A stretch of 64,000 bases of DNA from a virus. The notes below the pieces were generated by a model. It saw only the letters and a list, made by a program, of their open reading frames with translations, was not told the origin of the DNA and searched no databases. Below, piece by piece: positions 1 to 64,000 of the stretch (position 1 is the first letter of the stretch; every line of letters starts with the position of its first letter). The translations under genes were made by a program, and so were the position numbers. The DNA lies in IMG/VR virus record IMGVR_UViG_3300027749_000066, positions 1 to 64,000 of that record. One strand, written 5' to 3'.

Positions 1-7
1 TATTATT

Positions 8-3000
8 TTGAGAGAAAATAATAATATCATCCTAAGAGAAGATAATAATATTACACTAGTTCAGTCAGCAGATAATACTATTATTGCTGTAGGCTCTAGC
101 AACTCTGGTCCTGTTGGCCCTATCGGTCCACAAGGTCCACAAGGTCCACAAGGCCCACAGGGAGCATATGTTGTATTTCAAAATGAAACTCCGTCTTCTA
201 CAAATCTTCTTTGGGTTGATACTGATGATCCGGGTGATGCGGTCATCCCATCAGGAGGTTTGAAGGGGCAAGTTTTATCAAAAAATTCAAGTAGTGACTA
301 TGATACGGGCTGGGCAGATCGGCAGTATAAGAACGCTGTTGATATCCGAGAGTTTCAGGACAATATTGCTGTTGGCGTATTTGATCCGACATATGCAACT
401 GTTACGGATATCACTCCAGCCATAATAAGGGCTTTTGGGGTGTTGAGTGACGATGGTTATTCTTATATTTCTGGTCAAACACCTGAGCTAACCAAAGGAG
501 ATACTCTTGTACTACCCAAAGGGTTTTACAAGTGTCAACCTTTTTCTTATCATTTCCCGATGCACCTTACGGGTTCTGGTATGTCTCTTACTCGCCTTGC
601 CCCTGTAAACAATGTTCATGTAAACGGATCTACTGCTGAACAGTTCATAACTTTGAAAAGGGGACCAAGTAATACACCCTACCTACAAAATGGTCATATT
701 GATGGGTCATTAATAGAGAACCTCTTCATAGATGGGAGAGGTCGTACCATTGACATCGGGGGACTGGAGTACCAGTTTCAACATCACTATTTGTTGCGTA
801 ATGTTCGTATAGCCCACTTCGCACGGACGGGTTTGACAGTTAATCAATCTCCGCGAGAATCGGTATTTGATTATGTGTATTTGCTTGGTAATGGCGATGG
901 GTCATCATACCCACAGTTTGATCTATCAGAATATACTACTTCTGATGATACAAATAATATGCATTTTCATAATTTTTTCTCTATTTTCCCATTTGGTGAC
1001 AGTATGTGGTTTAGACCAGATCCTGCAAATTCAACTAGAGCGAGAAATGTATATTTTTCCCAATCTATGATTCACAATTGTACTGATGGAATTGGACAAT
1101 CATTTATTTTTCAAGATGGTTATGGCTATACGGCTACACCCGCTATAAGAGGTGGTACTAATCTTACTATTGCAGGTAATGGCTCAAGTTTTTTTAATGG
1201 TGCTAGATTTATCAACAGTTCTTATGGTAAGCCAGTTATTAGAGAGTGTGATTATTCTATAGCTAGCGGTTATTCTAAAAAGACTGGTCCATCTGCGAGT
1301 GGTACGATGGGTGTGACTTTTTATGGCGGTGTTTCTGCAACAACAGCCCTTAACACCGCAATCACTAGTGCAACTCCCGGTGTTCCCACCGCATTGAGTT
1401 TGGCAATTACTAACACTCGCTCTACTACAAGCACTACGCTTACTGCCGCAATCACTAGTACAAGCAGCACTTTAATTACAGTCAATAGCGCTAGCACTGT
1501 AGAAGTCAATTCAGTTCTCCTAATTGATTCTGAAGTAATGGTAGTCACCGCCGTATCAGGCACTACTCTAACTGTGACCCGAGGGGCAGCAGGCACAACT
1601 GCCGCAACTCACCTGACGGGAGCTTTAGTTCGAACCAATATCGTCAAAGTAAGTTCTTCTACTGGTATAGCAGCCGGTTCAGTTGTACTGATTGATTCCG
1701 AACTGGTGACAGTTACTTCAACATCGGGCAGCGGCAACCTTCTTGTCACCAGAGGAACAGGTGGTACGACTGCTGCAACTCATCTTCTTAACGCCACAGC
1801 TAGTAGCACTATCAGTGTGAATTCTTCTACTGGCATGACTGCTGGTTCAGTTCTCCTGATTGACTCTGAGAAGCTAGTTGTTGTGTCAGTTTCTGGTAAC
1901 TATCTTGTAGTCACCAGAGGCGCATCAAACACTACTAGCGCTTCTCATTCCGCAGGAGCGACAGTACAAGTTCTTAACTCTAATTCTTATTTTGAAGAAC
2001 GAGTATCACGTACTAACTCTATGCCTACAGGGACAAGAGTAAAAGTTAGTGATTCACTTCCTTCAGAGATATCAGCAAATCAATACTATTATCTGATAGA
2101 CAGTACTCCTCTGAAGTTAGCAAGTACTGCTTCAAACGCTATGGCTGATATTCCAATCGCAATAACTTATACAAGCGCATCTAATCTTAATGCAACTATA
2201 ACTTCTTATGTAAACACCGGGGCAACTAACTACCTGCACTACTCTCAAGGTAACGTAGGAAATACTAACTATATAACTGGTTCTGTTACAACCTCTAGTG
2301 GTTCTCCTACATTGACAGTCGTTCCGGGTTCTGTAAATTCTGATGATGGAAGTTTTCTTTCGAGTAATGCACACTTCCTCACCACTGGAGCTTTGATACG
2401 TTTTACGGGAACTCTGCCTACAGGGATTTCTGCTGATGTTGATTATTATGCTGTAGTTCCCACAACCCGCAGTTTCCAGACTTATTCTACGCCCCTCAAT
2501 CCTGCTAGCGGCTATGCAACTACTTCTTCTAGCACTCTGACTATTGTCAATAGTGGGGACATTACTCTAACTATCGTCCCTGTTGGAACTTTTGGACCAG
2601 ACCAGATGGTATCCGTTGTATGGAGTGTTGACAAGTGGATGATGATTAGGGTCAAGAGCTATAATTCTGCTACTGGTCAAGTGGTCGGAAGTGTTTTTGC
2701 CAGCAAGGGGTCGGGAACATACGGGTCACCGGAGGCAACATGGAATGTAGATCGAAGTACAGCAAACACAGGCCAGTGGGGAGAAATGGCTGTTAGCACC
2801 ACAACTTTCAAGATAGCGAGGTCATTCTTGGATGCAGAGTATTCTGCAACGAATCCCTCTGACACATCCCGCCTTGTCTCAGTCTCTTCGGTGGGATCAT
2901 GTACGTTCACTACACAGCGCTATCAAGTATCACTTGAAAAGGGCAATCTTCTTTTACAAGACATTGATTTTGATAGTATTACTGATAGTAGCCTTATTCG

Positions 3001-3550
3001 GGCAGCTTCTGACGTAAGAGTAGAAATAGGGAAAGGAATGGATTTTTCCCAAAATAAAGTCTTGCCCACCAACTTCAATACTGTTATGAATCATATACCC
3101 GTGTATCTTTTGTCGGACATCACTAACGACACTACGGCGTTTGCTAACGGAATAAGTGTGATTTACCCCAATTTGCTTAGAAATGCACAATATACTTTTG
3201 AGGGTACACTGTATGTAACTAGTGATCCTACTGAAGATATCAAATTGGCAGTTGGCTATAATAATTTATATGGCTTGAAGTGGTATGCCAGTGGGTTAGC
3301 TTCAGATGGAACTACATTTACTATTAGCGACGCAATAGTTGGAACTGATGGTTCAGCAACAACTACTTCAGTTATTATGGGTACAAAATCCACTACTGTA
3401 CCCAACGTGATAACAGTAAAAGGTACGTTCACTACTTCAACAGGTGTTCCTAGCTTTTTTTTGAAATTTGCACAAAATACAACGGCAGTAAGTGGTGTAG
3501 CAGCAACATTAAAATCAGGCTCTAACCTTATGTTTACCCAGATTGGTTGA
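8..3550 (+). CDS. Large virion fibre/tailspike-like protein (collagen N-terminus, pectate-lyase-like beta-helix, inserted Ser/Thr-rich beta modules); start uncertain at window edge
   Basis: GPQGPQ collagen repeat; tailspike-like segment DITPAIIRAF...TLVLPKGFY...LTGSG; three IDSE-x-V...VTRG...T-x-A-x-H repeats. Confidence 0.7.
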   Translation: MRENNNIILREDNNITLVQSADNTIIAVGSSNSGPVGPIGPQGPQGPQGPQGAYVVFQNETPSSTNLLWVDTDDPGDAVIPSGGLKGQVLSKNSSSDYDTGWADRQYKNAVDIREFQDNIAVGVFDPTYATVTDITPAIIRAFGVLSDDGYSYISGQTPELTKGDTLVLPKGFYKCQPFSYHFPMHLTGSGMSLTRLAPVNNVHVNGSTAEQFITLKRGPSNTPYLQNGHIDGSLIENLFIDGRGRTIDIGGLEYQFQHHYLLRNVRIAHFARTGLTVNQSPRESVFDYVYLLGNGDGSSYPQFDLSEYTTSDDTNNMHFHNFFSIFPFGDSMWFRPDPANSTRARNVYFSQSMIHNCTDGIGQSFIFQDGYGYTATPAIRGGTNLTIAGNGSSFFNGARFINSSYGKPVIRECDYSIASGYSKKTGPSASGTMGVTFYGGVSATTALNTAITSATPGVPTALSLAITNTRSTTSTTLTAAITSTSSTLITVNSASTVEVNSVLLIDSEVMVVTAVSGTTLTVTRGAAGTTAATHLTGALVRTNIVKVSSSTGIAAGSVVLIDSELVTVTSTSGSGNLLVTRGTGGTTAATHLLNATASSTISVNSSTGMTAGSVLLIDSEKLVVVSVSGNYLVVTRGASNTTSASHSAGATVQVLNSNSYFEERVSRTNSMPTGTRVKVSDSLPSEISANQYYYLIDSTPLKLASTASNAMADIPIAITYTSASNLNATITSYVNTGATNYLHYSQGNVGNTNYITGSVTTSSGSPTLTVVPGSVNSDDGSFLSSNAHFLTTGALIRFTGTLPTGISADVDYYAVVPTTRSFQTYSTPLNPASGYATTSSSTLTIVNSGDITLTIVPVGTFGPDQMVSVVWSVDKWMMIRVKSYNSATGQVVGSVFASKGSGTYGSPEATWNVDRSTANTGQWGEMAVSTTTFKIARSFLDAEYSATNPSDTSRLVSVSSVGSCTFTTQRYQVSLEKGNLLLQDIDFDSITDSSLIRAASDVRVEIGKGMDFSQNKVLPTNFNTVMNHIPVYLLSDITNDTTAFANGISVIYPNLLRNAQYTFEGTLYVTSDPTEDIKLAVGYNNLYGLKWYASGLASDGTTFTISDAIVGTDGSATTTSVIMGTKSTTVPNVITVKGTFTTSTGVPSFFLKFAQNTTAVSGVAATLKSGSNLMFTQIG
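125..160 (+). repeat. Collagen-coding tandem repeat (GGTCCACAA)n
   Basis: ggtccacaa units encoding GPQ. Confidence 0.8.
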
Positions 3551-3580
3551 TTTTATGAATAGAATAGTGCAGGAAAGATA

Positions 3581-4021
3581 ATGAGTACAATTAAAAGTTG
3601 GAATTCAACTACAGGTCAGTGGGAAGTTATCGTTGTAGGAAAACAAGGTCCAACAGGTCCAACAGGTCCAACAGGTGCTGCAGGCACTAACGGCACTAAC
3701 GGAGATTGGACAACTGCTCAGACAATATCTACTCCAACAATCACATCTAATGCTTATGCTATTCTATCTACTGATAATGGAAAATTATTATTATTGAATA
3801 ACAGTTCAACTGCAATGACATTGAATGTAAATACTGGAGTTGGTTTAATTGCGGGGCAAAAAATTGATATGATCCAAACTGGGTCAGGGCAAGTTACTGT
3901 AAGTGGCACTGCTACTGTTAATTCTTCTTCCGGCAAAAAATTTAGAGTACAATATTCCGGGGCTACTTTAATTTGTACATCTACAAATAATTATATATTA
4001 ATTGGAGATTTAACTACATAG
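3581..4021 (+). CDS. Short collagen-containing virion fibre protein
   Basis: GPTGPTGPTG repeat; C-terminal domain ending ILIGDL shared with 5021..5626 and 6854..7291. Confidence 0.65.
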   Translation: MSTIKSWNSTTGQWEVIVVGKQGPTGPTGPTGAAGTNGTNGDWTTAQTISTPTITSNAYAILSTDNGKLLLLNNSSTAMTLNVNTGVGLIAGQKIDMIQTGSGQVTVSGTATVNSSSGKKFRVQYSGATLICTSTNNYILIGDLTT

Positions 4022-4076
4022 ATTTATCGCTATTATCTCAATATAATGATAAAATGGTTATATATTTGGAGGAAAA

Positions 4077-5021
4077 ATGACGACGATTGTTAATGATGTT
4101 TCTGATGTGGGCATTTATAATATTGTTGCCGATCAGGGAACAACTTTTATGCGTTCTATCACTTATCAAAATGCTGCTGGAACTGCTATTAATCTTGGTA
4201 CTGGTGCTTCTGCTCAGATGAAAGTTCGCAAGTCTTATCCCGCGACTCAAAATAGAGCAGCCTATAGAGATTCTGCAGTTTTATGGACTACGACTGATAC
4301 TTCCACTTGCACTATTTCATCTGATGGTGGAGCTAAAATTACTAAATCAGGTCATGATTTTTTTATAGGGGATTCAGTTTATTTTAGCCCAAATTTCACT
4401 ACCTCTGCAGGTAATTTTACCTGCACCGGGTCTTCTGCTACACTAACCCTAGCATCACATACTTTTAAAGTTGATGATACAGTTCGTTTTACTAGTACAA
4501 CAACACTCCCTACTGGCATTTATGCTAATAAAACTTATTATATAAGAAATCCTTTAACTAATACTTTTGAAATTACTACTCTTAGGGGAGGTTCTAGTTC
4601 TATTAGCCCAACTACTTCTGGCACAGGAACCCATACGGTCTATAAAGGGCTTCCTGCTTCTATAGTTGAAGGTACTGCCTATTTTGTAGTGGATGATTCT
4701 TCTACTGATAATGATCCAACAGATACTACTTTTAGAATTGCTACAAATACTGGATACATTCCCGGATCATCTGCACCAACTATCGGTGGGTCTTGGTCGG
4801 CTAATGTTTCTGGCTTTAATTCTCCTCCTCAGTCTCTCACTGTTACTGGAGGGGTTATTGATATTAAAATTCCTTCTTCTTATATGTCAGCAATACCTGC
4901 CGGTATTTATGATTATGATCTTGAGGTTACGTTAGGTACTTCTCCGGGGGTTGGGACTGTTGGAGATGTAATCAAAATTATTCGAGGATTATTTGAAGTT
5001 AGGCAGGAGATTACCTACTAA
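4077..5021 (+). CDS. Virion structural/fibre adaptor protein (BppU-like beta sandwich with inserted modules)
   Basis: GGAGG RBS; YNIVADQGTTF...AQMKVR and YDYDLEV...IIRGLFEV adaptor motifs; H-x-F-x-x-G/DD-x-V inserts. Confidence 0.55.
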   Translation: MTTIVNDVSDVGIYNIVADQGTTFMRSITYQNAAGTAINLGTGASAQMKVRKSYPATQNRAAYRDSAVLWTTTDTSTCTISSDGGAKITKSGHDFFIGDSVYFSPNFTTSAGNFTCTGSSATLTLASHTFKVDDTVRFTSTTTLPTGIYANKTYYIRNPLTNTFEITTLRGGSSSISPTTSGTGTHTVYKGLPASIVEGTAYFVVDDSSTDNDPTDTTFRIATNTGYIPGSSAPTIGGSWSANVSGFNSPPQSLTVTGGVIDIKIPSSYMSAIPAGIYDYDLEVTLGTSPGVGTVGDVIKIIRGLFEVRQEITY

Positions 5022-5626
5022 TGACTGAAGTTAATCAAACCACTAATGAAATTGTTGTAAGTGGTATTGATACTACTGTCAGTGTTACCCCTACTGCTGC
5101 TGGACCTAATGTTACTGTCAATAGAGGTTTGCAGAATATTTCTGTGAGTCCCTCCGCTATTGCTAGTGAGGCTTCAGTTGGTATGATTGGCCCACAGGGT
5201 TCTACTGGCTCTCAGGGGCCACAAGGCCCGCAAGGTCCAGCGGGGATAGTAATTCAGTCAACAGCCCCTTCTGATACTTCTGTAGTTTGGGCTGATACAA
5301 GTTCTACTGGTTCACTTTTTGCACCATATAGATTGAATACTTCTGTTAAATCTGCCAATTATACTTTGGTATTGACAGATGAGCAAACTTTGATTGAGGT
5401 TTCTGCTGCTGCTACAATAACTGTCCCGACAAATGCATCTGTTGCTTTTGCTATTGGGACTCAAATTAACCTTTTGGCAACTGGTACTGGATCTGTAACT
5501 ATCGCTCCTGCTAGCGGGGTAACTGTTAATGCTACTCCAAGTTTAATTTTGAGAGCACAGTGGTCTTCTGCTACACTTATTAAGAGGGCTACTAATACAT
5601 GGGTTTTGGTTGGTGATTTAGCATGA
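5021..5626 (+). CDS. Collagen-containing virion fibre protein
   Basis: GPQGPQGPAG; C-terminal LRAQWSSATLIKRATNTWVLVGDLA domain; start overlaps upstream stop. Confidence 0.65.
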   Translation: MTEVNQTTNEIVVSGIDTTVSVTPTAAGPNVTVNRGLQNISVSPSAIASEASVGMIGPQGSTGSQGPQGPQGPAGIVIQSTAPSDTSVVWADTSSTGSLFAPYRLNTSVKSANYTLVLTDEQTLIEVSAAATITVPTNASVAFAIGTQINLLATGTGSVTIAPASGVTVNATPSLILRAQWSSATLIKRATNTWVLVGDLA

Positions 5627-6300
5627 TTCTTGGAATAACTGCTTCTAGTCGTGTTGCTACTGCTGCTACAGTTCCAGCATTCAGATCTGTTGCTACTGCT
5701 TCAACAACTACTTCTAGTATGACTTGTGCTATGCCTGCTGGTTTCGCTGCAGGTGATATTCTTATTATGCAAGTTAATGTTAATGCTGATGCAAAAACTG
5801 GAGGCTCTACATATGGTGCTTTCAATCCCCCTGCCGGATGGACTATTCGATATTCTTACGATATTTTTAGCGGAGATTATTGTCAAATGGAAATTTTTAC
5901 AAAAACTGCAACAGGTTCTGAAACATCATTTACTTGGCCTATTCTTAATAATTATGTTGCGGCAATGTCGATAATGGCAATATCTGGAGGGACAGCAATA
6001 GACGTAGTTGGCGCTTCCGGGGTGGGAAGTTTAGTGGCAGGATCAATCACCACAACTACTTCTTCAGATCTACTAGTTGGTTGTTGGTGGAATTGGTGTT
6101 ATACTTCAGATATTTTAGTTAACCCTGCATCTATGACACAAAGATCTAATATAAATATTTATGATCCTATTAATACTCGATATATAAATACACTTATGAC
6201 TACTCAAAATTTGATAGCTTCTGGTGCTACTGGAAGTAGAACTGCCACTACTAGCGGAACTAGTACTTATCCAGCTTCTACGCTTTTGGCGGTGAAATAG
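5623..6300 (+). CDS. Putative fibre-tip/adhesin protein
   Basis: N-terminal MILGITASS; Thr/Ala-rich; AAGDILI...PAGWT motif seen in phage surface proteins; ATGA overlap. Confidence 0.5.
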   Translation: MILGITASSRVATAATVPAFRSVATASTTTSSMTCAMPAGFAAGDILIMQVNVNADAKTGGSTYGAFNPPAGWTIRYSYDIFSGDYCQMEIFTKTATGSETSFTWPILNNYVAAMSIMAISGGTAIDVVGASGVGSLVAGSITTTTSSDLLVGCWWNWCYTSDILVNPASMTQRSNINIYDPINTRYINTLMTTQNLIASGATGSRTATTSGTSTYPASTLLAVK

Positions 6301-6857
6301 TGAAATATATTGTTGGTGGTCTTAATAGAACTGGAACTACTGCTTTAATTCATGCTCTTGCTTTAGCATCTCAAATGCCTATTTGGTATAATCAGGAACT
6401 TGAGTCAGTTATTAGAAGTCGCGAAATTGACTCCGTTGAATATAATCCAAATCCTAATACTGATTATTATGCTCACAATTACCTCACCCGCCCAGCGTCT
6501 GAGTGGATTGATATCGTCCCAGAAAACAATATTTTAAAAATGTCTGTATATAATTTAACTGACCTTCCCCAAGGAGAGTGGAATATAGTATTAACTAATA
6601 GATCTATAGACGAAATACAACTTTCTTATTCTAACTCTTTTGGTGGTTCGATAGGACAATCATTTATAGATTTTAGAGCGCAAATTGAAGAAGATTTAAC
6701 GGGGCGTAGTGATGTCAATCTTTCTATTGTAAATTATTCTGATTTAGTTAATAATACATTAAATACTTTTAATTTATTATTAGATAATAGATGGCCTATT
6801 GACCCAGAAATTGCTGCCTCTACTATTGATCCTAACTTGTATAGGAGCAAAATATGA
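6300..6857 (+). CDS. Sulfotransferase-family (P-loop) protein
   Basis: N-terminal IVGGLNRTGTTALIHAL resembles the 5'-PSB motif G-x-P-R-S-G-T-T; later VNYSDLV and IDPNLYR typical of the family. Confidence 0.6.
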   Translation: MKYIVGGLNRTGTTALIHALALASQMPIWYNQELESVIRSREIDSVEYNPNPNTDYYAHNYLTRPASEWIDIVPENNILKMSVYNLTDLPQGEWNIVLTNRSIDEIQLSYSNSFGGSIGQSFIDFRAQIEEDLTGRSDVNLSIVNYSDLVNNTLNTFNLLLDNRWPIDPEIAASTIDPNLYRSKI

Positions 6858-7291
6858 CTGTTCTTAAGCTTTGGAATGGCTCTGCTTGGGTTGAGACTGC
6901 TGTTGGTGCTCAAGGTCCAACAGGCGATGCAGGAACTAATGGCGCTAATGGCGATTGGTCAACTGCACAGATAGTACGCAGTGATAGTTCAACTTCGGCA
7001 ACTACTTTAGTTAGCACAGATGCCGGAAAGATGGTTAGATTTACTGGCGGTTCTAATATTAATGTGACGTTGAAATCTGGTGCCAGTGGTATATCGCTTA
7101 CTCAGGGACAACGTGTTGATGTTGTCCAAACTGGAGCGGGAAAGATTACTTTTTTAGGTGGCGATCATACTTTGCTTTTTACGCCAACTGCTCAGTTGCG
7201 TACAGCAAATTCTTCTGCATCAATTATGTGTCTTGATACTTCTGTTAGCCCTAATCTTTATCTTCTAACTGGCGATGTGGCGGCTTCGTAA
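6854..7291 (+). CDS. Short collagen-containing virion fibre protein, paralog of 3581..4021
   Basis: GTNGANGDWSTAQ versus GTNGTNGDWTTAQ; QTGAGKIT versus QTGSGQVT; ends LTGDV. Confidence 0.65.
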   Translation: MTVLKLWNGSAWVETAVGAQGPTGDAGTNGANGDWSTAQIVRSDSSTSATTLVSTDAGKMVRFTGGSNINVTLKSGASGISLTQGQRVDVVQTGAGKITFLGGDHTLLFTPTAQLRTANSSASIMCLDTSVSPNLYLLTGDVAAS

Positions 7292-8271
7292 TGCCTTCTA
7301 CGTTTGGTATAGTTTCTTCAGCGTCAACATATGTTCATCCTTTATTTGCTGTTTCCCCTGATACTTCTGGATTTTTTGGTGGGCCTGCAACTGTTACTAG
7401 TTATCAGGCAAATGGGTGGCAATATGCTTTAGTGACTGGAATTAGTGGCTATACTGCTAATATTATTCCAACTATTGGTGGAGAAGTCCAGATTATTTTG
7501 ATTGGTGGTGGCGGTGGTGGTGGCGCTTCTAACCTAGGAAATGTTTCCGGTGGCGGTGGCGGTGCAGGAGGCTATCTAGGCCCATCGAAAGTATTAATAG
7601 ATAGATCACTTCAAATTAACATAGGATCGGCAGGTGCTGGGGCAGCAAATGCGACTACTGCAGCTACTGCTGGTGGTGAAACAAATTTGTATGACTTTTC
7701 TGTGCTTGGTACTTATTTGGGATTGCGAGCCTATGGGGGTGGGCAGGGCGGTACAACCAACTTACTGCTATCTGGGTCCGGTGCTTCAGGTGGTGGTGGC
7801 GGAACTAATAATAATACAAGTTATGCTGGAGGGTCTGCGACTCCAAGCGGTCAGGGGAATGCTGGTGGTGCTGCATTTGGTAGCACAACCCTTTTAAATC
7901 GTGCTGGCGGCGGAGGCGGTGGCGCAACTACTTCTGGTAGTGCTGGAGCATCGCAAACAGGCGGTGCTGGTGGTACCGGGTTTAGTATTCCATCAGGATG
8001 GGATTCTCCTTCCTCTCCTCCTAGTGGATGGCCTACAAGCGGGAAAGCGTTTTCTGCTGGCGGTGGCGGTGGTGGAAATATTACGCGTGGAGCAGGCGGG
8101 TCATCAAGTAGTGGCGGCAATGGCGGTATTGGATCAAGTAGTACAGCTGCAGTAGTTGCATCTACTATTGGCTCCGGTGGTGGCGGTGCAGGTGTAGGGG
8201 CAACAACAAATATAACGCGAGCAGGCCAGAATGGTTTTTCTGGAATGGTTTGGATTAGATGGAGATTATAA
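7291..8271 (+). CDS. Glycine-rich putative adhesin/fibre-tip protein
   Basis: Many GGGGGG/GGGGAGG runs, IGGGGGGG opening and G-x-S-G-x-V-x-I-R-W ending typical of phage glycine-rich domains. Confidence 0.65.
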   Translation: MPSTFGIVSSASTYVHPLFAVSPDTSGFFGGPATVTSYQANGWQYALVTGISGYTANIIPTIGGEVQIILIGGGGGGGASNLGNVSGGGGGAGGYLGPSKVLIDRSLQINIGSAGAGAANATTAATAGGETNLYDFSVLGTYLGLRAYGGGQGGTTNLLLSGSGASGGGGGTNNNTSYAGGSATPSGQGNAGGAAFGSTTLLNRAGGGGGGATTSGSAGASQTGGAGGTGFSIPSGWDSPSSPPSGWPTSGKAFSAGGGGGGNITRGAGGSSSSGGNGGIGSSSTAAVVASTIGSGGGGAGVGATTNITRAGQNGFSGMVWIRWRL

Positions 8272-8281
8272 AGTTAGTAAT

Positions 8282-8310
8282 TTGACTTTTTAGTAAATCT
8301 TATCTACAAT
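8282..8310 (+). promoter_or_regulatory. Sigma70-type promoter of the head operon
   Basis: TTGACT-17 nt-TACAAT upstream of GGAGG RBS at 8321. Confidence 0.7.
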
Positions 8311-8332
8311 TAATAGGATCGGAGGATTGTTT

Positions 8333-11300
8333 ATGCAATCTGGACTTAATTTCACTTTCCCGTTTCAAAAGATTAATAAGGAACAGAGAATTGTTACTGG
8401 TATTGCTACTGCTGACAATCCGGATTTAGTTGATGATGTTGTTAATTTTGATGCTTCTGTCAAGGCTTTTTCTAATTGGATTGGCAATATTAGAGAAATG
8501 CATTCTCCTATTGCTGTAGGAAAACTTGTTGATTGGAAAACTGTTCCTGTCTCTTATAATGGTCAGATGTATCAAGGTATTGAAGTTTCTGTTTATATTT
8601 CCAAAGGTGCCGAAAATACTTGGCAAAAAATTCTTGATGGAACTTTGAAAGGTTTTTCCATTGGCGGAAATATTGGTAAAACTGAAAATGTTTTTATGGA
8701 ACGTCATGGAAGAAAAGTTCGTGAGATTCAAGATTATATGCTTGGTGAACTTAGTGTTGTAGATAATCCTTGTAATCCTGCTGGTATGTTTGCAATGATC
8801 AAAAGTGTTAATGGTAAGCTTGAGTATGTTGCTGGTTCAATGCAAGATGTTTTTTATTGTGAAGACGATGGCTATACCTCAGTAGGTGGAGATAGTTCTT
8901 GCCCATCTTGTTCTGAGGAAATGATGATTATTGGTAAATCTGAAGATTATGATGAAATTTTGATAAATAAATTTATTCAAACTATTCATGATTCTTTTGA
9001 AAAAGCTATTTCTGATATCAATACTGTTCCAACTGATGCTATGGCTGCTGAGGCAAAGCGCGGGCTTGATTGGCGTAAAGAGTTTAATCGTGGTGGACTT
9101 GCTGTAGGCGTTGCTAGAGCAAGAGATATTATGAATAAAGATACTTTGAGTATCTCAACTGTTCGTAGAATGCATAGTTTTTTTGCTCGTCATGAAGTTG
9201 ATAAAAAAGGTAAAGGTTTCTCTCCGGGCGAGGATGGCTATCCATCAGCAGGAAGAATCGCTTGGGCTTTATGGGGAGGCGATCCCGGTAAATCTTGGGC
9301 TGATGCTATTGTAAATCGTATTAATAATATGAATAAGAATATTTTAATAAATAAATCAACGATTCAAAATGGTGATTTTGTTTCTTGGAGTTCTTCTGGT
9401 GGAGACGCTAGAGGCAAAGTGACCAAAATTGAAACAAATGGAAGTATCAATATTCCTGATTCTAGTTTTAATATTACTGGAACTGAAGAAGATCCCGCCC
9501 TTCTTATTCAAATTTGGCATAAAAATGAACAAGGTTGGTCTGAAACTAATACTTATGTAGGACATAAGATGTCTACTGTTTCTAAAATAAATGATTTAAA
9601 TAAGAAAGATATGGATATGAATAAATCACAAGATATGTGTAAAATGTGTGAAGATAATGGTTATCTTCAGAAAGATATGACTTGTCCATATTGTGATGGC
9701 ATGGGTTGTCTTGATGATAATAGCGATTGTTCTTCTTGTGACTCTACTGGCACACTTATGGAGGGCGATAACTGTCCCATGTGTAAAATGGTAGATACTG
9801 CGTCTATGGCTAGTGGCGGTATTCTTCAGCCTGTTCAGGGTCTTCCTCCGCAGAGAAAAAAGAAGATGCGAAAGGACGCTCAGATGAAAACTGAGGGTGG
9901 CGATCAGTATCCCGCTGCTGCTTTTGCTTATGTTCCTGATGCCAATATGCCTTCAACTTGGAAACTTCGTCTTTGGGAGTCGCCTTCTGCTAAGGAAACT
10001 GTTGCTCAGGTTTCAAGAGCAGCAACTGCTCTTACTTCTGCTGGTTTCCGTGGCAATAAGGTTCAGATTCCTGCTGCTGATCTTGCTGGTGTTAAGGAAA
10101 AAATTCGTGCTGCTTGGCATCGTGTTAATGGGCCAGATCGTGCTCTTCCGGCTGTTTTGAAGGGTTATGAATCTGGTGATATTTCTAAGATGATGCCTAT
10201 GCCTAGTTATAGTGGATCTCAAGTGATTGCTGCACTTCAAAAAGCTGTTGGAGATGTTGCAGTTATGTATACTCATGCTCATGGCTATCATTGGAATGTT
10301 CGTGGTAGTGATTTTGCTCAGTATCACGCTTTATTTGAGGCTATTTATACTGATGTATATGAGAGCATCGATCCTCTTGCAGAAAATATTTTAAAGATGG
10401 GTGGAACTGCTCCTAGAGGTCTTAGTGAGTTTTTATCTTTTGCTACAATTGATGATGATCCTCTTATGGTTGCTGATCCAGAAATGCTTGCTGCCGATCT
10501 TGCTGAAGATAATGATGCAGTTATTGATAGTTTAAATAATGTTTTTGTAATCGCCAATGCTGCCAATCAGCAGGGTGTTTGTAATTTTGTTGCTGAAAGA
10601 ATTGATCAGCATCAAAAGTGGGCGTGGCAGTTGAAGGTATCTGATGATATTTACGAGATGCCCGAATCAATGGAGGGAATGATGGTTTCTAAAAATAATA
10701 ATGTAGAGTTTGTAAAAAATGCAGGTGATTTGCAAACAAACGGAAATTATGATAATGTTTCATATATGTCTGAAGATAATCTTACTGAAAAAGAAAAGAA
10801 TAGTATTCTCTCCAAACTTGGAGAGTTTCTTTTTGGCAAGTCGCAAGTTGTTGATGTTAATAATATCAATCATCACCTCCGCATTGTTTCTGATGGAAAC
10901 ATGACGCAGGCCCCTCATGTTGTTGTTAATGTTGGTGGCGCTGATTTTGGTGATGTTATTAGAGATCCTGCAGTTACTTCATCTGGGTTCACTAGTTCAA
11001 ATGTTGATCATCAGAATATGATTAATGCTACTCCATCTACTGTAGAGCAGGGTGGAGATTCTAATGCTCATGAAGGCGCAGGGTCGGGCGAAGATGCCCT
11101 AGAAGAAGTTTCTGCTGGTAGTGGAAGCGATATGGCAGTAAATCAAGGATATCCCACAATGATGGGTAAATCTATTAATGAAGGAGATAATGAAATGGAT
11201 TTTGAGAAGGTACTTGAAGGTCTGAGTTCACTTCTTGATGAGAAGCTTGAGAAGGTCAAGGCTGATATCTCAGCAGAGGTTGACGGGAAGATCGATGCCA

Positions 11301-11518
11301 TCGAAAAATCCGTTTCCGATGTTCAGGATACTGCCAATGTTCTTTCAGGTGGACTTGAGAAAGTTGCAAACTCAGGCGCTGAGCGTAAGTCAACAGATTT
11401 TGACTATCAGGTCAGCAAAGAAGATGAGGAGTTCGCTAAGAGCTTCCAGACCGAAAGTTTTTGGGGCGGAGTTTTTGTCCCTACCGAGATCTGCAAGGTC
11501 TTGGGTTACGATTCATGA
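8333..11518 (+). CDS. Prohead maturation protease-scaffold polyprotein with inserted Tudor-like, Zn-finger and Dps domains
   Basis: N-terminal IREMH...GFSIGG...ELSVVDNPCNP protease motifs; lies directly upstream of the capsid gene; acidic coiled-coil C-terminus; ATG 8333 is 7 nt after GGAGG. Confidence 0.85.
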   Translation: MQSGLNFTFPFQKINKEQRIVTGIATADNPDLVDDVVNFDASVKAFSNWIGNIREMHSPIAVGKLVDWKTVPVSYNGQMYQGIEVSVYISKGAENTWQKILDGTLKGFSIGGNIGKTENVFMERHGRKVREIQDYMLGELSVVDNPCNPAGMFAMIKSVNGKLEYVAGSMQDVFYCEDDGYTSVGGDSSCPSCSEEMMIIGKSEDYDEILINKFIQTIHDSFEKAISDINTVPTDAMAAEAKRGLDWRKEFNRGGLAVGVARARDIMNKDTLSISTVRRMHSFFARHEVDKKGKGFSPGEDGYPSAGRIAWALWGGDPGKSWADAIVNRINNMNKNILINKSTIQNGDFVSWSSSGGDARGKVTKIETNGSINIPDSSFNITGTEEDPALLIQIWHKNEQGWSETNTYVGHKMSTVSKINDLNKKDMDMNKSQDMCKMCEDNGYLQKDMTCPYCDGMGCLDDNSDCSSCDSTGTLMEGDNCPMCKMVDTASMASGGILQPVQGLPPQRKKKMRKDAQMKTEGGDQYPAAAFAYVPDANMPSTWKLRLWESPSAKETVAQVSRAATALTSAGFRGNKVQIPAADLAGVKEKIRAAWHRVNGPDRALPAVLKGYESGDISKMMPMPSYSGSQVIAALQKAVGDVAVMYTHAHGYHWNVRGSDFAQYHALFEAIYTDVYESIDPLAENILKMGGTAPRGLSEFLSFATIDDDPLMVADPEMLAADLAEDNDAVIDSLNNVFVIANAANQQGVCNFVAERIDQHQKWAWQLKVSDDIYEMPESMEGMMVSKNNNVEFVKNAGDLQTNGNYDNVSYMSEDNLTEKEKNSILSKLGEFLFGKSQVVDVNNINHHLRIVSDGNMTQAPHVVVNVGGADFGDVIRDPAVTSSGFTSSNVDHQNMINATPSTVEQGGDSNAHEGAGSGEDALEEVSAGSGSDMAVNQGYPTMMGKSINEGDNEMDFEKVLEGLSSLLDEKLEKVKADISAEVDGKIDAIEKSVSDVQDTANVLSGGLEKVANSGAERKSTDFDYQVSKEDEEFAKSFQTESFWGGVFVPTEICKVLGYDS
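10217..10642 (+). other. Dps/mini-ferritin domain embedded in the protease polyprotein
   Basis: HGYHWNVRGSDFAQYHALFEAIY...IDPLAENILKMG and QKWAWQL match the Dps signature with His/His/Asp/Glu ferroxidase ligands. Confidence 0.85.
10730..10758 (+). promoter_or_regulatory. Putative internal promoter within the protease gene
   Basis: TTGCAA-17 nt-TAATGT with TGn extension; in-frame ATG at 10766. Confidence 0.45.
11195..11518 (+). CDS. Putative nested in-frame scaffold protein (107 aa)
   Basis: AAGGAG at 11181-11186, 8 nt before an in-frame ATG; coiled-coil MDFEKVLEGLSSLLDEKLEK. Confidence 0.55.
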   Translation: MDFEKVLEGLSSLLDEKLEKVKADISAEVDGKIDAIEKSVSDVQDTANVLSGGLEKVANSGAERKSTDFDYQVSKEDEEFAKSFQTESFWGGVFVPTEICKVLGYDS

Positions 11519-11534
11519 ATAAGAGAGGTGAATT

Positions 11535-12626
11535 ATGAGTAACACTAGAGAATTATTAGAAAAAGCAGTAATTAACACTTCTACTTCCGCAGGTGCTGGT
11601 AACATCGGTGCAGCGGGTGGCGGTATTCTTAAGCCTCGTCAGGCTAATCGTTTTATCGATTATCTGTTTGATCAGTCAGTTCTTATGAAGACTGCTCGTA
11701 TCGTTCGCATGAGCGCTCCGAGTGTTGAGATCGATAAGGTTGACATTGGTAACAAGATTATGCGTAAGGCTACTGAAGGTACGGATGACGGCTCTAATGC
11801 TAACCCGACTTTCACCAAGGTCGCAATGACTACTGTCAAGCTTCGTCTTGATTGGGAAATCACGGTTGAAGGCCTTGAGGACAACATTGAGGGTGATTCT
11901 CTTGAGGATCATATCGCCTCTCTGATGGCTCGTCAGACTGCTAATGATCTTGAGGATCTTTACATCAATGGTAGCACTGCTCTTTCGAGCGATGCTCTTT
12001 ACAAGGCTCTTGATGGTTTCAAGGTTCTTGCCCGTGCAAGTGGTGTTGTTGTTGATGCTGCTGGTGGTAACCTCACCCGCTCTATCTTCGACAAGGCTCT
12101 TCGTGCTCTTCCGAATAAGTACCTTCAGCGTCGTTCGCAGCTTGCTTTCTCTACTTCTAGTTCGCTGGTTCAGGATTACATCTGGAGTCTTTCTCTTGAC
12201 GCTACCGCTAACTCTACTTACAATCCCGGTGGTGGCATTGGTACGACTGGCTCTGGTTTGGGTGGTTCCTTCGGTTCTGCTATGGGCGATGCTATCGTCA
12301 ATCAGGGCATGGGTGGCGCTACTGGTGGCGGCAATGGTCCCAACTATATCAACGGCATTCGTCCGTTCGGTATTCCGCTGCTTGAGGTTCCGCTTTACCC
12401 TGAGACTGAGACTGGCACTTATACTGCTGCCTCTGGCAATCATGGTATTGTTGAACTTACGTTCCCGCAGAACCGTATCATCGGTATTCAGCGTGACATC
12501 ACGGTTTACCGTGAGTTCAAGCCGAAGAAGGACACGATTGAGTACACTCAGTTCATCCGTGTTGCCAACCAGATTGAAAATGCCGCTGCTTACGTTCACG
12601 TAAGGAACGTAAAAGTTCGTTCATGA
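11535..12626 (+). CDS. Major capsid protein (HK97 fold)
   Basis: GGGILKPRQANRFID, ARQTANDLEDLYING motifs; GAGGTG RBS; strongly biased codon use; follows protease/scaffold. Confidence 0.92.
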   Translation: MSNTRELLEKAVINTSTSAGAGNIGAAGGGILKPRQANRFIDYLFDQSVLMKTARIVRMSAPSVEIDKVDIGNKIMRKATEGTDDGSNANPTFTKVAMTTVKLRLDWEITVEGLEDNIEGDSLEDHIASLMARQTANDLEDLYINGSTALSSDALYKALDGFKVLARASGVVVDAAGGNLTRSIFDKALRALPNKYLQRRSQLAFSTSSSLVQDYIWSLSLDATANSTYNPGGGIGTTGSGLGGSFGSAMGDAIVNQGMGGATGGGNGPNYINGIRPFGIPLLEVPLYPETETGTYTAASGNHGIVELTFPQNRIIGIQRDITVYREFKPKKDTIEYTQFIRVANQIENAAAYVHVRNVKVRS

Positions 12627-12646
12627 GCATTTTGATTCTCAAAGTG

Positions 12647-12655
12647 TGATATAAT
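12647..12655 (+). promoter_or_regulatory. Extended -10 promoter for the HNH gene
   Basis: TGATATAAT. Confidence 0.5.
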
Positions 12656-12656
12656 G

Positions 12657-12680
12657 AAGCCGGGGCAAATGCCCCGGCTT
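12657..12680 (+). terminator. Hairpin/terminator after capsid gene
   Basis: AAGCCGGGGC-AAAT-GCCCCGGCTT then T-rich tract. Confidence 0.75.
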
Positions 12681-12703
12681 TGTTAATTTACAGGAGAATT
12701 AAG

Positions 12704-13360
12704 ATGCAAAAAATAACATCGGAAGAGACTGATTTGATAATAAGTCTTTATGATGATGGTGTCTACCCCGTAGATATTGCTAAAAAAATTGGTAGAGCAC
12801 CTGCCAGTATTTATCGCACACTTCGCAAAAGCGGGAGAACTGAGACTTTACCTGAACGAAAAGCAAGACATGGGCTTTCAGATGAACAGGTTATCGAAGT
12901 TATTGAAATGAGAAAAAATAATATTTCATATAATAAAATTGCTTCAAAATTTGGTTTAAATGGGCATACTATCGCCAAAATTTGTGAAAAAGCAGATATA
13001 GAATTTACTGATTTACGTTATGGTGAAAATAATGTAAATTGGGTTGGTGGACGTAGAGTAAATCAAAATGGATATGTTGAGATAACTATTCCTATTGATC
13101 ATCCATTTAGAGATGCAATGCGCGCTAATAGGGGAACTTGTATGGAACATCGTTTTATAATGGCAGAACATATCAATCGCCCCCTTGAGGCTCATGAAGA
13201 TGTGCATCATATAAATGGAAACCGCTCAGATAATAGAATTGAGAATCTAGAGCTTTGGAGTACAAGACAACCTAGAGGACAGCGTATTGAAGATAAGGTT
13301 GAATTTGCCTTAGAGATACTCTCCCTCTACTACCCCGAAGCACTCAAAGTTCGCTCGTAG
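12704..13360 (+). CDS. HNH homing endonuclease with N-terminal HTH motifs
   Basis: [14 protein letters not shown]...[19 protein letters not shown]; AGGAG RBS before ATG 12704. Confidence 0.88.
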
Positions 13361-13377
13361 TAGTTTTCCACTGATCG

Positions 13378-13410
13378 TGGTATACTCTGGCCGGGGCATC
13401 CGCCCCGGCC
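13378..13410 (+). terminator. Extended -10 plus hairpin, paralogous to 12647-12680
   Basis: TGGTATACT then GGCCGGGGC-ATCC-GCCCCGGCC. Confidence 0.7.
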
Positions 13411-13420
13411 TTAGTATTTT

Positions 13421-14713
13421 ATGACTAGAGTGAGAAAATTGACTGAACAATCAAAATTCACGTTTATTGATCTGTTTGCTGGCATTGGTGGTTTTCATGC
13501 AGCACTGAGCGAGATGGGTGGTGAGTGTGTTTATGCTGTTGAGATTGATCCAAAAGCAGCAGCAATTTATGAATTAAATTGGGGTATCAATCCTCTTGGT
13601 GATATTACTGAAGTTGCCAATGATGATAGGGTTGATATTCCTGATCATGATGTTCTTGTTGCAGGGTTTCCTTGTCAGCCTTTCTCTAAGTCCGGTTTTC
13701 AACGGGGTATGAGTGATACAAGAGGAACTTTGTATTGGAATATCCTTAAGATTATTGAAGTTAAAAAACCAGCTTTTGTTTTACTTGAGAATGTTCGTAA
13801 TCTCGCTGGCCCTAAACATACTCATGAGTGGAATATTATTATATCTACTTTAAGAGATCAGGGCTATAAGGTTTCTTCTGATCCTGTCATTGTTTCTCCA
13901 CATAAGATTCCCCCTCATCTTGGGGGTACTCCTCAGAGTCGTGATCGTGTATTCATTGCAGCAGTTCGTGCTGATGGTATTTCTGATCTTTCTGATATAT
14001 CATTTTTGAATAATTATAATTTTGAGGATTGGAGTCCTCAAAACTGGAATCTTTGTTCAGATCTTCCCTTGCTTTCTAAAGAAGATGTAGAAGATTTTAT
14101 TTTAAATGATAATGAAATCTTTTGGCTTGAAGCTTGGAACGAACTTATTGTTGGTATTAAAGATAGTCTTGATGGTAATAATCTTCCAAGTTTTCCTATT
14201 TGGGGTGATAGTTGGATTATGCCTGATGATCTTGATATACCTGAAAATACTCCTAAATGGAAAGCAAGTTTTTTAATTAAAAATGCTGAATTTTATGCAC
14301 AACATCGTTGGATTATTGATGAATGGATTAGTCGTTGGGACTTTTATTCTGATAAATTCCCTGCTTCTCGTCGCAAGTTAGAGTGGCAAGCGCAGGATGC
14401 AGATTCTATTTTTGATACTTGCATTCAATTTCGTCCCTCTGGGATTAGGGTGAAAAAGCAAACATACCTTCCGGCTCTTGTCGCTATTACTCAGACTTCT
14501 ATTATTGGCAGCCAGATGCGTAGACTTTCTGTTCGTGAGGCAGCAAGACTTCAGGGTTTTCCTGAGAGTTTTGATTTTGGTGATCAACTTCATTCTGCTT
14601 CTTATAAGCAACTTGGTAACAGTGTCTGTGTTGGAGCGGTATCTTTTGTATTCAAAAAAGCGGTAGATCATTATTCAGATATTCTCAAAAACACTTGTCC
14701 GAGTATGATATAA
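13421..14713 (+). CDS. DNA (cytosine-5)-methyltransferase, M.AluI-like, orphan
   Basis: Motifs FIDLFAGIGG, GFPCQPFS, ENV, QSRDRVF, YKQLGNSV; variable region FPASRRKLEWQAQDA...FRPSGIR...YLPALVAITQTSI recalled from M.AluI. Confidence 0.93.
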   Translation: MTRVRKLTEQSKFTFIDLFAGIGGFHAALSEMGGECVYAVEIDPKAAAIYELNWGINPLGDITEVANDDRVDIPDHDVLVAGFPCQPFSKSGFQRGMSDTRGTLYWNILKIIEVKKPAFVLLENVRNLAGPKHTHEWNIIISTLRDQGYKVSSDPVIVSPHKIPPHLGGTPQSRDRVFIAAVRADGISDLSDISFLNNYNFEDWSPQNWNLCSDLPLLSKEDVEDFILNDNEIFWLEAWNELIVGIKDSLDGNNLPSFPIWGDSWIMPDDLDIPENTPKWKASFLIKNAEFYAQHRWIIDEWISRWDFYSDKFPASRRKLEWQAQDADSIFDTCIQFRPSGIRVKKQTYLPALVAITQTSIIGSQMRRLSVREAARLQGFPESFDFGDQLHSASYKQLGNSVCVGAVSFVFKKAVDHYSDILKNTCPSMI

Positions 14714-14757
14714 TGTTTTCCTAGAGTCTTTTTAGATTAAATTTTATAGGAGAAAAA

Positions 14758-15078
14758 ATGAGTGAAGAAACTAACGAAAATGCAATAAAAAAAGAAGCAG
14801 TCAAAAGGACCGTTCAACGTAAAACAAAGGCCGGAGAAGCGATTCTAGAGGCCACTCATGACACCTCAGATGATCCTATTGCGAACATTAAAAATGAAGG
14901 TGTTATGATTAAGATGCAAATGGGTCATTCATATTACTCTCCAAACTGCGAGTTTACGCAAGAAGCTCCCTTTCAACTTGTAGATCCTGCTGAAGCAGAA
15001 TATTTGATTAATGAGTATTCAGGCAAATTTGTTGTTGCTACTAAGAAGATGGTTGAAGACTTTTATCAACTTGGTTAA
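14758..15078 (+). CDS. Hypothetical protein (head module)
   Basis: AGGAG RBS; TGATATAAT at 14706-14714. Confidence 0.7.
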   Translation: MSEETNENAIKKEAVKRTVQRKTKAGEAILEATHDTSDDPIANIKNEGVMIKMQMGHSYYSPNCEFTQEAPFQLVDPAEAEYLINEYSGKFVVATKKMVEDFYQLG

Positions 15079-15106
15079 AAAAAGTGTATAATGATATACT
15101 TTTTAT

Positions 15107-15976
15107 ATGAACACTTACACTCCTTATTCCTCTGTAGTAGAGCAATTTGTATTCCCAAATACTCCCGATTCTGGTAGTGCATCGGTTACTGTTTACTATG
15201 ATTTTGGAGATATTGTTGTTGGCCCTATTTCTCCCACTTTGATAAGTGGCGCTACATATTCCGTATCAATCTCTGATGATTTGATGGGGGCATATGGCAA
15301 ATATAGAATTAAGTGGAGTTGCACTTTTTCTGGCACTGCTTTTTATGCGTATACTGAGTATCAAGTTGAAGATACATATGTAAAATATGACACTTTTTTT
15401 ACTAATTATCCTGAATTAGATATTCCAGATTATACTGCAAAATTTGATAATATTGAAAAAATGGCTAGAAGAATTGTTGATACTTATTGTGGACAAAATT
15501 TTCAATTTATTAAAAATAAAACAAGAACTTATGAAGGAAATGGCAGAGAAACTGTTCACCTTGGCAGTCGTTTAAATTACTTTACTAGTGTCTTTATTGA
15601 TCAAACTGATTTTACAGCACAATGTATTATTGATTTAAAAACTAAGTATTTTATTCGTTTAAGCACAACTTATCCTTATTATGATAGTCGTGTTGATGAT
15701 GTGTTTAGAAATAAATTTCCTAAAAATACTATAGTATATGTCACTGGTGATTGGGGATGGCTGAGTGTTCCGTGGGAAGTTGAACAGGCAACTGAACTTT
15801 TGATGCTTGATCTTCTTGATGATACTAGGCGTGAACATTATCGCTATGGTATTACCAGATCTGATCAGGGTGGCAATCGTCTTATGATTGATAAGGGAAT
15901 ATTCAACTCAACAGGGAATGTTGATGTTGATACACTTCTTATGGATTATGTTTATTGGATTATGGATTATGCTTAA
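15107..15976 (+). CDS. Head-to-tail adaptor
   Basis: ARRIVDTYCGQNF, VTGDWGW-x-x-VP-x-EVEQAT motifs; position. Confidence 0.75.
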   Translation: MNTYTPYSSVVEQFVFPNTPDSGSASVTVYYDFGDIVVGPISPTLISGATYSVSISDDLMGAYGKYRIKWSCTFSGTAFYAYTEYQVEDTYVKYDTFFTNYPELDIPDYTAKFDNIEKMARRIVDTYCGQNFQFIKNKTRTYEGNGRETVHLGSRLNYFTSVFIDQTDFTAQCIIDLKTKYFIRLSTTYPYYDSRVDDVFRNKFPKNTIVYVTGDWGWLSVPWEVEQATELLMLDLLDDTRREHYRYGITRSDQGGNRLMIDKGIFNSTGNVDVDTLLMDYVYWIMDYA

Positions 15977-16343
15977 TCGTAGTTTTATAAGATTTACTAA
16001 TAGAGTTGATATTTATTCTCAAACATATCTTACCAATGATATGGGTCAGAAAGTTTCTTCTTGGAATTTAACTAAAGAAGCTATGAAATGTCTTTATGTT
16101 TCTGCTAGAAGTTCTACTGGTATTCGTATTACTCCTAATCAAATTGAAGCAAATTATTTTTTGTTTTATTTTAATTATGATGCTCCTATTGATTATGGCC
16201 TTAGACTCAAAAATGTTACAAATTCATTAAGAAGTGAAGTAATAGAAGATAGTTGGTTACAAATTATTCAAATTGATAAAGAATTATCTTATTCTGGTAA
16301 AGTGCAGTATCTTAGTATTCGAGCAAAGAGTGTAATAGAATGA
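15969..16343 (+). CDS. Head-to-tail stopper/closure protein
   Basis: Position, size, NDMGQKVSSW motif; start moved to ATG 15969 overlapping the upstream gene end. Confidence 0.6.
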   Translation: MLNRSFIRFTNRVDIYSQTYLTNDMGQKVSSWNLTKEAMKCLYVSARSSTGIRITPNQIEANYFLFYFNYDAPIDYGLRLKNVTNSLRSEVIEDSWLQIIQIDKELSYSGKVQYLSIRAKSVIE

Positions 16344-16768
16344 CTTTTCGAGTTGAATCTTTGGTGGTTAATCCAGATGGTTTTGATGATCTTACTAAAA
16401 ATATTCAATTAAAAAAAGCTTATTATAAAAATCAATCTACTCAATTCGCCTATGTCCTAGAGTCCGAATTAAAAACAGGTTTAAGTAATGTTTTGGGTTC
16501 AAGAGCAAAGCATTTCAATGTTATTGTTGAAAGAACAGCAGATGGTGCTGCAGTAAATTTAAGATCTATTGATTATATTGCTATATGGCTTTATCATGGT
16601 ACTAGAGCACATACTATTGACTCATCTAACCCTATGCCCATTTACCCTAATGAAGGTATATTTAGGTATTCAGTTAACCATCCGGGTCAGAAACCTATGA
16701 AGCCTGAAATTGATGAAGCTATTAAAGAGGCTAGATTGAAAGCAAGAAGAATGGTAAAAACATTATGA
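16340..16768 (+). CDS. Neck/tail completion protein (HK97 gp10-like)
   Basis: YHGTRAHTI...VNHPGQKP motif; position. Confidence 0.55.
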   Translation: MTFRVESLVVNPDGFDDLTKNIQLKKAYYKNQSTQFAYVLESELKTGLSNVLGSRAKHFNVIVERTADGAAVNLRSIDYIAIWLYHGTRAHTIDSSNPMPIYPNEGIFRYSVNHPGQKPMKPEIDEAIKEARLKARRMVKTL

Positions 16769-17178
16769 TTTCTTTAGATATTAATCCGGCTTTAAAAACT
16801 TACCTTGCAACTCAAGGGTTTGGGGATGTAGAAATTTATCCTTTAAATGCTTATAGAGACTATAAGGCTCCTTTTATTACTTGGACAGAATATCCTGCAA
16901 CTAAAAGTAGTGAAGAATATTGGTTTAGAGATTCTATTTTAACTTATTATATTTATGACAATGATATTTCTAATGCTAAAAATCTTTCTTATAAAATAGA
17001 AAATTTTCTTAATATTGGAGATTTAACTCAAAATATTAAAAATTTGATTGCTAATCCAATATCTGGATATCGTCTTTGTTGGTCTAGATTGAATACTGGA
17101 ACTATGTCTGCAGCTATTGAGAGAGATGGTTTGACTTGTATTAGCAGGGTTTTTGATGTAGGATATCTCCCTTTGTAG
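16765..17178 (+). CDS. Tail terminator protein
   Basis: Position immediately before major tail gene; APFITW motif. Confidence 0.55.
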   Translation: MISLDINPALKTYLATQGFGDVEIYPLNAYRDYKAPFITWTEYPATKSSEEYWFRDSILTYYIYDNDISNAKNLSYKIENFLNIGDLTQNIKNLIANPISGYRLCWSRLNTGTMSAAIERDGLTCISRVFDVGYLPL

Positions 17179-17297
17179 TTGCTTTATAAATGGGAATATT
17201 ATAATCTGTATGTAGAGCAAGAGTGTTTATTTAGCTCTAAAAATTTATAATAAGATCTGTTTTCGAATTTTTGTAATTATTAAGGAGGTGCCATAAA

Positions 17298-17840
17298 ATG
17301 GCAGTTACATTTTCAAATATTATCACTGGTGAAGGCAAAATTTTCTTAGGCGCTACGGCTGCTACTGCCACCGATCTTGGTGGCACAATGGATGGTGTTG
17401 AAATCGCTTGGGAACCTTCGATGGTTGAGATTGAGATCGATCAGTTTGGTGACGCTGCTCGCGTTATTACTGAGAAGATCAAGGTTTCTCTCAAGACGAA
17501 ACTCGCAGAGGCTACGCTTGAGAATCTTTCGTACTCTTGGAACTATATTGCTGCTAATCAGCTTACCACTAATGCTGGTGTTAGCAAGGTTCTGAATATT
17601 GGTATTCAGTCTGTTTATCCTGCTGAGAACTACATCAAAGTCATTGGTACTGCTCCGAACTCTTCGGCAACCAAGACTTATACTCGTACTTATGAGTGCT
17701 ATCGTGCAGTTCAGTTCTCTGCTAGCACACATACCCTGAAGCGTGCCGATGCTATCTCATTCCCGGTTGAATTCCGCATTCTTCCGAATGCAAACTACAC
17801 TGGCAAAGAGTATGGCACTATTACTGACTCACTGACCTGA
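17298..17840 (+). CDS. Major tail (tube) protein
   Basis: DLGGTMDGVEI...TKLAEATLENL...FPVEFRILP; AAGGAGGT RBS; high-expression codon bias. Confidence 0.85.
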   Translation: MAVTFSNIITGEGKIFLGATAATATDLGGTMDGVEIAWEPSMVEIEIDQFGDAARVITEKIKVSLKTKLAEATLENLSYSWNYIAANQLTTNAGVSKVLNIGIQSVYPAENYIKVIGTAPNSSATKTYTRTYECYRAVQFSASTHTLKRADAISFPVEFRILPNANYTGKEYGTITDSLT

Positions 17841-17860
17841 TAACTAAATAAAACTTAATA

Positions 17861-17892
17861 GCAAAAAGACGAGCGAAAGCTCGTCTTTTTGT
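17861..17892 (+). terminator. Intrinsic terminator after major tail gene
   Basis: CAAAAAGACGAGC-GAAA-GCTCGTCTTTTTG; followed by TGTTATAAT extended -10. Confidence 0.85.
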
Positions 17893-17928
17893 GTTATAAT
17901 AAGAGTCTACCTTAGGAGTGTCTTTAGT

Positions 17929-18225
17929 ATGGCTAAGATTAATAATGTTCGTCCCGGTGTTGAAATTTCATTTGCGGATAAAACTAGAACTATTTACCCC
18001 GTGTCGCTTCGACAGTTGAGAAGTTTGAACCTTGTTATGAAAGAAATGAATGAGTCTCAGGATGATGAGAAGTCTGTTGATTTAATGGTTCAGGCTGCTG
18101 CTATTATTCTTGATAAGATTGAGCCGGAACTTGTTTCTGATCTTGATGCTCTGGAAGATCTTATTGATATCAAGTCATTCAATCAACTTGTTGCTGCCGG
18201 GATGGGTACTGACCCAAACGCATAG
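17929..18225 (+). CDS. Tail assembly chaperone (gpG equivalent)
   Basis: Between tail tube and tape measure; slippery heptamer at the 3' end. Confidence 0.8.
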   Translation: MAKINNVRPGVEISFADKTRTIYPVSLRQLRSLNLVMKEMNESQDDEKSVDLMVQAAAIILDKIEPELVSDLDALEDLIDIKSFNQLVAAGMGTDPNA

Positions 18226-18578
18226 GCGGGGATGATGATTCAGATTTAACATTTGATGATATTCCCCTTATAGATATAGAATCACAAGTTTTTTGTGAAT
18301 GTGGATCGTGGAAAAACTTTATTGATCTTGAAGATTCTCTTTCATTAGATGAACTTGTTGTTTTATATGAAGCAGTTATAGATCGTCAGAATACTTTAAT
18401 TAAAACTATAGCTATGGCTATGGGTGCGGATATTTCAGAAGATTCTGATAGTAAAGATGACAAATATCTGAAGCCTTGGCAGGTTGATCCATCAGTTGGT
18501 GGACAAATTACTCCTGTTTTTGGTGAGCAAGAGGCTGCATCCTTGCCTATAAACCTAGGTTATTCTATAATTGAGTAG
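17929..18578 (+). CDS. Tail assembly chaperone, -1 frameshifted form (gpGT equivalent)
   Basis: C CCA AAC at 18213-18219; -1 frame is open 18213-18578 and closed by TGA at 18210. Confidence 0.8.
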
Positions 18579-18604
18579 GTTCTTTACTTTGAGTGAGTGG
18601 GTTT

Positions 18605-21600
18605 ATGTCTGATACCAGTGATGTAAATATTAATACTAGAATTAATTTTATTGAAAATGGCGCTCAACAAGTTATTGATGCTGCTCAAAAAGTTAAAAGT
18701 GCTATAACTAGTATTGGTTCATCTGCTAGTAGTGGTGCTAATATTGATTTTGGTGCTAAAAAATTAGATGAACAACGTGCTGCCATAGATGCATATAAAA
18801 GACAATTAAGTTCTCTTGGCGATGCTTTTAGCGGAAAAAGCAAATCTATTGGCGATATTTCGGCAAATGTTTCTACAGTTTATCAAGCATTTAAAAATGC
18901 AAATAGTGCTGGTATAGCTACTGCGAACACTATGACTGTTCTTGGCGCAAATGCAGGCAAGGCTACTGGAGAAACTACTAGTTTTTTTCAAAACATAAGA
19001 ATTGGTGCTGCCACTGCTCAAGCTAGTTTGGCTAGTTTAGGTGATGCATATCTTAATTCAGGTAGACAAGCAGCCTTCCAAGGTAAGACTATGATGGCTT
19101 CAATCAGTCTACCTCTTGCTGCTATAGCAACACAGGGTGTTAGAACTTTTGAATCATTTAATAGTCAAATGATTCAATTAAAAAGAGTTACACAATACAA
19201 AGAAGACTATGGTTTATTTAAAAAAGAAATTGATCAATTAAGTAATTCTTTTGGTCTTTCTACTAATGCTGCTGCTGGTTTGATGACTGAGGTTGCTGCA
19301 CTCGGTATGCATGGTTCTGATATTAACAAGATGGCTACTGAAGTCGGCAAGTTTGCTATGGTTACTCAGACTGATGCACAGACTTCTCTTGAGCTTTATA
19401 GAAAAGTAATGACAGTTTTTGGTGGGGGGAGTATTGATAAAACCACCGAAATTATGGCACAGTTAAGTGCTATTGTTGATGATACAGCATTAAGGATGGA
19501 TGATCTAACAAGCGGTCTTCCTCAAATTGCTCCTTTGATGAAAACGATGGGCTTTAGTGCTGCTGGTACTGCTGCAGCTATGGCTTCTATGGCTACTCAG
19601 GGCATTGATGCTAGTGAAGGCGCTAGTGCTCTTAAGATTGTTTTGATGAAACTTGATGATCCTACTAAAAAGATTAATAGAGTTATTCAAGATCTTGGTA
19701 TTAGTTTTTTCGATATGTCCGGCAAAGCCGAGGACGGTAATCAAAGATTAGCGGCTGCTGCTGTTCAATTCACTAATATGAATGCTGCATCTCAAACAAA
19801 AATTGTTTCTGAACTTGGTCCTAGGCAGGGGCCAAGAATTCTTGCTATGTTGCAAGATATGTCTCGGGGTGTTAAAGAACTTAATACTGTTACTGCTGAT
19901 GGTATTGTTACACAAGATGAAGCAGATGCTGTTCAGTCTGGCTGGGCTAAAGCTATGCTTGCATCAGGACAAGTGACTGGTTATACAGCAAAAACTTTAG
20001 ATAGATACAATGAAGCAGCAAAGCAAATCCAAAAAGATCCGGGAACCGGATTGAAAGTTATGAGAACTCAATTTAGTCAAATATCTCGCGATATTGGTGA
20101 TGTTGTTGCTCCTGCTTTTATTTCTGTTGGACATTTTTTATCAAATATTATTCAACTTTTTGGAAAACTTCCAAAACCTATTCAACAGGCAGTTATAGGA
20201 TTTGGAGCACTTGTTGCTGCTGTTGGACCTATGAGATATGTTTTTGGCTCAATTAAAAGTCTTATTGGCGCTGTAAGTTCTGGTATTTCTATGGTCATGC
20301 CTCAGATGACTGAGTTGACTGTTGCTCAACGAGAGTTATTACTTGCCTCTAATGCTAATAGAACTGATGTTCTTTTTGCTGGTAATACTGCTAGATTTGC
20401 TGGCGGTAAAAGAGCGACAAGATCTGCTTTAAGAGAAGCTAATAAGGACGTTGCTGGGACAGAGGGCGCTGGTATTACAGCATCTAGTACCGCTGCAGAA
20501 GGCAGCATTACTCAAGCATCCACTGTTGCTCAAACTTCATTGGATAAATTAACTCTTGGATTGCAAGAACTCTCTGCTGAAACTAAAAATTGGGCTACTA
20601 GTACTGCTGAAAGTACAACAATAGTTCAAACAAAAACTGAAATTAGTGCTAATGCAATGGATGCAGCTTATGCTAAATCAATGGAATCATTGCAAATAGC
20701 TACAGCAGCACAGAAAGTTGAGTATACACAAATTGCCGAGGCTGCTCAAGCATCAGCTGCTGAAAGAATTGCTGCTGAAAAAATGGTTGTTGAACAACAA
20801 TTAGCATCAATGGAGCAAATGAGTCTAACCAATGCTGGTTATGCTAGACAAGAAGCAGCAGTAAGAACGCTTTATTCTGAACAAGCAGCAGCAAGTCTTG
20901 AAATTAGTGCTGCTCAGAAAAAAGCATCAGCTACTTATTTTAATCCTGCTACAAATAGATTTCATTATGTTGAAACTAATAAAATGGCTAAAACTTCAAA
21001 TGTCGTTGGCACTGAAGAGCAAAAAGCAGCAGAAGAGGCTGAGATTCAACTTGCTGCTGCTAGGAAAGCAGAGTCTGCTGCACTTGCGGAAGAAACAAAT
21101 TTTCTTCTTGATTATCAAGCTGAAATTATAAAAACTGTAGCAGAAACATCAAATCTTATTAATGTTGATGAAGCTTTGAGGAATATGATGCTTTCTTTAA
21201 CTACTGAAATAGGTTATTGGGATGCTGCAAATCAATCATTAATTGAAAGCGAATTTGGCCTTAATACTGAAATGTCAGCACTTGAGAAAACTATTGAGAA
21301 TACTATTGCGTGGCGAAAAGCATCTATACCAGGCTTAATAGAAGAAGAAAATGCTCTCAATGCTTCAGGAGCAGGATTTGCTGAGTTAGCGATGTATATG
21401 CAAGAAGTCAAAACTCAAATGGAAACAATGGCAGCTGAAACAACAAATAATGCTTATTTATTTGATGTTCTTTCAGTTTCTCAAAATGCTGCGGCAGAAT
21501 CTACTCAGATGCTTGCTGCATCTATGAATATGACTGAAGAGTCGCTTATTTCAATGGCTGCTGAATTAGAAGTTACTAAAGAAGAATTTATATCAATGAT

Positions 21601-24600
21601 GGCGCCAACAGCATTGACTGAAGAAGCATTTGTTACTCTAGCAGCAACAATGCAAGCATTAGATGGCGTTATTCTTGAAACAGCAGCAGGTAACGTTCTT
21701 TTGGAGGGTACTCTTACTGGAGTTGCTGCAACTGCACAAGAGGCATCTATTGCTGCAGACGAAATGGGGGCATCATTTCTTTCTGCCTTCACTATTGGTT
21801 CTGGTGGCACAATTTTACTTATAGTTGCTGCTATTGCTGCAGTTGTTGGTATTGTTCTTTATCTTAAAAGTAATTGGAATAGTCTTGTCAATACAATGCA
21901 ACCGGGTATTGATGCATTAAAAAGTGCATTTAATAGTTTAAAAGAAGCATTTGGAAATATAGCAAAAGGAATGGGAGATGTATTCTCTCAGTTGACGGGT
22001 GGTACTACTGCTGTTGATGGTTCAACAAACTCCTTTTCTGGTCTTGGAGCAATCTTAAATTGGCTTACAGATCAATTTGCAACTGCAACACAATTTATAG
22101 CAAATGCAATTAATTTTCTTAAACCAGTTTTTATTGCTTTAGCATATATAATTAAAGATATGGTTGCTTTTGTTGCTGATCTAATCAATGGAGATTGGTC
22201 AAAAGCTTGGCAGGCATTTATTGCAATCGGATATGAAATTGTACGTCCAGTTTTAATTCTTGTTCAACAAATTGCTAGACCATTTGCTTGGTTATTTGAT
22301 AAAATTACAGGATTTAGTTCAGCAATAGCATCAGCACTTGGATTAAGTGGTCTTGCAAAAAGTTTGGATAAAACTGGAAAAGAATTAAATAGTTTTGCTA
22401 ATGATCCTGGTTGGATTAATAGTATGGATGATCATTATAGAAAAGGTATTGGAGATCTTTTTGGTCCGGCTGGCCCTGTTGCTGAGAAAAAACCCGATGC
22501 AAAAAAAGCTGGCGATGATCTTGGTGGTGCTGTAGCCGATGGTTTAAACAATGCAACTGGTGACGCTGGTAAGAGTTGGGTAAAAAATTGGATCACATCG
22601 GTTTATTCTGAACTTGATAAAGAAAAATCTAAAATTACTAGTCAAGCTAACAAAGCAATGGATGATGCTAATAAAAAAGAACAAAAAGCTTTTGATCTTA
22701 AAAGTAAAAATATTGATGAAACTATTAAAGATGAAGAGAGGCTTTACCAAACTCAACAATATCTTCAAAAGAAAAAAGAAATGCTTGATCAAAGAGATAT
22801 TGATATTGCTAATTATAAAAAAGATCGAGCTAAAGCTATCTATGAAGGACGTTACAATGACGTTCGTATGATGGATCTTGAACGTCAAAAAGGTACTATT
22901 GATTTTAATAAAAATCTTAAAGATTTGGAAGATCAAAGAGCAAAAGATCTTCTTGGTATAAATAGAACAGATCTTAAGCAAAGAATTACTGATGAAAAAC
23001 AAGCTGCTCAAGAAGCTTATGATATTAGAAAAGCGTCTTTTGATGATGCTTTGGCATTAATTACTTCTTATAGTCCTGCGACTGAAGCTGAGTTCCAAAC
23101 AATGCTTGATTCAATTAATGATTTAATTAAAGCAAATGGTGCTGCTTGGCCTGAATATGGAAAAACTGCAGCAACTCGCTTGGCGGAAGTTTTTAAGAAA
23201 GCAAATGATGATGCTTTAGAGACTTATCGCAAGAGTGGTCAGGACGCAGCAACTGCTTGGATGGAAGGTCAGGCAACAGCACAAACTATCGCAGCCTTAA
23301 CTGCTTTGAATAATAGCGGAAATACTGGAACACCGGGTAACGTCGGAGGTGTAACTACTGGAGCCAATACTGACAATACTGATATAGCATCTATATTACA
23401 AAATAGTACAGATGAACAAAAAATTGCTTTCCAAACTTTTATTGATGCACAAAATAATATGAATACTACCCCCATTACTCAAGATCAACTAGCCGCTTGG
23501 GTTGGCTCTGGTGCTGGCTTAGGTAGCCCGTCTGAAAGTGGTTCAACAAAAATTCCACAATCAGTAATTGATCAGCAAGCACAAGCTGCCGCTAATTCTT
23601 TTGGATTTAATGTTGATGTTAGCAATGTATTGCATAATAATGATCTTGATTCTCAGACTCGTTTATTTGTTGATACTATTAAACAACAAATTAGAAGTGG
23701 AAATTATGCGATGAGAGGTCAAGACGGCTGGGCTGCAGCTATGAGTGAAATTGCTAGCGAAGATAGAGAAGTAGCAAGATCAGGTAAAGCTATGTCTGAT
23801 ACAGATTGGTTACGTAATTATGCTATGCAAAAGGAGATTGATCAAAGAAAAAAGGATGAAGAAGAAAGACACAAAAATGCTGAAGAAAATAATACAGCAG
23901 TTAAAAATAATACTGAAGATGTTGTAAATCGTCATTCTTCTTATTGGGTTGATCAAATTGCTGAAATTAAAAGACTTACTGAAACTACTGATGAGGCTAT
24001 TGCTAGAAGTACAATGTCTGCTAATCAAAATATAGGAAAAGCTCTTGGAAACACGACTAGATCAATGAAAACATTTACTGATTCTTCAGGCAAAATGTGG
24101 TTTGATATGGATGGTCAGATTGTAGATGGATTTGGTCATACTGCAACTTTTACTCAAGATCAATCAGATAGAACTAAAGGCGTTCTTGTTGATAATATGA
24201 AGAATGTTTTGACAGCATCAATTGATACATTTACTGGTGGTCAAAAAGTTGTTGATTATATGAATAAACAAGGACTTGATCCTGCAAGTACTAAGGCTCA
24301 ATTTTTTAAAGATAGACTTAATGAAGTTGGTGGCGTAGTAAAAGAACTTGATGGTAAATCACTTTATATTGATTTAAATATGGGCAATGAAGATTTCTGG
24401 ACTAAATTTGATACTCTTAATGCTTGGACTAAAACTTTTGAAGGTGAAAAGGCTATTGCTGCTATGGCCGGAAATACTCTTTATGAACAAGATGGACGTT
24501 ATATGATGCGCTATGGCACTGAAGCTAATGCTATAGTTAGAGATGTTACTTCCGAACTTGGTCCGCTTAGACATATTACTCCAAAAGCATCTGGTGGACT

Positions 24601-25072
24601 GTATAGCGCTACTGTTGGAGCATTTAAAATGGCTATGGGTGGTATGGTTCAATATGCTGGTGGTGGTAGTCTTGTAAAGAATAGAAAAAATGGTATTCTT
24701 GCTAATATTGGCGAAGGTGGTTTTGATGAATATGTTATTACTACTGATCCTAAATATCGTGCTCAAAACATCGCTTATATGGCCTCTGCTGCTTCTAAAC
24801 TTGGTATATCAATGAGTGCATTACGCGCCAGAAGTGCAGTTGGCGCTGGATACGCAGTTACTGGTGGGTCAGCCTCTGGTGGTTCTGGTGGCTCTGGAGG
24901 GTCTTATGGTGGAGATGTTCATATCAGTGTTGATACATTTATTGGCGAAGAGCAGTGGTTTGCTGAAATGGCTAATAAATATAATATGACTATTGTTCCT
25001 CGTCAAAGAAAAATTGAGGGACAGCAAAAAAGAGTGGTATCATCTTATAATAATAGATGGAGTCTGAAATGA
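18605..25072 (+). CDS. Tape measure protein
   Basis: About 2150 aa, Ala-rich helical; TP901-type TMP core (GIDASEGASALK); hydrophobic segments; position after chaperones. Confidence 0.93.
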   Translation: MSDTSDVNINTRINFIENGAQQVIDAAQKVKSAITSIGSSASSGANIDFGAKKLDEQRAAIDAYKRQLSSLGDAFSGKSKSIGDISANVSTVYQAFKNANSAGIATANTMTVLGANAGKATGETTSFFQNIRIGAATAQASLASLGDAYLNSGRQAAFQGKTMMASISLPLAAIATQGVRTFESFNSQMIQLKRVTQYKEDYGLFKKEIDQLSNSFGLSTNAAAGLMTEVAALGMHGSDINKMATEVGKFAMVTQTDAQTSLELYRKVMTVFGGGSIDKTTEIMAQLSAIVDDTALRMDDLTSGLPQIAPLMKTMGFSAAGTAAAMASMATQGIDASEGASALKIVLMKLDDPTKKINRVIQDLGISFFDMSGKAEDGNQRLAAAAVQFTNMNAASQTKIVSELGPRQGPRILAMLQDMSRGVKELNTVTADGIVTQDEADAVQSGWAKAMLASGQVTGYTAKTLDRYNEAAKQIQKDPGTGLKVMRTQFSQISRDIGDVVAPAFISVGHFLSNIIQLFGKLPKPIQQAVIGFGALVAAVGPMRYVFGSIKSLIGAVSSGISMVMPQMTELTVAQRELLLASNANRTDVLFAGNTARFAGGKRATRSALREANKDVAGTEGAGITASSTAAEGSITQASTVAQTSLDKLTLGLQELSAETKNWATSTAESTTIVQTKTEISANAMDAAYAKSMESLQIATAAQKVEYTQIAEAAQASAAERIAAEKMVVEQQLASMEQMSLTNAGYARQEAAVRTLYSEQAAASLEISAAQKKASATYFNPATNRFHYVETNKMAKTSNVVGTEEQKAAEEAEIQLAAARKAESAALAEETNFLLDYQAEIIKTVAETSNLINVDEALRNMMLSLTTEIGYWDAANQSLIESEFGLNTEMSALEKTIENTIAWRKASIPGLIEEENALNASGAGFAELAMYMQEVKTQMETMAAETTNNAYLFDVLSVSQNAAAESTQMLAASMNMTEESLISMAAELEVTKEEFISMMAPTALTEEAFVTLAATMQALDGVILETAAGNVLLEGTLTGVAATAQEASIAADEMGASFLSAFTIGSGGTILLIVAAIAAVVGIVLYLKSNWNSLVNTMQPGIDALKSAFNSLKEAFGNIAKGMGDVFSQLTGGTTAVDGSTNSFSGLGAILNWLTDQFATATQFIANAINFLKPVFIALAYIIKDMVAFVADLINGDWSKAWQAFIAIGYEIVRPVLILVQQIARPFAWLFDKITGFSSAIASALGLSGLAKSLDKTGKELNSFANDPGWINSMDDHYRKGIGDLFGPAGPVAEKKPDAKKAGDDLGGAVADGLNNATGDAGKSWVKNWITSVYSELDKEKSKITSQANKAMDDANKKEQKAFDLKSKNIDETIKDEERLYQTQQYLQKKKEMLDQRDIDIANYKKDRAKAIYEGRYNDVRMMDLERQKGTIDFNKNLKDLEDQRAKDLLGINRTDLKQRITDEKQAAQEAYDIRKASFDDALALITSYSPATEAEFQTMLDSINDLIKANGAAWPEYGKTAATRLAEVFKKANDDALETYRKSGQDAATAWMEGQATAQTIAALTALNNSGNTGTPGNVGGVTTGANTDNTDIASILQNSTDEQKIAFQTFIDAQNNMNTTPITQDQLAAWVGSGAGLGSPSESGSTKIPQSVIDQQAQAAANSFGFNVDVSNVLHNNDLDSQTRLFVDTIKQQIRSGNYAMRGQDGWAAAMSEIASEDREVARSGKAMSDTDWLRNYAMQKEIDQRKKDEEERHKNAEENNTAVKNNTEDVVNRHSSYWVDQIAEIKRLTETTDEAIARSTMSANQNIGKALGNTTRSMKTFTDSSGKMWFDMDGQIVDGFGHTATFTQDQSDRTKGVLVDNMKNVLTASIDTFTGGQKVVDYMNKQGLDPASTKAQFFKDRLNEVGGVVKELDGKSLYIDLNMGNEDFWTKFDTLNAWTKTFEGEKAIAAMAGNTLYEQDGRYMMRYGTEANAIVRDVTSELGPLRHITPKASGGLYSATVGAFKMAMGGMVQYAGGGSLVKNRKNGILANIGEGGFDEYVITTDPKYRAQNIAYMASAASKLGISMSALRARSAVGAGYAVTGGSASGGSGGSGGSYGGDVHISVDTFIGEEQWFAEMANKYNMTIVPRQRKIEGQQKRVVSSYNNRWSLK

Positions 25073-25485
25073 CATCAGGTAATACTTTATTTTACCCGGC
25101 AGCCATATGGATTGATAATGTTCAGCTAACTGATCAGGGCCGTGGCCCTATTGATCGTTCTAGGGATGAAAGATCAGTCACTGTTGAACTTGCTAGTGGA
25201 ACTCGTAAAAGGTATATTAAAAGTATTAAGCATACATTTAGTATGAACTGGTCTTATCTTCCTGATGATAGCACTTGCACTATTGATGGCTACGCTGCTC
25301 GCGATACTATGATAAACTTATTAGGTGAGTCTGAGGATTCTCATACTTTAAGATTTTTTTATAAAAACGGGAAATATGAAGAGTTTACTGTATTTCTTAC
25401 TGATTATAAAGAAACTTTGAAGATGAGAAATCCTAGTTCCGGAATTTTTATTTGGGATTTAAGTATGAGTTTTGAGGAATCATGA
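25069..25485 (+). CDS. Distal tail (Dit-like) minor tail protein
   Basis: ATGA overlap with TMP; HTFSMNWSYLP and terminal LSMSFEE motifs. Confidence 0.65.
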   Translation: MTSGNTLFYPAAIWIDNVQLTDQGRGPIDRSRDERSVTVELASGTRKRYIKSIKHTFSMNWSYLPDDSTCTIDGYAARDTMINLLGESEDSHTLRFFYKNGKYEEFTVFLTDYKETLKMRNPSSGIFIWDLSMSFEES

Positions 25486-28400
25486 TACCTATATCAACAG
25501 ATCTTGCGGCTGATCTACAAGCCGATAGTCAAAATATTAAACCTAATGTAATAGCTCATATGTCTGATATGCGCTATATGCAGAATCTATCTGTTATTAC
25601 TTCTAATTATTCTTATAATAAGCAGATTATGGATAGAAAACCTCAAGTTTATTTAAAGCTAGACAAAACTGATTATAATGTTTACACTAATACAAAAACA
25701 GCAGTTATTAGTAACGCTAATCCCGGAATTGTGACTTGCATTAATCATGGCCTTGCAGATGGCACTGGTGTTCTTATTTCTGGTACAACTACTTTTCCAT
25801 CTAATGTTACTTCTGGAGAGCTATATTGCAAAGAAGTTTATTATTATATTGACTCAATTAATGCTAATCAATTTTATATTAATACTTCTCAGGCAAATGC
25901 TATTGCTAAAAGTGCGACGGGAAGAGTTAATACAAGCACTACTACTACCAATAAAGCTGTTACAATAGGCATCGCTGATCCAGCCTCATATACTGAGGCT
26001 ATTTTTACTTCTACTGCTCATGGTTTAACAAATGGAGATGCTATTACTATTAGAGGTTCAGGTGCTTTGCCTACTACTAGTGCAGATAATGGCATTTCTA
26101 CTGTGACGCTTGGAAGTACAACTTCTACTGAAAATATTTTTTATGTGCAGAACGCTAGTGCTAATACATTTTATTTAAATATCACAAAAACTGGTGCTAT
26201 TAATAATGATGATACTGGAAAATTAAAAAATACAGGTTCGCAAACAGGTATCAATACTTTTTATCCTATTTTTAATTTTACATATACTTACAATGGTAGT
26301 CATAGGATAAAAGATAGCGGTAGAATTGGACTAGATGTTAGCATTGGATCTTATAATGGTTCAGATAGATCTGTTCTTTACAATGATCCTATTGCTCCTA
26401 ATACTATGCAAAGTCTACCAATCACTCAGAGTCTAGAAGTTATTGAACCAAAATTACTTATAGATACTTTTAACAGAAGTTCTACTAGAACTGTATCTGA
26501 TGGTGTTTTGACAAATGGGTCTAAATATATCACTTCTGCTAGTGCTAATTTTACTTATTCTGATGTTGGTTGCAATATTACTGGTTCGGGATTGGCTTTG
26601 AATAGCGTCATAGTTGAATATGTAAATGAATCTACAGTGAAAATTTCTAAGTCAGCAAAAACAACGGCGTCAAGTGTATCACTTAATATTAAATTAAATA
26701 GTTTAGGATATTTTACATCTTCAGATACTTCAGATAAAACTATGGGTTATTATTCTTGGAGAACACATAATAATTTATGGCAACTTAGTGACAATAAGGC
26801 CATTTTGAGCGGCACTAGTCTTGATCCTGCTTATATTACATATAATACGACTTGTTATGATCACTATATTGATGTTAAATTTGGTAATACTGTAAATGGT
26901 CAAGGTGCTGTTCTTAGATACATTGATGAAAATAACTATATGTTATTTTATTATACTGGAACAGCGATTAGACTAGTACAGATATGTGATGGATATGCCG
27001 CTACTATTGCTACAAGTTCTGCTCATACTTTAAGCACTTCTAACTATTATAGATTTGAAGCTTTATATAATACTTTTACTGTGTATAATATGGGGACAAG
27101 TGAGCCACTTGATGCACCGTCTTCCGGGGGGACATCTCTTCTTACTGCATATGTAGATGATCCTATTTTTAGAACCGCATCGGCAACTTCTGTTGGTACC
27201 GGCAATTATCTTGGAGCTAGTAATACTAGAACTATTACAGATTTAGTAACGACTGCAGGAAGTAGCACTATCACATCAGCAACTGCTAGTTTTACTAGTA
27301 ATGATGTTGGGGCTAGCATAGCTATGGTGACTGGCAGTCAAATTTCGGCTAATGCAACTATTGTTTCTGTCACAAATTCCACTACTGCTGTCATTTCTAC
27401 AACATCAGTAACAGCGGGGACATCTTTAAATGTTAAGATTACTAGACTTATATCTAGCATTGACTATGCTGCTATTAAAAGTTTTAATTATCTTAATGGA
27501 TATAGTAATTTTGCTGCCGGTAAATATGTTTATGCAGTAAAAGAACATATCTCTGGTACACATACTTTAAATTCTAATGTAACTTCAAATTTAGAAAAAC
27601 TTTCTGGGCTTACAGATTTTACTTATAGTTTTGCAATAAATGCCACTAGTATTGCAGCTAGGGGTATATGTTGGCTTGGTGATAAAACATCTGCAACTGT
27701 ATATATACAAATGCTTGCTACTACTGGAAAAATAAGAGCAACTATTTTTGATGGTGCAACTTCTTATTTTATTACTAGTGATTATGGTGTAACAGTAGGT
27801 AACACTACGCAAGTTTTTGTAGTAAAAAAAGGTACAAAATTATCTATTTATCTTGATGGTTTAGAAAATTATAGAGATGATATCCCTACATCATTTTCTC
27901 CATATATTTCTACATCTTCTGATTTACATTTAAGAGTTGGGAGTGGCGTCAATAGTGGTACTAGCACCAGTTTTTTTAATGGAAAAATTGGCGAGTTTGC
28001 AATATTTGATTACGCTCTGACAGATGATGATGTTTTCGCTATGAAATTTTCTTTACTCACTGCTGGTGATTTTGGTATAACTGCACCGGTTGAACCTTAT
28101 GATCTTTATTTTAATGGTGATAATCTAATTGATCGTTTTAGTGAAGAAACTTTTGCTTGGGCAGTGACAAACACTTTAAATAATAATGGCGGTAATCTTA
28201 CAGTAGATGGCCATGCTCATGCTCTTGGTGTTAATTATATTTTAGATCCAGAATACACTAAGTTTAATTTAGCAACATCAACTAATAATATTCAATCAAT
28301 ACTTAGAGATAATTTTGGATGGATGGCTAGATCGCAGTCTAATGAAACAGGAAATTTTTATGCTACAAATTCTGTAAAAATTAAATTTGATTCTTTAAAA

Positions 28401-31121
28401 TGTAATAAAATATTTTTTTCAACAGGTCATTCAACTGGAGCAATAGACACATTTGATTTATCTGTTACTACAGATACAGGTGATCTACCTCCGGTTTCAG
28501 TATTTTTCGAAGGAAACTCTATCTTATATTATGATTTGGGAGCTACATATAATGTAACTGCAATAAGTGTAATCCCAACACAAACTGTTAACCCATATGA
28601 TTATCCAAGATTATACTGCATAAACCCAATTTGGGAAGTTGATCTTAGTGATTATGTTGTGTCTTTTTCTACAGATAAAGTGAGAGATAACTATGATAGT
28701 TCAATTCCAATTGGTGCTACTTCTGCTAATAGCGGGTCTTTAGTATTAGATAATACTAATTTAGATTTTAGTCCGTATGGTTCATCAACTTATGGAGATT
28801 ATATTTATCCAGACACAAAGTTTTTTATATCACTTGATCATAAAATAAACAAAACTCAACAAATAGAGACTGTGCCTATTGCTTATGAATTATACGCTGA
28901 TAATTGGACTGTCTCTAATTCTAATATGCAGGTTGATGTTAAATTAAGAGATTATTCTAAGTATCTTCAGGAAGAAAATTTAAAGGGCTATATTTCACAA
29001 GGTTTATCTGCTGGTAGGAGCATTGCTGATATTTTAATGGAAAGTGGCTTTCCTAAAAGAAAAATTAATTTTATTGATAAATTTGAAGAAACTGTCTCTG
29101 TAGATAATCCTACAGTTTTTGTTCCCTTTAACGAAACTACTTCGGAAATAAATGGACAGGCAAGTGATTTTAAATATAAAGATTATTGCAACAATGTAAT
29201 TGTCAATGCCCCTTACTTTTTGCCGGTAGCTGGTACTCCTATTGTTTATTCAGATTTAGTTGCTGCTCAGAATGATTCCCAGAGAATTATTGATGATTAT
29301 GCTTATAAAGTTTTTATTCCAGAAGTCAAGACTGGATCAGCAAAATTTAGTTCTGTTGAGTTCTTTAATATATCTGATGAAACTAAATGGACACCTATAG
29401 GTTATAATGATAATGAACCTTGGACATTTTCCTTTTGTCATTATTTGACAGATGTTTCTACTATTGCAAGTTCAGATTATCAACAACTTTTTTGCAGTGG
29501 CGATGTTTATACTGGTGAATGTGTTATTGAGTTTAGTTTTGTTGATGAAAATACTATGTATTATAAATTTACAAAACATAATGTTGCACTTACTTCTTAT
29601 AGTATTACATCTAATGTTATTAATCCCAAAAATTCTCATTTAATTCATATCAAAAAAACAGCAGGTGTATCTGGAGCAAACCCAAGATATGATTTCTTTA
29701 TTGATGGCGTTAATCAAGGAAATATTTCACCTACTATTTCTGGATCTAGGACTCCTCTTTCGACACAATTTGCTCTTCTTTCTACTGGATATCTAAGTAA
29801 CTTTTTATACTATAATTATGCATTGTCTGATAGTAGAATTGCTAAGCACTATGAGTCCTTCTCAGTATCAATGATGCCAACATTCAAATATCTCTCTGCA
29901 GGAGAAGGGACATATTGGGACGCAATGCTAAATATTGCAACTGCTGATTTAGGAATGTTTTATTTTGATGAATATGGTGATTTTCAATATGAATATAGAA
30001 ACTTCAAACATGAGACGACATCTAACCGATATCAGATAAGTCAATATAATTTTTCTGATGATATAAATATCAGTGAAGGTAATATTAATACAGAGATTCA
30101 AACAAATAAAGTTAATGTAAAAGTTTCTAGTAATAGTGTTAATGCAAATAATGTCAAAGTTTTGTGGAATGCACCTGAAGGTGAGTCATTAGCAATTACT
30201 AGGATTACTCAAGATTTGAATATTTATTCTGATTATATATATTTAGAAAATATTGATCAACCTATTTGGCCTCCTTCTGGTTATGTTAAAATTGACAATG
30301 AGATTATCAAATACAAGGGTATTAAAGAAAATAAGCTTATTAACTTGGAGAGAGGAGTATTTGGCACAGAGCCAGCCACCCATACTGCTTATTCAAGGGT
30401 TAGGGAGGCTAGATTCTATAGTGCTCAGTTCACTGAGACTCCCGCTACAATTGTAAAATATCCACTTATTACTGAGGAAATTGGAGATTATCAAGCTGGT
30501 AATATTGATATAGATTTTTACTATTCTACTCCTTTCGAAACGCAGATAATGCTCTCAGCTAAAGATCCCGGCGATCCTATTTATACTGAAGATAATATTA
30601 AGTATTTCTACAAGAGGGCAAAAGGTTATTCTAGTGTCGTAGTTATTCAGGGTACTGATCCTACAAGTGGGAGTCGTTATGTTTTTGAGATAGCTGGTAT
30701 TGCTGTGACGAATATTGCTGCCGGAAATGAGACAGTAAGTAAAGTTTCATCTGAATTTGAAAATAATATTAGAAAATATAGAGTAAAAGAGATATCATTT
30801 GAGAATTCATTTATTGAAAATAAAGAGTATGGTAAAATTGTTGCTGACTATATTATTGGATATTATTCCAATCCGATCAAGGTTCTCAATCTGTCAGTAA
30901 CAGGCGTACCACATCTTCAGCTTGGCGATCTGGTTACTATTGACAAGTTTGAGCAGCTTGGTATAGTTAATATTAAATTCTGGGTTATCCAGAACAAAAT
31001 AAGTTACGATGGAGGCTTGAGGCAGGAGTTGGTTCTTCAGCAATATTCTGATACAATCAATCCTCCGGAGCTTGCTTTCACTCAAAACTTAAAACTTGGT
31101 GAAATAGATTGGGTTTTCTGA
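25482..31121 (+). CDS. Large tail tip/hub protein with LamG-like and inserted beta modules
   Basis: 1879 aa; FNGKIGEFAIFDYALT and SNFLYYNYALSDSRIAKHY LamG-like ends; GMFYFDEYG and PHLQLGDLVTI hub motifs. Confidence 0.75.
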   Translation: MIPISTDLAADLQADSQNIKPNVIAHMSDMRYMQNLSVITSNYSYNKQIMDRKPQVYLKLDKTDYNVYTNTKTAVISNANPGIVTCINHGLADGTGVLISGTTTFPSNVTSGELYCKEVYYYIDSINANQFYINTSQANAIAKSATGRVNTSTTTTNKAVTIGIADPASYTEAIFTSTAHGLTNGDAITIRGSGALPTTSADNGISTVTLGSTTSTENIFYVQNASANTFYLNITKTGAINNDDTGKLKNTGSQTGINTFYPIFNFTYTYNGSHRIKDSGRIGLDVSIGSYNGSDRSVLYNDPIAPNTMQSLPITQSLEVIEPKLLIDTFNRSSTRTVSDGVLTNGSKYITSASANFTYSDVGCNITGSGLALNSVIVEYVNESTVKISKSAKTTASSVSLNIKLNSLGYFTSSDTSDKTMGYYSWRTHNNLWQLSDNKAILSGTSLDPAYITYNTTCYDHYIDVKFGNTVNGQGAVLRYIDENNYMLFYYTGTAIRLVQICDGYAATIATSSAHTLSTSNYYRFEALYNTFTVYNMGTSEPLDAPSSGGTSLLTAYVDDPIFRTASATSVGTGNYLGASNTRTITDLVTTAGSSTITSATASFTSNDVGASIAMVTGSQISANATIVSVTNSTTAVISTTSVTAGTSLNVKITRLISSIDYAAIKSFNYLNGYSNFAAGKYVYAVKEHISGTHTLNSNVTSNLEKLSGLTDFTYSFAINATSIAARGICWLGDKTSATVYIQMLATTGKIRATIFDGATSYFITSDYGVTVGNTTQVFVVKKGTKLSIYLDGLENYRDDIPTSFSPYISTSSDLHLRVGSGVNSGTSTSFFNGKIGEFAIFDYALTDDDVFAMKFSLLTAGDFGITAPVEPYDLYFNGDNLIDRFSEETFAWAVTNTLNNNGGNLTVDGHAHALGVNYILDPEYTKFNLATSTNNIQSILRDNFGWMARSQSNETGNFYATNSVKIKFDSLKCNKIFFSTGHSTGAIDTFDLSVTTDTGDLPPVSVFFEGNSILYYDLGATYNVTAISVIPTQTVNPYDYPRLYCINPIWEVDLSDYVVSFSTDKVRDNYDSSIPIGATSANSGSLVLDNTNLDFSPYGSSTYGDYIYPDTKFFISLDHKINKTQQIETVPIAYELYADNWTVSNSNMQVDVKLRDYSKYLQEENLKGYISQGLSAGRSIADILMESGFPKRKINFIDKFEETVSVDNPTVFVPFNETTSEINGQASDFKYKDYCNNVIVNAPYFLPVAGTPIVYSDLVAAQNDSQRIIDDYAYKVFIPEVKTGSAKFSSVEFFNISDETKWTPIGYNDNEPWTFSFCHYLTDVSTIASSDYQQLFCSGDVYTGECVIEFSFVDENTMYYKFTKHNVALTSYSITSNVINPKNSHLIHIKKTAGVSGANPRYDFFIDGVNQGNISPTISGSRTPLSTQFALLSTGYLSNFLYYNYALSDSRIAKHYESFSVSMMPTFKYLSAGEGTYWDAMLNIATADLGMFYFDEYGDFQYEYRNFKHETTSNRYQISQYNFSDDINISEGNINTEIQTNKVNVKVSSNSVNANNVKVLWNAPEGESLAITRITQDLNIYSDYIYLENIDQPIWPPSGYVKIDNEIIKYKGIKENKLINLERGVFGTEPATHTAYSRVREARFYSAQFTETPATIVKYPLITEEIGDYQAGNIDIDFYYSTPFETQIMLSAKDPGDPIYTEDNIKYFYKRAKGYSSVVVIQGTDPTSGSRYVFEIAGIAVTNIAAGNETVSKVSSEFENNIRKYRVKEISFENSFIENKEYGKIVADYIIGYYSNPIKVLNLSVTGVPHLQLGDLVTIDKFEQLGIVNIKFWVIQNKISYDGGLRQELVLQQYSDTINPPELAFTQNLKLGEIDWVF

Positions 31122-31136
31122 TGATAGGAGAAAAGA

Positions 31137-31730
31137 ATGTCAGAATTTAAATTTGTTCAATGGGGTAAAGGTACTCCTGTTGATTATCAACGTTTGAACG
31201 CTATGATGATTAATGAGCAGTATCTAAAGGATCGCTCGGATATTGCTCCTAGAGGTGTTCTTGCTTGGAAGGTAACAGATTCTGATACTACTAGCACTGC
31301 AGGCTCTAGGGTTAACTTTACTGGTATTGGATCTGTTAGCTTTAATGTTGAAGCAAATAGAATGTTGAAAATCAGTCTTTTTGTTTACACTGTTACAAAT
31401 AGTGGCGCAGGTACTACTGCTAGCACCAATGTTGCTGGCAATACAACAACTTATCGCGATCCTAATATTCTTGAATTTGATTTAGATATTGATGGAACAT
31501 TAGTTGGCAATGACGGAGGTGGCCAGCAAAGAATCTACTCAGATTTTACACTCACTACGTCTAATCCTGCTCAAATGATAAATACTGCATACTTTACCAC
31601 CACTCCTCTCACTGCTGGAACACACACAGTGTCACCAAAAATTTATTCTTATCCGACTGCTGTTACAGCAAAAGGTCAGGTTAGACTTCTTGTAGAGGAC
31701 ATTGGCGCTTGGGTAGGCGGCAGTTCGTAA
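31137..31730 (+). CDS. Minor tail protein
   Basis: W-x-x-GTPVDYQRLNAM N-terminus; LLVEDIG C-terminus; AGGAG RBS. Confidence 0.6.
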   Translation: MSEFKFVQWGKGTPVDYQRLNAMMINEQYLKDRSDIAPRGVLAWKVTDSDTTSTAGSRVNFTGIGSVSFNVEANRMLKISLFVYTVTNSGAGTTASTNVAGNTTTYRDPNILEFDLDIDGTLVGNDGGGQQRIYSDFTLTTSNPAQMINTAYFTTTPLTAGTHTVSPKIYSYPTAVTAKGQVRLLVEDIGAWVGGSS

Positions 31731-31731
31731 A

Positions 31732-32199
31732 ATGGCCCTCGCTTCTAGAAGAAATAATGTGGTTTGGGGCAAAGAAAACTTTGGCTCAAAGAATCCAAAT
31801 TTCAATGGGGGCAGATATGTTGATGATAAAGGATATATTAGAGTATTGATGCCTGAGCATCCTTGTAGTAATGCTGGCTATGTTTATGAACATAGGTTGG
31901 TGGCAGAAAAAGAATTGGGTAGATTTCTCCAGCCGTGGGAAACAGTCCATCATATTAACGAAGTAAAATTAGATAATAGATGGGAGAATTTTTTTTTAAC
32001 AACTGTTCCTGAGCATAGTTCTATTCATAGAGAAGGTAAGAAGCAAAACAAGGAACGAAGAAAAAAAACAAGTGATCGTTCTAAAGAGATAGCTAAGGGA
32101 AGAAAAAGAAATAGTAATGGAAAATTCACAAAAATTTCTGATAACCCTGATATACTAGAGGCTACGCAATTGGAAGGCGAAATAGATGAAACAATTTAA
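31732..32199 (+). CDS. HNH endonuclease
   Basis: GYVYEHRLVAEKELGRFL...VHHINEVKLDNRWEN. Confidence 0.85.
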   Translation: MALASRRNNVVWGKENFGSKNPNFNGGRYVDDKGYIRVLMPEHPCSNAGYVYEHRLVAEKELGRFLQPWETVHHINEVKLDNRWENFFLTTVPEHSSIHREGKKQNKERRKKTSDRSKEIAKGRKRNSNGKFTKISDNPDILEATQLEGEIDETI

Positions 32200-33424
32200 G
32201 TCTGAGGAAGATGCAAGTTTAAATCTTCCTAATATTGATGAGGAAGTATATGTTCCTCCTAAGAAGGATCTTTCTGTAAAAGTTCCTGCTGCTCTCAAGC
32301 CTAGTGTTGACTGGGATGGGGAGGAGGTTCAGGTTACTTCTGAAGTTTACTCAGAACCAGTTCGTGACTGGGATGAGCTTCTTGGTGAACTTGGTTATGA
32401 TCCTACTCTTTATGAAATTATTGAACCTGTAAAAATTTCTTCATGGGATGCCAATGCTGGTGAAGGCGAAACGAAAAGACTTTATTCTTACAAAGTTGGG
32501 GTTAGAGCCAAGCGCACAACACAGTATCGTGATGAAGACTACAAGGATCTTGTAAATCTTATTAAGAAACATCGTCCAATGTCTGAAAAAACTCCTAATG
32601 GTAACTCAACATTTGTTGTTTGCCTCTCAGACTGGCAGATTGGCAAAGCTGACGGTGATGGTACAGATGGTACTATCAAACGTGTTCTTACAATGATTGA
32701 TGGAGTAACTGAACGTATTCGTGAACTTCAAAAGTCAGGGCGTAAGATGAAGACACTTGTTGTTGCTGGTGTTGGTGACATGGTAGAAAATTGTGAGGGG
32801 CATTATGCTACTCAAACTTTCACTGTTGAACTTAACCGTAGACAACAGGTTCGTGTATTACGTCGTCTTTTGACAAAGGCTATTACTACTTGGTCTAAGC
32901 ATTTTGATGAAGCAATTGTTGTAGCCGTTCCCGGTAATCATGGTGAGAATAGAAATGGCTCTGGCAAATCTTTTACTACTCGCGGTGATAATGATGATGT
33001 CGCTGTATTTGAGATGGTGGCTGAAATTCTTTCCGCTAATCCTGAGGCATATGGTCATGTTCGCTTCTCTCTTCCAGAAGATGATATTTCTATGATTGTT
33101 GAGTCCAATGGCAAGTATCTTGGATTCACTCATGGTCATATCACTAGCACTGGCAATGATCCTCAGAAGAAGATTAAAGAATGGTGGAAATCGCAGAATT
33201 TTGCAAATAATCCCATTGGATATGTTGATATCTTGATTACAGGCCACTATCATCACTTCTCTGTTGTTGAACATGATCGCAATAGAATTCACATCCAATG
33301 TCCTACTATGGATGGTGGTAGTGAGTGGTTCAAGGACTTGACGGGAGTTGATTCTCGTCCGGGTACGCTTACGTTCGTTCTGGATAATTCAGAGCGTCCG
33401 TATCGTGATTTAGAGATAATTTAA
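32186..33424 (+). CDS. Calcineurin-like metallophosphoesterase / Mre11-like nuclease
   Basis: SDWQIG, GDMVE, PGNHGE, HGH, GHYHH motifs. Confidence 0.8.
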   Translation: MKQFKSEEDASLNLPNIDEEVYVPPKKDLSVKVPAALKPSVDWDGEEVQVTSEVYSEPVRDWDELLGELGYDPTLYEIIEPVKISSWDANAGEGETKRLYSYKVGVRAKRTTQYRDEDYKDLVNLIKKHRPMSEKTPNGNSTFVVCLSDWQIGKADGDGTDGTIKRVLTMIDGVTERIRELQKSGRKMKTLVVAGVGDMVENCEGHYATQTFTVELNRRQQVRVLRRLLTKAITTWSKHFDEAIVVAVPGNHGENRNGSGKSFTTRGDNDDVAVFEMVAEILSANPEAYGHVRFSLPEDDISMIVESNGKYLGFTHGHITSTGNDPQKKIKEWWKSQNFANNPIGYVDILITGHYHHFSVVEHDRNRIHIQCPTMDGGSEWFKDLTGVDSRPGTLTFVLDNSERPYRDLEII

Positions 33425-33437
33425 GGAGGTGATTAAT

Positions 33438-33752
33438 ATGGGTAATGTTGGTGTAGCAGCATTGGCTGGTCTTTTTGTTCCGTTCTTCGTTTCATTTTTG
33501 AAGGATGTTACTTGGTCAGCAAAGGTAAAGCAAGGCGTTTGTGTTGGTATCTCAGTTCTTGTAGCTGTTGGTATTACTGCAATTGATAAGGGAGTGAATC
33601 TTTCAGATTGGAAAGTTCTTGTTTCTAATTTGTCAGTTGTTTTTACTGTAGCTCAGGTTTTTTATAACCAGTATTTTGGTGGTACTTCTATCAATGCTAA
33701 ACTTGAGAATGTAGGTGTTGGCGCTGGTAAGGCGGTGACTCCAAGTGCTTAA
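33438..33752 (+). CDS. Putative holin
   Basis: Two to three hydrophobic helices, basic WSAKVK loop, AAGGAGGTGA RBS. Confidence 0.6.
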   Translation: MGNVGVAALAGLFVPFFVSFLKDVTWSAKVKQGVCVGISVLVAVGITAIDKGVNLSDWKVLVSNLSVVFTVAQVFYNQYFGGTSINAKLENVGVGAGKAVTPSA

Positions 33753-33927
33753 GTGTAAAAAATGTGGTGGATTTCTTTATGAAGAAGAAGTTTATTATGA
33801 TGAGGATGATAATAAAATAGTTCAAATAGGTTGTTATCAATGTTCACATAAAGCATATATAAAGGCAAAAGATTGGGCATTTTTTAAAAAGAAAATAAAT
33901 GATGCCATTAAAAAAAATAATGAGTGA
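33745..33927 (+). CDS. Small zinc-ribbon protein
   Basis: CKKCGG...CYQCS. Confidence 0.65.
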   Translation: MLKCKKCGGFLYEEEVYYDEDDNKIVQIGCYQCSHKAYIKAKDWAFFKKKINDAIKKNNE

Positions 33928-34381
33928 ATCAAAATTTGTAAAAATTAAGGTTAATAAATTATATTTTTTGCCTAGTGGTGATGTTGTGAGAGTGGTAAGA
34001 ATAAACTGGATGCGTAATAGTGTCATAGTTCATAATTACCACTCTCATAGCAATGAGGTGGTGGAATACGAACTCGCCCCTGCTATACTGTCTCCGGCCT
34101 ACCGAATCGGGGAGGTCGCTAGGATGTTGGGCAAGCAACCTGCTACCTTGCGTAAGTATGAACAACTAGGTTTAATTCCTAAAGTTCGTAAGATTTCTTT
34201 GAATTTTGGTGAAAAACGTTTCACTAGGGTGTATACTTCAAAAGATGTAGAAGAGATTGTAGAGTTTTTTGATAGGAGGAAGCCTGTTGGTAGACCTTCT
34301 AGAACTAATACTTTCGGAATAAACAAAAATGAGATTAAGAGAATTCTTAATTCAAGATATATAAAGGAAGATAATGGCTAA
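33920..34381 (+). CDS. MerR-like HTH DNA-binding protein
   Basis: YRIGEVARMLGKQPATLRKYEQLGLIP...RVYT. Confidence 0.82.
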   Translation: MSESKFVKIKVNKLYFLPSGDVVRVVRINWMRNSVIVHNYHSHSNEVVEYELAPAILSPAYRIGEVARMLGKQPATLRKYEQLGLIPKVRKISLNFGEKRFTRVYTSKDVEEIVEFFDRRKPVGRPSRTNTFGINKNEIKRILNSRYIKEDNG

Positions 34382-34601
34382 TTTAACGCCTGAGAAAGAT
34401 AGTAATAACTCAATTTGGTGCTCAGTTGGTATCACGAAGAATCTTGGCAATTATGAGAGTCTCCGTATCGATGCTGGTGCTAGAATTGACATTGAAGCTT
34501 TTTCTGATAAAGAAGAGGCTTGGAAGAATCTTTGGACAGAAGTTCAGGCTCAAATTGAAGAGCAACTTATCGAAGCTGATCGTGGCTTGGCCGAAGGCTG
34601 A
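34374..34601 (+). CDS. Hypothetical phage protein
   Basis: GITKNLGNYESLRIDAG motif common in phage replication blocks; coupled overlaps. Confidence 0.7.
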   Translation: MANLTPEKDSNNSIWCSVGITKNLGNYESLRIDAGARIDIEAFSDKEEAWKNLWTEVQAQIEEQLIEADRGLAEG

Positions 34602-34924
34602 TGTGTTGGCCAATGTCTAGTAATCTTAAAAAAGTGCATTGGACAAAGGACGCATTGTGTAAGTTTGATAAGAAGTTTACTTCGTTCCAAGTGGATGAGG
34701 TGAACGAAGCTAAATCTATTTGTGCTAATTGCACTGTTCAAGTAGAGTGCATTTTTGCTAATGCAGAAACAGATGGTACATTCATATCCGCTGGTTTATC
34801 GAAATACGATAGACTGTTAATAGAATGGAAGAGGGTGAACAATACTGATGAAGGAAACTTCAGAGGAAGTTCTACTTATATTTCAGAAGTCGTGCGACGA
34901 GCACGCAAAACTATTCATTCCTGA
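34601..34924 (+). CDS. whiB: Divergent WhiB-family protein
   Basis: W-x-x-DALC...AKSICANCTVQVEC four-Cys pattern; FISAGLS replaces GVWGG. Confidence 0.6.
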   Translation: MCWPMSSNLKKVHWTKDALCKFDKKFTSFQVDEVNEAKSICANCTVQVECIFANAETDGTFISAGLSKYDRLLIEWKRVNNTDEGNFRGSSTYISEVVRRARKTIHS

Positions 34925-35171
34925 GCCTCGTCAAGATCAAATTATTGAGAGTTTGCTCAACTACTATAATAAATACTATTCAATGAAAATCCTTGAAGAA
35001 TGTATTCATGAGTTCGCTAGAAGTCATCAAGATCCTATCATAATTTATGAATTTGCTATGGACTCAAGTAAAATTCGTGAGAAGATTCTTGAGCGGGAAA
35101 AGTCAAAAAAAGAATTCAGCACTTTAGTCAAGCAGACTGAAGAGAGGATGCGTTTGTACGATGAACTATGA
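34848..35171 (+). CDS. Hypothetical protein upstream of helicase
   Basis: Open frame overlapping neighbours; charged C-terminal helix. Confidence 0.6.
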   Translation: MKETSEEVLLIFQKSCDEHAKLFIPEPRQDQIIESLLNYYNKYYSMKILEECIHEFARSHQDPIIIYEFAMDSSKIREKILEREKSKKEFSTLVKQTEERMRLYDEL

Positions 35172-36387
35172 ATTAAATCTATTGAATAGTATTCTCAAGA
35201 CTGGTGATCTTGTTCCTTGCATTGAGCAGGGCGTTGATTATGTGTTTTCAGAGTATTCTGATGTATGGAATTTTATTGTTCAGTTTAATAACGAATATGG
35301 TCAATCTCCATCTAAAGATGTTATTAAAACAAACTTCAAGAGCTTTGAATTTTATAATGCAGAGTCTCCCATTCAATTTTATATTGATGATGCTAAGAAG
35401 CAAAGCCTTAGTCGTGGTGTTAGAACAGCTTTATTTAAGGCTTCTGATGCCTTGAAGAGTGGTGATGATCCTGCGAAGATCCTTACCCTTATGCAGAATG
35501 AGGCTGCACAGTTGATCCGTGATTCGGGAAGACTGAAGGACTCTAATATTGCTGATTACACTGAGCGTGCGACGATCCTTAAAGATCGTATTGAAAATCC
35601 TGATCATCGCATTGTTGGTGTGACTAGTGGCATTAAGGTTATTGATGCTCATTTTGGTGGCTTTCAGCCCGGTGATTTTGTTGTTGTTATTGGATGGACT
35701 GGTGTAGGAAAGTCTGCACTGACTCGTCTTATGGCTGCTAATGCTTGGCGTGCCGGTTATGTTCCTTTAATCATCTCCCTTGAGATGGATCGTCTTCAGG
35801 AAGAATTCCGCATGGATACTATTCTGAATGCTGGTGAGGTATTCACCAATACTCAACTTACAAATGGTAAGGGCATTGGTATTAATGACTATGAGGGTTG
35901 GGCTAAAGAGATGTTTGATGGCAAGCCTCCTATCCATCTAGTTACATCTGATGGGATTGAAACTGCTGATCAGCACTTTGTTCAGGCAAAGATTGAGCAG
36001 TATAAGCCAGATCTTGTAATCCTTGATTATCATACTTTGTTTGATGATGCAAACAAGGGTGGATCAGAGACTGAGCGTGCAAAGAATCTATCAAAAGCTT
36101 TCAAGCGTATTGCTGTTCGTAATCGTGTACCTGTAATTGATGTTTCAGGTGTCACGATGGATGATGGTCATGATGAGCGTCCTCCGGAACTTAGCGAGAT
36201 TGCTTGGAGTAAGCAGTTGTCTTATGATGCGGATATGGTTCTCGCTGTTCATAGATCTATGGGTAGTGACATTTTTCAAGTAGTAACTCGAAAGACTAGA
36301 CGGTGTGCGCCGTTTGCGTTTTATCTTAAGTGGAATCTAGACTCAGGTGAATGGAAGGAAATTTATGAGCACGAAGCGATGGACTAA
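35161..36387 (+). CDS. dnaB: DnaB-like replicative helicase
   Basis: GWTGVGKS Walker A, ISLEM, LVILDY, YDADMVL. Confidence 0.92.
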   Translation: MNYELNLLNSILKTGDLVPCIEQGVDYVFSEYSDVWNFIVQFNNEYGQSPSKDVIKTNFKSFEFYNAESPIQFYIDDAKKQSLSRGVRTALFKASDALKSGDDPAKILTLMQNEAAQLIRDSGRLKDSNIADYTERATILKDRIENPDHRIVGVTSGIKVIDAHFGGFQPGDFVVVIGWTGVGKSALTRLMAANAWRAGYVPLIISLEMDRLQEEFRMDTILNAGEVFTNTQLTNGKGIGINDYEGWAKEMFDGKPPIHLVTSDGIETADQHFVQAKIEQYKPDLVILDYHTLFDDANKGGSETERAKNLSKAFKRIAVRNRVPVIDVSGVTMDDGHDERPPELSEIAWSKQLSYDADMVLAVHRSMGSDIFQVVTRKTRRCAPFAFYLKWNLDSGEWKEIYEHEAMD

Positions 36388-36565
36388 GAGGCCGTTCTAT
36401 TTTATTGAGGGAGAGGCGATTGATCAGGAAGCTATCATTCGTGTTCGTCCTCAGATTGAAAAGTATGTTCGATATGATTTGAAGAAGAATTTCAAGAAGA
36501 CAAATGTCACTTGGGATATGAATGATAAAGGTAACTTCAACTTTAAGATTGAGTTTTATGGTTGA
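36365..36565 (+). CDS. Hypothetical protein
   Basis: Fills the helicase-primase gap with overlapping start/stop. Confidence 0.55.
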   Translation: MSTKRWTKRPFYFIEGEAIDQEAIIRVRPQIEKYVRYDLKKNFKKTNVTWDMNDKGNFNFKIEFYG

Positions 36566-37484
36566 TATTCTTGACTATATTGAGTCTAAGGGTATGCAGG
36601 TTATGCGTGATGATGGTTCCGAATTAGCCTGTTATTGTCCTTTCCATTCTAATATGGATACTCCAGCTTTTTATATTAATAAAAGAACTGGCCTTTGGAT
36701 TTGTTTTAATCCTTCCTGCGGAAAGACTGGATCGCTTCGTGATCTTATGACTTTTTTTGGTGATAAAGGCAATATAGTCAAGGATTATTCCTTTGATCAA
36801 ATTACTGATAATCTTCGTGAACATCAAGAGGTTATAGACTCGTCGTGGGATGAAACTCTTGATCTGTTAAGAGTTGACTATGAGACTGAATCTCATAAGT
36901 TAAAATATTTAATGGATCGTGGTTTTGTTATTGATACTCTTGAGTATTTTGATGTTTGTTTTTCTGATGTCAAAAAACGTATAGTTATCCCTGCTAGGGA
37001 TGAAAAATATAAAGTCATTGGTTTTATTGGCAGGACTATTTTGCAGGATGTTCAACCAAAATATCTTTATTCAAAAGGTTTCCCTAGAAAAAATATTTTG
37101 TTTAATTTAAACAATGCAAAGCGCTATGATTCATGTATAGTTGTTGAGGGTAGTTTGGATGCAATGAAAATTCATCAAGCTGGTTTTCCAAATGTCGTCT
37201 CCTCATTAGGAGCAACAATTACTAAGGAACATATTGGGAAATTAGCATCATACTTTGACAATATCATTATATTCTCAGATAACGATAGTGCTGGAGATGC
37301 TATGAGATCAGAGATTATAAAGAATCTTTATGACAAAAATCTTAAGATTGTTCAGTTTGAAAATCCTGATATCAAAGATCCCGGCGATATGAACGAAGAG
37401 CAAATTGTTTCACATATTAATAATGCAATAGACTATTTTACTTGGAGTTTTAATCATGTATTTTCGGCTTACACATCTGACTGA
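36558..37484 (+). CDS. dnaG: DNA primase (DnaG-type)
   Basis: CPFH...CFNPSC zinc finger; IGR, PKYLYS, VVEGSLDA, DNDSAG Toprim motifs. Confidence 0.92.
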   Translation: MVDILDYIESKGMQVMRDDGSELACYCPFHSNMDTPAFYINKRTGLWICFNPSCGKTGSLRDLMTFFGDKGNIVKDYSFDQITDNLREHQEVIDSSWDETLDLLRVDYETESHKLKYLMDRGFVIDTLEYFDVCFSDVKKRIVIPARDEKYKVIGFIGRTILQDVQPKYLYSKGFPRKNILFNLNNAKRYDSCIVVEGSLDAMKIHQAGFPNVVSSLGATITKEHIGKLASYFDNIIIFSDNDSAGDAMRSEIIKNLYDKNLKIVQFENPDIKDPGDMNEEQIVSHINNAIDYFTWSFNHVFSAYTSD

Positions 37485-37506
37485 AGATGTATTCCAACTT
37501 GACTTC

Positions 37507-37632
37507 ATGGATGGTTCCATGAGTAACACTGTCCTACTCAGTGCTAAGGAGATTTCCTTGCTGGAGGAGGTTCTGGAGGTCTTCCCGACGCTTGAGGTGT
37601 CAGAGCAGATCGATAGATGGTATAATGGTTAG
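37507..37632 (+). CDS. Possible 41-aa small protein (or structured non-coding region)
   Basis: Open frame MDGSMSNTVLLSAKEISLLEEVLEVFPTLEVSEQIDRWYNG; no clear RBS. Confidence 0.25.
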   Translation: MDGSMSNTVLLSAKEISLLEEVLEVFPTLEVSEQIDRWYNG

Positions 37633-37700
37633 ACGCCTGAGTGCGTTTGATTAAATCAAAGATAGACGTTTATTAACGTAGAAAGATAAAGGTAATTAAA

Positions 37701-38366
37701 ATGAGTATGTTCAAAACACTTAGTGATCTTAAGAAGAACACAATCGAAAACAAGGGCAGTGGCCCTATGGGAGATGGCGAGCGTATTCCTCGCTTCTTCT
37801 CCGTGAAGTCCGGCGAATCATACCTGATTCGCTTCCGTCAGGAACTCACCGAGGATTCAGCGAATTTCTCTGATGCCGCTGGGGTTGCTCATGTTGTTTC
37901 AGTTCACACTAATCCAAATGATTACAAGAAGAGTGCGATTTGCACTGGTGATAATGAGGATTATGGTTATCGCTGTTTTGGTTGTGAGCAGGTTGTCCAT
38001 GATCGTGGTTGGAAGGCAAAGCAGCATCTTCTTCTGAATGTTGCAGTTTTTAGTGCTGATGACGAAACTTGGGAGCCTCGCATCCTTGATCAGAAGTTCA
38101 CTGGCGCTCACGTTGCAGAAACTATTGTTACTTATGCAAGTGAGTATGGTACGATTATGGATCGTGATTTCAAGATCTCTCGTACTGGTCAGAAGCAGCA
38201 GACTAAGTATAATCTGATCCCCCTTGCTCCAAAGGATGCAAATGCTTCAATTGCAGAACTTCCTATGCATGATTTGACTAAGACTTATAAGCTCATGAGT
38301 CCTGCAGAACAGGCTGGTTATTATATTTCTGAAGAAGACAACTCTGGCTCTAGCGGTTGGGCTTGA
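37701..38366 (+). CDS. Single-stranded DNA-binding protein (gp32-like)
   Basis: IRFRQE, H/C/C/C zinc ligands, RDFKISRTGQ...TKYNLIP, acidic tail; TGGTATAAT promoter at 37618. Confidence 0.75.
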   Translation: MSMFKTLSDLKKNTIENKGSGPMGDGERIPRFFSVKSGESYLIRFRQELTEDSANFSDAAGVAHVVSVHTNPNDYKKSAICTGDNEDYGYRCFGCEQVVHDRGWKAKQHLLLNVAVFSADDETWEPRILDQKFTGAHVAETIVTYASEYGTIMDRDFKISRTGQKQQTKYNLIPLAPKDANASIAELPMHDLTKTYKLMSPAEQAGYYISEEDNSGSSGWA

Positions 38367-38372
38367 GTTATT

Positions 38373-38403
38373 TGCTGGGGGACTTCGGTCCCCCAGCATT
38401 TTC
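38373..38403 (+). terminator. Intrinsic terminator after ssb
   Basis: TGCTGGGGGAC-TTCG-GTCCCCCAGCA then T tract. Confidence 0.9.
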
Positions 38404-38427
38404 TTCTGAAAGGTATATGACTAAATT

Positions 38428-38967
38428 ATGATTGTTCTTGATATTGATGGGGTTGTGGCTAATCCCTTTGATGAAGTAAACTATTTCTTAGGAAATCTTG
38501 GATATGAAACTAAACCTTGGACTTCTTGGGAAAGTGATAGTTGGTCAGAAGTATATAATTATGTAAATTCATCAACAATGATTGATTGCGTTAATAATAA
38601 ACTTATTTATAAAAACGCTATTTCATTTGAAGAAGCTTGGTATTGGACTAATCATTATAGTTCAACATATGACATCATGTATCTTACTGCTAGACCAGAA
38701 ACTATGTCTCAATTAACTTGGGATTGGTTTATGGATTGGGATATCCCAGCAGACTTTATTGTTTTTCAAAAAAATAAAGTTGACTTTCTTCAGCAATTAT
38801 ATATTGATATTTATGTTGATGATAATCCTCAAATAGTTATTGATGCTTTTGAGAAGGGTGTGCCAGCAAGATTGCTTAACCGTCCTTATAATTTAACCGC
38901 AGATATTGATCCAAAACTTAGGATTAATTCTTTATGGGATATTGATTTTAATGAAAATATTATTTGA
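38428..38967 (+). CDS. HAD-family 5'-nucleotidase-like protein
   Basis: LDIDGVVA, LTAR, K, YVDDNP motifs. Confidence 0.8.
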   Translation: MIVLDIDGVVANPFDEVNYFLGNLGYETKPWTSWESDSWSEVYNYVNSSTMIDCVNNKLIYKNAISFEEAWYWTNHYSSTYDIMYLTARPETMSQLTWDWFMDWDIPADFIVFQKNKVDFLQQLYIDIYVDDNPQIVIDAFEKGVPARLLNRPYNLTADIDPKLRINSLWDIDFNENII

Positions 38968-39310
38968 TGGTTCTATTAAAACATCTATAAATAAAATTGT
39001 TATTGATACTTTTTTAAATGGTGTATATAAACAATATGGCAAAAAACTTTACATTATTTATACCGGAGTGGGTAAAACATCTGACATTATAGATGATTGG
39101 GCAATCAAGAATTTCCCTAATGATGGTACAAGAAATTGTTTTAATGCAATTTGGTATGATCATTATAAAAAAGAAGACGAATTATTTAATTATGAACTTA
39201 TGAATGAGACTAAACCAGATTTAGTTTTTATTTTTGGTGATGATTCTCATGATTTTTCAAAAGTTGCAAAACAAATGGGTGTACCAGTTTATAAAGTAGA
39301 AAAAATATAA
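38951..39310 (+). CDS. Hypothetical protein
   Basis: Overlapping start/stop; KPDLVFIF...AKQMGVPV resembles small Rossmann-like proteins. Confidence 0.55.
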   Translation: MKILFDGSIKTSINKIVIDTFLNGVYKQYGKKLYIIYTGVGKTSDIIDDWAIKNFPNDGTRNCFNAIWYDHYKKEDELFNYELMNETKPDLVFIFGDDSHDFSKVAKQMGVPVYKVEKI

Positions 39311-39789
39311 TGGATGATTTAAACAGACCATCTTGGGAAGAGTATTTTTTAAACATTGCGTTGGCAACTGCTGAGCGATCTACTTGTCCAAGTAGAAAAG
39401 TTGGAAGTGTTATTGTCAATCCTGCAACTCAACAAGTAATCTCTATGGGCTATAATGGTGCTGCTAGAGGTGCTCCTCATTGCACAGATCAATGCTTGTC
39501 TAGAGAAAAAGGGAGCGACTGGGATAAGTGCAATGCTATCCATGCAGAATTAAATGCAATAATAGCTGCTGCTATGAATGGAGTTAGTACTAATGGTGCT
39601 ACTATGTATCTCACTACCACTCCGTGCTTGTTCTGTGCAAGGACATTGATTAATGCTGGTATAAAGAAAGTAATTTCTCTTACTTTATATTCTCATACAC
39701 AAGGACTCGAGCTTCTACAAGAAAGCGGAGTAGAAGTGATTATTGCAAATATTTATATGAAAGGAAAAAATGAAGACAGTTTTGTTTGA
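39310..39789 (+). CDS. dCMP deaminase
   Basis: RSTC...VG, MGYNG, HAELNAI, PCLFC. Confidence 0.92.
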   Translation: MDDLNRPSWEEYFLNIALATAERSTCPSRKVGSVIVNPATQQVISMGYNGAARGAPHCTDQCLSREKGSDWDKCNAIHAELNAIIAAAMNGVSTNGATMYLTTTPCLFCARTLINAGIKKVISLTLYSHTQGLELLQESGVEVIIANIYMKGKNEDSFV

Positions 39790-39973
39790 AAGAGTGCAGA
39801 TTTGTGAAGTTGTTTATTCTGACAAAGATGTAGAGAATTTTCTAGCAGAGAACCCTGATTCTGTTGAACATGATTATTATAATTATGTAATGGAATTGAT
39901 TAAAGATCAGGATGAGTCTTGGACTTCTGCTGAAGTTTTTATTATTGGACATATTGAAGGTATTAAGGAATAA
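39770..39973 (+). CDS. Hypothetical acidic protein
   Basis: AAGGA RBS; fits the operon. Confidence 0.6.
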   Translation: MKTVLFERVQICEVVYSDKDVENFLAENPDSVEHDYYNYVMELIKDQDESWTSAEVFIIGHIEGIKE

Positions 39974-39975
39974 TT

Positions 39976-42900
39976 TTGCCTGAGTTTACACATCTACATA
40001 ATCATAGCGAATACTCACTTCTTGATGGTCTGACTACTCCGGAAGAGATGGCTCAGATCGCAAGTACTAATGGTCAGATTGCTTCTGCAATTACTGATCA
40101 TGGAACTATGGGTGGGTTTATTAGATTCCAGAAGGCTTGTAAGGATCAAAATGTTAAGCCAATCTTTGGTGTTGAAGCATATTTTGTTGATGATGTAGCG
40201 ACGGATGATGAGGATAACAAGGCTGAAAGATTCCATCTTATTCTTCTTGCTAAGAATGATAAGGGGCTTGAAAATCTTTTCAGACTTAATAATGTCGCTT
40301 GGACTGAGCAGTTCTACTACAAACCTAGAATTGACTTCTCTAATTTGGAGCAATTTGGTGAGGGATTAATTTGTCTTTCGGGATGTATGGGTAGTGCATT
40401 GTCTAAAGCAATTCTTGCCGGTGATGAAAAGCGATCAGAGCTATTGCTGAATAGGTTTCAAAGAATCTTCAAGGATGATTATTATCTTGAAGTACAGCCC
40501 CATAATCCACCGGAGCTTAATGCAAAACTTATTGACTATGGGGACTCTTATGATATTCCTATTGTCGGTACTCTTGATTGTCATTTCCCAACAGCAAATG
40601 ATTGGGGCGTTGAGGAAGTGCTTTTGGCTGTTGGTCAGAGTTCATCTATGAATGCTGCTCAGAAGCGTCATGCTAAGGATAATTATGATAAAGCTTGTAA
40701 TGTTCATAATCTAATTGATAAGATGGATTTGCTTTATCCTGATCGCAGGCTTTCCTTCAAAGATCTTCCTCTTTATATGATGGACGCTAATGAAGCATTA
40801 CGTCACTTTGAAGATGCTGGTATTACAAGAACGGATATTCTTGAAAATACTATGGAGATCGCTGATAAGTGTAATACAGAGATTAAGATGAATAATATGT
40901 TCTTACCTTCTTATACTAAGAATATCAAGATCAATATGACTTCTAATGAATATCTTCGTGACATTTCGTTTTTTCTTCTTGAGCAGAAGGGTCTTTCTTC
41001 TGATCCTGTTTATATTGATCGTCTTAATGAGGAGTTGGAAGTAATTGCAGGGAAGAACTTTTCGGACTATTTTTTGGTCTTGTGGGATCTTATTAGTTGG
41101 GCTGACAGTGACGGCATTGCCCGTGGGCCTGCCCGTGGTAGCGCTGGTGGATCTCTATTGTCTTATGTTCTTGGTATTACGAATATCGATCCGGTCAAGC
41201 ATGGACTTCTCTTTTTTCGGTTTATCAATCCTGAGAGAAACGATTTCCCGGATATCGATTTGGACTTCGAAGATCGTCGCCGTGATGAGGCGAAAGAATA
41301 TCTGAGGAATCGGTGGGGTCCAGAGAATGTCGCTGGTATTTCTGCTTATGGCACATTCCAGCCTAAGGGTTCCATCAAGGCTATTGCTAGCGCTTTTGCT
41401 GTGCCTTATACTGAGGCTAATGCTATATCTCCTCTCTTTGAGACTTTTGAGGAATATAAAACTAAAGATAAACTTGCTAAATTCAGGAATAAGAACCCAG
41501 ACATCATTAAGGTCGCTGAGAGGCTTGTGGGACGATATAAGAACGCATCAGCGCACGCTGCTGGCGTCGTCGTATCTAATGTTCCCCTAAATACTATCGT
41601 TCCCATTGAAGTTCGTGAAGAGGCAGGAACCAAGCGCAAGATCAATGTGATTGCTTATGACAAGGATGAGACTGGCGAATTTGGACTCATTAAATTTGAT
41701 GCTCTTGGAGTGCGTGCGATCACAGTCATCAAAGATTGCATTAATGCCATTAAGGAACGAAAAGGAATTGATGTCTCAAAAGACAGCATCGATATTGACA
41801 ACCCAGATTCAAGAGTCTTTGCAGAATTCACAGCAGGCAATGTTGTTGGAATCTTCCAAGCGGAAGGTGCTGGTTATGCTTCTCTTATTACTGAGATGGG
41901 TATTTCTAACTTCAACGATTTAGCTGTTTCTAATGCCTTGGTACGTCCGGGATCGTATGTAACTCAGGGCAAGAAGTATCTTGCTCGTAGAGATGGCACT
42001 GAGCGTACTATTTATGATCACAAGATTCTTGAGAATATTCTTGGTGAGACTTATAACACCTTCATCTTTGAAGAGCAGGTTATGAAGATCGCTGTGGAAC
42101 TTGCTGGCTTCAGTTGGGCTAAGGCTGACCGTCTTCGTAAGATCATCTCCAAGAAGAAGGATGCTGCTGAGTTTGATAAGTATCAGAAAGAATTTGTTGA
42201 TGGTGCTTCAACTCATATCTCGGAGCATAAGGCGAGAAGTCTTTGGGCTGATATTGAGAAAGCTTCTCTTTATATGTTCAACAAGTCTCATGCGACTGCT
42301 TATTCGCTAGTATCGTATCAAACAATGTGGCTTAAGGTTAATTATCCTACTGAGTTCATTTGGGCTACTTTGTCTAATGAGACAGAGGGTGAGAAAGTTA
42401 CTACATATTTGTTTGAGGCTCAACGACTTGGCATCGAAATCCTCGGTCCCGACGTAAATAGTTCTGAGTATAGTTTTTCTTTGGATGGTGATGCGTTGCG
42501 GTTTGGTTTGTCTAATATTGCTGGTTGTGGTGCGAATACTGTTAATGAGATTTTGTTGAAGCGTCCTTTTCAGGATTATGATCATTTTGTTAATTCTGTG
42601 CAGAAGTCTAAGGTTAAGGTTAATAATCTTGAGGCTTTGCAGAAGGTGGGCGCTTTGGATAGTGTCGGTTATGATTCTCCGTATGAGTCTCGTCGGTATT
42701 TTGGGCCGTTGTTGAATTATCCGGTGACGATGAATGATAAGTCTCCGTTTGATTCGATTATTATGCCGTGTGCTGATGCTCAGGATAATAAGGAGGATAT
42801 TAATTTGTATATTGTTCGTGGTGTGGTTAAGTCTACGAAGCGGACTTCTCGTTATTTTCGTGCTGAGATTGAGGATGCGACTGGTGTTGTGTCGTCGTTT

Positions 42901-43437
42901 GCTGATTCTGATGCGGTGATCAATAAGCGTGATTATGTGATTGCTATTGTTGGTGACCAGACGATTCATCATGTTGCGGATTTTAATGATATTGAGACTG
43001 GGAAGACTGATTCTAAGTTTTCGAGGTTTTTGCAGAGGCAGATGGCTGGTGATTCTTTGGATGAGTTTGATTTTCTGTATGATAAGGGTGTTAAGCGTAG
43101 TATTGTGCCTAATGGGAAGACGCCGCTTTTGGCGTATCTTATTAATACGGTGAATTTTAAGACTCGTAATGATAAGGATATGTGTTCGTCATATTTTTAT
43201 ATTCCTGATCATGGTTGGTTGAAGACAACTATTTTTGGGTCTAGTGTGGTGTCTCATCGTTCGGAGTTGAATAGTGTTTTTGAGTGGAAGATGTTGAAAA
43301 TTACTTCAGGTAAAAATGGGCAATATTCGTTGGTGAATGTCATTTCTGCTGAGAAGTGGTGTAAGATGAATCTTATTGATGTTGAACAGGAAAGAGGCAA
43401 GTATGGCAAAAAGTTTGATGCATCGATTTCTCTCTAA
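39976..43437 (+). CDS. dnaE: DNA polymerase III alpha subunit
   Basis: PHP motif HLHNHSEYSLLDG; RGSAGGS; PDIDLDF; FNKSHA; TTG start after AAGGA. Confidence 0.96.
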   Translation: MPEFTHLHNHSEYSLLDGLTTPEEMAQIASTNGQIASAITDHGTMGGFIRFQKACKDQNVKPIFGVEAYFVDDVATDDEDNKAERFHLILLAKNDKGLENLFRLNNVAWTEQFYYKPRIDFSNLEQFGEGLICLSGCMGSALSKAILAGDEKRSELLLNRFQRIFKDDYYLEVQPHNPPELNAKLIDYGDSYDIPIVGTLDCHFPTANDWGVEEVLLAVGQSSSMNAAQKRHAKDNYDKACNVHNLIDKMDLLYPDRRLSFKDLPLYMMDANEALRHFEDAGITRTDILENTMEIADKCNTEIKMNNMFLPSYTKNIKINMTSNEYLRDISFFLLEQKGLSSDPVYIDRLNEELEVIAGKNFSDYFLVLWDLISWADSDGIARGPARGSAGGSLLSYVLGITNIDPVKHGLLFFRFINPERNDFPDIDLDFEDRRRDEAKEYLRNRWGPENVAGISAYGTFQPKGSIKAIASAFAVPYTEANAISPLFETFEEYKTKDKLAKFRNKNPDIIKVAERLVGRYKNASAHAAGVVVSNVPLNTIVPIEVREEAGTKRKINVIAYDKDETGEFGLIKFDALGVRAITVIKDCINAIKERKGIDVSKDSIDIDNPDSRVFAEFTAGNVVGIFQAEGAGYASLITEMGISNFNDLAVSNALVRPGSYVTQGKKYLARRDGTERTIYDHKILENILGETYNTFIFEEQVMKIAVELAGFSWAKADRLRKIISKKKDAAEFDKYQKEFVDGASTHISEHKARSLWADIEKASLYMFNKSHATAYSLVSYQTMWLKVNYPTEFIWATLSNETEGEKVTTYLFEAQRLGIEILGPDVNSSEYSFSLDGDALRFGLSNIAGCGANTVNEILLKRPFQDYDHFVNSVQKSKVKVNNLEALQKVGALDSVGYDSPYESRRYFGPLLNYPVTMNDKSPFDSIIMPCADAQDNKEDINLYIVRGVVKSTKRTSRYFRAEIEDATGVVSSFADSDAVINKRDYVIAIVGDQTIHHVADFNDIETGKTDSKFSRFLQRQMAGDSLDEFDFLYDKGVKRSIVPNGKTPLLAYLINTVNFKTRNDKDMCSSYFYIPDHGWLKTTIFGSSVVSHRSELNSVFEWKMLKITSGKNGQYSLVNVISAEKWCKMNLIDVEQERGKYGKKFDASISL

Positions 43438-43888
43438 AGTTGAAAAAACTGATTACTGCTGGGAGTGGATGGCAGCAAAAAATCCGTGTGGATATGGAGT
43501 AATGAGATATAGTACGCAAGTTAGTCTTAGGCAGGCGACACATGTTGCAGTTGAGCTTTTTAGACCTGATGACATTAGGCCTTCAATAAATTATGGTATT
43601 ATGCATTCTTGTGATAATCCGGGTTGCGTCAATCCTGATCATCTTAAATGGGGGACTCCAGCAGAGAATCAGTTAGATAAAGTTATAAAAAATCGTCAAA
43701 GAAAAGGTGAAAGTCATCCTTTTGCTAAGTTATCCTTAGAGCAAGTAGAGCAAATTCGTTCACTTTGCAGTGAAGGCAAAACACAAAGAGAGGTAGGAGA
43801 ATTGTTTAATGTAAGTAATCAGCAAGTTTCTCGCATTATTAATAATAAGCGATGGAAGAAAGAGGGTAACCAAAATTCTTGTAATTAA
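43403..43888 (+). CDS. HNH endonuclease with C-terminal HTH
   Basis: CWEW...GYG...MHSCDNPGCVNPDHL...GT-x-x-EN; A-rich codons unlike its flanks. Confidence 0.88.
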   Translation: MAKSLMHRFLSKVEKTDYCWEWMAAKNPCGYGVMRYSTQVSLRQATHVAVELFRPDDIRPSINYGIMHSCDNPGCVNPDHLKWGTPAENQLDKVIKNRQRKGESHPFAKLSLEQVEQIRSLCSEGKTQREVGELFNVSNQQVSRIINNKRWKKEGNQNSCN

Positions 43889-44831
43889 GGGTGGAGAGAA
43901 GATTCCGAAGCCGGATATCATTCCGACTCCTTCGTTTGGTTTGAATTATATTTTGGGTGGTGGTTTGTGGACCGGACGTTATCATATTGTTTGGGGTAAT
44001 CCTCAGGCTGGTAAGTCTACACTTTGTTTTCATGCTGCTGCTGAGGCTCAGAAGCTTGGTTATACTCCGGTGATTGTTGATGCTGAGGGTTCGTCTACTG
44101 ATGAGTGGATGGAGCATTGTGGTATTGATATCAGCAATCGTATTGTGATTCGTTCTACTATTCTTGAGGATATTTTGAATGTGATCATGCCAATGTTTCG
44201 GGAGAAGGATTCGAAGTATTTCTTTATTTTTGATTCGATCAATACGATTGTGATGGAGCAGTTCTATAAGAACGATGATGGTATGGGTGGTATTGGCATC
44301 TATGCTCGCTCTCAGGGTGTTCTGATCCAGAAGGTTGCTGATGAACTTATTTCGGGGGTGAATCATTGTGTGGTGTTTATTGCACAGCAGACGATTGCTG
44401 CGAAGGGTCAGTATTTTGTTACTCAGGGTAAGTATGGTAATGCTGCGTATCATTGGGCTACTAATATTGTTCGTCTTAATGCTGGTGATGCTTCTGCTGA
44501 TGTGGACCGTGATAGCGATGAGCGTATTACCTCCCGCAAGGTGACTTGGCGTATTGATAAGTCTAAGCAGAAGTCTATTCAGGGTACGAAGGGTGATTAT
44601 TGGTTTTCTCCGGAGTCTGCTCATATTGATTTGAAGCGTGAGGCGTTCCATATTGCTGTGCGTCATGGTTTGATCAATAAAAAGGGCGCTTGGTTTGAGT
44701 GGAATGGTGAGAGTTATCATGGGGCTGAGAAGCTTGTGAATGCTTTGTCTGATGATGATATGAAGCTTATCTTGGGTCAGTTGAATGAACTTACATTGAG
44801 TTTTGATAGCGAAGATATTGTTGATGACTGA
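43875..44831 (+). CDS. recA: RecA-like recombinase (probable ATT start at 43875; first canonical start is TTG 43941)
   Basis: IPTPSFGLNYILGGG, GNPQAGKST Walker A, VDAEG, FDSI, KKGAWF. Confidence 0.9.
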   Translation: MLVIKGGEKIPKPDIIPTPSFGLNYILGGGLWTGRYHIVWGNPQAGKSTLCFHAAAEAQKLGYTPVIVDAEGSSTDEWMEHCGIDISNRIVIRSTILEDILNVIMPMFREKDSKYFFIFDSINTIVMEQFYKNDDGMGGIGIYARSQGVLIQKVADELISGVNHCVVFIAQQTIAAKGQYFVTQGKYGNAAYHWATNIVRLNAGDASADVDRDSDERITSRKVTWRIDKSKQKSIQGTKGDYWFSPESAHIDLKREAFHIAVRHGLINKKGAWFEWNGESYHGAEKLVNALSDDDMKLILGQLNELTLSFDSEDIVDD

Positions 44832-45111
44832 TTGGAATCGTAGGGAGAAGCGTTCTGCTCGTAAGGATGGGGCGACTGTTGTTGCTAACTCTGGGCGAGG
44901 TTTTCGTAAGGGTGATGCTGTTCTTGATGATTGGCTTGTTGATTATAAGCATAATGAGTTGACTTTTACTTTGAAGTCTTCTGCTTGGGCTAAGCATTCT
45001 AAGGATGCTTGGAATGAGGGTCAGAAGAAGCCGTTGATTAAAGTTATTTATGGTGATGGCCGTTCTGTTGCGATTATAGATTGGGATGATTTTCTTGAGC
45101 TTAAAGGATAA
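44824..45111 (+). CDS. Putative Holliday junction resolvase-like PD-(D/E)XK protein
   Basis: NSGRG-x-x-KGD...VDYK motif; follows recA. Confidence 0.55.
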   Translation: MTDWNRREKRSARKDGATVVANSGRGFRKGDAVLDDWLVDYKHNELTFTLKSSAWAKHSKDAWNEGQKKPLIKVIYGDGRSVAIIDWDDFLELKG

Positions 45112-45367
45112 TGTTCAAAGATTTATTGCAATCAAGGAAACTACTTGTGTTTATCAGGAGTATGAGGATGGAGATGAGTGTGGCAATATTACTGTTAGAG
45201 CTTTAAATATGCCTTTTGAGGTTCCGCCGATGCCTTTGTGTTATGTTCATGCATATGAGTTTCGTGATTGGACCAATGATGATACGGTTAGAGAGTTTGT
45301 TGCTATAATGACAGAGGACGATGTTTTGAAAGATTTTTTGGAGAAATTTAATGACGATAGCAAGTAG
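45086..45367 (+). CDS. Hypothetical protein
   Basis: Open frame in operon; Cys/His cluster. Confidence 0.5.
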   Translation: MIFLSLKDNVQRFIAIKETTCVYQEYEDGDECGNITVRALNMPFEVPPMPLCYVHAYEFRDWTNDDTVREFVAIMTEDDVLKDFLEKFNDDSK

Positions 45368-45713
45368 TAGAGCAATGAGTGAAGGTAATGTTGAGGTTGA
45401 TCTTGATGAGATCGCCGGGGCTTTGAGTGCGGAAGAGTTCGCTGAGTTCTCTATTTGTATGGAGATTGTCCAGCGTATTCTTGATCGTCCTCAGGCTATG
45501 ATGGGTTCTGAGGCTCTTGTGGCTGCAGCGAAGCTGGCTGCTTTGAGAACTAAACTTGGTGCAAGAGCGCAGTATTATAAGACTAGTGATAAGTCTATTA
45601 TTCAACGTCGTCGCAAGGATCTTCTTATGCTTATGTTTACTGCTCTTGAGGAGAATATTAATACTCTCAAGTTACTTGGTAAGATTGAGGGTTCGATGAG
45701 TGGTGTTCGATGA
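45351..45713 (+). CDS. Hypothetical helical protein
   Basis: Coupled overlaps; ALEENINTLK ending. Confidence 0.65.
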   Translation: MTIASSRAMSEGNVEVDLDEIAGALSAEEFAEFSICMEIVQRILDRPQAMMGSEALVAAAKLAALRTKLGARAQYYKTSDKSIIQRRRKDLLMLMFTALEENINTLKLLGKIEGSMSGVR

Positions 45714-46492
45714 AGAATCTTGTTGGTAAGTTGAAGGTTCAGCAACCTGAGAAGAAGGTTGTCAAGAAGACTGAGGGTACTGTTACTCCTGCTGATGTTC
45801 TTGATCTTGAGAAGTCTTTGGTTGATGCTATTGATGCGAAACTTGAAGCTTCTAATGGGGTTCATTGGAAGCAAAGCGAGAGTTTTGCTCCTTCTAATAC
45901 GAATCCTTGTTCCCGGTTTGCTGTTTACCGTATGAGGGGTTATCAGCAGGAGACTACTATTCTTGGCCAGACTAGACGTATCTTTGATCTTGGTAATCGT
46001 GTTGAGGATGCTGTGGGAGATATGTTGAAGGATATTGGTGTCCTTATTGATTCTCAACTTCCTTTGGAGATTACTGATCCTGTCCCAATTAAGGGTTATA
46101 TTGACTTTCTGATTGACTGGGATGGCCCCAAGGTTGTTGAGTGTAAGTCAATTAATGAGGCAGGTTTTGCTTTTAGGAGTGCTTATCATAAGCCCAAGGA
46201 TGAGCATTTTCGTCAGTTGCAGTTCTATATGTATGGTATGAATCATGATTCTGGTTTTCTTTTTTATTATTCCAAGAATAACTCTGCCATTCTTCCTTTG
46301 TTAGTTAAGAGAGATAATGAATTTATTGAGTCCACGTTTAATAAATATAAGAAGATCTATGAAGTATTCAAAAATGGAGATCTTCCTGCTAGACCATATA
46401 AGCAGACTTCCCAGAATTGTCAACGCTGCGATGCTTCTGCTCATTGCTGGTCTGATAAAGAAGAAGGTGTAGCAGTTAATCTTAAGAAATAG
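45710..46492 (+). CDS. Cas4-like PD-(D/E)XK exonuclease
   Basis: C...GYIDF...ECKS...QLQFYM...CQRC-x5-C Fe-S-type pattern. Confidence 0.82.
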   Translation: MKNLVGKLKVQQPEKKVVKKTEGTVTPADVLDLEKSLVDAIDAKLEASNGVHWKQSESFAPSNTNPCSRFAVYRMRGYQQETTILGQTRRIFDLGNRVEDAVGDMLKDIGVLIDSQLPLEITDPVPIKGYIDFLIDWDGPKVVECKSINEAGFAFRSAYHKPKDEHFRQLQFYMYGMNHDSGFLFYYSKNNSAILPLLVKRDNEFIESTFNKYKKIYEVFKNGDLPARPYKQTSQNCQRCDASAHCWSDKEEGVAVNLKK

Positions 46493-46516
46493 ATATTATA
46501 TGATATACTATATAAT

Positions 46517-46831
46517 ATGATTCTTGAGCCTAAAATATGTGCTAATCCTGATTGTACTGAACTCTTTGAGCCTCAAGTTCATAATGCTATTTATTGTAGT
46601 GTTGAATGTCGTAAAGTTATTACTAATAAAAATGTTTTAGATCGTTATTATGAAAATAAAGAACGAAAAGCAAATAAAAAAAGAATTTGTAAAAACAAAG
46701 ATTGTTTTACAATTTTATCTACTTATAACATAGAAACTATATGTGAAGCCTGCAAGACTGAACGTCTAATAAAAAGATTATCTTCTTGGGGTTGGGATGA
46801 AGAGAAGTTAAGAGAGGACTGGAGCTTTTAA
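46517..46831 (+). CDS. Cys-rich zinc-binding protein
   Basis: CANPDC...YCSVEC...CKNKDC...CEAC; TGATATACT 7 nt upstream of ATG. Confidence 0.7.
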   Translation: MILEPKICANPDCTELFEPQVHNAIYCSVECRKVITNKNVLDRYYENKERKANKKRICKNKDCFTILSTYNIETICEACKTERLIKRLSSWGWDEEKLREDWSF

Positions 46832-47430
46832 TGAGCCTAGTCAGAACTTTAAAAATTAAACATCTTAAGTCAACTACTGTAGTTGGTATTGATGCTTCGT
46901 CTACAGTTATTGCTTTTGCTATTATTGAACAACGTCCAGATAAAGTTAATCTTATTAAGACAAGTAAAATTAATCTTGGCAATTTTTCAATGAATCAAAA
47001 ACTAAAGATTATCTCTTCATCTGTTTCTAAAATTTTTGGTATCTATGCTATAGATCATGTTTTTGTTGAGCAACCTATTTATATACAAAATCCTGCTACT
47101 AGTAGAATTCTTTCTCAAGTTTCAGGTCATCTGCTGGGAGAATGCCTTAAAGAATGTGATAGTGTCTCAGAGGTAACTATTGCTAATTGGAAAAGTTATA
47201 TAGGATATAAGAATGTTAGTAAAGCTGAGAAAGATTCTTGGACAAAGCAATTTGGCGAAAAAGAATCAAAAAAGATGGCGGCGTTTGAAAGAAAACAAAG
47301 AACTATTAATATCATCCATAGAAAAATTCCAGATATAAATTATCTTAATGATAATGATATTTGTGATGCAATTGGTATTGCTCTTTATGGACTTGATAAA
47401 GTAAATAAAGGAGAACTAGATGCCTCTTGA
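46831..47430 (+). CDS. ruvC: RuvC-like Holliday junction resolvase
   Basis: VVGIDAS, VFVEQP, WKS, NDICDAIGIA. Confidence 0.8.
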   Translation: MSLVRTLKIKHLKSTTVVGIDASSTVIAFAIIEQRPDKVNLIKTSKINLGNFSMNQKLKIISSSVSKIFGIYAIDHVFVEQPIYIQNPATSRILSQVSGHLLGECLKECDSVSEVTIANWKSYIGYKNVSKAEKDSWTKQFGEKESKKMAAFERKQRTINIIHRKIPDINYLNDNDICDAIGIALYGLDKVNKGELDAS

Positions 47431-47716
47431 ACCGTATAAACAAAAAGATTGGTTATATTATCATTATGTTCAAAAAAGAATGAACCTTAAAGATATGGTT
47501 GTTCTTCTTGAACAAAAGTATAATATTAAAATTAGTCATCAGGCTATTTATAACTGGCTAGTTAAATATGATCTTTTGAAATATAGAGGTAAGGGTAGGA
47601 AAATTGGCGCAAATCTTCAGGGCAAGAAAAAATCCAGCGCAATGGGGAAACGTCCTGATAGGATTCGTGAGGAGCGAATGAGAGCCTTAGCGAGAGCTAA
47701 GAAGAAAAAAAGATAG
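47420..47716 (+). CDS. HTH DNA-binding protein
   Basis: YKQKDWL...ISHQAIYNWL; basic tail; AAGGAG RBS. Confidence 0.65.
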   Translation: MPLEPYKQKDWLYYHYVQKRMNLKDMVVLLEQKYNIKISHQAIYNWLVKYDLLKYRGKGRKIGANLQGKKKSSAMGKRPDRIREERMRALARAKKKKR

Positions 47717-47728
47717 ACTTATATTCTG

Positions 47729-48106
47729 ATGGATGAAGAATATTTATTTTTTGAAGAAGATGACAGAGTACGAGATTTAGTTGTTCCTCCGTATTCTGAA
47801 GTACAAAAAATTCTTTTTGGTATATCATATTTTTTTGCAAATATTTGGAATAACACTATGTTAGATATTGCTAATCATGGTTATACTATAGTTGATAAAG
47901 AATTGACACCCATGATGATGTTCGATGCCATTGATGCTGGTATAATAATGCCTATCTATGTGCAAAGTCCGGAAAATGCTGATAGAATGATTTTCAAGTT
48001 CTGGAATCCATTGGAACAAATTTATTGTGATATTGATGAAATGGACTTGGAAGACTTTTATTGGTTTACTGTAATATTAAATAATGGAATTTGGAGTTAT
48101 AACTAA
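47729..48106 (+). CDS. Hypothetical protein
   Basis: 125-aa acidic ORF in operon. Confidence 0.6.
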   Translation: MDEEYLFFEEDDRVRDLVVPPYSEVQKILFGISYFFANIWNNTMLDIANHGYTIVDKELTPMMMFDAIDAGIIMPIYVQSPENADRMIFKFWNPLEQIYCDIDEMDLEDFYWFTVILNNGIWSYN

Positions 48107-48429
48107 TGTCTAATACGACTAAAGATGCGTTCAGAATTGTAGAGAAAGAGTTAAGTAAGTTTTGCTCTTATGATAATGTTAAATCTGTCTTGTCTAAATA
48201 TATGATTGGGAAATATGATCCCGAACTTGTTGAGAAGCTTCTTGTAATTCTTGGTACAGAATTTCGTCATAATCTTGAAAGACTTACGTCGAATCTTCCT
48301 GATGATAATGTTGAGGCTGCTGCTGTTGTAAGCAGAAAAGCAGCGAATAAGCGTGGACGCCCTAGGAAGAATGACTTACAGATTGAAGCTGCTGATGATT
48401 TTGATTTTGATGATGTCAAAGAAGACTAA
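48106..48429 (+). CDS. Hypothetical protein with AT-hook-like KRGRPRK
   Basis: TAATG overlap; KRGRPRK motif. Confidence 0.6.
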   Translation: MSNTTKDAFRIVEKELSKFCSYDNVKSVLSKYMIGKYDPELVEKLLVILGTEFRHNLERLTSNLPDDNVEAAAVVSRKAANKRGRPRKNDLQIEAADDFDFDDVKED

Positions 48430-48452
48430 TCATATATGGTATAATTGTTACT

Positions 48453-49052
48453 ATGGCCAATAAATTAGAGAAATCAGATAATATATTTGACAAAGCAAAA
48501 AAGGTTGAGCAAGTTGGTTTGCTTAATCTTAAAGGCTATTCTAATTCGGATATTGCTGAACTTGAAAATATTTCTGTTCAGACTGTTAGGGAGTACGTTT
48601 CTCAGTATAAAATTTATCTTGAGAGTACTGCCGAGAATGACCCTTATTTCTTAGAAAAAGTTCAGTATAATACTGTCAAGGCTTTGGCTGAATTTGATGA
48701 GATTTCTAAGGAAGCTTGGGAGACTGTTGAAATTGCCACTAGAGAGGGAATGGTTTCTGGTAGAAATCAAGCCCTCAAACTTTGTTTAGATATTGCTACT
48801 AAAAAAGCACAACTTCATCAACTCATGGGTGGTACTAAAACAGATGGCGAATATATTGCAAGAATGCAAAAAGCCGAAACTGTTAATCAAATTATCTCTA
48901 AGGTTATTAGAGATGTTATTGCTAATTGCGATGACTGCAAAGCGAAGGCTTCGCCTATGCTTCGTGAGGCTTTCTCTATGATGGATTCAGAGTCTGCTGA
49001 CGATACCGAAGATATTGTTGAGGTATATGAAGATGCAGAAATTATTGATTAG
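48453..49052 (+). CDS. HTH/coiled-coil protein, candidate terminase small subunit
   Basis: N-terminal HTH GYSNSDIAELENISVQTV; helical body; upstream of terL; function inferred from position. Confidence 0.45.
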   Translation: MANKLEKSDNIFDKAKKVEQVGLLNLKGYSNSDIAELENISVQTVREYVSQYKIYLESTAENDPYFLEKVQYNTVKALAEFDEISKEAWETVEIATREGMVSGRNQALKLCLDIATKKAQLHQLMGGTKTDGEYIARMQKAETVNQIISKVIRDVIANCDDCKAKASPMLREAFSMMDSESADDTEDIVEVYEDAEIID

Positions 49053-49350
49053 AAAGTTTCCCGAAAAATCCACAGCGGCATGGTGTTTTATTGGATTTTT
49101 TATTTTAATTTATGATGTTATTGCATTGCTTTTAAATGATTCTTCCAAAGAGAAGAAAGATTTTTATGAAACACTTTCTGATGGTTGTTGGCGTGGTATT
49201 GAACATTCAATTTTTCGATGGCCAATTTGGTTATTTATCTTTACAATTGCTAAACATTTAGCTGCTCCAGATTTTTTTCGTAAATATGATCCAATAAAAA
49301 TTGTTGGAATATTTGTAAGATATTTAAAGAAAAGTGTTAATAATGGGTGA
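49015..49350 (+). CDS. Small membrane protein
   Basis: Two hydrophobic segments; ETLS motif; start uncertain. Confidence 0.55.
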   Translation: MLRYMKMQKLLIRKFPEKSTAAWCFIGFFILIYDVIALLLNDSSKEKKDFYETLSDGCWRGIEHSIFRWPIWLFIFTIAKHLAAPDFFRKYDPIKIVGIFVRYLKKSVNNG

Positions 49351-51127
49351 TGATTTTTTTGGAACAAATTTAGATCTTAATGATTTTGAAAAACTTCTTA
49401 AGAATGAAGATCTTCTTGAGGAGCCTGTATCATTAGAGAAGTTTGTTACTGATAAACATTATCTCGGTCTTCCTCCTTTAAGTGAGATTCAACTTGAGAT
49501 TGGCAAAAGAATTACTCAAATTTTTAAACCAGAAACTCTTGTTCAACTTATGGGTGAAGAGCAAGGGTTGGAATATTATCACAACTACACTGTCAATGAA
49601 GTTATTTGTCAGTTAGGAAAAGGTTCAGGTAAAGATCACGTTTCACGCGTGTCTCTTGCTTATATTGCCTATCTGCTTCATTGTCTTAGAGATCCTCTTG
49701 ATTACTTTGGCAAAGCTGCTGGTGTTTATATTGATCTTGTCAACCTTGCTGTTAACGCAAAACAGGCGCAACAGGTTTTCTTTGATCCTTTAAAGAATCT
49801 TCTCTTAGCTTCTCCGTGGGCTAATGAGGTTGGTTTTGAACCTAGAGTTCAGGAGATCTTTTGGTTTAGTCGTCCTGTTCGAATGTTCTCCGGTCACTCT
49901 GAGGCTGAAGGCTGGGAGGGCTATGAAGTTCTTATTGTTGTTCTTGATGAGATCTCAGCATTCAAAACTGATAATGAACTTAAGGGCCAACTTCGCAATA
50001 AGGGTTCTGCTTCAGAAATTTATGACATGGCTCGAGCTTCTATTACTTCTCGCTTTCCAAGTGTTGGAAAAGTTGTTCTTCTTTCTTTCCCTAGATTCAA
50101 AGGAGACTTTATTCAGCAAAGATATAAGTCAGTTATTGACGATTTAATTGAGCATGGTGGAGTTATGCTTGATGAGAAAGTGGGGAACCGTGGAGGCTAT
50201 AGAGAGGCCACTTCGTGGTGCTTAAAAGCTGCAACGTGGGAAGTAAATCCCACTCGTCACCGTGAAGAGTTTGAGAATGAGTTTCGGCGTGATCCTATTA
50301 TGGCTCGCGCTCGTTTTGCTTGTGAGCCTCCTGAAATGGTTGATGCTTATTTTCGTGATCCCGAGTCTGTTCGTAATGCATTTAGATTTAAAGAAGATCC
50401 TCTTGATAATGAAGGACATTACAAAGAGTGGTTTCTAGGCAAAGATCCTCATCCTAGGTACATTCATATCGATCTTGGTCTTAAACGAGATCGTGCTGCT
50501 CTTTGTATGGTTCACTCTCCGGGTCTTAAGAAGATTAAGACTATGGGTGGTGTTGAAAATCTTCCTATTATTGAGATGGATTATTTGCAAAGTTGGAAGG
50601 CCGAAGATAACTCTGAGATTCCTTTTTCAGAGATTCGTTCTACTATTACAGATCTTACAAAAAGGTTTACTGTTGTATCTGTGACGTTTGATCAATGGAA
50701 CTCTGCTGATATGATTCAATCATTGAGAGCTATTGGAGTTAATGCTGATCTGCATACTGTTGCTAAAAAAGATTATGATACTCTTTCTACCACAATTTAC
50801 GATGGACGTTTCCGTGGTTATTGGAATAATATTGTTGTTGAGGATGAGCTTTTGAAATTAAAACTTATCAATAATACTAAGGTTGATCATCCTTCATCGG
50901 GGTCTAAAGATTTAGCTGACTCTGTTGCTGGCGCTACTTTTATGTGTATGACTAATCTTAGTACAGAATTTGAGTTTGATATAGAGATATTAGATGAGAC
51001 TAATTATACATTACTAGAGTCTGAAAATGATACTCATATTGTCGATATGATTTCCAGAAATTTTAAAGAAAATGGGAAGCCAAAGCAATTGCCAGAAGAT
51101 ATTTCTGATTGGCTTGAGATAATATAA
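49343..51127 (+). CDS. terL: Terminase large subunit
   Basis: GKGSGKD Walker A; VVLDE Walker B; HIDLG, TFDQW, KVDHP...SKDLADS nuclease motifs. Confidence 0.93.
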   Translation: MGDDFFGTNLDLNDFEKLLKNEDLLEEPVSLEKFVTDKHYLGLPPLSEIQLEIGKRITQIFKPETLVQLMGEEQGLEYYHNYTVNEVICQLGKGSGKDHVSRVSLAYIAYLLHCLRDPLDYFGKAAGVYIDLVNLAVNAKQAQQVFFDPLKNLLLASPWANEVGFEPRVQEIFWFSRPVRMFSGHSEAEGWEGYEVLIVVLDEISAFKTDNELKGQLRNKGSASEIYDMARASITSRFPSVGKVVLLSFPRFKGDFIQQRYKSVIDDLIEHGGVMLDEKVGNRGGYREATSWCLKAATWEVNPTRHREEFENEFRRDPIMARARFACEPPEMVDAYFRDPESVRNAFRFKEDPLDNEGHYKEWFLGKDPHPRYIHIDLGLKRDRAALCMVHSPGLKKIKTMGGVENLPIIEMDYLQSWKAEDNSEIPFSEIRSTITDLTKRFTVVSVTFDQWNSADMIQSLRAIGVNADLHTVAKKDYDTLSTTIYDGRFRGYWNNIVVEDELLKLKLINNTKVDHPSSGSKDLADSVAGATFMCMTNLSTEFEFDIEILDETNYTLLESENDTHIVDMISRNFKENGKPKQLPEDISDWLEII

Positions 51128-51137
51128 AAAGGAAAAA

Positions 51138-51407
51138 ATGAAAGATAAAGACTTGCTGCTTGCAAAGTGTAGAATTAATGCTGTACCAACTTCAATGTTT
51201 TTTGAAGATTTTGAAACTCTTTCTCTTAAAGATAAGAAAGAAGTTTTATCTTTGTGTAAAGATTGTGTAGTAAAAGATAAGTGTCTTGAAGACGCTTTAT
51301 CTCACAAGAATACTTATGGAGTTTGGGGTGGACAGTTCTTCAAGAAGGGTCGCCCTATGCGTGTCAGTATGACTGCGAAAAAGAAGGCGTCAAAGGCTCT
51401 CGCATAG
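51138..51407 (+). CDS. whiB: WhiB-family transcriptional regulator
   Basis: AKC...FF...LCKDCVVKDKCL...YGVWGG; basic tail. Confidence 0.88.
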   Translation: MKDKDLLLAKCRINAVPTSMFFEDFETLSLKDKKEVLSLCKDCVVKDKCLEDALSHKNTYGVWGGQFFKKGRPMRVSMTAKKKASKALA

Positions 51408-51460
51408 TATTGCAACTTTTTGTTGCCACCAAAAAAAATTTTGGTGTTGAGGTAGGTTTC

Positions 51461-51507
51461 CGATCAGGTGGCGATATACTGTTCCCTAGTGGTCAGGCAC
51501 CCTGATC
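51461..51507 (+). promoter_or_regulatory. -10 element flanked by a 10-bp perfect inverted repeat
   Basis: CGATCAGGTG (51461-51470) and CACCTGATCG (51498-51507) bracket TATACT (51475-51480). Confidence 0.55.
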
Positions 51508-51537
51508 GCTACTTATCCATAACAATAAGGAGTAGTA

Positions 51538-51870
51538 ATGCTTAACATTGAAAAGACAGATGAACTTCCGCAGGTTCGTCGTGGCGGTGGCCGTCCTTCA
51601 GCAGAACGCAAGCAGATTCAAGATGCTTTAAATACTCTTGAGACTCAGGTTATTCGTGATGTTGAGGCGGGTAACAAGTACAATGCTCTTCAGCAACGTA
51701 TCCGCCAGACTGCTGCTAGTTTGAACCTTAAGGTCAAGATTGTTTATCGTAAGCATGAAGATAGCGAAACTGTCGGAGATCTTTATTTCGTCGGTTTTAA
51801 TGATGATGATGTTGAGAAGAGCAAGTCGAACACAATTCGTCGTAGTATGAAGGCTAAGGCTGAAGTTTGA
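51538..51870 (+). CDS. Hypothetical basic protein, possible DNA-binding
   Basis: AAGGAG RBS; LPQVRRGGGRPS N-terminus. Confidence 0.7.
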   Translation: MLNIEKTDELPQVRRGGGRPSAERKQIQDALNTLETQVIRDVEAGNKYNALQQRIRQTAASLNLKVKIVYRKHEDSETVGDLYFVGFNDDDVEKSKSNTIRRSMKAKAEV

Positions 51871-52040
51871 CATCTGTGAAAGAAAGTGTCAATAATCTCC
51901 CCGATAATTTCGGGGAGATTATTGATGTTATTGACAAATTTTTGTCTACAACTTCTGGTAGAAATCTAATAGATAGTAATGAAATTCAAGATTTTTGTTT
52001 GGACTTGAGAATCTTAATGACTCCTAAAGTTGATAATTAA
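51867..52040 (+). CDS. Small helical protein (57 aa, absent from ORF track)
   Basis: TTGA overlap with upstream stop; MTSVKESVNNLPDNFGEIIDVIDKFLSTTSGRNLIDSNEIQDFCLDLRILMTPKVDN. Confidence 0.5.
   Translation: MTSVKESVNNLPDNFGEIIDVIDKFLSTTSGRNLIDSNEIQDFCLDLRILMTPKVDN
51889..51925. terminator. 16-bp perfect hairpin (terminator or RNA-processing site)
   Basis: TCAATAATCTCCCCGA-TAATT-TCGGGGAGATTATTGA. Confidence 0.6.
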
Positions 52041-52078
52041 GTCTATTTTTGATAAAATAGATGTACTGAGGTATTGAT

Positions 52079-52303
52079 ATGTTTCAGAATAAATATAAAT
52101 ATCTTAGTATTATTAAGTCTACAAAATTATTTGTAGAGTCAATGTTCCTTCACATAAATAGGATATATAAAGAATATATTCAAGTCGTTGATGATGACGG
52201 CATTTTTATGTATGCACAGATGGGCGACTGGCAAGAGTCAGGTATGTTAGATTATATTTTTATTTCTCATATAGCCATTTCCTGTGTAGAGCAAGGACTG
52301 TAG
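52079..52303 (+). CDS. Hypothetical protein
   Basis: GAGGT RBS; TGATAAAAT upstream. Confidence 0.45.
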   Translation: MFQNKYKYLSIIKSTKLFVESMFLHINRIYKEYIQVVDDDGIFMYAQMGDWQESGMLDYIFISHIAISCVEQGL

Positions 52304-52843
<540 letters not shown>

Positions 52844-52926
52844 AAATATTTAATGAGCTTTTCTAGGTTATGTCCGAAAGAGTTTGCAAAATATTTTTGC
52901 AGTTAGTAAAACTAAATACTTTTTTT

Positions 52927-52964
52927 AAAAAAATGGAGGCCCTATTTGGGTCTCCATTTTTTTT
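52927..52964. terminator. Bidirectional intrinsic terminator
   Basis: AAAAAAATGGAGGCCC-TATTT-GGGTCTCCATTTTTTTT. Confidence 0.85.
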
Positions 52965-53106
52965 CATTAAATTTTAGTTAAATGTTAAGCCAAATGTCGT
53001 GGGCGCCAGAGTTTAGCTTTATATCTTCATTCAAGATCTCGAGCTAACAAATAATGACGATTTTTGTGATCGATCCAATACACAAGCAATTCGGGAACTT
53101 TGGTTT

Positions 53107-53150
53107 AACTAGGTGTAACATTTGACTGAACCGGTTGAATACGATATGAT
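53107..53150 (+). promoter_or_regulatory. Putative early promoter, copy 1
   Basis: AACTAGGT...TTGACT-17 nt-TATGAT. Confidence 0.7.
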
Positions 53151-53195
53151 GACATTTGTCAGAAGTTCACTCATTCATTATGAAAGAAGAAGTTA

Positions 53196-54584
53196 ATGAA
53201 ATATATTCGCATTGCGAATAAAGCTGGCTTTGTTAATAGACTTTATCTTGAAAAGTTGGGACTTTCTACAAAAAGAGACGATGAGAATACTATTGGCCAA
53301 TTTGGTTCAGGTTCAAAGTTCGCTCCAATTGCCGCTTTGCGTAATGGTTGGCAGTGGATTAATGTTGGTGAAGATGAACTTGGCCAATATAAAATGGAGT
53401 ATGTTGTCAAGGAAGAATGTGATATTAATTCTATTTTTTATTATTACAACAATGAGTATCTGAAGCCCTCTTCTTTTGTTATTGAAGCTGGTGTTCTTTC
53501 TTGGGATAGTGAGTTTCAAATTTTTCGTGAAGCATTCTCTAATGCTCTTGATGAGTTTACTGCTAACGGAAATGAATATACCATTACGTTTGTTGATGAT
53601 ATTGTCTTTGAGCCTGGTGTATTTGCAGTTTATTTAACTGCGTGTGATGAACTGATTGAGATTATCAACAACTTTGATAAGTATTTTTCGATCAAACGTA
53701 ATAAGATCGCATCGATTAGTGACAAAGAAAAAATCTTTAATCCTTTTGATAAAGAAGTTAATTTTTATTACAAGGGTGTTCTTGTTCATAATGACAAGAA
53801 TAGTTCTTCACCTATCTTCAATTATGAGATTCCTAGTATTACTTTGAATGAAGAACGTCGTGTGCGTAACACTTATGAACTTGGTTCTAAAGTGACGCAA
53901 ATGTTTTACTATCTTAATAGTAATAATGATGGACATGATAGTATTGCTAAAACTCTTATTGCAAATGCTGGAAATGATTGTTGGGAATGGACTATTCCTG
54001 TCCATCATGTTGAGACTTGGTTTTCTCTCAACTATCATAATTCCAATAATTCTTTCAAAAATGCTTGGGAGAGTATGTATGGTGATACTATTGCTGTAAC
54101 ACCTGAACTTATGCGCTTTAAGTCGCAGTTTGCTTTGCGTAATGTCAAGACTATTGAGATTAAAAGTGCATATTTGTATGCTATGCTTCAGCGCTCCGGT
54201 GTTCCTTGCGCTGATTCTATTCTTGGTGATGAGATTAATTATGAGTTTGTTAGTCTTGCTGAACGTCAACAAAATAGATTTGATACAGCAGTTCGGGTCG
54301 TTAAGTCTTATATCAAAGATTTTGATAGTTATGTGAAAGATTTCAAGTTCTTTCTTCCTCAAGGTGAACAAGATCGTATTCTTGGTGTTGCTAATATGGA
54401 TAAGAATACTGTCTATCTTTCAGTGTATGCTTTTGATAGTATGAATACTTTAGTTGGTACTATTGTTCATGAGTATGATCATCTTAGAACTGGTCTTGGT
54501 GATGATGATAATGCTTTTCGTAGTGCTGCTGATGATCATATTGGTAATCTTCTTCTTCAACTTCATGAAAGGAGTTCGTCATGA
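53196..54584 (+). CDS. GHKL-type ATPase-like protein with C-terminal HEXXH motif
   Basis: LGLSTKR...IGQFGSGSK and FREAFSNALDE GHKL-like boxes; TIVHEYDH. Confidence 0.65.
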   Translation: MKYIRIANKAGFVNRLYLEKLGLSTKRDDENTIGQFGSGSKFAPIAALRNGWQWINVGEDELGQYKMEYVVKEECDINSIFYYYNNEYLKPSSFVIEAGVLSWDSEFQIFREAFSNALDEFTANGNEYTITFVDDIVFEPGVFAVYLTACDELIEIINNFDKYFSIKRNKIASISDKEKIFNPFDKEVNFYYKGVLVHNDKNSSSPIFNYEIPSITLNEERRVRNTYELGSKVTQMFYYLNSNNDGHDSIAKTLIANAGNDCWEWTIPVHHVETWFSLNYHNSNNSFKNAWESMYGDTIAVTPELMRFKSQFALRNVKTIEIKSAYLYAMLQRSGVPCADSILGDEINYEFVSLAERQQNRFDTAVRVVKSYIKDFDSYVKDFKFFLPQGEQDRILGVANMDKNTVYLSVYAFDSMNTLVGTIVHEYDHLRTGLGDDDNAFRSAADDHIGNLLLQLHERSSS

Positions 54585-54618
54585 CAGTCCTACCATAAGG
54601 TAGTCTATCAGGAGGAAT

Positions 54619-54759
54619 ATGTCAGCAATATTTGATATTATTAGATTGCTAATCTCTGCTGCCTTAGCAGTTATCGCTGGGATAGCAATTCTTTTACTAT
54701 CTATCTTTTTCATAGTAATACTAGTTGGTATGCCACTCGCTTTTATTGCGGGTCTATAG
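54619..54759 (+). CDS. 46-aa hydrophobic membrane peptide (absent from ORF track)
   Basis: AGGAGG upstream; MSAIFDIIRLLISAALAVIAGIAILLLSIFFIVILVGMPLAFIAGL. Confidence 0.55.
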   Translation: MSAIFDIIRLLISAALAVIAGIAILLLSIFFIVILVGMPLAFIAGL

Positions 54760-54771
54760 TGAGAGTGATTT

Positions 54772-55065
54772 ATGAGTAATGATAATTATTTTGTAGTAGA
54801 GGCTAGATTGCCTGTTTATATTGAGGAAGCTCTTTCTCCAGAAGAAGCCGCAAGGAAAGCAGCAAGAATTATTGAGAATGAGTATGGTGTCAATATAAGT
54901 AACTGGTTTCTTAGAGTGTTCGAATATGGTGCTGGCGAAGAGTCTGGACCTATTGCTGAATATTTTTCGAATCCGGCAGGATCAAAGTTCCGTAAAATTG
55001 ATCAGAATGTCAAAGAACACGATGACAAAATTCGTCAAGAAACAATAGAAAGCAATAGGGGATAA
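54772..55065 (+). CDS. Hypothetical protein
   Basis: Early-region operon ORF. Confidence 0.65.
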   Translation: MSNDNYFVVEARLPVYIEEALSPEEAARKAARIIENEYGVNISNWFLRVFEYGAGEESGPIAEYFSNPAGSKFRKIDQNVKEHDDKIRQETIESNRG

Positions 55066-55069
55066 CGCA

Positions 55070-55525
55070 ATGGGCTATTATATTAGTTTGATTGATAGTA
55101 ACGCTAAGCTTTGCGCTGAAGATTTAGATGAGGCTTATCGTATTTTGTGTGAGTTGAATAATGACAACACTCAAAAAACTGGTGGAACGATTCCTATTGA
55201 TAGAAAAGATGGGCCTCATGAAAACATTTGGTTTTCTTGGATGCCTTGGAATTATCCTGATCTTCTCAAAAGTGCTGCAGAAATTTTTGAGTATCTTGGT
55301 TTTTCTATGATCTGTCATGAAAATGGTGATCTTTTGCTTACCGGATATGATGATAAGATGGGCGCTGAAGATGTGTTTTTGGATAGTCTTAGTCATCTTT
55401 GGAATTCTGTAGATGAAGTAGAAAATCCATATTTCGCTTGGCGTGGTGAAGAGGGTGATATGTGGAGAACCATTTACGTTGGTGGTAAAGTTATAAATCA
55501 GACAGCTAAAATTGAATGGGGTTGA
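55070..55525 (+). CDS. Hypothetical phage protein
   Basis: FSWM...WRGEEGDMWR motif; AGGGG RBS. Confidence 0.7.
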   Translation: MGYYISLIDSNAKLCAEDLDEAYRILCELNNDNTQKTGGTIPIDRKDGPHENIWFSWMPWNYPDLLKSAAEIFEYLGFSMICHENGDLLLTGYDDKMGAEDVFLDSLSHLWNSVDEVENPYFAWRGEEGDMWRTIYVGGKVINQTAKIEWG

Positions 55526-55796
55526 AGTAATACAAATGGTTACTGAATACAAAACTACTGTTAGTTTTCTTCATTCTCCTTTTCCTTATGAGAATGAGCA
55601 GAAGAAGAAGTATAAGCCTTCTATTTTCAATGGTTGGTTTACTATTGATGAGTTGCGTAAGATGAATCCTGCTTTTAAGAACAAAGATGTTAATTGGGTT
55701 CCGAATGTCGATTTGCCTTATCCTGATGAAGTTACATTGTTTCATCCTTACAATGGTTATTATGTTCTTATTTCCGAATCAAGAATTAGGAGTTAG
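55512..55796 (+). CDS. Hypothetical protein
   Basis: Operon ORF; start may be ATG 55536. Confidence 0.55.
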   Translation: MNGVEVIQMVTEYKTTVSFLHSPFPYENEQKKKYKPSIFNGWFTIDELRKMNPAFKNKDVNWVPNVDLPYPDEVTLFHPYNGYYVLISESRIRS

Positions 55797-55798
55797 AA

Positions 55799-56194
55799 AT
55801 GTCTGTTACTGATACATCCCTTGAAGTTGTTGGAAGTATTAAGGTTAATTATCCATTGACTCGTCAGTTTGTTGACGATCTTCTTGTCACTGCTTTTGAA
55901 GGTGGCATTAATTATTGGTGTAGCAAAGCTTATCCTGTTGATAATATTTTCCCTGAAGGCGCAGTTTATACTTCTGATTGTTTGTCTCGGGGTAGAGATA
56001 TTGTTATTGTTGAAGAATCAGATGAAGATGGAGATCAAGGTAAGAATCATATTCTTACTCTTGATAATCTTATCTTTGGCATCAAGTGTTTTATGAATAT
56101 GCCTAATGCCAATAATATCTTCGATGATTATGATGCTTTTGATGCTGATGTTATTATTCAATTTGCAATTTTCAATGATGTTGTATACGGATAA
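55799..56194 (+). CDS. Hypothetical acidic phage protein
   Basis: TAFEGGINYW...DAFDADVIIQFAIFNDVVYG motif; AGGAG RBS. Confidence 0.72.
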   Translation: MSVTDTSLEVVGSIKVNYPLTRQFVDDLLVTAFEGGINYWCSKAYPVDNIFPEGAVYTSDCLSRGRDIVIVEESDEDGDQGKNHILTLDNLIFGIKCFMNMPNANNIFDDYDAFDADVIIQFAIFNDVVYG

Positions 56195-56207
56195 GGGAGA
56201 TATTTTA

Positions 56208-56420
56208 ATGGGTGATAATATTTACACTGTTAGTATTAGTAACACTTTCAATGCTGATTCTGCTAATGATGCTGTTATGCAAATGATTTGTTGGCTTCAA
56301 GAGTCTGCTCATTCTGCTGATTATCTTGTTGAGTGGGAAGCTATCGTTGCTGATATGTTTCGCAATTGTTCTGTGTTTATTGACTCAGGACAAATGATTC
56401 GTGAAAAAATTGAGTATTGA
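56208..56420 (+). CDS. Hypothetical protein
   Basis: GGGAG RBS before ATG 56208. Confidence 0.6.
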   Translation: MGDNIYTVSISNTFNADSANDAVMQMICWLQESAHSADYLVEWEAIVADMFRNCSVFIDSGQMIREKIEY

Positions 56421-56421
56421 T

Positions 56422-56577
56422 ATGGGTAAGAAACTTCGTGAAAAAGATTATCGTACTGGTTATGAGCAAGGTTATCGTGATGCTTTGAAGCAAGCAATGT
56501 CTATTGTTCATATGGAATGGGATCGACATAACAAGGAGATTAAAGTTGTTAAAGAGTACGGCAGTATCTCTGTTTGA
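56422..56577 (+). CDS. Small hypothetical protein (51 aa)
   Basis: YRTGYEQGYRDAL motif; fills operon gap. Confidence 0.5.
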   Translation: MGKKLREKDYRTGYEQGYRDALKQAMSIVHMEWDRHNKEIKVVKEYGSISV

Positions 56578-56728
56578 GAATATGATATTACCCGGTGTAA
56601 TTGCTGCTTATAGTGAATCTGATAAAGTTGCGATTAGAACTGCTTGGAATGATTGGACTGACGGTTTGTGTAAGTCTGGAGAGATTACACAAAAACAATA
56701 TGAAAGTTGGTTGAACCCCTTTGAGTGA
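56546..56728 (+). CDS. Hypothetical phage protein
   Basis: AAGGAG before TTG 56546; AWNDWTDGLCKSGEIT motif. Confidence 0.65.
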   Translation: MLKSTAVSLFENMILPGVIAAYSESDKVAIRTAWNDWTDGLCKSGEITQKQYESWLNPFE

Positions 56729-56903
56729 TGGAATTCTTTTGAAGAATGACCCTGAGGTTGAGGATCTTATTGTTTCTATTATTCTTGGTATTGAGAAGTA
56801 TAATGAGTATGCTAAGAATACTAATAAAGATTCATCAGGTACTAAGCTTATTATTAAACACAAGCTCAAAGAGCTTGACGACTTTGTTTGGAGTGTGATT
56901 TAA
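56721..56903 (+). CDS. Hypothetical protein
   Basis: Overlapping operon ORF. Confidence 0.45.
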   Translation: MSDGILLKNDPEVEDLIVSIILGIEKYNEYAKNTNKDSSGTKLIIKHKLKELDDFVWSVI

Positions 56904-57097
56904 TGTCTGGTATTACTATTGGGAAAAATCATGAAGGTGCGTGGGTTCTTGATGCTATGTGCTTTGATGGTTATGAGACTTTTCTTCATACTATGAGATT
57001 TTATGACTATACTAAAGCTGAAGCTATCAAGTTGTTTAAGTCTCATTGCTTAGAAGAAGGGTTGAAAATTTTAACTTCGGAGGATGAATATGTCTAA
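56903..57097 (+). CDS. Hypothetical protein
   Basis: TAATG overlap; FYDYTKAEAIKLF motif. Confidence 0.6.
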   Translation: MSGITIGKNHEGAWVLDAMCFDGYETFLHTMRFYDYTKAEAIKLFKSHCLEEGLKILTSEDEYV

Positions 57098-57260
57098 AGG
57101 TATGTTTCGTCAGCAAGTTACTTTAACTGTAACTTATGATCTTGAAGAGTACGATCACCCTATGTATTGGGATTGGACTGAACTTTGTGGTAGTTTTTGT
57201 CGTGTCGTGGATAGTAGTGAAGTAAATCTTGTTATTGTCGATGATGGTTCTGATTTCTAG
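57090..57260 (+). CDS. Small hypothetical protein (56 aa)
   Basis: GGAGG RBS; HPMYWDWTEL. Confidence 0.6.
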   Translation: MSKGMFRQQVTLTVTYDLEEYDHPMYWDWTELCGSFCRVVDSSEVNLVIVDDGSDF

Positions 57261-57326
57261 AGCAGAACTCAAGTGTGAATGATATAATCTTGATATATCG
57301 TTTATACGATCAGACTAAATGGAGAA

Positions 57327-57563
57327 ATGACTATTATGAGTAAGTATCTGCACACTGTTGTAGATTTTTATCTTGAGGGAGATTCTGTCCCCAAAACTGG
57401 ATATGTTGTTAGTGAACTTGATAATATTGCTAAGATTCGTGTTGAGCATGGGCCTAATCATGGCCTTTTGTTTGACGTTGAGTTTGATAATATTATCGAT
57501 GATTCTTTTGAAAGTTTTGAGTTAGAAGATCAAAAACTTTACTCTTGGTATGATGGTGAATAG
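57327..57563 (+). CDS. Hypothetical acidic protein
   Basis: TGATATAAT at 57280; GGAG RBS. Confidence 0.6.
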   Translation: MTIMSKYLHTVVDFYLEGDSVPKTGYVVSELDNIAKIRVEHGPNHGLLFDVEFDNIIDDSFESFELEDQKLYSWYDGE

Positions 57564-57682
57564 TAGCCATATTAAATTCTCCCAATATTTAGATTCATGT
57601 TGTGCGGCCGCAACATTAAGCTTTAGGTTGCGATAAACATTCACTGGCACACAATCTCGAGCTCATTCCGTGACTTTTATAA

Positions 57683-57727
57683 AACTAGGTACAACTTTTG
57701 ACAGCAACTGGTTCAATCGACTAAGGT
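57683..57727 (+). promoter_or_regulatory. Putative early promoter, copy 2
   Basis: AACTAGGT...TTGACA-18 nt-TAAGGT; aligns with 53107-53150. Confidence 0.65.
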
Positions 57728-57775
57728 ATGTAACACAAAGCGTTACTCCATTACCTACAGAAAGAAGTTGATCTT

Positions 57776-58015
57776 GTGAGAAATGTTGGGGTTGAGAATG
57801 TGATTAAAAGTTCAGATAACATTGAACTTTCGTATAATCATGAGACTCGTGATTTCGATTATCTTATTGGTAAAATTCTCCGTGAACGTAATCTTGTTCG
57901 TATTGGAGTAATCATTGCTATTGATTATTTTCATGATGGTTATCATCATGATAATGCAGTAGCAGTTCTTGACAATGGTAAGCGTATCAATTGTAGAAAG
58001 CTGGTTAAGCGATGA
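57776..58015 (+). CDS. Hypothetical protein
   Basis: First ORF after promoter copy 2. Confidence 0.55.
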   Translation: MRNVGVENVIKSSDNIELSYNHETRDFDYLIGKILRERNLVRIGVIIAIDYFHDGYHHDNAVAVLDNGKRINCRKLVKR

Positions 58016-58212
58016 GTAATCACATTTGTTCCGAGATTCAGTATAGCCATGTTCATTCAGATTTGTGTGGAATTGATCTTCACGATCAAGATTGGCGTAA
58101 TCTTTTGCACCAGGCTTTGGATGAGTGGTTGGATAAGAGTAATGGTGACGGTTGTTTCTACGTTGGTGATGTTGCTTCTTATGCTAACTCTGAGCATGAG
58201 GAGATGAACTAA
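58012..58212 (+). CDS. Hypothetical protein
   Basis: ATGA overlap. Confidence 0.6.
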   Translation: MSNHICSEIQYSHVHSDLCGIDLHDQDWRNLLHQALDEWLDKSNGDGCFYVGDVASYANSEHEEMN

Positions 58213-58373
58213 TGGGAAAGATTACAATTCCTACTGATCCCGAGTTTTCTGATGTTGTTTATGAGTGTGATACTTGCGATAAAGCTTACACTTATGAACC
58301 AAAAGATTCTTTTCAGACTTACAATGCACAATGGTTTTGTTCGGAAGAATGCGGAAAGAATGGTGGTTGGTAA
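58212..58373 (+). CDS. Small zinc-finger protein (53 aa)
   Basis: GAGGAG RBS; CDTC...FCSEEC. Confidence 0.6.
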   Translation: MGKITIPTDPEFSDVVYECDTCDKAYTYEPKDSFQTYNAQWFCSEECGKNGGW

Positions 58374-58534
58374 TGCCTGACTCTATGGATTGGGTAAAAA
58401 GTAATGTCAGAAGTTGTGATGAATGTGGCCGAGAAACTGATGCTGGCGAGTGGCCGGATTGGATAAACGGTATTTGTGAAGACTGCGATCCAAGCATTCT
58501 TTTTGATTACGATGAGGAGATTAGTAATGTCTAG
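58373..58534 (+). CDS. Small zinc-ribbon protein
   Basis: TAATG overlap; CDECG...CEDC. Confidence 0.6.
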   Translation: MPDSMDWVKSNVRSCDECGRETDAGEWPDWINGICEDCDPSILFDYDEEISNV

Positions 58535-58736
58535 TTTCGAGAAGTTCTTGGAAGATGTTGATCTTTGCCTTATGAGTAAGCTTGGACTTACTTCTAATTC
58601 TATTGGTGATGCTCCTTGGCATGATTATTTCGAAGATGAATTAGAAACAGAAGCTGCTTGTGCTTATGCTTTACATGATTATAATGACGTTGACTTTAGC
58701 GTTCTTGAAACTATCGGATTGGCGGATTACATCTAA
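58527..58736 (+). CDS. Small acidic protein
   Basis: GAGGAG RBS; DAPWHDYFEDEL. Confidence 0.65.
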   Translation: MSSFEKFLEDVDLCLMSKLGLTSNSIGDAPWHDYFEDELETEAACAYALHDYNDVDFSVLETIGLADYI

Positions 58737-59131
58737 TGAATGATGATAGAGTTGCTATTCTTATCAAAGAAGCTTTTCCTTCTATTGATTGGAATAAAGT
58801 TAATGAAGCTGATCGTGCTCTAAACTTTGAGCTTCACTTTGGTCCTTTGCCTTCTGACTATTGGAGTGAGTGTGAGCCACTCCATTATTATGAATGGAAG
58901 GGTTGGGAGAAAGCTTGTCATGATCTTTCAGAAATGCTTTCTGATCTTCCAGTTAAGATCTTTTATTCCGAAGATGCTGAATGTATTAGCATTAGCCATC
59001 CTGAAGATGATCCAGAAAATTGGACTAAGTATGAAGATAGTGATGAGTATTACTGGAGTGGATTTGATTATTGGGAATTGAATCCTTTGAAGTATGTGTT
59101 GCACAAAGAGTCCTATATGCAGATTTATTGA
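58736..59131 (+). CDS. Hypothetical acidic protein
   Basis: TAATG overlap; Trp/Glu/Asp rich. Confidence 0.65.
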   Translation: MNDDRVAILIKEAFPSIDWNKVNEADRALNFELHFGPLPSDYWSECEPLHYYEWKGWEKACHDLSEMLSDLPVKIFYSEDAECISISHPEDDPENWTKYEDSDEYYWSGFDYWELNPLKYVLHKESYMQIY

Positions 59132-59139
59132 TTGGAGTT

Positions 59140-59352
59140 ATGATGAGTAAAGCTAAGAGTCATATTGTTCAGGTTCCAATTTATCTTTATGTTGATGTGA
59201 CTGATAAGGAACTTCATGAAGATAACATTGATTTTCTTGTTGAAGAGAAAGTGATTGCTAAGTATAAGAATTCTGATGGTGAGCTTCATCTTTCTACAAA
59301 TCTTCTCATGTTTGATGACTGGGATATTTACGAAACAGAATACGAGGATTAA
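59140..59352 (+). CDS. Hypothetical acidic protein
   Basis: GGAG RBS. Confidence 0.6.
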   Translation: MMSKAKSHIVQVPIYLYVDVTDKELHEDNIDFLVEEKVIAKYKNSDGELHLSTNLLMFDDWDIYETEYED

Positions 59353-59354
59353 TT

Positions 59355-59765
59355 ATGTCTGAGGTATTGATTGGTAGTATCGGTGTTGATTCGGGTCAGA
59401 TGATGTTGTGTGATCCATGTTATATTGAATCATCTTGGAAGAAGGAAGATATTGACTTCAAAAATATTGATCAGTATGCCGGTAAGTTTAATTATGGTGG
59501 TGCCTGTCAAGCTACTCTTTCTGATAAGAGTGCAGGTATTCTTGAAGATGGTATTGGTGCTGTTTGTGCTACTGGTTTTGGTGATGGTAGTTACAATGTG
59601 TATGTTACTTACTCTGATGAAGGATCTTGGGGTAAACGTATTTCGGAAATGAGAATTGTTTTCATCGGTGATGAAGTCGAGGAAGATAATGAAGATGATA
59701 TTTGTTTTTATTGTTGTGGTGAATATTGTGATGGTGAATGTCAAAATGAGGATGAAGAAGAATGA
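59355..59765 (+). CDS. DUF4241-like protein
   Basis: GVDSGQMMLCDPCY...TGFGDGSYNVY. Confidence 0.6.
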   Translation: MSEVLIGSIGVDSGQMMLCDPCYIESSWKKEDIDFKNIDQYAGKFNYGGACQATLSDKSAGILEDGIGAVCATGFGDGSYNVYVTYSDEGSWGKRISEMRIVFIGDEVEEDNEDDICFYCCGEYCDGECQNEDEEE

Positions 59766-59974
59766 GTGTTATTGATTTGAATATTCCCCTTCAACATGAA
59801 TATGATGTTGTTGAGGGAAGTTATTGTATTGAATGCTTTAGTCCTCCAGGTTGGAGGTATGCAAATTTCTTTAATGGTCATGGTCCTTTCTGTAATAAGA
59901 AATGCTTTGCAAAGTATATTGGTATTGACTATGGAAAGCTTCCTAAGTTGAATAGAATAGGAAAGATTAAGTGA
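59762..59974 (+). CDS. Small zinc-finger protein
   Basis: CIEC...FCNKKC. Confidence 0.6.
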   Translation: MSVIDLNIPLQHEYDVVEGSYCIECFSPPGWRYANFFNGHGPFCNKKCFAKYIGIDYGKLPKLNRIGKIK

Positions 59975-60219
59975 TTACAACAAGAGTTGTTTGCGATAGG
60001 GTTTGTAAATTCTCTAATTCCTATAATATTGATTGTGTTGAGTATAATTATACTCTTCATATTCTAGTAGTTACTTTTAATACTGGGTCTACTTATCAGT
60101 ATTACGATGTTCCAGTTGATGTATTTGGTAGTATTGTTACTGCACCGTCTATTGGTAAAGCTTTTAATCAGTATGTATCTCGTCGTGAGTTTCGTTATAT
60201 CAAATTGGAGGATAAGTAA
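59971..60219 (+). CDS. KTSC domain protein
   Basis: S-x-NI-x-x-V-x-Y...L-x-V-x-F-x-x-GSTYQYYDVP...APSIGKAFN. Confidence 0.82.
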   Translation: MITTRVVCDRVCKFSNSYNIDCVEYNYTLHILVVTFNTGSTYQYYDVPVDVFGSIVTAPSIGKAFNQYVSRREFRYIKLEDK

Positions 60220-60485
60220 TGACTGTCACAATTGATGTAAATGTTCCAATCACTCTTGATGATTGGATGTGTAATCTTACTCTTGCTGATTTTGAGAGTA
60301 TGGAAGTTATTGATTCAGGTTGGACTTGTGATCTTTATGTTCATGATTTTAATCATGGCAATGGTCATAAGATTTGGCTCTCTAGAGTCGGTATTGATGG
60401 TGGTATGCCTTATGATAACGCTGTCATTATTGAGAAGTATATTGCAAATCGTTGGGTTGACGTTCTAATTTACGAAGCACTCTGA
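60219..60485 (+). CDS. Hypothetical protein
   Basis: GGAGG RBS; TAATG overlap. Confidence 0.65.
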   Translation: MTVTIDVNVPITLDDWMCNLTLADFESMEVIDSGWTCDLYVHDFNHGNGHKIWLSRVGIDGGMPYDNAVIIEKYIANRWVDVLIYEAL

Positions 60486-60499
60486 AAGGTATAACTATT

Positions 60500-60916
60500 A
60501 TGTCGCTTAATTGGGATCTTACGAAGATTAAGAATTACGAAGAATTTTGCTGGTTGAAGAATGATGATGATGATACGGTAAAACTTAATACTGCAACTGA
60601 AGCTTTGATTTGGCTTTCGATGGGTATTGGTATGAATCGTATCACTGAGGCTAATGCTGCTGAATTTTATTCAAGAGTTTCTTTGTATGAAAAGTTGAAT
60701 GGTTCTATGCGTAGTGTTTGGTATGATGATGATAGAGGTCATCAGCGTATCTTTACTTCAGAAGAAGATGTATATAATCACATTGGCTTGGGTACTAATG
60801 CAACTCCTTATACTGACGCTAAGTTTCGTAAGTTGATGTTTGACTGTGCAAATAGAGATGCTTCTCGAGCTTTCCGTGAGTATGTCAAGGAATTGAATAA
60901 GGAAGAGGTTGCATGA
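60500..60916 (+). CDS. Hypothetical phage protein
   Basis: MSLNWD...IGMNRITE-x-N-x-x-EFY-x-R...HIGL-x-TN motif. Confidence 0.72.
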   Translation: MSLNWDLTKIKNYEEFCWLKNDDDDTVKLNTATEALIWLSMGIGMNRITEANAAEFYSRVSLYEKLNGSMRSVWYDDDRGHQRIFTSEEDVYNHIGLGTNATPYTDAKFRKLMFDCANRDASRAFREYVKELNKEEVA

Positions 60917-61137
60917 GTTATATTGAGATTAGTGAAGATAATAGTAGTATCCCGGTATCAGTAACGATTGACACTGATATTGCTGGTATCGTTATTCTTG
61001 CAAGACTTTGTTTGTTTGCAAATGATATTGATATGGGTGAGGGTTATGATATGAATGATATCTATTCTCAACTTGTATCTAATCTTGAGCAGTATGGAAA
61101 TATTATCGCTTCTGAACCTATTGAATTTGAGGAGTAG
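60913..61137 (+). CDS. Hypothetical acidic protein
   Basis: ATGA overlap; GAGGT RBS. Confidence 0.6.
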   Translation: MSYIEISEDNSSIPVSVTIDTDIAGIVILARLCLFANDIDMGEGYDMNDIYSQLVSNLEQYGNIIASEPIEFEE

Positions 61138-61142
61138 TTAAA

Positions 61143-61901
61143 ATGTCCGAGTACGTTGATCTTGCGAAGCAATCTTTAAAGCATCCTAGTGATTTTGGTT
61201 GGTATGGTTTCGAAGAGATGTTTGTTACTTGGGGTTTTGCTGGCATCAATAAAGATGCACGGGATGTTATTGCTGACGTTTCTAATTGGTATTGTACTAT
61301 TGCCGAAATGAAGCGTTTGTTCCCTGATACTTATGATGAGTGTTTTTCTGAGGTTGGTCTAAGGCATTGGCTTGTTGGTCATGCTGATCAACTTTGTGTT
61401 AAGGTTTTGAGATCAGAAGTTCCTCATCATTTGATTACTGATGAAGATATTACTGATGAGTTCAAAGCTGTTGTGGATATTGCAACTTATCTTTCTAATG
61501 AGTATCCCATTCTTGATGAAGAAGATTATTCTGATCGTCAATGGAAAGCAGGTGCTGATAATATTGAGTGGTGTATTGACAATAATGTTTTCGATTGGTG
61601 TCAGTATGTTGACAATTATGTCGGTATTGGTGGTGAAGTTCAGTCTTGGCTTGCTAGCAATGATTATGATTGTGATAATTATGATGATCAGGGTGTTCCT
61701 ATTTATAACGAGGAAGAGATTCTAGAAGCTGTTTATTATCTAGGTCTTGATATTCGTTTGAATGATGATGATGCTGACATTCATAGTTTGGATGATGCTA
61801 CATCTTTTTGGCTTTCTTATGAGAGAAGTAATCCTTCGATTGCTGCTAATCGTAAGAATCGACGTTGGGAAGAAGCTGGACAATTGAAGTTGGAGGTTTG
61901 A
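61143..61901 (+). CDS. Hypothetical highly acidic phage protein
   Basis: HWLVGH...YPILDEEDYS motif; GAGGAG RBS. Confidence 0.72.
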   Translation: MSEYVDLAKQSLKHPSDFGWYGFEEMFVTWGFAGINKDARDVIADVSNWYCTIAEMKRLFPDTYDECFSEVGLRHWLVGHADQLCVKVLRSEVPHHLITDEDITDEFKAVVDIATYLSNEYPILDEEDYSDRQWKAGADNIEWCIDNNVFDWCQYVDNYVGIGGEVQSWLASNDYDCDNYDDQGVPIYNEEEILEAVYYLGLDIRLNDDDADIHSLDDATSFWLSYERSNPSIAANRKNRRWEEAGQLKLEV

Positions 61902-61902
61902 T

Positions 61903-62154
61903 ATGTCAACTATTGTGCTAGATCCTATTTTGGATATCATTGAAGATGTGACTGAGGAACTTGAATTTGAAGAGCCTACTGTTTCTCATCTTATTACCAA
62001 AGAAGATGCCATGAATGGTTATATTAATGGTGTAGCTATTACTGCACTTTGTGGCCATGTATTTGTTCCTACTAGAGATCCTAATAAGTTTCCTCTTTGT
62101 CAAAAATGTATTGAGGTTGCCAAGAATGGCTTTAACAATGGAGATGGCGAGTGA
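61903..62154 (+). CDS. DUF3039-like protein
   Basis: SH...G-x-x-ITALCGHVFVPTRDPNKFPLCQKC. Confidence 0.75.
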   Translation: MSTIVLDPILDIIEDVTEELEFEEPTVSHLITKEDAMNGYINGVAITALCGHVFVPTRDPNKFPLCQKCIEVAKNGFNNGDGE

Positions 62155-62555
62155 ATTCAAAAGATTATTTTGAAGATATCAAGTCTTTTATTGAGGCTGG
62201 TAGGAGTAATGATTTCCGAAAACTTTCTCATGAGACTTGGTATGTGAAAACCACTGATGCTTTTGACAATACTGTTTATGGTATTCAGTATCATAATACT
62301 GTTATTGCTGGTATCAAGGAAGATGGAAGTTATTTTATTAATAATGGGGGTTGGTTTAGTGCAACGACTAAAAAGAGGATTAACGAGTTTCTTCGAAAGA
62401 TTGGGTGGGATTCTGTTATTTCTCAGCGCAGTTACCAGTGGTATTTTGGTAGCGTTCATTTTAGTGGAGTTGCTTTATTTGATTGGACGAATGTTCAATT
62501 AGATAGCTCGACTATTGATTGTTTTGCTTATCCGGTTAATACGATTGGAGTTTGA
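62151..62555 (+). CDS. Hypothetical phage protein
   Basis: YHNTVIA...NGGWFSATTKKRIN motif. Confidence 0.7.
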   Translation: MNSKDYFEDIKSFIEAGRSNDFRKLSHETWYVKTTDAFDNTVYGIQYHNTVIAGIKEDGSYFINNGGWFSATTKKRINEFLRKIGWDSVISQRSYQWYFGSVHFSGVALFDWTNVQLDSSTIDCFAYPVNTIGV

Positions 62556-62557
62556 TT

Positions 62558-62695
62558 ATGGAATCGCATCCTGACTCTATTGAAGAGTGTGCTATCGGTT
62601 GTAGTAGTTGTATCTATACGACTGATGAAGATGGTAATGAGATCATTAATTATTGCAGGATTTGTTGTGAAACAATGTTGGATTGGGTTTGGTGA
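62558..62695 (+). CDS. Small Cys-rich protein (45 aa)
   Basis: GGAG RBS; C-x3-CSSC...CRICC. Confidence 0.55.
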   Translation: MESHPDSIEECAIGCSSCIYTTDEDGNEIINYCRICCETMLDWVW

Positions 62696-62703
62696 AAGGG
62701 GTT

Positions 62704-62904
62704 ATGATGGAATTTGCTGTTACTATCACTCAGACTATTTATCACACTGTTGTTATTGATGCTGATAATGCTGATGAAATTCGTCAGTTTGGTGTGAGTG
62801 ATGTTTATGATCTTATTGCTGATGGTGATGTTTCTGCTTTTGAAGATCCTTATATTTGTCATATTTACAATAATGAAACTCATGAAGAATGGATGGTTAA
62901 CTGA
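62704..62904 (+). CDS. Hypothetical acidic protein
   Basis: AAGGGG RBS; VVIDADNADE. Confidence 0.6.
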   Translation: MMEFAVTITQTIYHTVVIDADNADEIRQFGVSDVYDLIADGDVSAFEDPYICHIYNNETHEEWMVN

Positions 62905-62905
62905 T

Positions 62906-63088
62906 ATGGAAGAGCGTTACTATAAGATTGTGGTTGTCAGTGAAACTGTGACTACTTATGGTGGTTATTTTCGCAATATTGCACAAGCTTTTGTTGATTT
63001 TCAAGATGATGATCTTGATGTTGAGACTATTCATATTGGTTTTGGTGATAGCCGTATTGTTTCTATTGAGGAGTCAACCAATGACTGA
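62906..63088 (+). CDS. Hypothetical protein
   Basis: Fills operon; start ATG 62906. Confidence 0.55.
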   Translation: MEERYYKIVVVSETVTTYGGYFRNIAQAFVDFQDDDLDVETIHIGFGDSRIVSIEESTND

Positions 63089-63335
63089 AGTAATTGTGCC
63101 TGCTTGGAATAATGAAACTGCCCGTACTTTAACTAATTTTTATGCTGAAGGTGGACAGTCTGCTGTTTTTGATTATGTTCACAGGAATCATCGTGATTGG
63201 GATTGGATGTATTGTGAACCTTGTGAGTGCGAATCTCCTGTTTTTAAAGTTGAGGGAGAGAAGATTTGTGCAGTTTGCTTCACTGTATTTGAGAAGTTTT
63301 ATTTTCAGATAGGAGAGGATCTAATTGAAGTCTGA
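63081..63335 (+). CDS. Zinc-ribbon protein
   Basis: GAGGAG RBS; CEPCE...CAVC. Confidence 0.65.
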   Translation: MTEVIVPAWNNETARTLTNFYAEGGQSAVFDYVHRNHRDWDWMYCEPCECESPVFKVEGEKICAVCFTVFEKFYFQIGEDLIEV

Positions 63336-63495
63336 CGTTCTAACTTGTAGTGTTGCTAGTTATATGACTGATCAGCATGGTGTTGATAAGTATTGGCAGT
63401 GTAATCAGGTTGCTATTGATGAATGTTGTGATGCTTATTATTGTGATGATTGCATCAAGCTTCATAGAGAGTATGATACTCATGATTGTTTGTGA
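63325..63495 (+). CDS. B-box-like Cys/His protein, copy 1 (56 aa, absent from ORF track)
   Basis: GGAGAGG RBS before TTG; WQC...ECCDAYYCDDC-x3-H-x5-HDC. Confidence 0.6.
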   Translation: MKSDVLTCSVASYMTDQHGVDKYWQCNQVAIDECCDAYYCDDCIKLHREYDTHDCL

Positions 63496-63718
63496 TATGT
63501 TTAGTACTGCACAATATGCTTCAGATCCTTTTTGGCGTTGTGATATGCCTGCTGTTTATGAATGTTGTGATCGTCACTATTGTGATATTTGTTTTGATAT
63601 GCACAAGAAGTTTGTGCGTCATGATTGTTATTGCTGTGAGAATACTGGAGTTGTTGTAAATAAGGTTGGTCTTATTAATATCGGTCAGGCTTGCGTTCTA
63701 TGTGAAGGAGATGTGTGA
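63482..63718 (+). CDS. B-box-like Cys/His protein, copy 2, with extra zinc ribbon
   Basis: WRC...ECCDRHYCDIC-x3-H-x5-HDC; start moved to ATG 63482. Confidence 0.6.
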   Translation: MIVCDMFSTAQYASDPFWRCDMPAVYECCDRHYCDICFDMHKKFVRHDCYCCENTGVVVNKVGLINIGQACVLCEGDV

Positions 63719-64000
63719 TGGGTGCAGAAAGTTTTTATTGTGAGTTTCAAGGTGAGACTTTGCAAGAAGCTTTTGATAATGCTGTCAAAGATGCTTATTA
63801 CTGGCATGGTCATGCTGGCTATACAGGTACGATTTGCGAAAAAGATCAAGTTGTGGCTTTTCGTAATATTCCAAATCCAACTTCTGATGAGGCACATAAG
63901 TTTTATGCTGCATTGGATATGAGTTGGCAGGAAACTTCTGAACTTCTTGTTGAGAAATTTGGTGAGGAAGTAGCTACCGAAATGTGTAACGCATACAATG
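63718..64000 (+). CDS. Hypothetical phage protein, truncated by window end
   Basis: AAGGAG RBS, TGATG overlap; MGAESF...EAF...HGHAGYTGTICEK; open to the window edge. Confidence 0.65.
   Translation, partial: MGAESFYCEFQGETLQEAFDNAVKDAYYWHGHAGYTGTICEKDQVVAFRNIPNPTSDEAHKFYAALDMSWQETSELLVEKFGEEVATEMCNAYN

Follow-up and report, generated by a model that had tools for sequence, protein, structure and literature searches.

A prohead protease–scaffold polyprotein with an intact Dps domain in an uncultured freshwater phage: a candidate system for loading cargo into the head

The window analyzed here is a 64,000-nt stretch of a 97-kb genome from an uncultured freshwater phage. Flanked by the portal gene on one side and the gene for the major capsid protein (MCP) on the other is a single gene for a polyprotein that begins with a prohead protease, continues through a series of passenger modules that includes a domain of Dps, the iron-detoxifying mini-ferritin, and ends in a scaffold tail (Table 1). 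The portal gene is located at the contig end and apparently runs on into the window start, the polyprotein stop codon is separated from the MCP start by 16 nt, and no separate scaffold gene is present. Genes for a head-tail adaptor, for tail proteins, and for replication also occur in the genome. The open reading frame of the polyprotein spans 8327..11518, and residue numbers are counted from nt 8327. The real start is the ATG at 8333, which is preceded 9 nt upstream by GGAGG and specifies the same Met that serves as the start in all relatives compared. An earlier sequence-only reading of this DNA had described one frame of ~1060 aa from protease to scaffold; this description is borne out, and all of its motif coordinates are correct.

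Table 1. Features of the polyprotein gene and the adjoining capsid gene (a slash marks the position following the Lys of a hydrophobic-x-Lys site)
Feature	Position	Strand	Basis and remarks
Prohead protease–passenger modules–Dps–scaffold polyprotein gene	8333..11518	+	1061 aa; range includes stop codon
HK97-type prohead serine protease domain	8333..8803	+	phrog_9427, tblastn, HK97 gp4 alignment; ends M-I-K159/S
Cys3 zinc-ribbon-like knuckle and helix	8804..9004	+	Invariant C178, C192, C195; ends F-E-K226/A
Module B, helical, virus-only	9005..9337	+	phrog_2859; ends M-N-K337
Module C, Tudor/SH3-like beta barrel (Hva1_TUDOR-like)	9356..9604	+	Flanks I-N-K343/S, L-N-K426/K
Module D, four CxxC pairs (DnaJ-like zinc finger), optional cassette	9605..9814	+	Sequence
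Linker with short motif GGILQPVQG, then RKKKMRK516/D	9815..9874	+	
Module E, alpha/beta, virus-only	9875..10162	+	phrog_19463 E 1.6e-26; ends V-L-K612/G
Predicted freed Dps unit, aa 622-789, ~19 kDa	10190..10693	+	Flanks I-S-K621/M, V-S-K789/N
Dps Pfam core, aa 634-770	10226-10636	+	Pfam Ferritin PF00210
Variable acidic spacer, mostly disordered	10694..11194	+	pLDDT <50, poorly conserved
Internal Shine-Dalgarno AGGAG	11182..11186	+	Precedes nested scaffold ORF
Nested in-frame scaffold ORF, M957-S1063, 107 aa	11195..11518	+	Start ATG 11195
Major capsid protein (MCP)	11535..12626	+	phrog_1623 E 5e-80; weak PF05065 match from residue 28

A fusion of this kind could be an artefact of chimeric assembly or reflect a gene in decay. 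The frame is open across 1061 codons, independent assemblies supply full-length relatives at 65-77% identity, and the gene is tiled by contigs of two additional freshwater runs, one contig spanning the junction between module E and Dps. Loci of relatives were drawn from IMG/VR. These observations exclude a mis-assembled fusion and, as far as contigs allow, refute the artefact reading, which we regard as having practically no chance of being correct. A megablast search found no near relative among cultured phage records.

Residues 7-211 match phrog_9427 (head maturation protease) with an E value of 8e-63, and the protease shares 45% identity with proteins annotated as capsid maturation proteases in Streptomyces phages (tblastn). 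HK97-type prohead proteases belong to MEROPS S78 (Pfam PF04586/PF14550), and the domain scores under both Pfam thresholds (S78, 16.9 bits with a cut-off of 21; S78_2, 17 bits with a cut-off of 24). Ser111 in GFSIGG aligns with the Ser of GMSVGF in HK97 gp4, as does the sequence 'AMIKSVNG' at the end of the protease with its HK97 counterpart. His59 and Ser111, which we take to be the catalytic residues, are invariant in 47 relatives, and Lys159 is found in 137 of 175. In the structure model, the Cys-rich knuckle that follows is built from beta hairpins plus one helix, and the unit is duplicated in P0067-P0073. It had been described as a small Zn ribbon; the knuckle does exist, but only three Cys are invariant, and zinc binding is plausible judging from these residues.

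The passenger modules differ in how readily they are recognized. Module B (aa 229-338) is helical in the model with pLDDT values of 80-89, and its relatives, both stand-alone and fused, are viral only. The Tudor-like part of module C comprises aa 349-419; its match to Pfam PF11160 (Hva1_TUDOR) is weak (E 1e-4, just under the cut-off) and rises above the cut-off in relatives, while against Tudor domains, Hva1 4p5n among them, the modelled beta barrel gives VIA-align Z scores of 6.5-6.9, in agreement with the Tudor-like module claimed previously. The CxxC pairs of module D span aa 438-504 with low pLDDT in the model, and this module is absent from P0010 and P0048. The GGILQPVQG motif of the next linker occurs in 77 of 359 collected relatives, always within a linker, and resembles both GGGILKPRQ in the MCP N-arm and GSLIQPMQ in HK97. 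Module E occupies aa 517-612, and the HSPs of dozens of relatives stop exactly at residue 612. A Foldseek search with the B–E sub-model (E<=0.001) returned no PDB match for modules B and E, the wide VIA-align list for the model of modules B–E was filled by the Tudor barrel, and ESM Atlas matches of modules B and E were to unnamed viral clusters only. Elsewhere, proteases and portals are the fusion partners of modules B, C, and E, and in the cultured phage CRP-811 the partner is a protease plus MCP. If Dps is truly carried in heads, the virus-only modules B, E, DUF6321, DUF5872, DUF5824, and DUF6582 would probably represent a pool of head cargo.

The Dps domain that had been placed at 10217-10642 is confirmed by both sequence profile and structure comparisons. 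Its core matches Pfam Ferritin with an E value of 7.5e-17 and 62 bits (cut-off 24.5), the domain matches PDB Dps sequences with an E value of 1.5e-16, and its model (pLDDT 86-94), a four-helix bundle of the Dps fold, superimposes on many Dps crystal structures in Foldseek with TM scores of 0.86-0.93 and an rmsd of 1.2-1.5 A over ~144 residues. The ferroxidase ligands His655, His667, Asp682, and Glu686 and the neighbouring Trp656 are all intact. Across 139 fused Dps domains the H, W, H, and D residues are invariant, and Glu686 is retained in 138, a pattern of conservation indicating that the catalytic site is under strong purifying selection. Since the ferroxidase sites of known Dps proteins lie between two subunits, the freed Dps probably forms the usual 12-mer. 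Dps from E. coli binds DNA through a Lys-rich N-terminal tail, which only some Dps proteins have. The predicted N-terminus of the freed domain, MMPMPSYSGSQ, contains no Lys, a point against the cargo proposal set out below, and a poly-Lys stretch is located just upstream of Dps in some relatives.

The C-terminal scaffold tail is the part that is commonest across polyprotein architectures. It is preceded by the acidic spacer, which contains one short conserved helix (aa 821-836). The nested scaffold ORF encodes a coiled-coil helix (a long helix at aa 959-1015 in the model), the conserved sites I-E-K994/S and x-K1038/S, and a conserved C-terminal peptide, FWGG-FVP-LGY-S. A Shine-Dalgarno sequence of 5-6 nt is found 10-13 nt before the nested ATG or GTG in 26 of 26 loci, compared with a background of 4% of internal ATGs, and it is kept through differing codons and encoded residues. 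This conservation strongly indicates that the internal ribosome binding site and ATG 11195 yield a separate 107-aa protein that would serve as the bulk scaffold. The nested start, which the sequence-only reading had missed, is likely to be the loading mechanism. A possible second internal start is formed by GGAGG and M786 (10682), compared in one further locus.

Hydrophobic-x-Lys sites recur along the polyprotein, where 37 of 69 Lys residues fall in this context compared with 27.8% in the other proteins of the phage (p 9e-6). Such a site is located within 2 residues of 9 of the 12 low-confidence linker edges, against an expectation of 1.96 (0 of 100,000 shuffles reached the observed count, p<1e-5). 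The earlier claim that these sites mark module borders is upheld to this extent, as they are commoner there than elsewhere, but some of the sites listed are not conserved: MGKS is shared by 2 of 7 relatives, and FVKN is confined to P0001. Other sites are well kept: K426 in 59 of 69 wider relatives, K612 (with I/V at -2) in 89 of 90 relatives, and K994 in 125 of 132 wider relatives, where Ser follows in 108. The motif is loose, with roughly one site per 29 aa, and some sites fall within helices (K226, K994, and also K639 and K690 inside Dps); amphipathic helices favour the motif. Among the wider Dps-protease fusions there is no sharply placed Lys site before Dps. The peaks amount to 10% at -34 and 7% at -30, and a Lys site at a fixed position upstream of Dps was consequently rejected as a family-wide rule.

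A comparable site is found in the capsid protein, whose LLEKA start had also been pointed out. Leu8 and Lys10 of the MCP are invariant in 25 aligned relatives, and an L-x-K motif recurs near the N-terminus in most of 70 MCP relatives. From this conservation, residues 1-10 are a probable propeptide ending in L8-x-K10. In HK97 gp5, residue 103 is a Lys with Phe at -2, and the next residue, S104, is the known mature N-terminus.

Relatives of the polyprotein shuffle, drop, or swap modules, such that both order and content vary, and the swaps take place at hydrophobic-x-Lys junctions, a pattern that the sequence-only reading had suggested looking for. Dps is present in only 5 of 70 related head operons (polyprotein lengths 374 to 867 aa), and the closest MCP relatives (66-73% identical) are accompanied by protease-scaffold genes without Dps. 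The low count indicates that Dps is an optional cargo that is dispensable for assembly. These data bear on the suggestion that a Dps 12-mer only clusters the protease-scaffold chains and nucleates the core, after which it is degraded or expelled. Scaffolds act as oligomers, and known Dps cages expose the two ends of each chain on the outside, an arrangement that would let flanking domains radiate outward. However, the closest MCP relatives and all but a few operons do without Dps, and a purely structural role would need no invariant ferroxidase ligands; we therefore consider a role confined to assembly very improbable.

Members of this Dps clade occur fused to S78 proteases, at one end or the other, and also to XkdF protease, MuF, ADP-ribosyltransferase, Zeta-toxin kinase, and HAD phosphatase, with P0102 (ADP-ribosyltransferase), P0202 (Zeta toxin), and P0165 (MuF) among the effector-type fusions. 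By a rough count, the Dps tree contains at least 25 switches between protease-linked and unlinked states. A tblastn search found no cultured phage with this Dps fused to a protease. The recurrence of fusions to head proteins, in either orientation and involving more than one protease family, argues along with these tree changes against the proposal that Dps is a cytoplasmic enzyme that lowers Fenton damage in late infection, with the fusion only coupling its synthesis to the late genes and any encapsidation being incidental. Additionally, a scaffold tail would be expected to draw the protein that bears it into procapsids. Other phages do have free Dps genes among their replication genes, and Dps genes of gut phages have been interpreted as oxidative-stress helpers (PMC8008677); nevertheless, a purely cytoplasmic function appears quite unlikely for the fused domain.

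It is proposed, as a reading that we favour with moderate confidence, that the protein acts as a cargo-rack protease-scaffold, in which Dps is loaded via the scaffold, cut free in the head, and either acts there or enters the host. The chain runs from an HK97-type protease through five passenger modules, one of them an intact Dps, to a scaffold tail, and its last 107 residues would, as strongly indicated above, also be made separately as the bulk scaffold. Because the polyprotein shares the coiled coil and C-terminal peptide of this scaffold, a minority of polyprotein chains would co-assemble with the scaffold majority and with MCP to form the procapsid core, and the protease and passengers would thereby end up inside the shell. 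Next, the protease would cut after the Lys of hydrophobic-x-Lys sites, which occur at linker edges, within the scaffold tail, and at K10 of the MCP; this step is suggested by the motif statistics and the HK97 precedent. Cleavage would release the folded modules and dismantle the scaffold. Finally, the freed Dps (~aa 622-789) would oligomerize, and as a 12-mer too large for the capsid pores it would be retained in the head, consuming Fe(II) and peroxide beside the packed DNA; alternatively, Dps would enter the host cell together with the DNA. The interpretation offered by the sequence-only reading, that the scaffold pulls passengers into the head and the protease frees them at Lys sites, is in part upheld by the covalent placement of the passengers in a head-operon protease-scaffold, the conserved border Lys sites, MCP K10, selection on Dps, and module exchange. 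The passengers are most likely carried into new heads and cut loose there.

That in some tailed phages Dps cages, brought in and released by the protease-scaffold, stay in the mature head as an antioxidant for the packed genome is a possibility that we hold tentatively. Such particles would be natural ferritin-in-capsid assemblies and a plausible evolutionary link from phage capsids to iron-storing encapsulins, and the protease-scaffold gene would be a general rack whose cargo modules are swapped at the protease-site junctions. The passengers may be loaded likewise but for the purpose of entering the host cell with the DNA, where their task would be to protect the genome as it arrives or to dampen an oxidative or nuclease response, like T4 internal proteins and MuF-fused effectors. 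The ADP-ribosyltransferase, Zeta toxin, MuF, HAD phosphatase, and kinase domains with which this Dps clade travels are in keeping with such a purpose, as is the logic of polyvalent proteins (PMC5512222). In the present protein, however, no anti-defence domain is recognized, and a search with Pfam and PHROG profiles at the thresholds used gave no conflict or effector domain. A Dps 12-mer could not traverse the tail channel, which limits delivery to the host. The folded oligomer exceeds the channel, so that Dps would have to travel unfolded or as a monomer, and ejection as the main purpose is, in our estimation, unlikely.

Head-internal cargo and polyvalent proteins are already known kinds; what is new here are the statistics of border Lys sites, the conserved nested start at 11195, and module shuffling with Dps optional. 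If Dps is truly in the heads, it would found a new class among the proteins inside phage heads, that of enzymes giving chemical protection to the packed genome. The proposed scheme, if true, would also provide a natural and genetically simple rule by which foreign proteins could be placed in HK97-type capsids, wherein the protein is inserted between protease and scaffold tail and flanked by hydrophobic-x-Lys sites.

Nested protease and scaffold genes are known from phages lambda (C/Nu3) and Mu (I/Z). They also occur as herpesvirus UL26/UL26.5 and as OsHV-1 isoforms (PMC11565193). Similar to the lambda, Mu, and herpesvirus systems, the present protein has an N-terminal protease and a C-terminal scaffold in one frame. 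In lambda C/Nu3-type genes the shorter in-frame product is the bulk scaffold, as predicted here, and the shared C-terminus brings the protease into the procapsid, a further likeness to the scheme proposed for the polyprotein. Unlike the lambda C/Nu3 type, ~800 residues of folded passengers, including an enzyme, are found here between protease and scaffold. HK97 gp4 belongs to the same protease family, as its Ser motif and 'AM-KSV-G' end align, and the HK97 capsid sequence F-N-K103/S104 followed by GSLIQPMQ compares with L-E-K10/A followed by GGGILKPRQ. In contrast to the polyprotein, gp4 has 225 aa and no passengers, and HK97 uses the capsid delta domain in place of a separate scaffold.

Polyvalent proteins, known from phages and from conjugative elements (Iyer et al. 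2017, PMC5512222), likewise combine many shuffled domains in one chain with virion-packaging parts and a built-in peptidase, and relatives of the present polyprotein carry ADP-ribosyltransferase, Zeta-toxin, and MuF domains too. Ferritin, Dps, and Tudor domains go unmentioned in that paper, and the present chain is unlike polyvalent proteins in having an N-terminal protease and a scaffold tail at its end. T4 internal proteins and Alt are also non-structural proteins that enter the prohead core and are trimmed by the prohead protease. They carry a short N-terminal targeting peptide that is cut at L/I-x-E (also summarised in PMC5512222), whereas in the scheme predicted here targeting is by covalent scaffold fusion and cuts follow Lys.

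The free Dps genes of Lactobacillus phages, 'Gratiaviridae', and phage G encode the same enzyme family, and the ferritin-like protein of phage G has been detected by virion proteomics (PMC12484599). These Dps genes stand on their own, in several cases within replication modules, and have no known loading device, whereas Dps is fused here. In the literature searched (subscription journals were outside its scope), a Dps or ferritin fused to a prohead protease, scaffold, or cargo system is undescribed. Encapsulin nanocompartments hold ferritin-like cargo, and, as far as outlined in PMC11202242, a phage-capsid-type shell encloses a ferritin-superfamily enzyme via a C-terminal docking element, as proposed here. 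The conserved C-terminal peptide of the polyprotein is a candidate shell-docking element. Unlike encapsulins, the present system is a tailed phage with portal, tail genes, and a 97-kb genome rather than a shell dedicated to cargo. Furthermore, the encapsulin cargo is an encapsulated ferritin, whereas here it is Dps, predicted to be loaded through a scaffold-protease and then released by proteolysis. The phage would resemble an encapsulin in its loading logic only, and, if the proposal is true, the link between phage capsids and encapsulin-ferritin systems becomes testable.

The window covers the initial 64 kb of one contig of 97,486 bp that comes from freshwater metagenomes, and nearly all genes in the window are on the + strand. 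A portal gene begins at the end of the contig, and its ORF appears to continue into the first open frame of the window, which makes it probable that the contig represents an entire, circularly permuted genome. In a circular genome the portal would carry a fused C-terminal extension of ~1180 aa with fibre-like repeats, a further possible carrier of passenger domains. Several fibre-like genes precede the ORF of the polyprotein, whose true start is the ATG at 8333; GGAGG lies ahead of this codon, and the same Met is the start in all relatives. The major capsid protein (MCP) gene starts 16 nt past the polyprotein stop codon, and no separate scaffold gene is present. In the Gly-rich-domain gene, ~95 nt around 8075-8170 are swapped for a different 34-nt stretch in contigs from two other runs, indicating that strains differ in this repeat-rich gene. 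An HNH endonuclease gene lies between the MCP and DNA methyltransferase genes.

Features of the head region and of the polyprotein (nt, window positions; aa, residues counted from 8327; Lys sites, conservation among relatives)
Feature	Position	Observation
Portal ORF	L083:16187-17485 (contig-end locus)	Pfam Phage_portal 2e-24; phrog_12; runs off contig end
First ORF of window	nt 2-3550	open at 5' end
Gly-rich-domain protein	nt 7291-8271	Pfam Gly_rich_2
Polyprotein ORF	nt 8327-11518 (+)	
MCP gene	nt 11535-12626 (+)	phrog_1623 5e-80; weak Phage_capsid match from residue 28
HNH endonuclease gene	nt 12680-13360	phrog_20891
DNA methyltransferase gene	nt 13421-14713	
Protease	aa 7-211	phrog_9427 8e-63; ~45% identity to annotated capsid maturation proteases
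Knuckle	after protease	small beta knuckle with three invariant Cys, then helix
Module B	aa 229-338	helical
Module C	aa 349-419	Tudor/SH3-like barrel; VIA-align Z 6.5-6.9, matches include Hva1
Module D		four CxxC pairs
Linker motif	nt 9815-9841	GGILQPVQG, then RKKKMRK
Module E	aa 517-612	
Dps	aa 634-770	
Spacer		~170 residues, acidic, disordered
Tail	aa 959-1015	long helix at these residues, plus conserved C-terminal peptide
MCP N-arm	nt 11607-11642	GGGILKPRQ
Lys site	K159	137/175; M/I/L at -2
Lys site	K337	80/101
Lys site	K343	56/58
Lys site	K426	59/69; L at -2 always
Lys site	K612	89/90
Lys site	K994	125/132; Ser next in 108
Lys site	K1038	110/129; Ser next in 107

The sequence-only reading placed a Dps domain with intact HWN...H...D-x-x-AE ligands at 10217-10642, and both points hold. 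The domain scores 62 bits against the Pfam Ferritin profile (cut-off 24.5), it matches PDB Dps sequences with an E value of 1.5e-16, and its model matches Dps crystal structures with TM 0.86-0.93 and rmsd ~1.3 Å. Furthermore, the ligand set H655/W656/H667/D682/E686 is invariant across 139 fused relatives. The identification of this domain as Dps is solid. Since the ferroxidase ligands of known Dps proteins are contributed by two subunits, conservation of the ligands suggests that the Dps here at least dimerises. An assembly artefact was ruled out as far as contigs allow: full-length relatives (65-77% identical) were assembled independently in ENA, JGI and Logan data, on ~97-kb contigs, and the gene itself is tiled at ≥99% identity by contigs from two other runs, one of which spans the E-Dps junction. 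The single frame joining protease, modules, Dps and scaffold is thus confirmed. The Pfam Hva1_TUDOR profile falls slightly below threshold on module C here and above threshold in relatives.

A Shine-Dalgarno of at least 5 nt precedes just three in-frame starts of the gene: the true start, M786, and M957, the first residue of the conserved tail. All 26 alignable IMG/VR loci have ATG (GTG in one) at the M957 position, with AGGAG, GGAGG, AGGAGG or GGAGGT 10-13 nt ahead; the residues encoded at that Shine-Dalgarno vary (EGE, KEE, GGE, MEE, QEE, VEE, LEE), and as background such a Shine-Dalgarno precedes only 4% of the ATGs inside these long ORFs. This predicted nested scaffold gene is a point beyond the earlier account, and its start follows the design of the nested protease/scaffold genes lambda C/Nu3, Mu I/Z, and herpesvirus UL26/UL26.5. 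Such a design is also documented in PMC11565193. The polyprotein would enter the procapsid via the C-terminus that it has in common with the scaffold, and loading is predicted to follow almost directly from this architecture. A second in-frame ATG at 10682 (M786, the invariant Met of 'MVSKN') has GGAGG 7 nt ahead, as in one further locus, and could give rise to a further nested protein of 278 aa.

Phages are already known to carry free Dps genes (PMC6669764, PMC8008677), and a ferritin-like protein has been detected in phage G virions (PMC12484599). Polyvalent proteins have also been described, with an assemblin-like peptidase placed at the C-terminus and no mention of ferritin, Dps or Tudor domains (PMC5512222). 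Literature searches outside the subscription journals found no description of a fusion between Dps and a prohead protease or scaffold.

Exchange of modules among homologous protease genes, which had been proposed for comparison, is evident from BLAST maps of 120 relatives as deletions, insertions, reordering and new carriers. Among these proteins, the Tudor module is lost from P0003, module D from P0010 and P0048, module E from P0009, and Dps from a large 865-aa group, and other cassettes (DUF5824, DUF6582, DUF6321, DUF5872) are inserted. The order changes to protease-Dps-E in P0075 and P0084, and modules sit on different carriers as C-E-B upstream of an XkdF-type protease (P0106, P0120), B-HAD phosphatase-Dps-S78 (P0114), and ADP-ribosyltransferase-B-Dps-Tudor (P0102). 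Fusion partners of modules B, C and E in BFVD are prohead proteases, XkdF, portal proteins, HAD, ParB and Dps. The cultured Roseobacter phage CRP-811 (PV211010.1, L084:3977-6424) encodes B-Tudor-S78-Phage_capsid as one 816-aa protein and would be a tractable system for asking whether these modules are head cargo; this four-part chain is nevertheless annotated 'major capsid protein'.

This Dps clade occurs mostly within long proteins, with 162 fused matches in a length-filtered search and most of the best 150 cluster representatives (50% identity) exceeding 250 aa. In a census of 267 Dps-bearing proteins, the protease follows Dps in 45 and precedes it in 51, 30 of the latter with this scaffold tail; MuF, Zeta toxin and a kinase also occur as partners. 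A purely cytoplasmic role for Dps is less likely given that fusions to head proteins recur. Protease linkage is gained or lost at least 25 times on the Dps-domain tree, a rough count that comes from a short domain and is inflated by truncated contigs. Across 70 IMG/VR loci with a homologous MCP downstream, the protease-scaffold ORF has between 374 and 867 aa. Dps is found in only 5 of these loci and is absent from those of the seven closest MCPs (66-73% identical), which argues that Dps is an optional cargo and not an assembly part. A purely structural role is also less likely, as the domain is optional yet its catalytic residues are invariant. Other proteins in the collection include P0127, with two Dps domains behind a single S78 protease; P0271 (2073 aa), in which the first Dps helix is matched 33 separate times; and P0135-P0142, proteins of 1600-1900 aa on 100-150-kb contigs with one Dps near the C-terminal third and no other Pfam match.

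The sequence-only reading held that the scaffold pulls passengers into the head, where the protease frees them and Dps protects DNA or is delivered to the host. This interpretation is supported in part: the architecture supports procapsid loading, and for the events after loading, namely cleavage, retention and function, we infer the following. Dps is likely retained in the head because a folded oligomer could not pass the capsid pores. It may there shield the packaged genome against Fe(II) and peroxide, to which oxic, sunlit fresh water would expose it. Delivery of Dps to the host is the alternative suggested by the ADP-ribosyltransferase, Zeta toxin and MuF that accompany it in relatives, and the size of the oligomer argues against this route and for retention.

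The putative hydrophobic-x-Lys cleavage motif is loose, with 37 sites in the polyprotein. It accounts for 54% of Lys there versus 27.8% in the other proteins of the phage (p 9e-6), and with a small residue after Lys for 17% versus 5.2% (p 2e-4). Module borders were defined independently as low-confidence segments of the AlphaFold model. A site lies ≤2 residues from 9 of 12 such linker edges (1.96 expected; 0 of 100,000 shuffles), in agreement with the suggested excess at borders, and the short linkers 159-170, 338-343 and 613-622 start or stop exactly at a motif Lys. Some sites fall inside helices, and the Lys site upstream of Dps is confined to this lineage.

The linker motif GGILQPVQG, which takes the form GGGGIKxPxQG in relatives, is present in 77 of 359 proteins, always within a linker. 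It resembles the MCP N-arm and GSLIQPMQ of HK97, and may mimic the capsid N-arm as, for example, a docking or protease-recognition element.

The MCP N-terminus reads M-S-x-x-E-L-L-E-K/A (slash, putative cut), with L8 and K10 invariant in 25 aligned relatives, and an L-x-K motif recurs near the MCP N-terminus in most of the 70. Downstream of the K10 site lies a hypervariable stretch, which leads into the N-arm motif GG(L/I)LxPxQ. The protease Ser motif GFSIGG and end 'AMIKSVNG' align with GMSVGF and 'AAMKSVDG' of HK97 gp4, and HK97 gp5 reads ...T-F-N-K103/S104-...-GSLIQPMQ. As S104 is known to be the mature N-terminus of gp5, the Lys specificity predicted here agrees with that of HK97, the type member of the family.
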